Positions 1-20,000 of a stretch of 20,000 nucleotides of DNA are shown here, in pieces. How positions within the stretch are numbered: position 1 is the first letter of the stretch; the number at the start of each line of letters is the position of its first letter. Below the pieces are notes generated by a model. It was given only the letters and a program-made list of their open reading frames with translations, was not told the DNA's origin and did no database searches. This DNA is from an uncultured virus (IMG/VR IMGVR_UViG_3300028586_000786) (Duplodnaviria; Heunggongvirae; Uroviricota; Caudoviricetes): IMG/VR virus record IMGVR_UViG_3300028586_000786; one strand, written 5' to 3'. The position numbers and the translations under genes are program-made.

Positions 1-149
1 GATGACGGCAAATGCCGTATTGCCTCCGTACCCGTGAGGGCGCGAACCAGAGACGTGCAGAGCTTAACGCATGCTGCTTGATGTGTAGGTACTAACTAAA
101 TTTAAAAGTACGGACTACACCTAATCCTTCGACTCATCCAGAATCACCA

Positions 150-401
150 ATGACGACGTTGCCCTCTCTGCATCGTGCATATGCGGTCCCTTCGCATCAA
201 CGCATTTCCGATTTGTCGCCGGTCCAGAACCTGGCCGAAATATCCGCTAGTCATGTCCGACATGCCGAAGGGCTCCTCGACTCAAAGCTCGCTGAACGCG
301 CCCAAGAAGCGGCAGCGAACATGGAGGCGGCGGTCTATTCAAGTTTGGGGAAGGTGAGCAGGCCCCCCTCGCTTGGCAGCCTCCTTCGAGCAGTAGCCTA
401 G
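150..401 (+). CDS. hypothetical protein (83 aa)
   Basis: ORF with CTACAC box at 115-120, 29 nt upstream, matching the spacing at other genes in the window. Confidence 0.55.
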   Translation: MTTLPSLHRAYAVPSHQRISDLSPVQNLAEISASHVRHAEGLLDSKLAERAQEAAANMEAAVYSSLGKVSRPPSLGSLLRAVA

Positions 402-463
402 CGCTGCGCTGCCACGGATTCCCGGTTCCTAGACTACTCTTTCTCCTACGAGGACATCTCATC

Positions 464-673
464 ATGAAAAACGCAAACTCCCTGTTCCCGCACGCTACCG
501 AAGCCCGCTCCGCTCTCAACATGTTCAGCACCATGGCAACCCCGTTGCCGGCGCCGCGCATTTGGGACATGCTTCGCTCCCGTGCAGTCCGCGCCACCCC
601 AGCGCGCCTGGACTTTGCCGACGGCAGCGCCCTGGTGTTCGATAATCCCGCCGCACCCATCCTCGCCGCCTGA
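464..673 (+). CDS. hypothetical protein (69 aa)
   Basis: GAGGA RBS, CTAGAC box at 429-434, terminator-like hairpin downstream. Confidence 0.6.
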   Translation: MKNANSLFPHATEARSALNMFSTMATPLPAPRIWDMLRSRAVRATPARLDFADGSALVFDNPAAPILAA

Positions 674-713
674 CCAGTGACACCGCTCTTGCGGTGCGCT
701 AAATTCGTTCCCT

Positions 714-738
714 AAGCGCCGCCGCCCGCGGCGCTTTT
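714..738 (+). terminator. intrinsic terminator
   Basis: AAGCGCCGC...GCGGCGCTT hairpin followed by T-rich tract. Confidence 0.6.
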
Positions 739-786
739 CCTTTGGGCGCGAGCTATACCAACCAGGCAACCATGAAAGGAAAAGCC

Positions 787-1197
787 ATGACAGATACCGA
801 GGGCACTTCGCCTAACACCGCTACAACGTCGAACGCACCAACCTGGCCGGCGCCTGTAACCACGTTTGACGCCAGCACCGAAAAAGGGTTTGAAGTTCGC
901 TCGCAGTGCGGCCGAGTGTGGTTCGTTCCGCACGACGCAGTTATTGCCGACTACGCGGCGTACCTGGAGCAAGAGGACAAGCTCTCCAAAGAGGACGCCC
1001 TGGCCCAAGCGCGTCAGGACGAGGGCACCGCGCAGATGTGGTTCACCCAGCAGTTCAACTGGAGCGACATCGACCGCCACGGCCGACTTGTTCGCGAGGC
1101 GAGTGCGGAAGACCTCGAGCGCGCGCTGAAGTTCATGCGCACGTCAGGGCAATCGGCGCCCTCCGACGATTTCGAAGAACACAACATGCCTGCGTAA
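787..1197 (+). CDS. hypothetical acidic protein
   Basis: AAAGGA RBS before ATG 787; CTATAC at 753-758; terminator follows. Confidence 0.75.
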   Translation: MTDTEGTSPNTATTSNAPTWPAPVTTFDASTEKGFEVRSQCGRVWFVPHDAVIADYAAYLEQEDKLSKEDALAQARQDEGTAQMWFTQQFNWSDIDRHGRLVREASAEDLERALKFMRTSGQSAPSDDFEEHNMPA

Positions 1198-1211
1198 GCA
1201 CGTGATTCCCC

Positions 1212-1240
1212 ACGCCCTGATTCTTCAGGGCGTTTTTCTT
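1212..1240 (+). terminator. intrinsic terminator
   Basis: ACGCCCTGA-ttct-TCAGGGCGT hairpin plus T run. Confidence 0.8.
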
Positions 1241-1290
1241 TGGGAATCGCTATACAGAGCTTGAGACCAATTTACCTGTGAGGACTATTG

Positions 1291-1785
1291 ATGACAGAGC
1301 GTGAAGAGTTTGTCAGGCAGATGGAGGCGCTATTTGGCACCGAAGAAGCATTGGGCGTCTGGTTCCGGCTCGATAACGGAACGCGGTTGACGCTTGAAGA
1401 GTACAACGCTCAGGCGGCTGCCGGCGACATGCCAGCCGCTTCGTCGTATCTGAGGACCGGCGGCTCGGCAGTTTGCTGTACCGACTACGCCAGCCTCATC
1501 TACTGGGCGCTGCCTTCGCGCGTGCAGATTGTGGGCTTCGTCAACGAGGCCAATCCGACGTCGCGTATCGCTCGCGAGCGCATCCACCCTGGCGGGCACG
1601 ACTTTGCGCTCATTGATGGGCGATACATTGTCGACCCATGGCCGCGGTTTGTGCCCATGGTCTTTGACCAGATGGTGTTCGACCTGGAGCATGAGGCCGA
1701 CGCTGCGCTGGCGCTGGACATCTACGGGCCGCGCGCGTACTGGAAGCCCAATCCTGTTGCGGAAGAGTTCGCCAGTCAGCTATAG
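1291..1785 (+). CDS. hypothetical protein (CCTDYA and GGHDFA..DGRYIVDPW motifs; possible Cys-His-Asp papain/transglutaminase-like fold)
   Basis: GAGGA RBS, CTATAC 1250-1255; the C...H...D spacing is suggestive only. Confidence 0.75.
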   Translation: MTEREEFVRQMEALFGTEEALGVWFRLDNGTRLTLEEYNAQAAAGDMPAASSYLRTGGSAVCCTDYASLIYWALPSRVQIVGFVNEANPTSRIARERIHPGGHDFALIDGRYIVDPWPRFVPMVFDQMVFDLEHEADAALALDIYGPRAYWKPNPVAEEFASQL

Positions 1786-1810
1786 GCCATTTTCGCAAGA
1801 ATATCTTTTC

Positions 1811-1836
1811 AAGCCGCCCCTCCCGGGCGGCTTTTC
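1811..1836 (+). terminator. intrinsic terminator
   Basis: AAGCCGCCC...GGGCGGCTTTT. Confidence 0.75.
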
Positions 1837-1915
1837 TATGCGCCCAACAAGACCCACGAAATGAAAAGACCGCCCCGAGTCTTGTGACAGAGGGCGGCTT
1901 GGTTGAATCAGGCGG

Positions 1916-2350
1916 TCAGCGGGTGTACGCCAGGGGATGCGGTGGCTCGATGCCGTAATTGCGCTCGTAGTCTGCTTTCGCATCGGACGTTACGTCTTCG
2001 TCGGCCGAGAGGTGTTCGTTCCGGCCGCGGTAGTCGTTAATCCAGGAGTGGCGAGCGTCGTCCGACAACGAGTCCCAGCTTGGGAAGGGGACCTCGACTC
2101 CCAGCGCGACGCGCATCTTGCGCTCGGCCAACGGGTCGTCAGTTAATCGCAGCCGGATGGCAGTGAGCTGTTTGATGACGTCGTCGATGTCGCCGCGCGC
2201 ATTCGCCAAATTGAAGTCTGGGTTGCCGTCGTTGACCGCATCTATCCAGTTCGACGTCAGCGTGTTCATGGCCGCGCGGGTGGCGTAGCCGGAGAGGTCC
2301 TGTGCGATGTCCGTTGTGACGGTCTGGATATCGCGAATAGCGTCTTTCAT
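1916..2350 (-). CDS. hypothetical protein (starts MKDAIRDIQ)
   Basis: AAAGGA RBS before ATG 2350; CTACAC on minus strand at 2389-2394. Confidence 0.7.
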   Translation of the reverse strand: MKDAIRDIQTVTTDIAQDLSGYATRAAMNTLTSNWIDAVNDGNPDFNLANARGDIDDVIKQLTAIRLRLTDDPLAERKMRVALGVEVPFPSWDSLSDDARHSWINDYRGRNEHLSADEDVTSDAKADYERNYGIEPPHPLAYTR

Positions 2351-2478
2351 GAGTGTCCTTTGAGAAGGGGTGCCAGGGGATACCTGCAGTGTAGCGAAGG
2401 GTAGTGTCCGTACCTCCTGCCGCCCGGCCCTGAACAGCGATTCGCTATACTGAAAAGGACAATTACTTCGAAGGCTAT

Positions 2479-2730
2479 ATGACCATCGCACAAATCAAGG
2501 CCGCCATGCTGGCGCGCATCTACGAACTGCCACTCCCGTTCTCAGTAACGAAAATCCTGGAGAATCAGGAGTACGGTTTCACGGCACTTCAGACGGGCGA
2601 GCTGGTTCGCAATCCAAACGCCCAGTATGGTCCAACGGACTACCGCGAGATTTTCCGTCTCGAGGACCTGGAGCTTTGGGAGCTCGCGATTCTGCTTGAG
2701 GCTCAGGAAGCCGCTGTCGCACTTTCGTAA
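2479..2730 (+). CDS. hypothetical protein (83 aa)
   Basis: GAAGG RBS; CTATAC 2445-2450. Confidence 0.7.
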   Translation: MTIAQIKAAMLARIYELPLPFSVTKILENQEYGFTALQTGELVRNPNAQYGPTDYREIFRLEDLELWELAILLEAQEAAVALS

Positions 2731-2858
2731 AGACATGTTCTTCTTCAAAGCCAGCATTTGCTGGCTTTTTCTTTTACGTGTGCCACAGGCAAGCGCTCCG
2801 AACGGATAAGTACGAGCGTCTATACATCCCGACCCTTAATTCGCTCGGGACCTTATCC

Positions 2859-3749
2859 ATGGATGCACCTCGCAACTCTTCGCCCGGCCCTCAGGCCGAC
2901 AAAACCGGCGCGCGTCGGTTCAACGACCACATGGTGCTCGACACCCAGGGCATCGCAATGCTCGACACCTGGTTCCAGCAGACCTACGACGTCGACACCC
3001 AGCCGGCTACCCAGGTGGTGCAGTTGAAAGGCATCGACCTGTGCGTAAAACTACGCAATCGCCGCGGCATGCGCTTCGTCGGCGTTGACCTGAAGGCGGA
3101 CAATAACGTCAGCGGAAATATCAGCCTCGAGCTTATCTCGCAGGACCGCCCGAACTCGCGCCACTCCGAGCCAGTCGTGGGCTGGACGGGAAAGCAGATG
3201 CCACTGGTTGCCCAGCTCTTCGTTCGGACCGGCGAGATGGTGGTCATTGATATGACCATGTTCTATCCCTGGCTGTTCGCGCAGCTCAAAGACATTGTTG
3301 AAGGGCGCGCGCAAGGGTTCGCGATGACCGGGGCCTGGCTGAGCGCTACGCCGAACCCGACGTACCAGAGCCATAACATCATCGTGTCTATTGCGACCTT
3401 GCTCGACGAAGCGCCTGGCTGTATGTATCTGCGCGCCGGCGACGTCCTGTCCGCGGACCAGTTTGCCTCGCTGCGCCCAGCAGCGGGCTTTGAGCCGTTG
3501 CTGCTTCCGAAGCGGCCTTACGATGCAAAGACTGCCGCTGAGGCCCTGGAGGAGCGATTGGCGGCCCTCGGAGGGTATGACGTGAAGCCGCAGCTGACCG
3601 CAGAAGAAAAAGAGCGCCTGCTGCGATTCCTTGAGCCGCGGGTCAAGTACAGCCGGAAGAACGAAGAAATTCGTAAAAAAGGCCTGGCCCTCCAAGCGAG
3701 CCGGCCGCGTTTGACGCTGCCTGAAGACGCTGCGCCTACTTCGGCGTGA
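2859..3749 (+). CDS. putative PD-(D/E)xK restriction-endonuclease-like protein
   Basis: GID...VDLKAD...SGNISLE...GW pattern typical of mobile-element PD-(D/E)xK nucleases; CTATAC 2820-2825 supports the ATG 2859 start. Confidence 0.6.
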   Translation: MDAPRNSSPGPQADKTGARRFNDHMVLDTQGIAMLDTWFQQTYDVDTQPATQVVQLKGIDLCVKLRNRRGMRFVGVDLKADNNVSGNISLELISQDRPNSRHSEPVVGWTGKQMPLVAQLFVRTGEMVVIDMTMFYPWLFAQLKDIVEGRAQGFAMTGAWLSATPNPTYQSHNIIVSIATLLDEAPGCMYLRAGDVLSADQFASLRPAAGFEPLLLPKRPYDAKTAAEALEERLAALGGYDVKPQLTAEEKERLLRFLEPRVKYSRKNEEIRKKGLALQASRPRLTLPEDAAPTSA

Positions 3750-3763
3750 ACCGAGAGTCGTCA

Positions 3764-4072
3764 ATGAGCACTTTCGTATATGAGCCGCTCGGTCGACTCG
3801 CTAAGGCCGTTGCCAAAACCGGTGTCCTGCCGGTCCGCGCAGTTGCAGCCGTGGCCGCATTGCTCTTACCGCTAGGCGTTCACGCACCAGCGGACGCTGC
3901 CGGCGCCGCGCGATTTGAGGTGAGCTTCGTCATTCGGGCCGAGTGTACTGTCAAAGCTACTGAAGCAAGGGTTCCCACTGTCGAGTGCAATGGCACAAGT
4001 CCCTATCGGATTTCGCCTACGATGACCCCAGGCGCAGGGTTCCGAAGCGCTGGCTGGACCATCACATTTTAA
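3764..4072 (+). CDS. small secreted beta-rich protein
   Basis: hydrophobic signal-like segment (AVAAVAALLLPLGVHAPADA), then FEVSFVIRAECTV and a second Cys; terminal Phe. Confidence 0.55.
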   Translation: MSTFVYEPLGRLAKAVAKTGVLPVRAVAAVAALLLPLGVHAPADAAGAARFEVSFVIRAECTVKATEARVPTVECNGTSPYRISPTMTPGAGFRSAGWTITF

Positions 4073-4078
4073 GTCCAC

Positions 4079-4666
4079 TTATCGAAGTGCGGTGCTTGGC
4101 ACTTGCGACGCGAGCGACTGCACAATCGTCCGGGTGTTCGCGCTCGCCAGCGCCAGCGCCTCCGGCGTGCCTGTCAATGGCGTCCATCGCCCGTTGTCCA
4201 GCACCTCGACCGTGAGAGAGCCTAGCGTCTCCAGGTCGAGGGGAACCTGGTCCAAACAGCCCCACCATTGATTTGGCTGCGCCCCTACTGACAGCCCCGC
4301 CATTACCATCTGATGCACGTCCTTTGAGTCGATACCTGCAACCAAGGGTAGTCGCGACCAGGGCAGCAGCTTGATGTCTGCTGGACTGAGCGAGTCTAGG
4401 CGCTTTGTGTTCAAGCAGAAGCGATAGCACCCCACGATTTCGTGAAGTTTTTCCAGCGGCGGCCGGCCGTAGGTCTTCCCGCGGTCCAGGCTGATGAGCT
4501 TCGTGGCCGTAGGTTCCCAATGCGGGTTGGTGGACCACCACAGAATGGGTTTTTCTCGGGCATTGACGGCTTTGCCGAAACCGAAAGGCTTCAGGTATCC
4601 GCTATCCGAAATCAGGCCAATCTTTGGGCCGACGGTATAGTGGTACAAGAGGTCTGGAATCTTCAT
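4079..4666 (-). CDS. hypothetical protein, possible ADP-ribosyltransferase-like fold
   Basis: N-terminal LYHYT...I..SG.LKP and W-W-S-T strand, as in ART-fold proteins; function not confirmed. Confidence 0.6.
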   Translation of the reverse strand: MKIPDLLYHYTVGPKIGLISDSGYLKPFGFGKAVNAREKPILWWSTNPHWEPTATKLISLDRGKTYGRPPLEKLHEIVGCYRFCLNTKRLDSLSPADIKLLPWSRLPLVAGIDSKDVHQMVMAGLSVGAQPNQWWGCLDQVPLDLETLGSLTVEVLDNGRWTPLTGTPEALALASANTRTIVQSLASQVPSTALR

Positions 4667-4790
4667 GCGGAGCCTGTAAAACCTAAGGAGGCTAACACTT
4701 TGCCATAGACTTGGCCTAAAGGGAAGGCCAGGGTTAGGGCCCACAAGCAATTACCTACACAGAAGAGGTCAAATTCTAAAAGGAGCATCC

Positions 4791-5684
4791 ATGTCATCCG
4801 TTACCCCTGAAAATCGTCCCGAAGTTCGTATTCATGACGCAACCGTTAACATCTGGTGCGAAGACCCGTTTTCCGAGCAAGTCAAGAGCATCTTCAAGGC
4901 CGTGAAGGCCTTGCTCAATCGTCGCGGCTTCTCCCTCGGCCCGGACCCTGTTGTCCATCATCGAATCCTCGTGAAGACGCATCGTGCTGGCAAGGCGGGG
5001 GACCTCGAGGTGGCAGCGAGTTTGTCTGGTCGGCACATCGAAGTCCAGTTCTTCCAGAACGTCCACCAGGTGCAAAATCCGAATGGCGGCAGGTACGACT
5101 TCGATAAGCTCGCGCGCATGCCTTTCCTTTTGCGTAAGCGCGCGCAGCTGGAAATGAACAAGGTACGGGAGCTGTTGGTCAGCAAGTTTGGCGCCTCGGT
5201 GACGAAAGGTGACGTTCCGTTGCCTCACCCAAACCGGTCGACGGCTGTCGAGTTCATCGAGGCTCGCAACCGTGGCAGTGGGCACTTCAAGGCTGAGTTG
5301 GGCCATGCAGACTGGTACGCTGACTACAACCGTCAAACCGGCGACCGCCAGCTGCTTACGCATGGCACGCCCGTGTACTTCCGCGACCGTAAAGGCCGCT
5401 GGGCTTGCGGCGTTGCGTACTACAACCTGAACAACATGTGGTGGGTTGCAGTCGGTAAGTATGAGGTACGCAATCTGTGCTCGACGGACCTTTTCGTCAG
5501 GCCGCCTCTCAATGTTCGCCTGAAGGCCAATCTGGCGCTGAGCATCAAAAGGGTTGCGACTCTCATCAAAGAAGCAGTAGCGGCGGAGGATTTCCTGCGC
5601 GCCCAGCAGCTCAAACTCGTGCGTGACCGTCTGCAAGCTCAAGAGGCCGCGGCGGTGGCGGCGCCTGAGCTGGCCGAGGCATAG
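4791..5684 (+). CDS. phage/plasmid-type hypothetical protein with C-terminal UVR-like helical hairpin
   Basis: AAGGAG RBS; CTACAC 4755-4760; IKEAVAAEDFLRAQQLK resembles the UvrB/C motif. Confidence 0.8.
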   Translation: MSSVTPENRPEVRIHDATVNIWCEDPFSEQVKSIFKAVKALLNRRGFSLGPDPVVHHRILVKTHRAGKAGDLEVAASLSGRHIEVQFFQNVHQVQNPNGGRYDFDKLARMPFLLRKRAQLEMNKVRELLVSKFGASVTKGDVPLPHPNRSTAVEFIEARNRGSGHFKAELGHADWYADYNRQTGDRQLLTHGTPVYFRDRKGRWACGVAYYNLNNMWWVAVGKYEVRNLCSTDLFVRPPLNVRLKANLALSIKRVATLIKEAVAAEDFLRAQQLKLVRDRLQAQEAAAVAAPELAEA

Positions 5685-5695
5685 CCGTTTTCAAC

Positions 5696-5724
5696 AAGCC
5701 TGGGACTTCGTTCCCAGGCTTTTC
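5696..5724. terminator. terminator between convergent genes
   Basis: AAGCCTGGGA-cttcgt-TCCCAGGCTTTT. Confidence 0.8.
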
Positions 5725-5731
5725 TTCGTGC

Positions 5732-6256
5732 TCACCAAGTTCTGAACTGAGTCATTACTTCGGTCTCGCGCGCGGCTTCCGCTTCCAGGGCCGCAATCGC
5801 TTCTTCCCAAGTGCAGGCAACAAACTCTTTATGGGTCTGTCGCCCCTCTTTTAACCGCAATGCACGGCGCACGGCCACCTCGACGGCAAAGCGGTCCGCA
5901 ACCTGCCTGCACGCAACTGGAACGAAATACCCAACGACGCCGGCCGAGTCGAGCGATTTGATGCGCTCGGCTACCGCTCCGCGCGTCTGGCCAATCTTGT
6001 ACAGATTCGCGTGCACTGGGTTGGTAACGACATATACCGTGCCTTCGGTCCTGGAGAAGTGCTCCTTCAAACACATCCAGGCAAAGTCTTGCCAGTCGTC
6101 GGCGAGGGGGTGGTCGTCAAACGTGGAGATGAGGTTGGTGTGGCCCCGGCGGGCCAGCTCGCACAGGTAGGTGCCGAGTCGAACAGCCTGCCCGTTTTGA
6201 AAAAGGTTCCAAAGCGCTTTACGGGAGGTCGGGTGCAATACGGGAAGAGGGGGCAT
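5732..6256 (-). CDS. GIY-YIG family (T5orf172/MUG113-like) protein
   Basis: GTVYVV...LYKIGQT...ER...L...E..V...KEF motif series. Confidence 0.8.
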   Translation of the reverse strand: MPPLPVLHPTSRKALWNLFQNGQAVRLGTYLCELARRGHTNLISTFDDHPLADDWQDFAWMCLKEHFSRTEGTVYVVTNPVHANLYKIGQTRGAVAERIKSLDSAGVVGYFVPVACRQVADRFAVEVAVRRALRLKEGRQTHKEFVACTWEEAIAALEAEAARETEVMTQFRTW

Positions 6257-6406
6257 CGACCGTATAGCAGGTGGGGTTTATGCTCACGAGGCATGTTTGC
6301 TGGCGCGCAACACATTTCAGGCATCCTCTAGCTTTAGCGTGATTGCGCTTGGGCAATTAAAGGAATTCAGTTACGCTGTTCTTTACCTTGATTGAAGAGA
6401 GCGTTC

Positions 6407-6748
6407 ATGTCAAAAGCTGAAAGGCTAGCTGCCCTCAAAGCTGATATCGCACAGAGCCGCACTGCAGGGGAACTCGGCCATCCTGAGATATGCAGTGTTA
6501 TCGCGAATATTCGTAAAACAATGGCAGCTCACGGATTGACGCCGGCGCACCTCGGCTTCGACCTGACGCCGCAGCCTCGAAGGCAGCCTGTGCCCTCGCG
6601 CCGAGTAGGTGCGGGAGTGGTGCGATTTCAAGACCCAGCGTCGGGTAAAACATGGACTGGGTTTGGGAAGCCACCGGCATGGATTGCCGGCGCCGATAAT
6701 CGGGAAATGTTTCGCATCAAGGACGGCACAGCCGGAGTTAGGGCTTGA
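6407..6748 (+). CDS. H-NS family nucleoid-associated protein (betaproteobacterial type)
   Basis: C-terminal FQDPASGKTWTGFGKPPAWI matches the H-NS DNA-binding motif; I...MAAHGLTPAHL N-terminal segment. Confidence 0.85.
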   Translation: MSKAERLAALKADIAQSRTAGELGHPEICSVIANIRKTMAAHGLTPAHLGFDLTPQPRRQPVPSRRVGAGVVRFQDPASGKTWTGFGKPPAWIAGADNREMFRIKDGTAGVRA

Positions 6749-6826
6749 GCTTAGGGATACTGGGTTCGCTACACCGTATAGGCCCGGTGTCTCAGCCGAA
6801 TTTCCCCACTCTTTCAGGAACTACCA

Positions 6827-7054
6827 ATGAGCCTTGCTCTCGCCCGACAAATTCCTTCTGGCGCCGAAGTTACCGTGACCCTTACCAGCGGTAAATCCTT
6901 CAGCGGCCGCGAAGCTTCGTCACCCGCTCAGCGCGACGACGAGCTGTTACAGCTCGAGAAATACCTGACCATCTCCGGCGCCAATGGCGACAAGCAGCTG
7001 TTCATCGCCAACTACAAGGATATCGCCAGCATCGAGATGAAAGCAATCCGCTAA
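6827..7054 (+). CDS. small hypothetical protein, possible Sm/Hfq-like beta-barrel
   Basis: CAGGA RBS; VTVTLTSGKSFSG...LFIANYKDIASIE resembles Sm1/Sm2 motifs. Confidence 0.7.
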   Translation: MSLALARQIPSGAEVTVTLTSGKSFSGREASSPAQRDDELLQLEKYLTISGANGDKQLFIANYKDIASIEMKAIR

Positions 7055-7072
7055 ATCGACGCGCCTTCAATC

Positions 7073-7111
7073 AAAAGCCACCGGAGACTGACGTCTTGCG
7101 GTGGCTTTTTT
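7073..7111. terminator. bidirectional terminator
   Basis: AAAAGCCACCG...CGGTGGCTTTTT between convergent genes. Confidence 0.75.
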
Positions 7112-7128
7112 ATGTGAAAACGGCTGTC

Positions 7129-8121
7129 TTAGCTTCCGGTCCACCAGCGGTACCCTGCAGGGATGCATGTTTTTCCAGACTGAGCGAAGAACGCAGTGAT
7201 GGTAGTTGCCGAGTCAAAAGTACGGAACCCGACAACAGGCCGAACGGCTCCAGCGGAGGCCCATTTCACCGTTGTGACGACGGTGCAGGAGGTGACGTCA
7301 TAAATCGTCATTGTGCGGGCGCCGATGTCGGCTGCGAAGCCATATCGTGCTGTCGAGGAGCTTTGAAGAGTTGCCCGCCCGGAAGGCGTAACGCCCGCGC
7401 TTCCGCTTCCGAAGACATTGCGGTCCCGGTACATCAGGTCCACGTAGTAGCCTCCGCCGCCAGGTAGATAGGTGCTCAGGGCCCCTTTTCCTGTCGACTG
7501 CATTTCCCAGTACCATGTTCCGCTGGTCTTGCTGTTAGCAAAGGGAACGTCCGCAGTCTTGCCGCCAGGCGTTGAAACCGTCGTTGCGTTATTGCTGTAC
7601 GTCACCGAGGGAATCCCCAACTGGAACGTTCCTGGCGTGGTGGCCGTGGCACCTGCAAAGGTAGCGGTCAGAGGGGAGGCCCCTCCGCCCAGCGCGATTG
7701 ACAAGCTAGCGTTCGAAGAAGACTCCGCCTGGTTGTTACGGTACGAAACGGTGAACGTGCAGCTCGCATTGGGCAGCAAGTTAGCGGCGCATGACTCGTT
7801 GGCGGTAGTGAAGGGGGTGCTTATTGAGCCGAACGAGAGGGTGGCCGGTGACGTTCCCGTGTTCGATAGCGTGAAAGCCTTCGTCACCGACTGGCCCGCA
7901 GCGACCGTACCAAAATCCCACACATTTGGAGACAAGCTTACTTGTGGGGGCACCGGGGCCGGAGCGGGCGCAGGCTTTTCCGGCGCGACAGGAGCGGGGC
8001 CGCTGGCGCTTGCCGCTTTAATGCCTTGTGCATGCACGCGCATCTCGTACGGGGTGCTGGCCTGAGCCGTCATTACTGAGGTCAGCAGTAGGGCTGACAG
8101 AATCGTATTGCATTTTTTCAT
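7129..8121 (-). CDS. secreted protein with Pro/Ala linker, Ig-like (ASH/choice-of-anchor-D-like) domain and SPRY-like C-terminal domain
   Basis: signal peptide MKKCNTILSALLLTSVMTAQA; WDFGTV...FTLSNTG...C...L.PNASCTFTV; SGTWYWEMQ. Confidence 0.75.
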   Translation of the reverse strand: MKKCNTILSALLLTSVMTAQASTPYEMRVHAQGIKAASASGPAPVAPEKPAPAPAPVPPQVSLSPNVWDFGTVAAGQSVTKAFTLSNTGTSPATLSFGSISTPFTTANESCAANLLPNASCTFTVSYRNNQAESSSNASLSIALGGGASPLTATFAGATATTPGTFQLGIPSVTYSNNATTVSTPGGKTADVPFANSKTSGTWYWEMQSTGKGALSTYLPGGGGYYVDLMYRDRNVFGSGSAGVTPSGRATLQSSSTARYGFAADIGARTMTIYDVTSCTVVTTVKWASAGAVRPVVGFRTFDSATTITAFFAQSGKTCIPAGYRWWTGS

Positions 8122-8229
8122 TAAATTGTCCGGCGAAGGTGAATCGGTATCTGGGTATAGCGACATACGCGGAGGCGTCGGTCACGAGAAGTGCGCACCC
8201 ACCGACGCCAAAGACGCCGGACTATACGC

Positions 8230-9126
8230 CTATGCCCCGTAGCGAGTCATTTCTTCCACGAAGGCTGCGGCGCAGCGCGAAGTCACCTCGACGTTGTACC
8301 CGCCCTCCAGGCACGCGACCACTCGATGGTTTACGCTCAGGATTTGCTGCGCCACCCAGGCGTAATCTTCATCGCCCAAGCCAATAGTGCCTAGCGGGTC
8401 TTCTCGATGGGCGTCGAAACCGGCTGACACCAGGATAAGCTCCGGCTCGAAGTTCTTCACTTCAGCGAGCATGGTGGTCCAGGCCGCTCGAAACTCCCTT
8501 GCGGAACTGCAGCGGGCCCGCAGGATGTTGTCTGGGCAGAACTCGCCAAGGGCCAGATAGGGGTAGCCCATCTGGTACGTTTCCGCGAACAGCACATGGC
8601 CATTGCCCATGAAGGACAGGACGGTGCCGTCCCCCGAATGGGTGTCGATGTCCAGCACTGCAATACGGCTCACTCCCCGTGACAACGCATGGCGTGCTGC
8701 GATGGCGACCTGATTGGTGAAACAGAAGCCGCCGGCCGACTCACTGTGAGCGTGGTGCCCTGCATAAGTCACGCAAAACGCGTTCGACGCTTCCTCGTCC
8801 AACACCGAGTCGACCGCCTGGCAGGCGGCGCCGGCAGAGAGACCAATCATCCGCCAGGTGTGCCGGTTCAGGACCGTCTCGTTGTCGATATAGTGGTGCT
8901 TTCCCTCTTCGCGAGGCGTGTAAGCGTGCAGCTGGCCGACGAACGCACTGGTGTGGTTCCGCTCGAGCTCTTCCTTGGTTGCAAGTCTGGCGTCGCAAAG
9001 GCGAATACCGGGCACCGTTGCCACACGCGCGTAGATGCGCTCGAGACGGTCCGAGGCCATAGCTTTGTGGTTGGCGGCCGCGTCATGCAGGAAAATGTCG
9101 GGGTGCGAATAGACGTGAGTGGTCAT
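8230..9126 (-). CDS. histone deacetylase family (Zn-dependent amidohydrolase/deacetylase)
   Basis: GHHA, GGFCFTN, LDIDTHSGDGT, SAGFDAH and LEGGY motifs all present. Confidence 0.93.
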   Translation of the reverse strand: MTTHVYSHPDIFLHDAAANHKAMASDRLERIYARVATVPGIRLCDARLATKEELERNHTSAFVGQLHAYTPREEGKHHYIDNETVLNRHTWRMIGLSAGAACQAVDSVLDEEASNAFCVTYAGHHAHSESAGGFCFTNQVAIAARHALSRGVSRIAVLDIDTHSGDGTVLSFMGNGHVLFAETYQMGYPYLALGEFCPDNILRARCSSAREFRAAWTTMLAEVKNFEPELILVSAGFDAHREDPLGTIGLGDEDYAWVAQQILSVNHRVVACLEGGYNVEVTSRCAAAFVEEMTRYGA

Positions 9127-9190
9127 CTAAGTCCAGAGTGAGGGGAAGAATCAATGTAGCCATCGGATTTATTGCCGTGGTGCCACAGCG

Positions 9191-9574
9191 TCAGATAGTA
9201 TCCAAGTAGCAAGTGCGCGGGAGGCCCTCGTCGAAGAGCGCTTCGTCGAAATAGCTGACGACCACGTGTGGCAACTCCCTCTTTACGGCGCAAGCAATGG
9301 ACAGGCCCTCACGGGCGAAGGCTGAGCGTGTGGCGGCATTGGCTTCGCCGGCGGGATTGCTGAGAATGTCACGCTCGAACCAGATAATCCATGCAGTCAG
9401 GCGGGCGCGTAGCTCCACAGAAAGGCCAAACGCCTCAGGGTCGCACTCGCGCACGGGAACGTCACGCCAGGCGCCGCCAGCAGGTGTCCGGGGCGTCCAG
9501 AGGCCGTTCGAGGCGAACTCGGCCATTACACGCAGATGGAACGGGGCAGTGCCGGGGTGGGGGAGGGCGGTCAT
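9191..9574 (-). CDS. hypothetical protein (starts MTALPHPG)
   Basis: 3' part of the long ORF is protein-like (LSVELRARLTAWIIWFE...GLSIACAVKREL); the 5' extension crosses a terminator. Confidence 0.65.
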   Translation of the reverse strand: MTALPHPGTAPFHLRVMAEFASNGLWTPRTPAGGAWRDVPVRECDPEAFGLSVELRARLTAWIIWFERDILSNPAGEANAATRSAFAREGLSIACAVKRELPHVVVSYFDEALFDEGLPRTCYLDTI

Positions 9575-9731
9575 GAGTAGTCTTTCAGGAATAGCGGCAG
9601 CATCTGGACGAAGCCAGAGGGCGCGGCGCCGGCGGGATGCCAGTGCAATTCTTGAAGACAGCCCGACTGAGAGAGTGCGGGGGGGCAGGCGGTATATCGC
9701 ATGTTGCTTATATGTGCGACTCGATGCCAAG

Positions 9732-9764
9732 AAAAAGCCGTGCGCGCAAGGATGCGGCACGGCT
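9732..9764 (-). terminator. intrinsic terminator
   Basis: AGCCGTGC...GCACGGCT hairpin with T tract on the minus strand, just after the stop at 9775. Confidence 0.7.
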
Positions 9765-9774
9765 ATGAAGGGTG

Positions 9775-11286
9775 TTACTGCGGGTCTTGACCTGACGTAC
9801 CAAGTGCCCAGATAGTGACTCGGCCGGTAGCCGGATGCACCTTGACGGATTGGCCCGGGCTGAGCTTGGAGCAGGCTCCGTCCATGCGCATGATTGGCTT
9901 GTCCTGCTCGCGGCAGACCGTCACCAGGTGAGCGAGACGTCCGCCCGCTTCGCAAACAACTGCACCGGCCGCCATCGCCTGGAGTTCGAACTCAACACCT
10001 GCATGGGGCACCACGAGGATGCTGTTGCGGTCGATATTCTCGCTGTCGGCAAATACGACGGTTCCCGAAACTTCCGGGCCGCGCGCCAGCACCTGCACTT
10101 CGAAGTTGAGCAATGTGCGCTGTACTTCGAACATCATGTCCAGGATAGCCCGATACTCACGGCTGTCATGGCGATAGGTCTTGGCGTCGATGGCGAAGCC
10201 GCAACCGAGCCAGACGTCCGTATGGAACGGGTTGTCCTCAGCCGTCTTGAAGCTGTCCGGGCTGATTGCCTCGTATTGCGGCATCAGGGCATGGGCCGAC
10301 GTCTGCGAGAGCGCGTAGCAGTACAACGCCCGCTTTGGTGCCCGCAGGGACAAGTACGTACCATCCTTCGGGTCGCGCCAGCGATAGTCCTGCCAGCCGT
10401 ACTCGCTGTCGCCATCGGCAAACGCAGTGATGCGTTCACGCAGCGCCAGAGCTTCTGCTTGTTGGCGGGCGGCGAAGGCTTCCGATGCTGCATGTTCAGC
10501 AGCGAGCTTTGCTTCCAAGTCCTGCTGTTCTTCCGCAGAAAGGGAGGCTGTGGCCGCGACCGGCTCAGGCTTTGCTGCTTCGTCCGGATGGATGAAGCCA
10601 TAGCGCTGGGCATAGCCGCTGGTAGGCAGGTAGCTGCGCGCCGACTCATACGCCTTCTTGAAGCAGGTGTTGTCGTTTTCGCGCCAGAAGGGTGCTACCC
10701 CTTCGGCGACCTGGCGGAACAGAACGATTACGTCATTCTGCCGGGTGCGGCTCATCAAAATGGCTCGGTCGGTGCGCGGATTGTCGGCGTAGTGCATGGC
10801 ACGCAGCTCCAGGGAGCGAGCTGGCAGAACAGTCGCGTATGCCGACTTCGCGTACACCGATTCCAATTCCGACGTCCATCGTTCACGCCTGACGAAGCAA
10901 GGCATTGCACTGTCCCGGTACTCCGGCAGTGCCAGTGCATGGTGGAAGTCGGCCTTGCCCAGTGTGTCAAGCACCAAGTAAGGCTCGTACATCACTTTGC
11001 CGTCCCGGACGAACTGGCCCAGGCAATATTCGGCGGTGTATCGCTCCTGCAGCTGCTGCATGACGTCAGGGTCTTCCGCCACCATCAGGATGGTGTCGTT
11101 TTCGCCTGTCAGCTTGAAGCGGCCTTCGATGATGCCAATGGCTTGGTCGTAGCTCATGCCGACCAGGTTGTCGACCAGGTGGGCGAGGGCGCCTTTCCAG
11201 TCGCCATCACCCATGCGCTCGCGCGCTTGTTCGGTCAGGCTGGCACCGCGGATGGTAAAGGAAATCATGTGGCTTGTAACGGTCAT
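9775..11286 (-). CDS. large protein with C-terminal PEP-utilizing enzyme mobile (phosphohistidine swivel) domain
   Basis: C-terminus AGAVVCEAGGRLAHLVTVCREQDKPI...G..V.V...G.V; AAGGA RBS; CTACAC 11322-11327. Confidence 0.85.
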   Translation of the reverse strand: MTVTSHMISFTIRGASLTEQARERMGDGDWKGALAHLVDNLVGMSYDQAIGIIEGRFKLTGENDTILMVAEDPDVMQQLQERYTAEYCLGQFVRDGKVMYEPYLVLDTLGKADFHHALALPEYRDSAMPCFVRRERWTSELESVYAKSAYATVLPARSLELRAMHYADNPRTDRAILMSRTRQNDVIVLFRQVAEGVAPFWRENDNTCFKKAYESARSYLPTSGYAQRYGFIHPDEAAKPEPVAATASLSAEEQQDLEAKLAAEHAASEAFAARQQAEALALRERITAFADGDSEYGWQDYRWRDPKDGTYLSLRAPKRALYCYALSQTSAHALMPQYEAISPDSFKTAEDNPFHTDVWLGCGFAIDAKTYRHDSREYRAILDMMFEVQRTLLNFEVQVLARGPEVSGTVVFADSENIDRNSILVVPHAGVEFELQAMAAGAVVCEAGGRLAHLVTVCREQDKPIMRMDGACSKLSPGQSVKVHPATGRVTIWALGTSGQDPQ

Positions 11287-11556
11287 GGGGGTGTCCTTGG
11301 AAAAAGTAGTTGTCCTCGTAGGTGTAGCGATTGCTCCGGCGAGTTGCTAGACTAAGCCTAGGCCATAGAGACAGCCCACCGGTCGGGCCTTCGGGTACGG
11401 TAAATCCTCTGTGTATTTCCCCTGGTTTCGAATCTACCCATCTCAAAATGCTGGGACGTTTCAACCTAAGCCAATCCGACCACCTTTTAGACCCTCTGTC
11501 AGTTGAACCGTCCTGGCGAATGGAGAGCATTCGACATGACCAAGGAAACTATCACC

Positions 11557-12699
11557 ATGAACCAAAACGAAATCGAACTGAAGGCTATCGCCAAGGCAGT
11601 CGGCGGCTCGCTCAAGCGAGCTGGCCACAGCGTTCCGCACAGCACCGTTTTGCATGCCGTGTCGGCCGCGCTCAACAAGCGTGACTGGCACAAGCTGAAG
11701 GCATCGCTCGAGGGGAAATCTGCAGCCCCGGCCACAAACCAGGATGCGAAGGCGCCCTCGACCGATATCTTCGGCATCGCGCGACAGCGCTACTCGGAGC
11801 GCACGCTCTTCGCACTTGCGCTGGCGCTCGCTTGCGGCTCCCCGGTTTCACCGGTGCCGGAGACGGACGAATTGGCCCTTGCTGCAGCGCGGGCGAACTT
11901 CCCTGCGGGGATTGACGGTGTGCTGTCCTGGAAGGGCTGGAATACGCCCGTGACGATGAACCCTCTTACGAGCGACATCGACGCAGGGGACTTCACACCT
12001 GAAACCGAGGCTGTTGGGCTCATGACGCTGAACCTGCCCGGCATCGAGCAACCGCTCAAGCTGGAAGTGGCGTTCAGCAAGAAGGAGAAAATCTGGTATC
12101 TCACGCAAGAGGGAGCGACTCAGGCGTATGCTCAGCTGCAAGTAGCTGTGCCGCTCACTGAGCTGTTCCCCCCGGTGATGCCGGGTGAGACCATCCGCGC
12201 CGAATTCTGGACGGACGACCGGGTTGTGGAGTGCGAGTTCGATGCACGGCCTTTCTTCATGCAGGCAACTGCGCATGAGATTGGTGGCATTATCGGCTGC
12301 GGCTATCGGGGAGACTATCCTACCGATGCCATTGCTCAGTACGTCTCCGACAAGCACCTGGACGCGACGCTCGAGAGTGGTTTCGACTACATCGGGCTGA
12401 TGCAAAAAGCCGGTCGCGAGGATGCGCCAGGCTTCGAGTGCAGCGTGGACCAGGAAAGCATGCTCAACTGGCTCGACAAGTACCGCCATGAGGAGCTTGC
12501 CATCGCCTTGTGCGAGAAGGTCGGCTACTTCCATGAGGAAGAGGAAGAGTTCATGGGTGGCGTCGAAGGCTACGCTTTCGTCCTGACCGGTGAAGAGTAC
12601 CAACCAGGTGCGCCGCTGTATGGCTCTACCGGAGATGCTGCCATGGTGGCCTACCGGGAACTGAACCTGCTCGAGAAAGCGTTGAGCAACGAGCTGTAA
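11557..12699 (+). CDS. hypothetical protein with N-terminal 'glyoxalase superfamily protein'-like helical domain
   Basis: LKAIAKAV...L...G..VPHS.VL.AV...L...DW motif; AAGGA RBS. Confidence 0.75.
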   Translation: MNQNEIELKAIAKAVGGSLKRAGHSVPHSTVLHAVSAALNKRDWHKLKASLEGKSAAPATNQDAKAPSTDIFGIARQRYSERTLFALALALACGSPVSPVPETDELALAAARANFPAGIDGVLSWKGWNTPVTMNPLTSDIDAGDFTPETEAVGLMTLNLPGIEQPLKLEVAFSKKEKIWYLTQEGATQAYAQLQVAVPLTELFPPVMPGETIRAEFWTDDRVVECEFDARPFFMQATAHEIGGIIGCGYRGDYPTDAIAQYVSDKHLDATLESGFDYIGLMQKAGREDAPGFECSVDQESMLNWLDKYRHEELAIALCEKVGYFHEEEEEFMGGVEGYAFVLTGEEYQPGAPLYGSTGDAAMVAYRELNLLEKALSNEL

Positions 12700-12771
12700 T
12701 CGACTAAAGTTATTCACCAAAACCCGCCGGCCATCGGCTGCGCGGGGTGTTATCGAAAAGTGAGGGAATGT

Positions 12772-13203
12772 ATGCAAGTAGGCACGATTAGTTCGTCGCA
12801 AATCGGCAAGTACAATCGGATGGACCCGAAGTTTCACCTCGCGGTCAAGTCGGTTGAAGCCGAAGTGGCTGCATTGGAAGCCCAGGGTAACAAGGCCGAG
12901 CTCGCTGCTCGACTGGAAGCGGTCTCGACCGCCGACCTGGGGCCTATCCTGGAGCCGCTGATGACGGGTTCGAGTTCGAACGGCTTCTCCCGCCGGGACA
13001 TCAACACTGCCATCGAGCGCTATCCCTATATCGCATACGCGCTGGTGGTCAAGGCTCGCGACGGCATTCGCGAACGGGCGCTCGAACGAGTTGCTCAAGA
13101 GCGGTCATACCTGGACGGTCTGAACGTGCTGTTGCCTGTACCGACTGCTGACCTTTCGGCTGCCGGTAAGGGTGCCGACGACGGTTCGCAGCCGCAGATG
13201 TAA
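12772..13203 (+). CDS. hypothetical protein
   Basis: GAGGGA RBS; helical protein; terminator follows. Confidence 0.75.
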   Translation: MQVGTISSSQIGKYNRMDPKFHLAVKSVEAEVAALEAQGNKAELAARLEAVSTADLGPILEPLMTGSSSNGFSRRDINTAIERYPYIAYALVVKARDGIRERALERVAQERSYLDGLNVLLPVPTADLSAAGKGADDGSQPQM

Positions 13204-13208
13204 TTCAC

Positions 13209-13237
13209 AAGCAGGCCCTTCTGGGTCTGCTTTTTTT
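13209..13237 (+). terminator. intrinsic terminator
   Basis: AAGCAGGCCC-ttct-GGGTCTGCTT followed by T run. Confidence 0.8.
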
Positions 13238-13348
13238 CGTTGGGGCGCTATACTTTTTCTCAACCAAAGGACATCTATTTCCCCTATGACTGCTCAGCCT
13301 ACGCACTTTGCTACACTGGTTAGGCCATAACGCGAAGGAGTAGGACCC

Positions 13349-14455
13349 ATGACATGCCAAAAACTGGCAAAGCAGGAAGCCGCGGCCTGGATGGTTGCGG
13401 CGAAAGGCGCCGAAGAGAGTTACCCGGGTGTTTTTGCTCGGGCTGAGGAAGTCCTGGTGCGGGCCGGCAAGGTGCAGTTGTCCTATGTCGATGCGCATAA
13501 TGTGGCGCTGGGATACCTGGAGAGGTGCCTCAGCCCTACCGGCCGCCTGGCCGTTCACGCAGCAGGATATTCCGAACAGGCCTACCAGCAGAACGTCGAC
13601 AAGTATGCGTTCTCGGCAATCGTCAGCCAGCTCGCCGTGAGCTGCAATTATCGGCTGTCTCAGCAAGTAGTCTCGTTCGACCCGACCATCTCGGAAGTAC
13701 TTGAATACGGCCGTGGTTCGAAGGCGGCGTTGAACAGTAAGGATGGAGAGCCCTTGCCCACAGAGCTATTGGGGCGTCTGCCTTTCGAGACCTTCGTCAT
13801 CGTGCCAAATTTCGGCTCCGTGCGCAGCTTCCTCGTGAACTGTGTTCGGGGCTGGACCGACGCTCCAGGGCAGCTCTATCTCAATGTCGTTGCGCGCCTT
13901 GAGGAAGCAGACGGGAGTGTCCGTCAGATTCCAGCAGCGGCGATGCTCGAGACGGGGCTGAGCCTGGCCGAGACTATCGACTTCACCCTCGGGCTATTCC
14001 GCAAGGCAGGACTCGAGGATGGCGAGGAGGTCGAGGACTATCATCGTCAAGTTTCTAGGGCGGTATTGGCGCAAGTGCTCCCCTACTTGCTCTACCTCTG
14101 CGCAGAAAACCGGGAGGTGGACGGAGACCTGGCGGCCGAGCCAAAACTTGTGTCGACAAAAAAAGGCAAACGTCTGTTCGCGCGCGATGCTCCCAACCTG
14201 ATGGAAGCGGGTGTTCGAATTGGCGCGGCTATTCGGTCGTACAGGCAGAGCTCCACGTCGGACATCTCCGCAGCTACGGGCGCCGGCGTAGTTCCGCATC
14301 TGCGGGCTGCACACTGGCATACGTTCTGGAAGGGCCCTCGCAACGAGGTCACCAAGCGTCACAGGATTCTTCATTTCCTGCCGCCAATTCCTGTCAACGT
14401 CGACAGACCTGGAGACCTGCAGCCGGTTGTCCGTCCAGTGCAAGTCGCAGCTTAA
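13349..14455 (+). CDS. AcrVA2/FinQ-like protein
   Basis: YRLSQQVVSFDP, LP.E.L..LP, LLYLC and C-terminal PHLRAAHWHTFWKG, recalled as the conserved motifs of this family. Confidence 0.7.
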   Translation: MTCQKLAKQEAAAWMVAAKGAEESYPGVFARAEEVLVRAGKVQLSYVDAHNVALGYLERCLSPTGRLAVHAAGYSEQAYQQNVDKYAFSAIVSQLAVSCNYRLSQQVVSFDPTISEVLEYGRGSKAALNSKDGEPLPTELLGRLPFETFVIVPNFGSVRSFLVNCVRGWTDAPGQLYLNVVARLEEADGSVRQIPAAAMLETGLSLAETIDFTLGLFRKAGLEDGEEVEDYHRQVSRAVLAQVLPYLLYLCAENREVDGDLAAEPKLVSTKKGKRLFARDAPNLMEAGVRIGAAIRSYRQSSTSDISAATGAGVVPHLRAAHWHTFWKGPRNEVTKRHRILHFLPPIPVNVDRPGDLQPVVRPVQVAA

Positions 14456-14465
14456 TTCTGTATTC

Positions 14466-14502
14466 AACCCCTTTGTTCGCAGTCGCGGCAAAGGGGTTTT
14501 TT
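14466..14502 (+). terminator. intrinsic terminator
   Basis: AACCCCTTTG...CAAAGGGGTT followed by T run. Confidence 0.8.
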
Positions 14503-14565
14503 GTCCGGCGACGGCGTAATGAAAAACCCGACATGCGTACATGTCGGGTTCTGAAGGGAGCGCGG

Positions 14566-14901
14566 TTACCAGCTGACTCGAATGAAGTAGCTGCCGGCAG
14601 GTAGAACGCCGCGGCGAACCAGGTCGTTTAGAACGATGCCGGCCTGATATGCCGGGATATCGCCGTCGGCAATTGCAGTCCTGAGAGTGGTCTCTTCCCA
14701 AGGCTGCAGCGAGCCGTCGACGTCACTGAATTCGTGCGTGGTGTCGTTCGGAGACTCCAGCAGTTCAATGCCTTTTCCGTAGACGGCAAGTGTGCCTTCC
14801 CTGAAGCTGATGTCCCGCAGATGGTAGCAGGTCTTCACCTTGAGGGCGAAGCTCGCAGTCAGCGGATTGATGGCGATAGGTGGGGTAGGGGAATTGCCCA
14901 T
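14566..14901 (-). CDS. hypothetical protein (starts MGNSPTPP)
   Basis: AAGGA RBS; CTATAC 14933-14938 on minus strand. Confidence 0.7.
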   Translation of the reverse strand: MGNSPTPPIAINPLTASFALKVKTCYHLRDISFREGTLAVYGKGIELLESPNDTTHEFSDVDGSLQPWEETTLRTAIADGDIPAYQAGIVLNDLVRRGVLPAGSYFIRVSW

Positions 14902-15000
14902 AGATGTCCTTGTATGTGTGGCGGGTAGAACCGTATAGGGAGGAAAAGCCTGGCGCTCAAGAAAAACCCCGCGCGCGGTCAAGCGGCGGGGGTTCGAAAA

Positions 15001-15354
15001 TCAGGCGTGGGCCAGTTCTTTACGCTGGTTCTGCTGTTTACGGGCGTAGGCTTCCTGCTGTTTTGCCTTGTGGGCAACTTCCTGACGCCAGGCGGCAATC
15101 TGGGCCGCATCGGTGACCAACTCGAGAGTTTCGTCTGCGTACATGCGGGCCTGGTAACGCAGCCGACGGCCGATAGCGGGGAACACCACCAGCAGCTGGT
15201 TCGTGTCCTTGTTGTAGAACGTGACCTCGCCGAGGCGGTCTTTCATCTTGGTCGCGGCCTCGGTAATGAAGCGCGAGAGCTGCGTCGGGTCGACGCGCAC
15301 GACCGAGCCAACGGGATACTTCTTGAGCGTTTCTTCTTGGGAGAGACGGGGCAT
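15001..15354 (-). CDS. hypothetical protein (SH3/KOW-like N-terminal part, coiled C-terminus)
   Basis: AAAGGA RBS; CTACAC 15394-15399. Confidence 0.7.
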   Translation of the reverse strand: MPRLSQEETLKKYPVGSVVRVDPTQLSRFITEAATKMKDRLGEVTFYNKDTNQLLVVFPAIGRRLRYQARMYADETLELVTDAAQIAAWRQEVAHKAKQQEAYARKQQNQRKELAHA

Positions 15355-15410
15355 GTTTTTGTCCTTTCAGGCGACATCAGTTAATCCTCTCCCGTGTAGC
15401 TACCGACCGC

Positions 15411-16361
15411 TCAAGCTGTTTCGCAAGCAGAGGCACTCGCTACCTTCTCGAGCCGTTCCCACTCTTTGCAGATAGCCCGGCCGCGGCGGTCCAGGTGCTT
15501 CAACTTCATCTTGAAGCTAACCGAATCGGCGCCGCCGAAGTCATCCTGATTAGCCCACAGCGCGCCCAGGGCGGCAACGAGCAGCAGCGGTGCGTCGACA
15601 TCGGCTGCGAAGGCCGGCACTGCCTCCGCTCCCATGGTATGAAGCTCCATGTCTCGCTGCATTAGGCGGGCTTCCTGCTCCGTTCCACCAACCGCGCGCC
15701 AGATTTCGGCCGATTTGTTGGCGTGGTCAGGGAAGTGAGCTCGCCCTTCAACCTCCTGGTACACGAAAGGCTTGCCGCAGTCGTGGTGTCCCAGGTAGCG
15801 AACGAGCACAGCGCGCTTCTCGCGGGGAAGCAGCAGCTGTGGGGAGCTAAAGAACCACTCAGGCACCCAGGCCGGCGCGGCTTCACGAGCCAGGTAGCCG
15901 TTTCGCACCATGGTAAGGATGTTTGCCTTTTCCCGCGTTTGCAGGCAGTGCTTCCACACACTCACCGAACCTTGAGGCGTAGCGCGCATCGCGCGGTTCA
16001 GGAAACCGCGCAGCACATCCTGCGGCACGCCTGCTTTGCGAGCCTTCTCAAACGCTTCTACGCTCAGCTTCGCCCGCGCCAGGCGCAAGGTCGATAGCTG
16101 CTCCGCCGTGAGCTCAGCGACAAGAGCCGGATGGATGCTGTCGTTGCCAATGCCCCGGGTGGCTTTCATGAACCCCGCGTAGGGGTCGCGGCCGTGGTGC
16201 AGTCCAGCCGGATTCGTGTAGGGGCAGAACCCGGACCATGGCTGCCAGCCGCGCAGCATGCTGAACAGAACGTAGTCCTGGGGCGTCGCGCTTTTGTCGC
16301 GGATACGTGCACGAATCGTTTCGATGCGAGCTTTGTCTTCAGGCGAGCGGCGGGTCTTCAT
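15411..16361 (-). CDS. fusion protein: unknown N-terminal domain plus HD phosphohydrolase domain (CCA-enzyme-type HD)
   Basis: ATGA overlap with the upstream stop; SVWKHC...HHDCGKP...G..HFPDHANKSAEI. Confidence 0.8.
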   Translation of the reverse strand: MKTRRSPEDKARIETIRARIRDKSATPQDYVLFSMLRGWQPWSGFCPYTNPAGLHHGRDPYAGFMKATRGIGNDSIHPALVAELTAEQLSTLRLARAKLSVEAFEKARKAGVPQDVLRGFLNRAMRATPQGSVSVWKHCLQTREKANILTMVRNGYLAREAAPAWVPEWFFSSPQLLLPREKRAVLVRYLGHHDCGKPFVYQEVEGRAHFPDHANKSAEIWRAVGGTEQEARLMQRDMELHTMGAEAVPAFAADVDAPLLLVAALGALWANQDDFGGADSVSFKMKLKHLDRRGRAICKEWERLEKVASASACETA

Positions 16362-16765
16362 GCTGCGACTCCTTCGGCGCGCGCCATCTTGAGCTTCCAC
16401 AGCGGGTAGCCGCGCAGCAGGGGGCGTTCGGCATCGGTCAAGGGGCGGGTGCCAATGGCCGAGTGCCCGGTATTCCAGTCCGGCTCGAAAAACATGTCGT
16501 GCTCGATGTCCAGGGACTCGAGGTGAGCCTTCGCCTTGTACAGCGCCGCCAGGTTCGGCACGGCCAGGACAATCAAGCTGGCGATACCGTGCTCCGGGCG
16601 ATAGAAGCTTCGGCCGGCTTCAGCGGCGGCATGTGCCGCTTGGACCATCTGCTGCTCCGGAGCCAGGTCAGTGCGCACGAAGGCGTAGATAGTGCGCTTC
16701 TGGCCGTCGTGAGCCAGGTCGGTGTTGCGTGGTGCTGCCTTGAAATTCGTCGTTTGCGTAGTCAT
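16358..16765 (-). CDS. peptidyl-tRNA hydrolase 2 (Pth2/PTRHD1)-like protein
   Basis: YAFVRTDL...VQAAHA, LIVLAV...L, FFEPD...SAIGTRP...L..YPL: PTH2-superfamily pattern. Confidence 0.85.
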   Translation of the reverse strand: MTTQTTNFKAAPRNTDLAHDGQKRTIYAFVRTDLAPEQQMVQAAHAAAEAGRSFYRPEHGIASLIVLAVPNLAALYKAKAHLESLDIEHDMFFEPDWNTGHSAIGTRPLTDAERPLLRGYPLWKLKMARAEGVAA

Positions 16766-16774
16766 GGGATGCTC

Positions 16775-16882
16775 TCAAAAAAAGGATTGGTCGAAGTTGG
16801 TCGAACAACGCTTTGAGGGCGGTCCCTGCGCAGTACGCAAGGTATGGGGGGTGCGACGGGTGGGGCAGGAAATCTATTGCAT
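16775..16882 (-). promoter_or_regulatory. leader ORF with in-frame amber codon: MQ*ISCPTRRTPHTLRTAQGPPSKRCSTNFDQSFF
   Basis: AAAGG RBS, ATG-CAA-TAG; read-through frame ends at a TGA overlapping the pth2-like RBS; 17 nt identical to the second leader. Confidence 0.7.
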
Positions 16883-16913
16883 GGCAGTGCCTTTCGGGTG
16901 TGGGGGATACGGG

Positions 16914-17417
16914 TCAGTTGTCGGCGGCGCCGAACTTTTCTTGCAAGCGCAGGTACTCGGCACGCTCGGCCGCTTCCTGCTCTTCGCGCCGGCGCACCGC
17001 CGCCTCTGCACGACGGGCCTCTTCGGCTTGCTTTGCCCGTTCTTCGGCGGCCAGCTTCTCGGCCTTCAGCTGTTCAAACAGAACAGTCACGCGAGCGTTG
17101 ATGGCAGCACGCGCCTCCTCCGCCCAGCCTTCGCCCGTCTCCGGGTTGCAGTGCGCTTCGACTTTCCAGCAATCCGGGTCGTTGTTGTCGTCGCGGCCGT
17201 TGAGCAGCAGGGTGTACTCGAACGAGCAGTACTCGCGACCTTTGCTCTCTTCGTCGAAGAGCCGGCGAGCCCATTCAGCAGCCACTTCCTCTTTGGTAAA
17301 ACAGACCTTCAGGAAGAAATCCGACGACGACCGCTCCATGACGCAGCCGCGGCAGGTGTCGACGCCGTCTTCGCGGTAGCCGATGAGCGTGTAGGTGAAC
17401 TCAGGTGCGATATTCAT
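16914..17417 (-). CDS. hypothetical protein with CxxC and C-terminal charged coiled coil
   Basis: ATGA-coupled to the upstream gene; GGGAG RBS. Confidence 0.75.
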   Translation of the reverse strand: MNIAPEFTYTLIGYREDGVDTCRGCVMERSSSDFFLKVCFTKEEVAAEWARRLFDEESKGREYCSFEYTLLLNGRDDNNDPDCWKVEAHCNPETGEGWAEEARAAINARVTVLFEQLKAEKLAAEERAKQAEEARRAEAAVRRREEQEAAERAEYLRLQEKFGAADN

Positions 17418-18052
17418 GCTGCACTCCCTTCAGTGTTTGCGTTGGACAGCAGGGCTTCCCAGGTAGCGGTGAAGTAGGCGGGCGCATAGTCGCCGTTGAT
17501 GTCCCAAGTCAGCACCAGGCCATCACCATCCACGGCCACTTCGTCAGGGTCCAGGTAGGCGCCCCAGTGAGACCTCGGGCACTTGCCGGCTTCCTGCGCC
17601 AGCTCTTCTGCACGCTCGCGGTACTTATCCCTCAAACCGTCGAGTAGGTGGGTCGGCTCACGTTGCTCCTCGGCGCGCAGGTTCTCCGCAGCTTGCTTGG
17701 CGCTGACGCACTTATGCTTTGCCGCCGAGATGGCTCGCTCCGCAGCGAGGGCCTGCTCCTTCAAGTCCTGCGCCTTGAGCTCGATACCGGCCTCCAGGTC
17801 GTCAGCCACTTCGCCGAGGCGAGGCAGCGCGTTCCAGTGCTGCACCGCGGTCTCCATCGAGCACCAGAATTGCTCGATGTCCGTGAAGCCGCAGGTGCGG
17901 CACTTGATACGCACCATCTCGGAGCTGTCGTAGCGGCTGTAGCCATAGCGATGCGCCGCTCCGTTACAGCGTGGGCATGCTTTCAGAGGGGCTTCGTCCC
18001 AATCAAAGTCCGCATCTACGTCGGTAGCGTTCATGTCGTTCGGCGTCGTCAT
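17414..18052 (-). CDS. Lar (restriction alleviation)-like Zn-ribbon protein with C-terminal extension
   Basis: LKACPRCNG...IKCRTCG...AVQHWN; GGAGG RBS. Confidence 0.75.
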   Translation of the reverse strand: MTTPNDMNATDVDADFDWDEAPLKACPRCNGAAHRYGYSRYDSSEMVRIKCRTCGFTDIEQFWCSMETAVQHWNALPRLGEVADDLEAGIELKAQDLKEQALAAERAISAAKHKCVSAKQAAENLRAEEQREPTHLLDGLRDKYRERAEELAQEAGKCPRSHWGAYLDPDEVAVDGDGLVLTWDINGDYAPAYFTATWEALLSNANTEGSAA

Positions 18053-18055
18053 GGA

Positions 18056-18544
18056 TTAGGCCTCCACAGTGCGGGCGACAGCGCTTTCGGCCGGAGCGAA
18101 CTCCGCTGCGCCCATAACCAAGGCCTTGTGCTTGCTGTACGAGCTCAGACCCTGGGCCTTCACGAAGTCACCGGCTTTGGTAAAGCCGTCGACCAGCGCA
18201 GCCTTTTGCGCGTCGCTCAGCGCTAGCGTCTGACGGGTCAGGAACGAGGCGAGGTACGGAACGGTCGACAGAGCTTCAGCGACCGCCAGGTAAGGGGTGT
18301 CGCCTTGGTGCTTTCGTCGATTCGGGCTGAACGTCTTGTAGAGGTCGCGGCCATGGAGAATGGCGTGCGCAGCAAACATCGACGAGGACAGCTTGTCGCC
18401 AGAGTTGGCGAGGGCTTTCCAGGCAGCGTTAAATGCCAGGTATTCGTCTTTCGACGAGAAGAAGTGCAGGTGTGCGTCGGTAACGCGCAGCGAAGAGGTA
18501 GCTGCCGTAGCGGCGACGGTATTGATGGTGTTGATTGCGGTCAT
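18056..18544 (-). CDS. hypothetical protein (starts MTAINT), similar to the N-domain of the 15411-16361 fusion
   Basis: AAGGAG RBS before ATG 18544; AILHGRDLYKTFSP...GDTPYLA resembles SMLRGWQPWSGFCP...GRDPYAG. Confidence 0.8.
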   Translation of the reverse strand: MTAINTINTVAATAATSSLRVTDAHLHFFSSKDEYLAFNAAWKALANSGDKLSSSMFAAHAILHGRDLYKTFSPNRRKHQGDTPYLAVAEALSTVPYLASFLTRQTLALSDAQKAALVDGFTKAGDFVKAQGLSSYSKHKALVMGAAEFAPAESAVARTVEA

Positions 18545-18669
18545 GGTAGTGCTCCTTGGACGGAAAAACAATGGGTTGCTTGCAGCCGCGAAGTGCGGCA
18601 AAAGAAAGGGCAACCGTGTCCAGGAGGACCGCGGGGGAGCGGGCAGGAAATCTATTGGTGAGCCATCAT
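18541..18669 (-). promoter_or_regulatory. leader ORF with in-frame amber codon: MMAHQ*ISCPLPRGPPGHGCPFFCRTSRLQATHCFSVQGALP
   Basis: GGAG RBS, CTAGAC box 18704-18709; TAG at 18652-18654; read-through frame ends in an ATGA overlap with the next gene. Confidence 0.72.
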
Positions 18670-18725
18670 GGCATGCTCCAAATGGGTTAATCGTTGTTGC
18701 TTCGTCTAGCGACGCTGTTTATATC

Positions 18726-18932
18726 TTACTTCAACACAAAGACAGGCTGGGCTTGATTCCAGCTCCCCGTGGCCTTTGGGGCGGTACACATTTCGATGTC
18801 AGCCCTGCTGGGTGCGCCATCAGTCCTAAGAGGCATCCGTTTCCGGAGCTTCCGTGCAATGTGTTGCGTGACCTTCCACGCCGCTGCCTTTGTGTTGACT
18901 CTCTTCCGAGAATCGTTTCTTGCAAACATCAT
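18726..18932 (-). CDS. possible small basic protein (68 aa)
   Basis: ORF only; lies between the tRNA and the leader on the same strand. Confidence 0.3.
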   Translation of the reverse strand: MMFARNDSRKRVNTKAAAWKVTQHIARKLRKRMPLRTDGAPSRADIEMCTAPKATGSWNQAQPVFVLK

Positions 18933-19016
18933 GCCCCAGTTTTGCTAGGGCTGCAAGCATTTCAGTAGTCGGGCTTTTTGTCTTTCATGACCGCTCCGTT
19001 AACTTCAGTTAGTATT

Positions 19017-19111
19017 TGGTCAGTCCGACAGGATTCGAACCTGCATGGGAGAAGTCTCCTTCTCGCCGACCTTAGGGGGCCGGTGCTTTCCGCCGTTTAG
19101 ACTACGGACCG
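19017..19111 (-). tRNA. class II (Leu-like) tRNA with abnormal 8-nt anticodon loop CCCCUAAG; putative amber (CUA) suppressor
   Basis: acceptor CGGTCCG/CGGACTG, A73, encoded CCA; T-arm GCAGG-TTCGAAT-CCTGT; anticodon stem CCGGC/GTCGG; variable arm GAGAAG-GAGA-CTTCTC. Confidence 0.88.
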
Positions 19112-19120
19112 TATGAACAC

Positions 19121-19149
19121 AGTATAGCAAGTGTTTAGGCGTATTGCAA
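19121..19149 (-). promoter_or_regulatory. sigma70-type promoter of the tRNA
   Basis: TTGCAA-17 nt-TATACT, ending 9 nt upstream of the tRNA 5' end. Confidence 0.85.
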
Positions 19150-19169
19150 CAGGCTTTTAGCCAGACAAG

Positions 19170-19196
19170 AAAAAAGCTGACCCGAGGGCCAGCTTT
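19170..19196 (-). terminator. intrinsic terminator
   Basis: AAAGCTGGCCC..GGGTCAGCTTTTTT on the minus strand after the stop at 19203. Confidence 0.75.
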
Positions 19197-19202
19197 CATG
19201 AA

Positions 19203-19730
19203 TCAGGCGGGAGGTGCGACTTCCGTGTGCCCGGTAACAACTTGGACCTGCTTGTACACCTGGTTCGGCTCGAACAGCCGGTAGCCTTTGTACTGGATTC
19301 CCTTTTGCGAGCAGTACTGCTTTGCCCGTTCGACCATTTCAGCCAGAACGTCTGCTGGCGGCAATTCGTCGACAAAGATGGCGACGCTTTCGTAGGCGGG
19401 GAAGTTTGCCTTGGCCTGCTGAGGATTGAGCTGAGCTCGAACCTCGGCAGTATCGTCGAAATGGCTGCCATAGCCGTCATTGAACCTCCCCGGGGAGGGC
19501 CAGATGCTGGCCGGCCGCGCGCAGCCGCGGTCATCCGTCTCATCAGTCACGTGCTCTTCAAACCAGAGCGCGTGTTTGAGGTCCTCGAGCGATTCGTTTG
19601 CGATGCCTTGCCCGACGCCGCATTCGCCGAAGCGGCCGGTCATGAACGCACACATTTCGCGCTCGAAGCTTCCAGAGTAGCTGTCGGTGTCGATAACGAC
19701 AATCTTGCTGGAAGGGTGGTCAACTGCCAT
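19203..19730 (-). CDS. hypothetical protein
   Basis: AAAGGA RBS; VIDTDSYSGSFEREMCAFMTG...ECGVG, YESVAIF. Confidence 0.8.
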   Translation of the reverse strand: MAVDHPSSKIVVIDTDSYSGSFEREMCAFMTGRFGECGVGQGIANESLEDLKHALWFEEHVTDETDDRGCARPASIWPSPGRFNDGYGSHFDDTAEVRAQLNPQQAKANFPAYESVAIFVDELPPADVLAEMVERAKQYCSQKGIQYKGYRLFEPNQVYKQVQVVTGHTEVAPPA

Positions 19731-19805
19731 GATTTCCTTTGCTGGGGGAGGTGGTGGCCCGATGATAGTCCATCAGGCCGGGAGTTCGCAGGAGATGATG
19801 GGTTG

Positions 19806-20000
19806 TTATGCCGCAGCCAAGCCAAGAAGGTTCTGAGCTTCTGCCAGGTCCTGTTGGGACTCGAAGCCGAGTTCGGCCTTCACTTCCCCACTTGCTGCGC
19901 AAGCGCCAGGATTCCACAGCATACAGTTGATTCCACGCTCTGCGAGCTTGGACAGGATGGCTGGAACATTGTTGGTGATGACGGAGGTATCAAATGCCAT
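19806..20000 (-). CDS. hypothetical protein (possibly 5'-truncated by the window edge)
   Basis: ORF reaching the window end. Confidence 0.6.
   Translation of the reverse strand: MAFDTSVITNNVPAILSKLAERGINCMLWNPGACAASGEVKAELGFESQQDLAEAQNLLGLAAA

Follow-up and report, generated by a model that had tools for sequence, protein, structure and literature searches.

The minus strand of a 20,000-nucleotide stretch from an uncultured virus (IMG/VR record IMGVR_UViG_3300028586_000786; the whole stretch is referred to as the window) carries a tRNA gene with CUA in its anticodon loop and, downstream of it, two short leader frames with an early in-frame UAG. This arrangement raises the question of whether the genes that follow are expressed only when the stop codon is overridden. 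On the sequence comparisons presented here, the locus is likely to be a translational gate, opened by nonsense suppression, in front of genes for tRNA 3'-end enzymes. The gated enzymes would probably be made only when the element's own tRNA overrides UAG, because leaders with an early UAG precede the genes.

The tRNA gene and the operon

The wider context of the window is not clearly that of a phage and looks more like a megaplasmid or another large element. The features of the locus are given below in the order of transcription; L050 and L051 denote a distant relative.

19121..19149, minus strand: sigma-70-like promoter, TTGCAA, 17 nt, TG-TATACT (with TG extension)
19017..19111, minus strand: type-II-like tRNA, 95 nt (ARAGORN, Rfam)
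18541..18669, minus strand: leader 1, ATG ATG GCT CAC CAA TAG, then open frame ISCPLPRGPPGHG…ALP
18537..18632, minus strand: predicted hairpin of leader 1 and gene X, minimum free energy -45.5 kcal/mol, z -2.35
18056..18544, minus strand: gene X, 162 aa, no known family; 10 homologues; conserved in L050
17414..18052, minus strand: 212-aa protein with an N-terminal Lar-like zinc ribbon (below curated cut-offs)
16914..17417, minus strand: 167-aa protein with a charged C-terminal helix; conserved in L050 (6919-7416)
16775..16882, minus strand: leader 2, ATG CAA TAG, then frame ISCPTRRTPHTLRTAQGPPSKRCSTNFDQSFF-TGA
16358..16765, minus strand: Pth2-fold protein, 135 aa, peptidyl-/aminoacyl-tRNA hydrolase-like fold
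15411..16361, minus strand: 316-aa protein, helical domain at the N-terminus, HD domain at the C-terminus (fold and profile matches)

The promoted minus-strand tRNA with CUA in its loop, described in an earlier note made from the sequence, was recovered at 19111-19017 behind the promoter at 19149-19121. The promoter ends about 10 nt upstream of the tRNA 5' end and was the sole such site across 14900-20000, the mean in shuffled sequences being 0.9. A promoter-like site, TTGCGG-17-TACAAT, was read from the L050 sequence at an equal distance from that locus's own tRNA.

The window tRNA has a 7-bp acceptor stem (C1-G72), A73, an encoded CCA and a long variable arm with a 6-bp stem. It departs from a standard suppressor in its anticodon loop of 8 nt (CCCCUAAG, with CUA inside), in carrying C rather than U at position 33, and in its borderline Rfam tRNA score (28.9 bits against a gathering score of 29); a D-stem mismatch was also present. 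Among 27 suppressor tRNAs in the loci compared, it alone has an 8-nt loop, and no insertion or deletion was reported in the anticodon loop of the divergent copy from run X4. The window tRNA may suppress only weakly, read four bases, or have no activity.

If the tRNA read UAGN with a +1 shift, the meaningful product would lie in the +1 frame and not in the RGPP frame. ARAGORN does assign a four-base anticodon ('ccta', CCUA) within the 8-nt loop, and expanded anticodon loops are a classic feature of +1 frameshift suppressors. However, the fourth base is A in both leaders, whereas CCUA would pair with UAGG, and the +1 frame of leader 1 passes the gene X start in a frame other than that of X. Moreover, the same leaders occur in L050 together with a tRNA whose CUA loop has the normal 7 nt, and it is in the zero frame that RGPP and the stop/start overlap are both conserved. 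An 8-nt loop can also read triplets, as in yeast mitochondrial tRNA-Thr1. Four-base reading is accordingly given very little credence, and triplet reading of the UAG is preferred.

For gene X, no matches were obtained in Pfam, PHROGs or NCBIfam, and the Atlas search yielded no usable match. The C-terminal half of the 212-aa protein is conserved at L050 6536-6922. The gene at 16765-16358 had been called Pth2-like, and this assignment was supported: its product has 40 homologues and scored 15.4 bits with Pfam PTH2 against a cut-off of 23, while the best 11 Foldseek rows for its structure model (pLDDT 91.9) were all archaeal Pth2 or human Bit1, with probability 1.0 and TM values of 0.63-0.73 normalised to target length.

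The ATG of the HD gene overlaps the TGA of the Pth2-like gene in a start/stop-coupled ATGA, and in the window the HD gene has no in-frame stop of its own. Its product carries the invariant residues H193, D194, C195, G196, K197, P198, H213 and D237. With the structure model (pLDDT 96.2), VIA-align gave Z 15.2 to residues 247-448 of 3wfo_A, the runner-up row reaching 11.1, and the top Foldseek rows were 3wfo-3wfs; a profile search against PDB sequences returned the same 3wfo region (E 0.005), and PHROGs assigned phrog_14850 (4e-32). The best structural and profile match is the HD domain of a class II tRNA nucleotidyltransferase (A. aeolicus A-adding enzyme, PDB 3WFO-3WFS), and the motif H…HD(C/I)GKP…H…D is shared with these enzymes, although the domain scores below the Pfam and NCBIfam cut-offs. 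In contrast to them, the HD domain here occurs either by itself or in fusion with a Pth2-like or an X-like domain, and the nucleotidyltransferase head is absent. The Pth2-like and CCA-enzyme-type HD assignments are supported by these fold and profile matches, and the putative targets of the two enzymes are most likely tRNA 3' ends.

The 316-aa protein had been proposed as a fusion of an X-like domain with an HD domain. The HD part was borne out by the 3wfo matches, while the likeness to X was confirmed only weakly: comparison of X with the N-terminal helical domain gave E 0.02 in BLASTP (27% identity over 74 residues) and E 0.0019 in hhalign (probability 14.5%), and the domain is possibly X-like.

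The UAG leaders and their predicted hairpins

Both leaders that had been noticed, Q-UAG-ISCP..RGPP before gene X and Q-UAG-ISCP..QGPP before the Pth2-like gene, are present on the minus strand. Leader 1 encodes MMAHQ-TAG-ISCPLPRGPPG…, with the UAG as sixth codon (18654-18652), RGPP at 18633-18622, and a GGAG 6 nt upstream of the first ATG; its TGA stop (18543-18541) overlaps the gene X ATG at 18544. Leader 2 encodes MQ-TAG-ISCP…AQGPPSK…, with the UAG as third codon (16876-16874) and QGPP at 16828-16817. In the window it shares the reading frame of the Pth2-like gene, and its TGA lies 9 bases upstream of the ATG at 16765, not on it. In related strains (runs X3 and X4), one T is missing at 16777, and the leader 2 stop and the ATG form an ATGA overlap. 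The 16-mer AATAGATTTCCTGCCC, which spans the TAG, occurs in exactly two copies, one per leader; the shuffle expectation was 0.09, and two copies were found in 0 of 200 shuffles.

The HD protein of L050/L051 is 46% identical to that of the window, and the order tRNA, leader, X, two genes, leader, Pth2-like, X-HD is kept. The L050 tRNA is canonical, unrelated to that of the window, and has CUA in a normal 7-nt loop. Each L050 leader opens with a start and 1-4 codons before the TAG, continues with RGPP in the same frame, and ends in a stop that overlaps the ATG of the gene behind it: leader 1 reads MRKQL-TAG-VFCSFPRGPPG…, its stop overlapping the start of the following gene, and leader 2 reads ML-TAG-…SRGPPKSR…, its TGA overlapping the ATG. 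The leader architecture was seen in only two independent lineages, the window and L050/L051; runs X3 and X4 add near relatives of the window. The stop-and-motif leader with a linked CUA tRNA, which the earlier note proposed to look for in homologs, was thus found in L050/L051.

About 40 fetched loci were scanned on both strands for ATG, GTG or TTG, at most 8 codons, a stop, and an open frame with [RQK][GA]PP. With TAG as the stop, only four leaders were found, those of the window and of L050/L051 (10 matches including alternative starts and a duplicate locus); TAA gave 0 matches and TGA gave 4. The GPP motif is in frame with the TAG in all four leaders despite differing codons (GGU CCU CCU/CCA in the leader 1 copies; GGA CCG CCC and GGC CCG CCC in the leader 2 copies), and 19-27 codons remain in the leader after it.

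In the predicted fold of leader 1, the RGPP-coding stretch GCGGUCCUCCUGGAC pairs with the AAGGAG of gene X and the bases around its AUG, with inner stems GGUUGC/GCAACC and GCCGC/GCGGC. L050 leader 1 has a like predicted fold with another inner hairpin (z -3.33), and alignment of the two revealed one compensated exchange, CCU/CCA against AAGG/UGG. In window leader 2, predicted pairing joins the QGPPS-coding stretch to the ribosome-binding site and AUG (z -2.15); for L050 leader 2, a different fold was predicted that did not reach significance (z -1.6). With four leaders, conservation of the peptide and of the RNA are inseparable, because the GPP codons double as the anti-Shine-Dalgarno strand.

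In another explanation, the leaders are ordinary tiny upstream frames (MMAHQ, MQ) that end at TAG, and the downstream genes use their own ribosome-binding sites. Expression would perhaps be modulated by the hairpin alone, in response to temperature, to a protein or to a small RNA; the in-frame GPP would be a by-product of a CCUCC-type anti-Shine-Dalgarno strand, and the tRNA-like gene would be a decayed tRNA or an integration-site remnant. The coincidence of the GPP codons with that strand, the strong AAGGAG 7 nt before the gene X ATG, the non-canonical tRNA just under the Rfam gathering score, and the restriction of the leader form to two lineages fit this explanation. Against it, both leader 2 copies have CCG CCC, not CCU CCU, yet encode G-P-P in the TAG frame; in every leader, the frame opened by read-through stops at or next to the following start codon; L050 swapped in an unrelated tRNA but retained the CUA anticodon; and the scan finds such frames only with TAG at these sites. 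In phage homologues, the protein itself lies behind the stop without another start. On balance, ordinary upstream frames are considered unlikely, and suppression of the leader UAG remains the preferred reading.

Start-proximal stops in homologous loci

Of 40 distinct loci that were informative, 36 have an in-frame stop in the Pth2-like and/or HD frame. The loci are mostly from jumbo phages, GAP32, XacN1, RsoM2USA, ME3 and Arash among them. The stop usually follows an ATG and 1-6 codons, with a Shine-Dalgarno sequence positioned for that ATG. When frames of 100 codons or more were compared, an in-frame ATG no more than 8 codons upstream of the 5' stop was present in 27 of 44 target frames (25 TAG, 2 TGA, 0 TAA) and in 128 of 1142 other frames (40 TAA, 40 TAG, 48 TGA); at least 15 of these 40 TAG cases were, by eye, further Pth2-like or HD genes.

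Several phages have no start codon in the interval from the gate stop to the strand that is the first conserved one in the Pth2-like protein: the first start after the gate is at residue 47 in Arash and 108 in RsoM2USA, and locus L019 has none. In the GenBank records of these phages, the gated gene is unannotated or split. Many HD genes have a conserved Met 4-15 codons past the gate, a potential un-gated start, and 37 of the best 150 family representatives were called from it.

The identity of the stop followed that of the linked tRNA. TAG stops occurred with a CUA tRNA in 18 loci and TGA stops with a UCA tRNA in 2, while a TGA stop paired with a CUA tRNA was found in 0 loci; the exception was L018, with TAG stops and a UCA tRNA as the only one in view. 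Fisher's exact test, calculated by hand on loci that are not phylogenetically independent, gave p 0.014; because of this lack of independence, there were fewer events than the locus counts suggest. The un-gated pairs L054, L064 and L065 adjoin sense tRNAs. In 16 gated loci, a suppressor tRNA was not found within the fetched 8 kb on either side; XacN1 and RsoM2USA, both among these 16, have published CUA tRNAs elsewhere in the genome (XacN1: PMC5852040).

By hand tally, the base after the start-proximal TAG was a purine in 39 of 40 gates (28 A, 11 G, 1 C); both window leaders have UAG-A and both L050 leaders UAG-G. Suppression is favoured by a 3' purine.

The gate might instead sense mainly release-factor activity or general translation stress, with the tRNA setting only a basal level. 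Very short frames terminate inefficiently, and RF1 is in constant competition with read-through; RF1 status had been proposed as an input in the earlier note. The stop codon, however, covaries with the anticodon of the linked tRNA (UAG/CUA, UGA/UCA), and the gate therefore appears to be tied to the tRNA and not to one release factor. Sensing of release-factor activity is regarded as quite improbable, and control by the tRNA is retained.

Under a changed genetic code, TAG would be sense and the leaders would belong to longer proteins as their N-terminal portions. The CUA tRNA fits this reading, and recoded phages with suppressor tRNAs are well known (PMC13037316). Nevertheless, TAG ends 3 of 22 predicted genes in the window, and is for this reason not a general sense codon in the element; all of the genes are intact under the standard code. 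The leader frames are, in addition, out of frame with gene X and with the L050 Pth2-like gene, and the annotation of cultured phages that share this gate follows the standard code and shows normal gene density. The probability of a changed code is close to negligible, and TAG is treated as a stop that is overridden at the gate.

From these comparisons, the window locus is a leader-borne variant of a widespread phage module, and the combination is not confined to the window. The idea that UAG read-through by a co-encoded tRNA switches tRNA-related genes draws strong comparative support from the leaders of the window and L050 and from the matched stops. The comparison lent no support to two further proposals of the earlier note, repair or rescue by the enzymes and a counter to host defences.

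Proposed mechanism and relation to known systems

The scheme that we infer begins with transcription of the element's own tRNA with CUA in the anticodon loop, and comprises two translation units, each opening with a short UAG-bearing leader. When the UAG is unsuppressed, ribosomes would release a peptide of 2-5 residues there, and the hairpin would then stay closed, with the (R/Q)GPP-coding stretch paired to the following gene's ribosome-binding site and AUG. When the UAG is read as a triplet by the tRNA, ribosomes would enter the 5' arm of the hairpin, where pausing on the RAPP-like (R/Q)GPP motif is probable and would hold the hairpin open. They would terminate at or beside the next start codon and re-initiate. 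Leader 1 would turn on gene X, and leader 2 the Pth2-fold hydrolase and, via the ATGA overlap, the HD protein.

The Pth2-fold enzyme would cleave the ester bond of blocked aminoacyl- or peptidyl-tRNA, and the HD protein would be a phosphoesterase, as is the HD domain of the CCA-adding enzyme, which in E. coli has 2',3'-cyclic phosphodiesterase and phosphatase activities. As to purpose, we tentatively favour an interlock that would make the output of tRNA-end enzymes depend on the element having a functional pool of its own tRNA.

The leader motif (R/Q)(G/A)PP suggested by the earlier note fits a published class of arrest peptides, the RQH class, with the motif (R/Q/H)(A/G/D)(P/G/S)(P/G), in which RGPP and QGPP are named (PMC10987492). 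As described there, these peptides stall with the codon of the third motif residue in the P site, the stalled ribosome on secM opens a stem-loop hiding the Shine-Dalgarno sequence, and RAPP-like motifs in ordinary proteins are mostly non-stalling (PMC10987492). Like SecM, ApcA, ApdA and ApdP, the window locus has an upstream frame with (R/Q)-G-P-P (PMC10987492, PMC10951233) and a stem-loop over the ribosome-binding site of the regulated gene, which a ribosome on the motif would open. Unlike RAPP-type leaders, the window leaders lack both a signal peptide and a membrane segment, and the genes downstream include neither Sec nor YidC. The motif is near the C-terminus in known arrest peptides, whereas the 19-27 further codons follow it here, and the regulated step is predicted to be entry into the motif through the UAG, in contrast to release of the stall by protein export.

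Phages with recoded stop codons carry their own suppressor tRNAs and use TAG or TGA as sense in late genes (bioRxiv 10.1101/2021.08.26.457843, PMC7886860, PMC13037316). As in these phages, an own CUA or UCA tRNA would make some of the element's genes suppression-dependent in a standard-code host. In contrast, TAG is otherwise a stop here, just one or two genes are gated, these are always the same pair of tRNA-end enzymes, and the stop lies at codon 2-13 or in a separate leader instead of being scattered through late genes. For the two CUA tRNAs of XacN1, no target had been found in the published account (PMC5852040).

PTH2 and CCA-adding enzyme genes of jumbo phages have been interpreted in terms of RNA repair and ribosome rescue (PMC7824862); the protein families and kinds of genome are the same as here, and the genes often lie inside tRNA gene arrays. 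The word 'suppressor' has 0 occurrences in the main text of that article, which appears to make no mention of an in-frame stop or of pairing with a stand-alone HD domain. A published description of a suppressor-gated tRNA-end-enzyme module was not found. The bar minigenes of lambda are two- or three-codon frames with a stop, linked to peptidyl-tRNA drop-off and hydrolase biology, and their likeness to the window leaders, as short stop-ended frames upstream, is one of analogy only.

Start-proximal stops in Pth2-like and HD genes

In jumbo phages and many viral contigs, Pth2-like and HD genes were neighbours or parts of one fused gene, often within arrays of tRNA genes. Adjacent pairs were present in the window, where the two genes overlap in the sequence ATGA, and in phages GAP32, CBB, XbC2, Arash and ME3. 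Fusions were observed in XacN1, CM1 and several viral contigs, and RsoM2USA was among the jumbo phages carrying both genes. In the usual layout, a Shine-Dalgarno sequence and an ATG were followed by one to six codons, a stop codon, and a conserved protein without a start codon of its own. Such an in-frame stop is referred to here as a gate.

Start-proximal stops in jumbo-phage genes
Salmonella phage Arash, Pth2-like gene: ML-TAG-NKHWIYTFVR…
XacN1, HD-Pth2 fusion gene: MK-TAG
RsoM2USA, Pth2-like gene: ML-TAG
RsoM2USA, HD gene: MKS-TAG
GAP32, Pth2-like gene: MAQ-TAG
ME3, Pth2-like gene: MT-TAG

The HD genes of GAP32 and XbC2 had their own ATG and an internal TAG near codon 46. The stop of the jumbo-phage module thus lies inside the enzyme frame. 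In the window and in its relative, locus L050, the stop is part of a distinct leader frame, and each enzyme gene begins with an ATG of its own.

After curation by hand, 36 of 40 informative distinct loci were gated. The exceptions were L024, which was ambiguous, and three un-gated loci, L054 and the megaplasmid loci L064 and L065. All counts leave out L046-L048, L055-L057 and the duplicates L022, L028, L032 and L051; L049, in which the gene start is missing, was uninformative. Loci L046-L048, obtained by a scan of genome contigs, proved to be merely the HD domains of CCA enzymes.

A control was performed on frames of at least 100 codons. An in-frame ATG at most 8 codons upstream of the 5' stop was present in 27 of 44 target (Pth2-like or HD) frames, and the stops of these 27 comprised 25 TAG, 2 TGA and no TAA. 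Among other frames the same arrangement occurred in 128 of 1142 cases, with stops evenly spread over all three codons; inspection by eye identified no fewer than 15 of the 40 TAG frames in this group as further Pth2-like or HD genes missed by tblastn.

The identity of the stop corresponded to that of the linked tRNA. TAG stops occurred with a CUA tRNA in 18 loci and TGA stops with a UCA tRNA in two (L031 and L044), no locus combined a TGA stop with a CUA tRNA, and one locus (L018) had TAG stops with a UCA tRNA alone in view. The match between stop and anticodon gave p = 0.014 by Fisher's exact test, computed by hand on loci that are related and do not represent independent events. A purine followed the stop in 39 of 40 start-proximal TAG gates, and a 3' purine context favours suppression. 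In 16 gated loci, no suppressor tRNA was found within 8 kb on either side. According to the respective genome papers, CUA tRNAs are located elsewhere in the genomes of XacN1 (PMC5852040) and RsoM2USA.

In many HD genes a conserved Met (M-x-x-C-x-Q) was present shortly past the gate, and a product starting at this residue could be made un-gated. The start was called exactly at this Met in 37 of the best 150 family representatives (P0078, P0088, P0111, P0133 and P0156 among them), and in P0068, a Pth2-HD fusion, the called start lay inside the Pth2 domain. Starts at the conserved Met fit gene callers blocked by an upstream stop, so public annotations of the HD family are probably truncated. If the gate reading is true, annotations need correction, as Pth2-like and HD genes are now missed, split or truncated.

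Two features of neighbouring genes were also recorded. In L023, the tRNA array that contains a TAG-gated HD gene also includes a phage tmRNA gene (3667-4045, tag AADNAPLALAA). In the ME3 locus (L059), a CCA-type nucleotidyltransferase gene precedes the CUA tRNA and the gated Pth2-like gene by 2 kb (3103-3765, 5503-5577).

The tRNA and the two leaders of the window

Features at the head of the locus, which spans 15411-19149 on the minus strand
19149-19121, minus strand: sigma-70-like promoter (TTGCAA, 17 nt, TG-TATACT), the sole such site in 14900-20000
19111-19017, minus strand: 95-nt tRNA gene detected by ARAGORN, starting about 10 nt beyond the promoter end
After leader 1, minus strand: gene X, 162 aa

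In this tRNA the acceptor stem has 7 bp, the CCA is encoded, the T arm is good, the variable arm is long and the D-stem contains one mismatch; it scored 28.9 bits against the Rfam tRNA model (gathering score 29). Its anticodon loop, CCCCUAAG, comprises 8 nt with a C preceding CUA (C at position 33), and ARAGORN called a four-base anticodon because the loop has 8 bases. The canonical amber-suppressor loop (7 nt, U33, CUA at 34-36) is not present in this tRNA. The loop C-U-NNN-A-A was found in 23 of the 26 other suppressor tRNAs of the compared loci, among which only the tRNA of phage ME3 also carries C33.

The tRNA lies about 0.35 kb upstream of leader 1 and 2.2-2.4 kb upstream of leader 2, and the CUA in its loop matches the gating stop UAG. 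From this linkage with UAG-gated genes we infer that the tRNA reads UAG in vivo. With its unusual loop, it may alternatively read four bases or be inactive. Triplet reading is supported by the conservation of the zero frame in the leaders and by the normal tRNA of L050.

Between the tRNA and leader 1 (18680-19016), a small frame (MKDKKPDY) was seen together with terminator-like hairpins at 18951-18933 and at 18763-18746, so the tRNA may be transcribed separately. No promoter of the operon itself was found.

Leader 1 begins about 350 nt downstream of the tRNA with GGAG, 6 nt and ATG ATG GCT CAC CAA TAG. Past the TAG, the frame stays open as ISCPLPRGPPG… and its final TGA overlaps the ATG of gene X. 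Leader 2 consists of ATG CAA TAG followed by ISCP…AQGPPSK…, with a TGA 9 bases ahead of the ATG of the gene for the 135-aa Pth2-like protein. In two public sequencing runs with strains related to the window, X3 (about 98% identity over 3 kb) and X4, the insertion/deletion table showed one T missing from the T-run at 16777-16783; no RNA run with the locus was listed. With this base gone, leader 2 ends on the ATG of the Pth2-like gene, and the stop/start overlap is therefore a common design of the leaders.

Sixteen bases around the TAG are identical between leaders 1 and 2; the expectation from shuffled sequence was 0.09 matches, and two matches were reached in none of 200 shuffles. A scan of viral contigs for the exact 17-mer around the TAG returned 15 loci, all in unrelated low-GC phage coding sequence, and these were rejected as chance matches.

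Conservation of the leaders in homologous loci had been set as a test by the earlier note, and TAG…RGPP leaders together with a CUA tRNA did recur in L050. This locus and its near-duplicate L051 represent one metagenome lineage, 46% identical in the 316-aa HD protein, with the whole gene order kept (the closest relatives, P0002-P0008, were 48-74% identical). The L050 tRNA is unrelated to that of the window; it has 76 nt and a normal C-U-CUA-A-A loop, again with CUA. Its leaders read MRKQL-TAG-VFCSFPRGPPG… and ML-TAG-…SRGPPKSR…, and the stop of each overlaps the following ATG. A scan of all fetched loci for the leader pattern yielded 10 TAG, no TAA and 4 TGA hits, with the TAG form solely at the four leaders of the window and L050/L051. 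At the level of sequence comparison, we consider these relatives the decisive evidence for the gate reading.

The leaders contain the motif (R/Q/H)(A/G/D)(P/G/S)(P/G), as RGPP and QGPP in the window and as RGPP twice in L050. It was in frame with the TAG in all four leaders, though the Gly/Pro codons differ between leaders 1 and 2. The leaders comprise 33-41 residues, with 19-27 codons downstream of the motif. This motif is that of the RQH arrest peptides, for which RGPP and QGPP are named (PMC10987492), and such peptides are described as stalling with the codon of the third residue in the P site (PMC10987492, PMC10951233). According to the same literature, most RAPP-like motifs of ordinary proteins do not stall (PMC10987492), and in secM a stem-loop hiding the Shine-Dalgarno sequence is opened by the stalled ribosome (PMC10987492, PMC10951233).

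The motif is common to RAPP-like arrest peptides and to the leaders described here. In contrast, RAPP-like peptides carry it near the C-terminus and combine it with an N-terminal export signal and release of the stall by Sec or YidC, neither of which applies here: no hydrophobic segment was detected in the leaders of the window and L050, and the genes downstream are not sec or yidC. The hairpin over the ribosome-binding site is, in the present case, a prediction.

In the predicted hairpin, the stretch coding for (R/Q)GPP forms the 5' arm, and the 3' arm comprises the following gene's start codon and ribosome-binding site. It was predicted in three of the four leaders, with z-scores of −2.35 (window leader 1), −3.33 (L050 leader 1) and −2.15 (window leader 2); for L050 leader 2 a different, weak fold was obtained. 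Leader 1 of L050 and of the window share the outer and middle stems and differ in the inner hairpin, with one compensated exchange in the anti-Shine-Dalgarno pairing. Peptide and RNA constraints on the GPP stretch therefore overlap.

Encoded proteins and the proposed switch

The earlier note had labelled two products as Pth2-like and as carrying a CCA-enzyme HD domain, and both labels were borne out at the level of fold. The 135-aa protein scored 15.4 bits against the Pfam family PTH2 (PF01981; E 0.021), below the gathering cut-off of 23, and one of its homologues (P0046) had a precomputed PF01981 hit. A model built on 46 sequences reached a pLDDT of 91.9, and the best 11 rows of a Foldseek search against the PDB were all archaeal Pth2 or human Bit1 (3erj, 1rlk, 1q7s, 1wn2, 2zv3, 1xty), with probability 1.0 and TM scores of 0.63-0.73 normalised by target length. 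According to this model, the protein has the Pth2 alpha/beta fold. Residues Y27, R31, D33, Q42, H45 and P95 are invariant in the family.

The stop of the 135-aa gene overlaps the ATG of the gene for the 316-aa protein. In the C-terminal half of the latter, H193-D194-C-G-K-P, H213 and D237 were invariant among 38 sequences of the HD family, and H138, H209 and H241 nearly so. The model (pLDDT 96.2) was aligned by VIA-align over 162 residues to residues 247-448 of 3wfo_A, which form the HD region in a class II tRNA nucleotidyltransferase, the A-adding enzyme of Aquifex (Z 15.2, rmsd 3.4 Å), the next row having Z 11.1. Structures 3wfo-3wfs occupied the top 11 Foldseek rows (E from 4e-3), and the profile of the HD family matched the same 3wfo region among PDB sequences (E 0.005). 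By clear margin, the modelled HD fold is closest to class II tRNA nucleotidyltransferases. No curated family in Pfam covered this protein, and NCBIfam TIGR00277 (HDIG) scored 13 bits against a cut-off of 27.6. The HD family is a large one: among 1.84 billion library proteins, 345 representative clusters matched with E 1e-30 or better. The enzyme activities of both proteins are presumed from these folds.

Neither Pfam, PHROGs nor NCBIfam assigned gene X to a family, and no usable match came from the Atlas. Next to it come genes for two proteins, one of 212 aa with a weakly matched Lar-like zinc ribbon and one of 167 aa. All elements listed by the earlier note were present. Gene X and the 316-aa protein's N-terminal domain resembled each other weakly (BLASTP E 0.02; hhalign E 0.0019, probability 14.5%), so homology between them is at most faintly indicated.

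Suppressor-tRNA-dependent translation of genes for tRNA 3'-end enzymes would account for this arrangement as follows. Without suppression, ribosomes would be released at the UAG after 2-5 residues and the hairpin would remain closed. With suppression, they would enter the hairpin, pause on GPP, terminate at the start codon and re-initiate; the HD protein would be translated next through the ATGA overlap. A gate operated by the element's own tRNA would tie enzyme output to the synthesis, processing and charging of that tRNA.

It had been proposed that UAG switching set by the tRNA could serve against host defences. The gate was supported by the L050 leaders, the 36 of 40 gated loci and the match of stop and anticodon; counter-defence is one possible role among several. 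Both enzymes belong to families acting on tRNA 3' ends, and their genes lie among tRNA genes. With low confidence, we favour an interlock or timer tied to the element's own tRNA; alternatively, the enzymes could clean up by-products of read-through or act back on the suppressor tRNA. Iyer and colleagues have interpreted the PTH2 and CCA enzymes of phages as RNA repair and ribosome rescue (PMC7824862).

A broader reading is offered as speculation that we regard as rather unlikely: large phages and megaplasmid-like elements would carry a dedicated tRNA-operated switch, in which the suppressor tRNA is both a trans-activator and a self-test of tRNA supply. The 3'-end enzymes would be made only once this tRNA had been transcribed, processed, CCA-ended and charged, and it would have no other target. 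The window would then be a second-generation form, its stop relocated to an arrest-peptide leader with a hairpin, which would act as a riboregulator with nonsense suppression as its input. If true, this switch would account for the 'orphan' suppressor tRNAs found in jumbo phages that use the standard code.

The XacN1 paper reports no identifiable target for its two CUA tRNAs (PMC5852040), the RsoM2USA paper names none for its CUA tRNAs, and the word 'suppressor' is absent from the main text of a jumbo-phage survey (PMC7824862). No description of stop-gated Pth2/HD genes was found in the full-text literature, a corpus with most subscription journals outside its coverage. As read here, the gate would be a variant of suppressor-tRNA-dependent translation and of arrest-peptide leaders. 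New in the window are a leader-borne version that combines an arrest-type motif with a predicted hairpin, the control of the Pth2-like gene and gene X by such gates, the non-orthologous tRNA with an 8-nt loop, and the setting in a 454-kb contig whose other genes are like those of megaplasmids or large mobile elements.

The suppressor tRNAs of standard-code phages have so far been without a known target. Together with its relatives, the locus suggests that a particular target recurs, the pair of tRNA 3'-end enzymes. If this holds true, it would constitute a natural gene switch operated by a tRNA, bearing on translation conflicts between phage and host and on the control of tRNA repair and turnover. 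It would also provide synthetic biology with a compact, portable amber-dependent expression gate, and the leader form of the window would extend RAPP-like arrest motifs past the control of protein export.

Wider setting and un-gated pairs

Other genes of the window, within the 454-kb contig
5732-6256: T5orf172 protein
6392-6748: H-NS-like protein
8230-9126: histone-deacetylase-family protein (E 1e-58)
9775-11286: protein with a PEP-utilising mobile domain

The setting looks more like a megaplasmid, genomic island or other large mobile element than a phage arm, since the genes of this cargo lie on both strands. A blastn search of 15300-19400 against phage and plasmid collections returned no match, and no related locus was confirmed by a single-protein search of viral contigs. 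Genome-wide recoding (code 15 or code 4) was considered and rejected: TAG terminates 3 of the 22 predicted genes, and the standard code leaves the genes intact. A comparison of coverage by stop-to-stop frames did not separate the three codes considered.

The un-gated Pth2-like/HD pairs directly adjoin sense tRNAs (L054 7388-7465, L065 4385-4462, L064 3675-3754), two of which have unusual A34 anticodons, Thr-AGU and 'Ile-AAU'. In the megaplasmids pMPPla107 (L064) and pBSY19_1 of Bosea sp. RAC05 (L065), the HD gene lies beside a gene annotated by PGAP as 'aminoacyl-tRNA hydrolase'. With the Pth2-like protein of the window as query, a tblastn search of plasmid sequences found nothing at E 1e-3; these hydrolase genes were thus missed, which indicates at least two divergent Pth2-like lineages paired with the HD domain.

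In L065 (4380-4930), the Pth2-like frame lacks a start codon ahead of the first conserved strand. A mini-frame, MNISH-TGA, lies just upstream, one base out of frame, and four-base reading of TGAC would lead into the Pth2 frame. ARAGORN called the neighbouring tRNA Ile-AAU; its anticodon loop is over-long. This Pth2-like frame may represent either a frameshift-type gate or a decayed gene.

What the first reader, a model, noticed from the sequence alone, without database searches (positions are those of the whole stretch)
19017..19111. Leu-type tRNA with an expanded, U33-less anticodon loop containing CUA
The cloverleaf is otherwise recognisable, with encoded CCA and a near-consensus promoter, although the D-stem is weak. 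A73, A15-U48 and a long variable arm are Leu-like identity features, and bacterial LeuRS largely ignores the anticodon. The loop is 8 nt (CCCCUAAG). 3'-stacking gives CUA (amber), and the four-base reading CCUA would match UAGG. It could be a deliberately weak amber or frameshift suppressor, a decoy resistant to anticodon nucleases, or a decaying gene.
Basis: partly seen in the sequence, partly recalled or inferred. Interest (0 to 1): 0.8.

Follow-up and report, generated by a model that had tools for sequence, protein, structure and literature searches.

The report
Damaged arginine-type tRNA on mobile DNA
A very large phage- or plasmid-like element carries a real but misshapen transfer-RNA gene whose codon-reading loop looks like a worn-down arginine loop rather than a stop-codon reader, so it most likely no longer decodes anything.

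Summary
The gene is real: a 95-nt cloverleaf at 19017-19111 (-) with encoded CCA, a well-placed promoter and an 8-nt loop CCCCUAAG. The loop is not a homopolymer error: an independent strain about 98% identical has the same loop. The Leu-type and amber reading is weak. A20a is absent, the variable-arm geometry is not Leu-like, and Leu profiles score low (12 bits, against 21 for Arg(YCU) and 28 for a phage long-arm tRNA(UAU) family that my patterns had selected). Counted from the D-arm the anticodon falls on CCU, two edits from an Arg(CCU) loop. The loop's first C and last G are predicted to pair (p 0.95), leaving six bases. No CUA-bearing relative of this body was found, and the window's three TAG stops give only short read-through. 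Best reading (0.5): a degenerate tRNA-Arg(CCU)-type gene on a 454-kb element, probably transcribed but not decoding. Rivals: a non-decoding tRNA mimic kept for a function (0.25), an AGG reader (0.13), an amber or UAGG suppressor (0.08). No mid-distance orthologue could be fetched, so ancestry and selection remain open.

The parts
19017..19111 (-). tRNA-like gene, 95 nt, with encoded CCA
   Evidence: ARAGORN; Rfam RF00005 28.9 bits; fold
19121..19149 (-). sigma70-like promoter with extended -10, ending 9 bases before nucleotide 1 of the tRNA
   Evidence: 9 of 12 matches; unchanged in strain X3; activity not shown
19172..19197 (-). terminator-like hairpin closing the upstream gene, which would separate the tRNA's transcription unit
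19105..19111 (-). acceptor stem 5' strand (C1, G2, G3)
   Evidence: sequence
19085..19102 (-). D arm: weak stem with C12.A23 mismatch, enlarged loop, C20 (U20 in strain X3), no A20 or A20a after the first GG
   Evidence: this pairing pattern occurs in 7 of 815 tRNAs compared
19066..19083 (-). anticodon arm, 18 nt instead of 17
   Evidence: three registers, -5.2 (8-nt loop), -8.6 (6-nt loop), -0.9 kcal/mol (7-nt loop with bulged G)
19071..19078 (-). 8-nt loop CCCCUAAG; CCU at 19076-19074 counted from the D arm, CUA at 19075-19073 counted from the 3' side
   Evidence: same in X3 and X4
19045..19065 (-). variable region: 6-bp stem with GAGA tetraloop, three unpaired bases, then U48
19028..19044 (-). 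T arm, canonical
19017..19027 (-). acceptor stem 3' strand, discriminator A73 (19020) and CCA
18545..19016 (-). 472-base non-coding stretch directly 3' of the tRNA with long-range inverted repeats; probably co-transcribed (inferred)
   Evidence: no significant Rfam match
19203..19730 (-). upstream gene, 175 aa, PHROG 23621 (unknown function); about 42-44% identical to Seunavirus-type phage proteins
15001..18544 (-). run of six same-strand genes downstream of the tRNA (unknown proteins, a Lar-like protein, a probable peptidyl-tRNA-hydrolase-like gene at 16358-16765)
   Evidence: operon structure inferred

Best explanation
A degenerate tRNA gene on a giant (contig of 453,991 bases) phage- or megaplasmid-like element. 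Its body is of the type shared by phage tRNA-Arg(UCU/CCU) and by a phage long-arm tRNA(UAU) family, and its loop is most simply a tRNA-Arg(CCU) loop that changed U33 to C and gained one G on the 3' side. Shown: the sequence, the lesions and their presence in two strains. Inferred: it is transcribed from its own promoter and probably processed, because the acceptor stem, T arm and CCA are intact; it is poorly charged (no A20 for ArgRS, no A20a for LeuRS, weak D-stem); it does not decode, because the extra G pairs with C32 and closes the loop to six bases without a U-turn uridine. It persists as a nearly neutral relic at the head of a transcript that runs into the downstream leader and genes.
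For: Score at the pseudogene boundary, with lesions in two separate arms. The loop is 2 edits from an observed Arg(CCU) loop, 3 from the amber loop (tied with 12 other anticodons) and 4 from Ile(UAU). Ungapped alignment from the D arm puts CCU at 34-36. Among 685 tRNAs not selected by my patterns the five best body matches are Arg(UCU/CCU), 31-33 of 42 positions, best Leu 28 (three of the five lie beside pattern hits). With those loci removed, Arg(YCU) is the best unselected profile, 20.8 bits against 12.3 for long-arm Leu. The closest single body is a jumbo-phage tRNA-Arg(CCU) that also has a variable arm (L152). A loop-blind pattern in GTDB gave 5 loci; the four readable ones are altered copies near an intact tRNA-Arg(CCU). 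C32-G38 occurs in 7 of 1090 normal loops. No family with this loop was found in the viral, metagenome or GTDB scans. No target for suppression is seen in the window. Tools call irregular loops in 21 of 1111 distinct tRNAs fetched, so such genes are a regular by-product of these elements.
Against: The tRNA differs at only 1 of 95 positions between the two strains, against 12 of 176 third codon positions next door (P about 0.01), and the one change is C20 to U in the D loop; but the neighbouring non-coding DNA is equally invariant (5 of 417), so this may be regional. Promoter, acceptor stem, T arm and CCA show no decay. The long-arm features (length, C/U20, several unpaired bases before U48, AGAC in the arm) fit the long-arm tRNA(UAU) family better than Arg, and that profile scores highest (27.7 bits, though selected by my patterns), so the Arg ancestry is not proven. 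C33 alone is tolerated in 47 of 1090 normal tRNAs. Expression and charging were not measured.
Confidence: 0.5

Rival explanations
1. A non-decoding tRNA mimic kept by selection: an abundant tRNA-shaped RNA with a closed anticodon loop that acts as a processing signal or partner for the structured leader behind it, or that soaks up tRNA-binding host proteins or anticodon nucleases.
For: Stand-alone gene with its own promoter and an upstream terminator; intact acceptor stem, T arm and CCA; low divergence of the tRNA and the 417 bases behind it; long-range inverted repeats in that stretch; tRNA-like genes with odd anticodon arms recur in phages and megaplasmids. Precedent for irregular tRNAs that are charged but not used in translation (PMC5389517 section 16).
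Against: No family found; only two near-identical strains. The downstream stretch folds only slightly better than shuffles (z -1.55, 9 of 100 as stable). The anti-defence phage tRNAs described in PMC11455837 (passages) replace the cleaved tRNA in translation; they are not described as inert decoys.
Confidence: 0.25
2. A working but unusual AGG reader: the arm adopts a 7-nt loop with CCU, A37 and A38 and a bulged G. It inserts Arg, or Leu if LeuRS charges it through A73 and the long arm, and may be prone to +1 slips like tRNAs with one inserted base.
For: CCU-A-A sits in the normal register from the D arm. AGG is used in 16 of 321 Arg codons of the window. SufJ shows that an arm with one extra base still reads three bases in the A site (PMC4238358, passages). 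nev-tRNAs show long-arm tRNAs charged with Leu against their anticodon (PMC3333845, abstract). A second GG in the D loop is followed by A, which could serve as A20.
Against: The 7-nt register is the least stable of three (-0.9 kcal/mol). A follows the first GG in 54 of 59 Arg(YCU) genes but not here. None of the 16 AGG codons leads into a long coding-like +1 frame. Whether AGG codons align with Arg in homologues was not tested.
Confidence: 0.13
3. One reading: a Leu-charged weak amber (CUA by 3' stacking) or UAGG four-base suppressor.
For: Counted from the 3' side the loop gives CUA or CCUA, and ARAGORN lists Pyl as an alternative. A73, A15:U48 and a long arm are present. C1-G72 occurs in phage tRNA-Leu (16 of 18 loci). 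Two of the three TAG stops are followed by G. Amber suppressors occur in related jumbo phages without known targets (PMC5852040, passages).
Against: No U33 or U33.5, unlike all nine top selected UAGN decoders (PMC4764823, Table 1). C32-G38 pairing closes the loop. No A20a; non-Leu arm geometry and D-stem. The six natural CUA tRNAs fetched are 74-78 nt with 7-nt loops ending CUAAA. TAG read-through gives 33, 21 and 15 codons with codon scores of -11.9, -3.5 and -0.7; cluster relatives of two of the three proteins have the same length; the deacetylase domain is complete before its TAG.
Confidence: 0.08
4. A sequencing or assembly error at the G5 run of an otherwise normal gene.
For: The loop contains a five-base homopolymer.
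Against: Same loop in an independent strain and in a further run. Removing one C would still leave C33, G38 and the D-arm lesion.
Confidence: 0.02

Closest known systems
tRNA-Arg(CCU/UCU) of large phages and plasmids (for example L152, L174, L175)
   Same: D-stem 5' strand GUCU, T arm and acceptor motifs, A73, A15:U48, CCU-A-A in register; L152 also has a variable arm with a GNRA loop
   Different: No A20 after the first GG, C33, one extra G in the anticodon arm, D-stem mismatch, longer variable arm
Long-variable-arm tRNA(UAU) family of phages (seen here, 46 distinct sequences; no description found)
   Same: Length (91-96 nt in those printed), U/C20, A15:U48, A73, encoded CCA, several unpaired bases before U48, AGA(U/C) in the arm
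   Different: The family keeps a 7-nt YUUAUAH loop and a perfect GUUU D-stem; the query's loop is 4 edits away
Bacterial tRNA-Leu (class II)
   Same: A73, A15:U48, G18G19, long variable arm; C1-G72 occurs in some phage tRNA-Leu
   Different: No A20a, different D-stem, three unpaired bases before U48, low profile score
+1 frameshift suppressors SufJ and SufA6, and selected UAGN decoders (PMC4238358, PMC4764823; passages)
   Same: One extra base in the anticodon arm
   Different: The selected UAGN decoders keep U33 and have no Watson-Crick 32-38 pair; these are laboratory mutants with known targets, and no target is seen here
Natural amber suppressor tRNAs of jumbo phages (XacN1, PMC5852040; XbC2 and RsoM2USA)
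   Same: Large mobile element; CUA can be read in the loop
   Different: Those fetched have 7-nt loops with U33 and short variable loops
allo-tRNAs and other irregular tRNAs (PMC5389517); nev-tRNAs (PMC3333845)
   Same: Long-arm tRNAs with anticodons that do not match their body; some inactive or charged but unused
   Different: allo-tRNAs have 8/4 or 9/3 acceptor branches, this one is 7/5; nev-tRNAs are eukaryotic and have defined sense anticodons

Membership tests
tRNA (RF00005) | Cloverleaf scoring at or above the gathering threshold | tested here: inconclusive
   28.9 bits against 29; ARAGORN calls it but flags a possible pseudogene
tRNA (RF00005) | 7-nt anticodon loop with U33 | tested here: not met
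   8-nt or 6-nt loop, C33; 1090 of 1111 compared tRNAs have 7-nt loops, 1034 of 1090 have U33
Bacterial tRNA-Leu | A73 | tested here: met
   sequence
Bacterial tRNA-Leu | A15:U48 and G18G19 | tested here: met
   also true of 49 of 50 long-arm Ile(TAT) genes
Bacterial tRNA-Leu | A20a | tested here: not met
   G follows C20; A20a in 77 of 80 long-arm Leu genes; requirement from PMC9976931 section 12
Bacterial tRNA-Leu | Long variable arm in Leu geometry | tested here: not met
   Arm present, but 3 unpaired bases before U48 against 0-1 in 70 of 80 Leu genes (simple hairpin finder)
Bacterial tRNA-Leu | Charged by LeuRS | not testable with these tools
   needs an aminoacylation assay
tRNA-Arg(CCU) | C35 and U/G36 in the anticodon; A/G73 | tested here: met
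   in the register counted from the D arm; identity set from PMC9976931 Table 1
tRNA-Arg(CCU) | A20 | tested here: not met
   C20 (U20 in X3) after the first GG; A in 54 of 59 Arg(YCU) genes; met only if the second GG is taken as G18G19
tRNA-Arg(CCU) | Body most similar to Arg(YCU) with the loop masked | tested here: inconclusive
   best of the unselected profiles (20.8 bits) but below the pattern-selected long-arm UAU family (27.7)
Amber or UAGN suppressor tRNA | CUA in a U-turn loop (U33, open 32-38) | tested here: not met
   C33, C33.5, predicted C32-G38 pair; compare PMC4764823 Table 1
Amber or UAGN suppressor tRNA | Genes of the element that need UAG read-through | tested here: not met
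   3 TAG stops among 22 genes, none extends into coding-like sequence; only 20 kb of 454 kb could be examined
Amber or UAGN suppressor tRNA | Suppression in a reporter | not testable with these tools
   bench test
allo-tRNA (8/4 or 9/3) | 8/4 or 9/3 acceptor branch | tested here: not met
   7-bp acceptor and 5-bp T stem
tmRNA | G3.U70 acceptor and tag frame | tested here: not met
   G3-C70; no tmRNA call at default settings; no Rfam tmRNA match

The most novel reading that the evidence does not exclude
A natural, selectively kept tRNA with an 18-nt anticodon arm that is charged by a host synthetase (Leu through A73 and the long arm) and deliberately alters decoding on a giant mobile element: AGG read as Leu, or +1 slips at AGG-N or UAG-G. 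It would be a wild counterpart of laboratory four-base suppressors, possibly working with the structured leader and the probable peptidyl-tRNA hydrolase encoded downstream.
Probability: 0.12. Interest if true: 0.8.

Novelty: new member of a known kind. Interest (0 to 1): 0.3.

Why it matters
If it is a relic, it matters little: it adds one more irregular tRNA gene of a large phage or plasmid, and it warns that a CUA inside an expanded loop can be an arginine CCU-AA loop read from the wrong side. If it proved charged and active, it would be a natural expanded-loop tRNA maintained in the wild, which is known mainly from laboratory selections, and would make deliberate mistranslation by giant elements testable. 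Two by-products may deserve more attention than the finding itself: the phage long-arm tRNA(UAU) family with a conserved arm motif, and the non-coding stretch behind this tRNA.

Tried and rejected
No own genome is held, so only 20 kb of the 454-kb contig was seen. BLAST of the locus found only T-arm-sized matches in phages and plasmids and nothing for 16000-20000 in plasmids. An exact 26-base viral scan found 0; a strict family pattern found 1 viral locus and 1 unrelated metagenome locus. The downstream protein's alignment found no locus in viral or GTDB collections. Syntenic relatives exist as proteins (62-74% identical, on contigs of 125, 45 and 22 kb), but their DNA could not be fetched. 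Seven named, distantly related megaplasmids and jumbo phages and two IMG/VR records showed no orthologue; only part of their tRNA sets was printed. Model R1 contains the query and Arg/Ile sequences, so its Arg hits are not counted as evidence. RNA runs X5 and X6 cover only the upstream gene; their lack of cover on the tRNA says nothing on expression. A Pro-like reading from C1-G72/A73 was dropped because phage Leu genes share it and Pro profiles score 15.9 bits. An apparent in-frame fusion of the deacetylase gene to the next gene through TAG was rejected: another stop follows after 15 codons. An integration-site remnant is not supported: no second copy of the 3' end in the window. Group I intron, RNase P or tmRNA readings of the downstream stretch had no Rfam support. 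A small frame at 18960-18826 has a near-zero codon score and is not a called protein. ARAGORN at a relaxed threshold gave noise. Earlier-findings look-ups by sequence and place returned nothing. No supplements were read; the supplementary tables of PMC5389517 and PMC4764823 could hold further irregular or weaker suppressor sequences.

Full report
Observation. The window holds one tRNA-like gene, 19017-19111 on the minus strand, which ARAGORN cannot assign (ccta) and flags as a possible pseudogene, Arg or Pyl. Rfam RF00005 gives 28.9 bits, just under the gathering score of 29, well below the 55-78 bits of the 150 listed tRNAs in five distantly related elements (97 weaker matches were not listed). 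Acceptor stem (C1-G72, G2.U71, G3-C70), A73, encoded CCA and T arm are intact; the D-stem has a C12.A23 mismatch, a pattern seen in 7 of 815 tRNAs compared. A sigma70-like promoter ends 9 bases before the gene and a terminator-like hairpin closes the upstream gene. The fold is only modestly better than shuffles (z -1.63, 13 of 200).

The loop is genuine. Two possible source runs hold all 129 sampled words. A contig of another study (X3) spans 18600-19800 with 26 listed substitutions and one insertion; the only change in the tRNA is C20 to U, and the G5 run is unchanged. A 151-nt contig of run X4 is identical across the gene. The two RNA runs laid cover only the upstream gene.

Setting. No genome is held. 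The proteins sit on a contig of 453,991 bases, from leaf litter if the two possible source runs are the source. Of 25 frames scanned, 8 match PHROG families, nearly all of unknown function; Pfam finds a deacetylase, a PEP-utiliser mobile domain, T5orf172, Ig-like and Lar-like domains. The nearest named records are distant: Seunavirus-type and jumbo phages (24-44%) and 0.27-1.3-Mb plasmids of Variovorax, Pseudomonas, Acidiphilium and Rhizobium (27-33%). The five such records searched carry 34-60 tRNA matches each. Whether the element is a phage or a plasmid cannot be told from this window.

What kind of tRNA. A73, A15:U48 and a long arm are present, and C1-G72 is no obstacle (16 of 18 viral loci with that pair and a long arm are tRNA-Leu). 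But A20a, listed as essential for E. coli LeuRS (PMC9976931, section 12 read) and present in 77 of 80 long-arm Leu genes fetched, is missing. Three unpaired bases precede U48, against 0-1 in 70 of 80 Leu genes. Long arms also occur on Ile(UAU), Arg, Met, Gly, Pro and other isotypes in these elements. I compared the body with the tRNAs in the loci fetched. Of 895 distinct sequences, 130 matched my own search patterns and were removed, 80 could not be parsed, and 685 were scored: the five best are Arg(UCU/CCU), 31-33 of 42 positions, the best Leu 28 (three of the five lie beside pattern hits). Profiles built from 25 sequences per group, loop masked, eight resamplings, with those loci left out, gave long-arm Ile(UAU) 27.7 bits (this group was itself selected by my patterns), Arg(YCU) 20.8, Tyr 16.4, Pro 15.9, long-arm Leu 12.3. 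The closest single sequence is a jumbo-phage tRNA-Arg(CCU) with a short GNRA-capped arm (L152; 35 of 42). A loop-blind pattern returned 22 viral loci (21 long-arm Ile(UAU), 1 Arg(CCU)) and 5 GTDB loci, of which the four readable ones are altered copies near intact tRNA-Arg(CCU) genes. The body is thus not Leu; it lies between Arg(YCU) and the long-arm UAU family. D-stem and loop point to Arg; arm length, C/U20 and the AGAC in the arm (42 of 46 in that family, 18 of 181 in Leu, Ser and Tyr arms) point to the UAU family.

The loop. Aligned without gaps from the D arm, positions 32-38 are CCCCUAA, with CCU at 34-36 and A37-A38, and the surplus base is the G behind them. The 8-nt loop is 2 edits from an observed Arg(CCU) loop, 3 from the amber loop (tied with 12 other anticodons) and 4 from Ile(UAU). 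Three registers are possible: 8-nt loop (-5.2 kcal/mol, CUA by 3' stacking), 6-bp stem with 6-nt loop (-8.6) and 7-nt loop with a bulged G (-0.9). The C-G pair that closes the loop has probability 0.95; C32-G38 is found in 7 of 1090 normal loops. Modifications and the ribosome could shift these registers; that is not modelled.

Suppression. In a selection that randomised positions 32, 33, 33.5, 37 and 38, all nine top UAGA, UAGU and UAGG decoders had U33, U33.5 and A37 (PMC4764823, passages and Table 1); this gene has C, C and a pairing G38. None of 24 viral stretches with this body type and CTAA near the loop is a CUA tRNA. The six natural CUA tRNAs met in the loci are 74-78 nt with 7-nt loops. 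Of 22 genes in the window, 3 end in TAG; triplet read-through adds 33, 21 and 15 codons, four-base reading 25, 19 and 35, none convincingly coding-like. Cluster relatives of two of them have the same length. None of 16 AGG codons opens a long coding-like +1 frame. Against complacency: XacN1 carries amber suppressors with no identifiable target (PMC5852040, passages), SufJ reads three bases with an extra base in its arm (PMC4238358, passages), and only 20 of 454 kb were seen.

Selection. Between the two strains the tRNA differs at 1 of 95 sites, the promoter region at 1 of 91, the downstream non-coding DNA at 5 of 417, and third codon positions of the upstream gene at 12 of 176. The tRNA is more invariant than those synonymous sites (P about 0.01) but not more than its non-coding neighbours, so constraint on the whole block and patchy recombination both fit. 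Irregular loops are called in 21 of 1111 distinct tRNAs fetched (the set is enriched by my patterns), so such genes are not rare in these elements. No mid-distance orthologue could be fetched, though syntenic relatives exist as proteins.

Mechanism and verdict. Most likely (0.5) this is a degenerate Arg(CCU)-type gene: probably transcribed and processed (inferred from promoter, acceptor, T arm and CCA), poorly charged (inferred from missing A20 and A20a and the weak D arm) and not decoding (inferred from the closed, U33-less loop). A tRNA mimic kept for another job is the main rival (0.25); irregular tRNAs that are charged but unused are described (PMC5389517, section 16 read), while the anti-defence phage tRNAs in PMC11455837 (passages) work by replacing cleaved tRNA. 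An AGG reader, possibly Leu-charged like nev-tRNAs (PMC3333845, abstract), gets 0.13, the amber or UAGG suppressor 0.08. It is a new member of a known kind, the irregular tRNA genes of large phages and plasmids. Searches for a description of natural expanded-loop tRNAs in such elements listed nothing matching; the library lacks most subscription journals. Other papers seen: PMC7609411 (abstract and outline), PMC13092985, 10.1101/614032 and PMC10688831 (passages, nothing on this gene type). Standard tRNA numbering and the role of U33 in the U-turn are partly recalled knowledge.

Noticed in passing
L022:2994-3086, L047, L074, L082, L110, L116, L195 and others: A widespread phage family of tRNA(UAU) genes with a long variable arm: 46 distinct sequences among 53 TAT tRNAs fetched, 45 with encoded CCA, 42 with AGA(U/C) in the arm (18 of 181 in Leu, Ser, Tyr arms), many with an unpaired 27:43 position. 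No description found in four literature searches; a paper on tRNA-Ile(UAU) of lactic acid bacteria was not held. It recalls nev-tRNA-Ile(UAU), which is Leu-charged.
   Followed up: partly
window 18545-19016 (-): 472 non-coding bases right behind the tRNA: 5 differences in 417 bases between strains, long-range inverted repeats (18983-97 with 18636-50; 18949-59 with 18577-87; 18884-98 with 18731-45), fold z -1.55, no Rfam or phage match. Possibly a structured leader or non-coding RNA. It starts with an 8-codon frame behind a GGAG site (18988-18962).
   Followed up: partly
window 16358-16765 and 15411-16361 (-): Homologues of the 15411-16361 protein are fused to a peptidyl-tRNA hydrolase domain (PF01981; P0032, P0034) or lie beside one in a phage; the adjacent gene 16358-16765 looks like that hydrolase by recalled motifs but had no Pfam hit. 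It lies in the gene run downstream of the tRNA.
   Followed up: partly
L196, L198, L199, L200: Bacteroidota genomes with extra copies of tRNA-Arg(CCU) whose anticodon arm is replaced or interrupted by a GC-rich hairpin, near an intact gene; three tandem copies 341 bases apart in L200.
   Followed up: no
L023, L026, L031, L049, L060, L066, L109 and others: Contigs of about 40 kb (host not determined) carry arrays of tRNA-like units with near-identical acceptor, D and T arms but scrambled, unstructured anticodon and variable regions.
   Followed up: no
L201 (phage 4MG), L214 (Variovorax plasmid), L158, L164, L239, L244: Single tRNA-like genes with intact bodies but short or irregular anticodon arms inside otherwise normal tRNA clusters of phages and megaplasmids.
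   Followed up: no
L014:1501-1602: A 102-nt tRNA-like gene with C1-G72, A73, CCA and an undetermined four-base anticodon.
   Followed up: no
window 8230-9126 (-), 7129-8166 (-), 17414-18052 (-): A histone-deacetylase-family gene, an Ig-like-domain gene with a probable signal peptide, and a weak Lar-like restriction-alleviation match among otherwise unknown genes.
   Followed up: no
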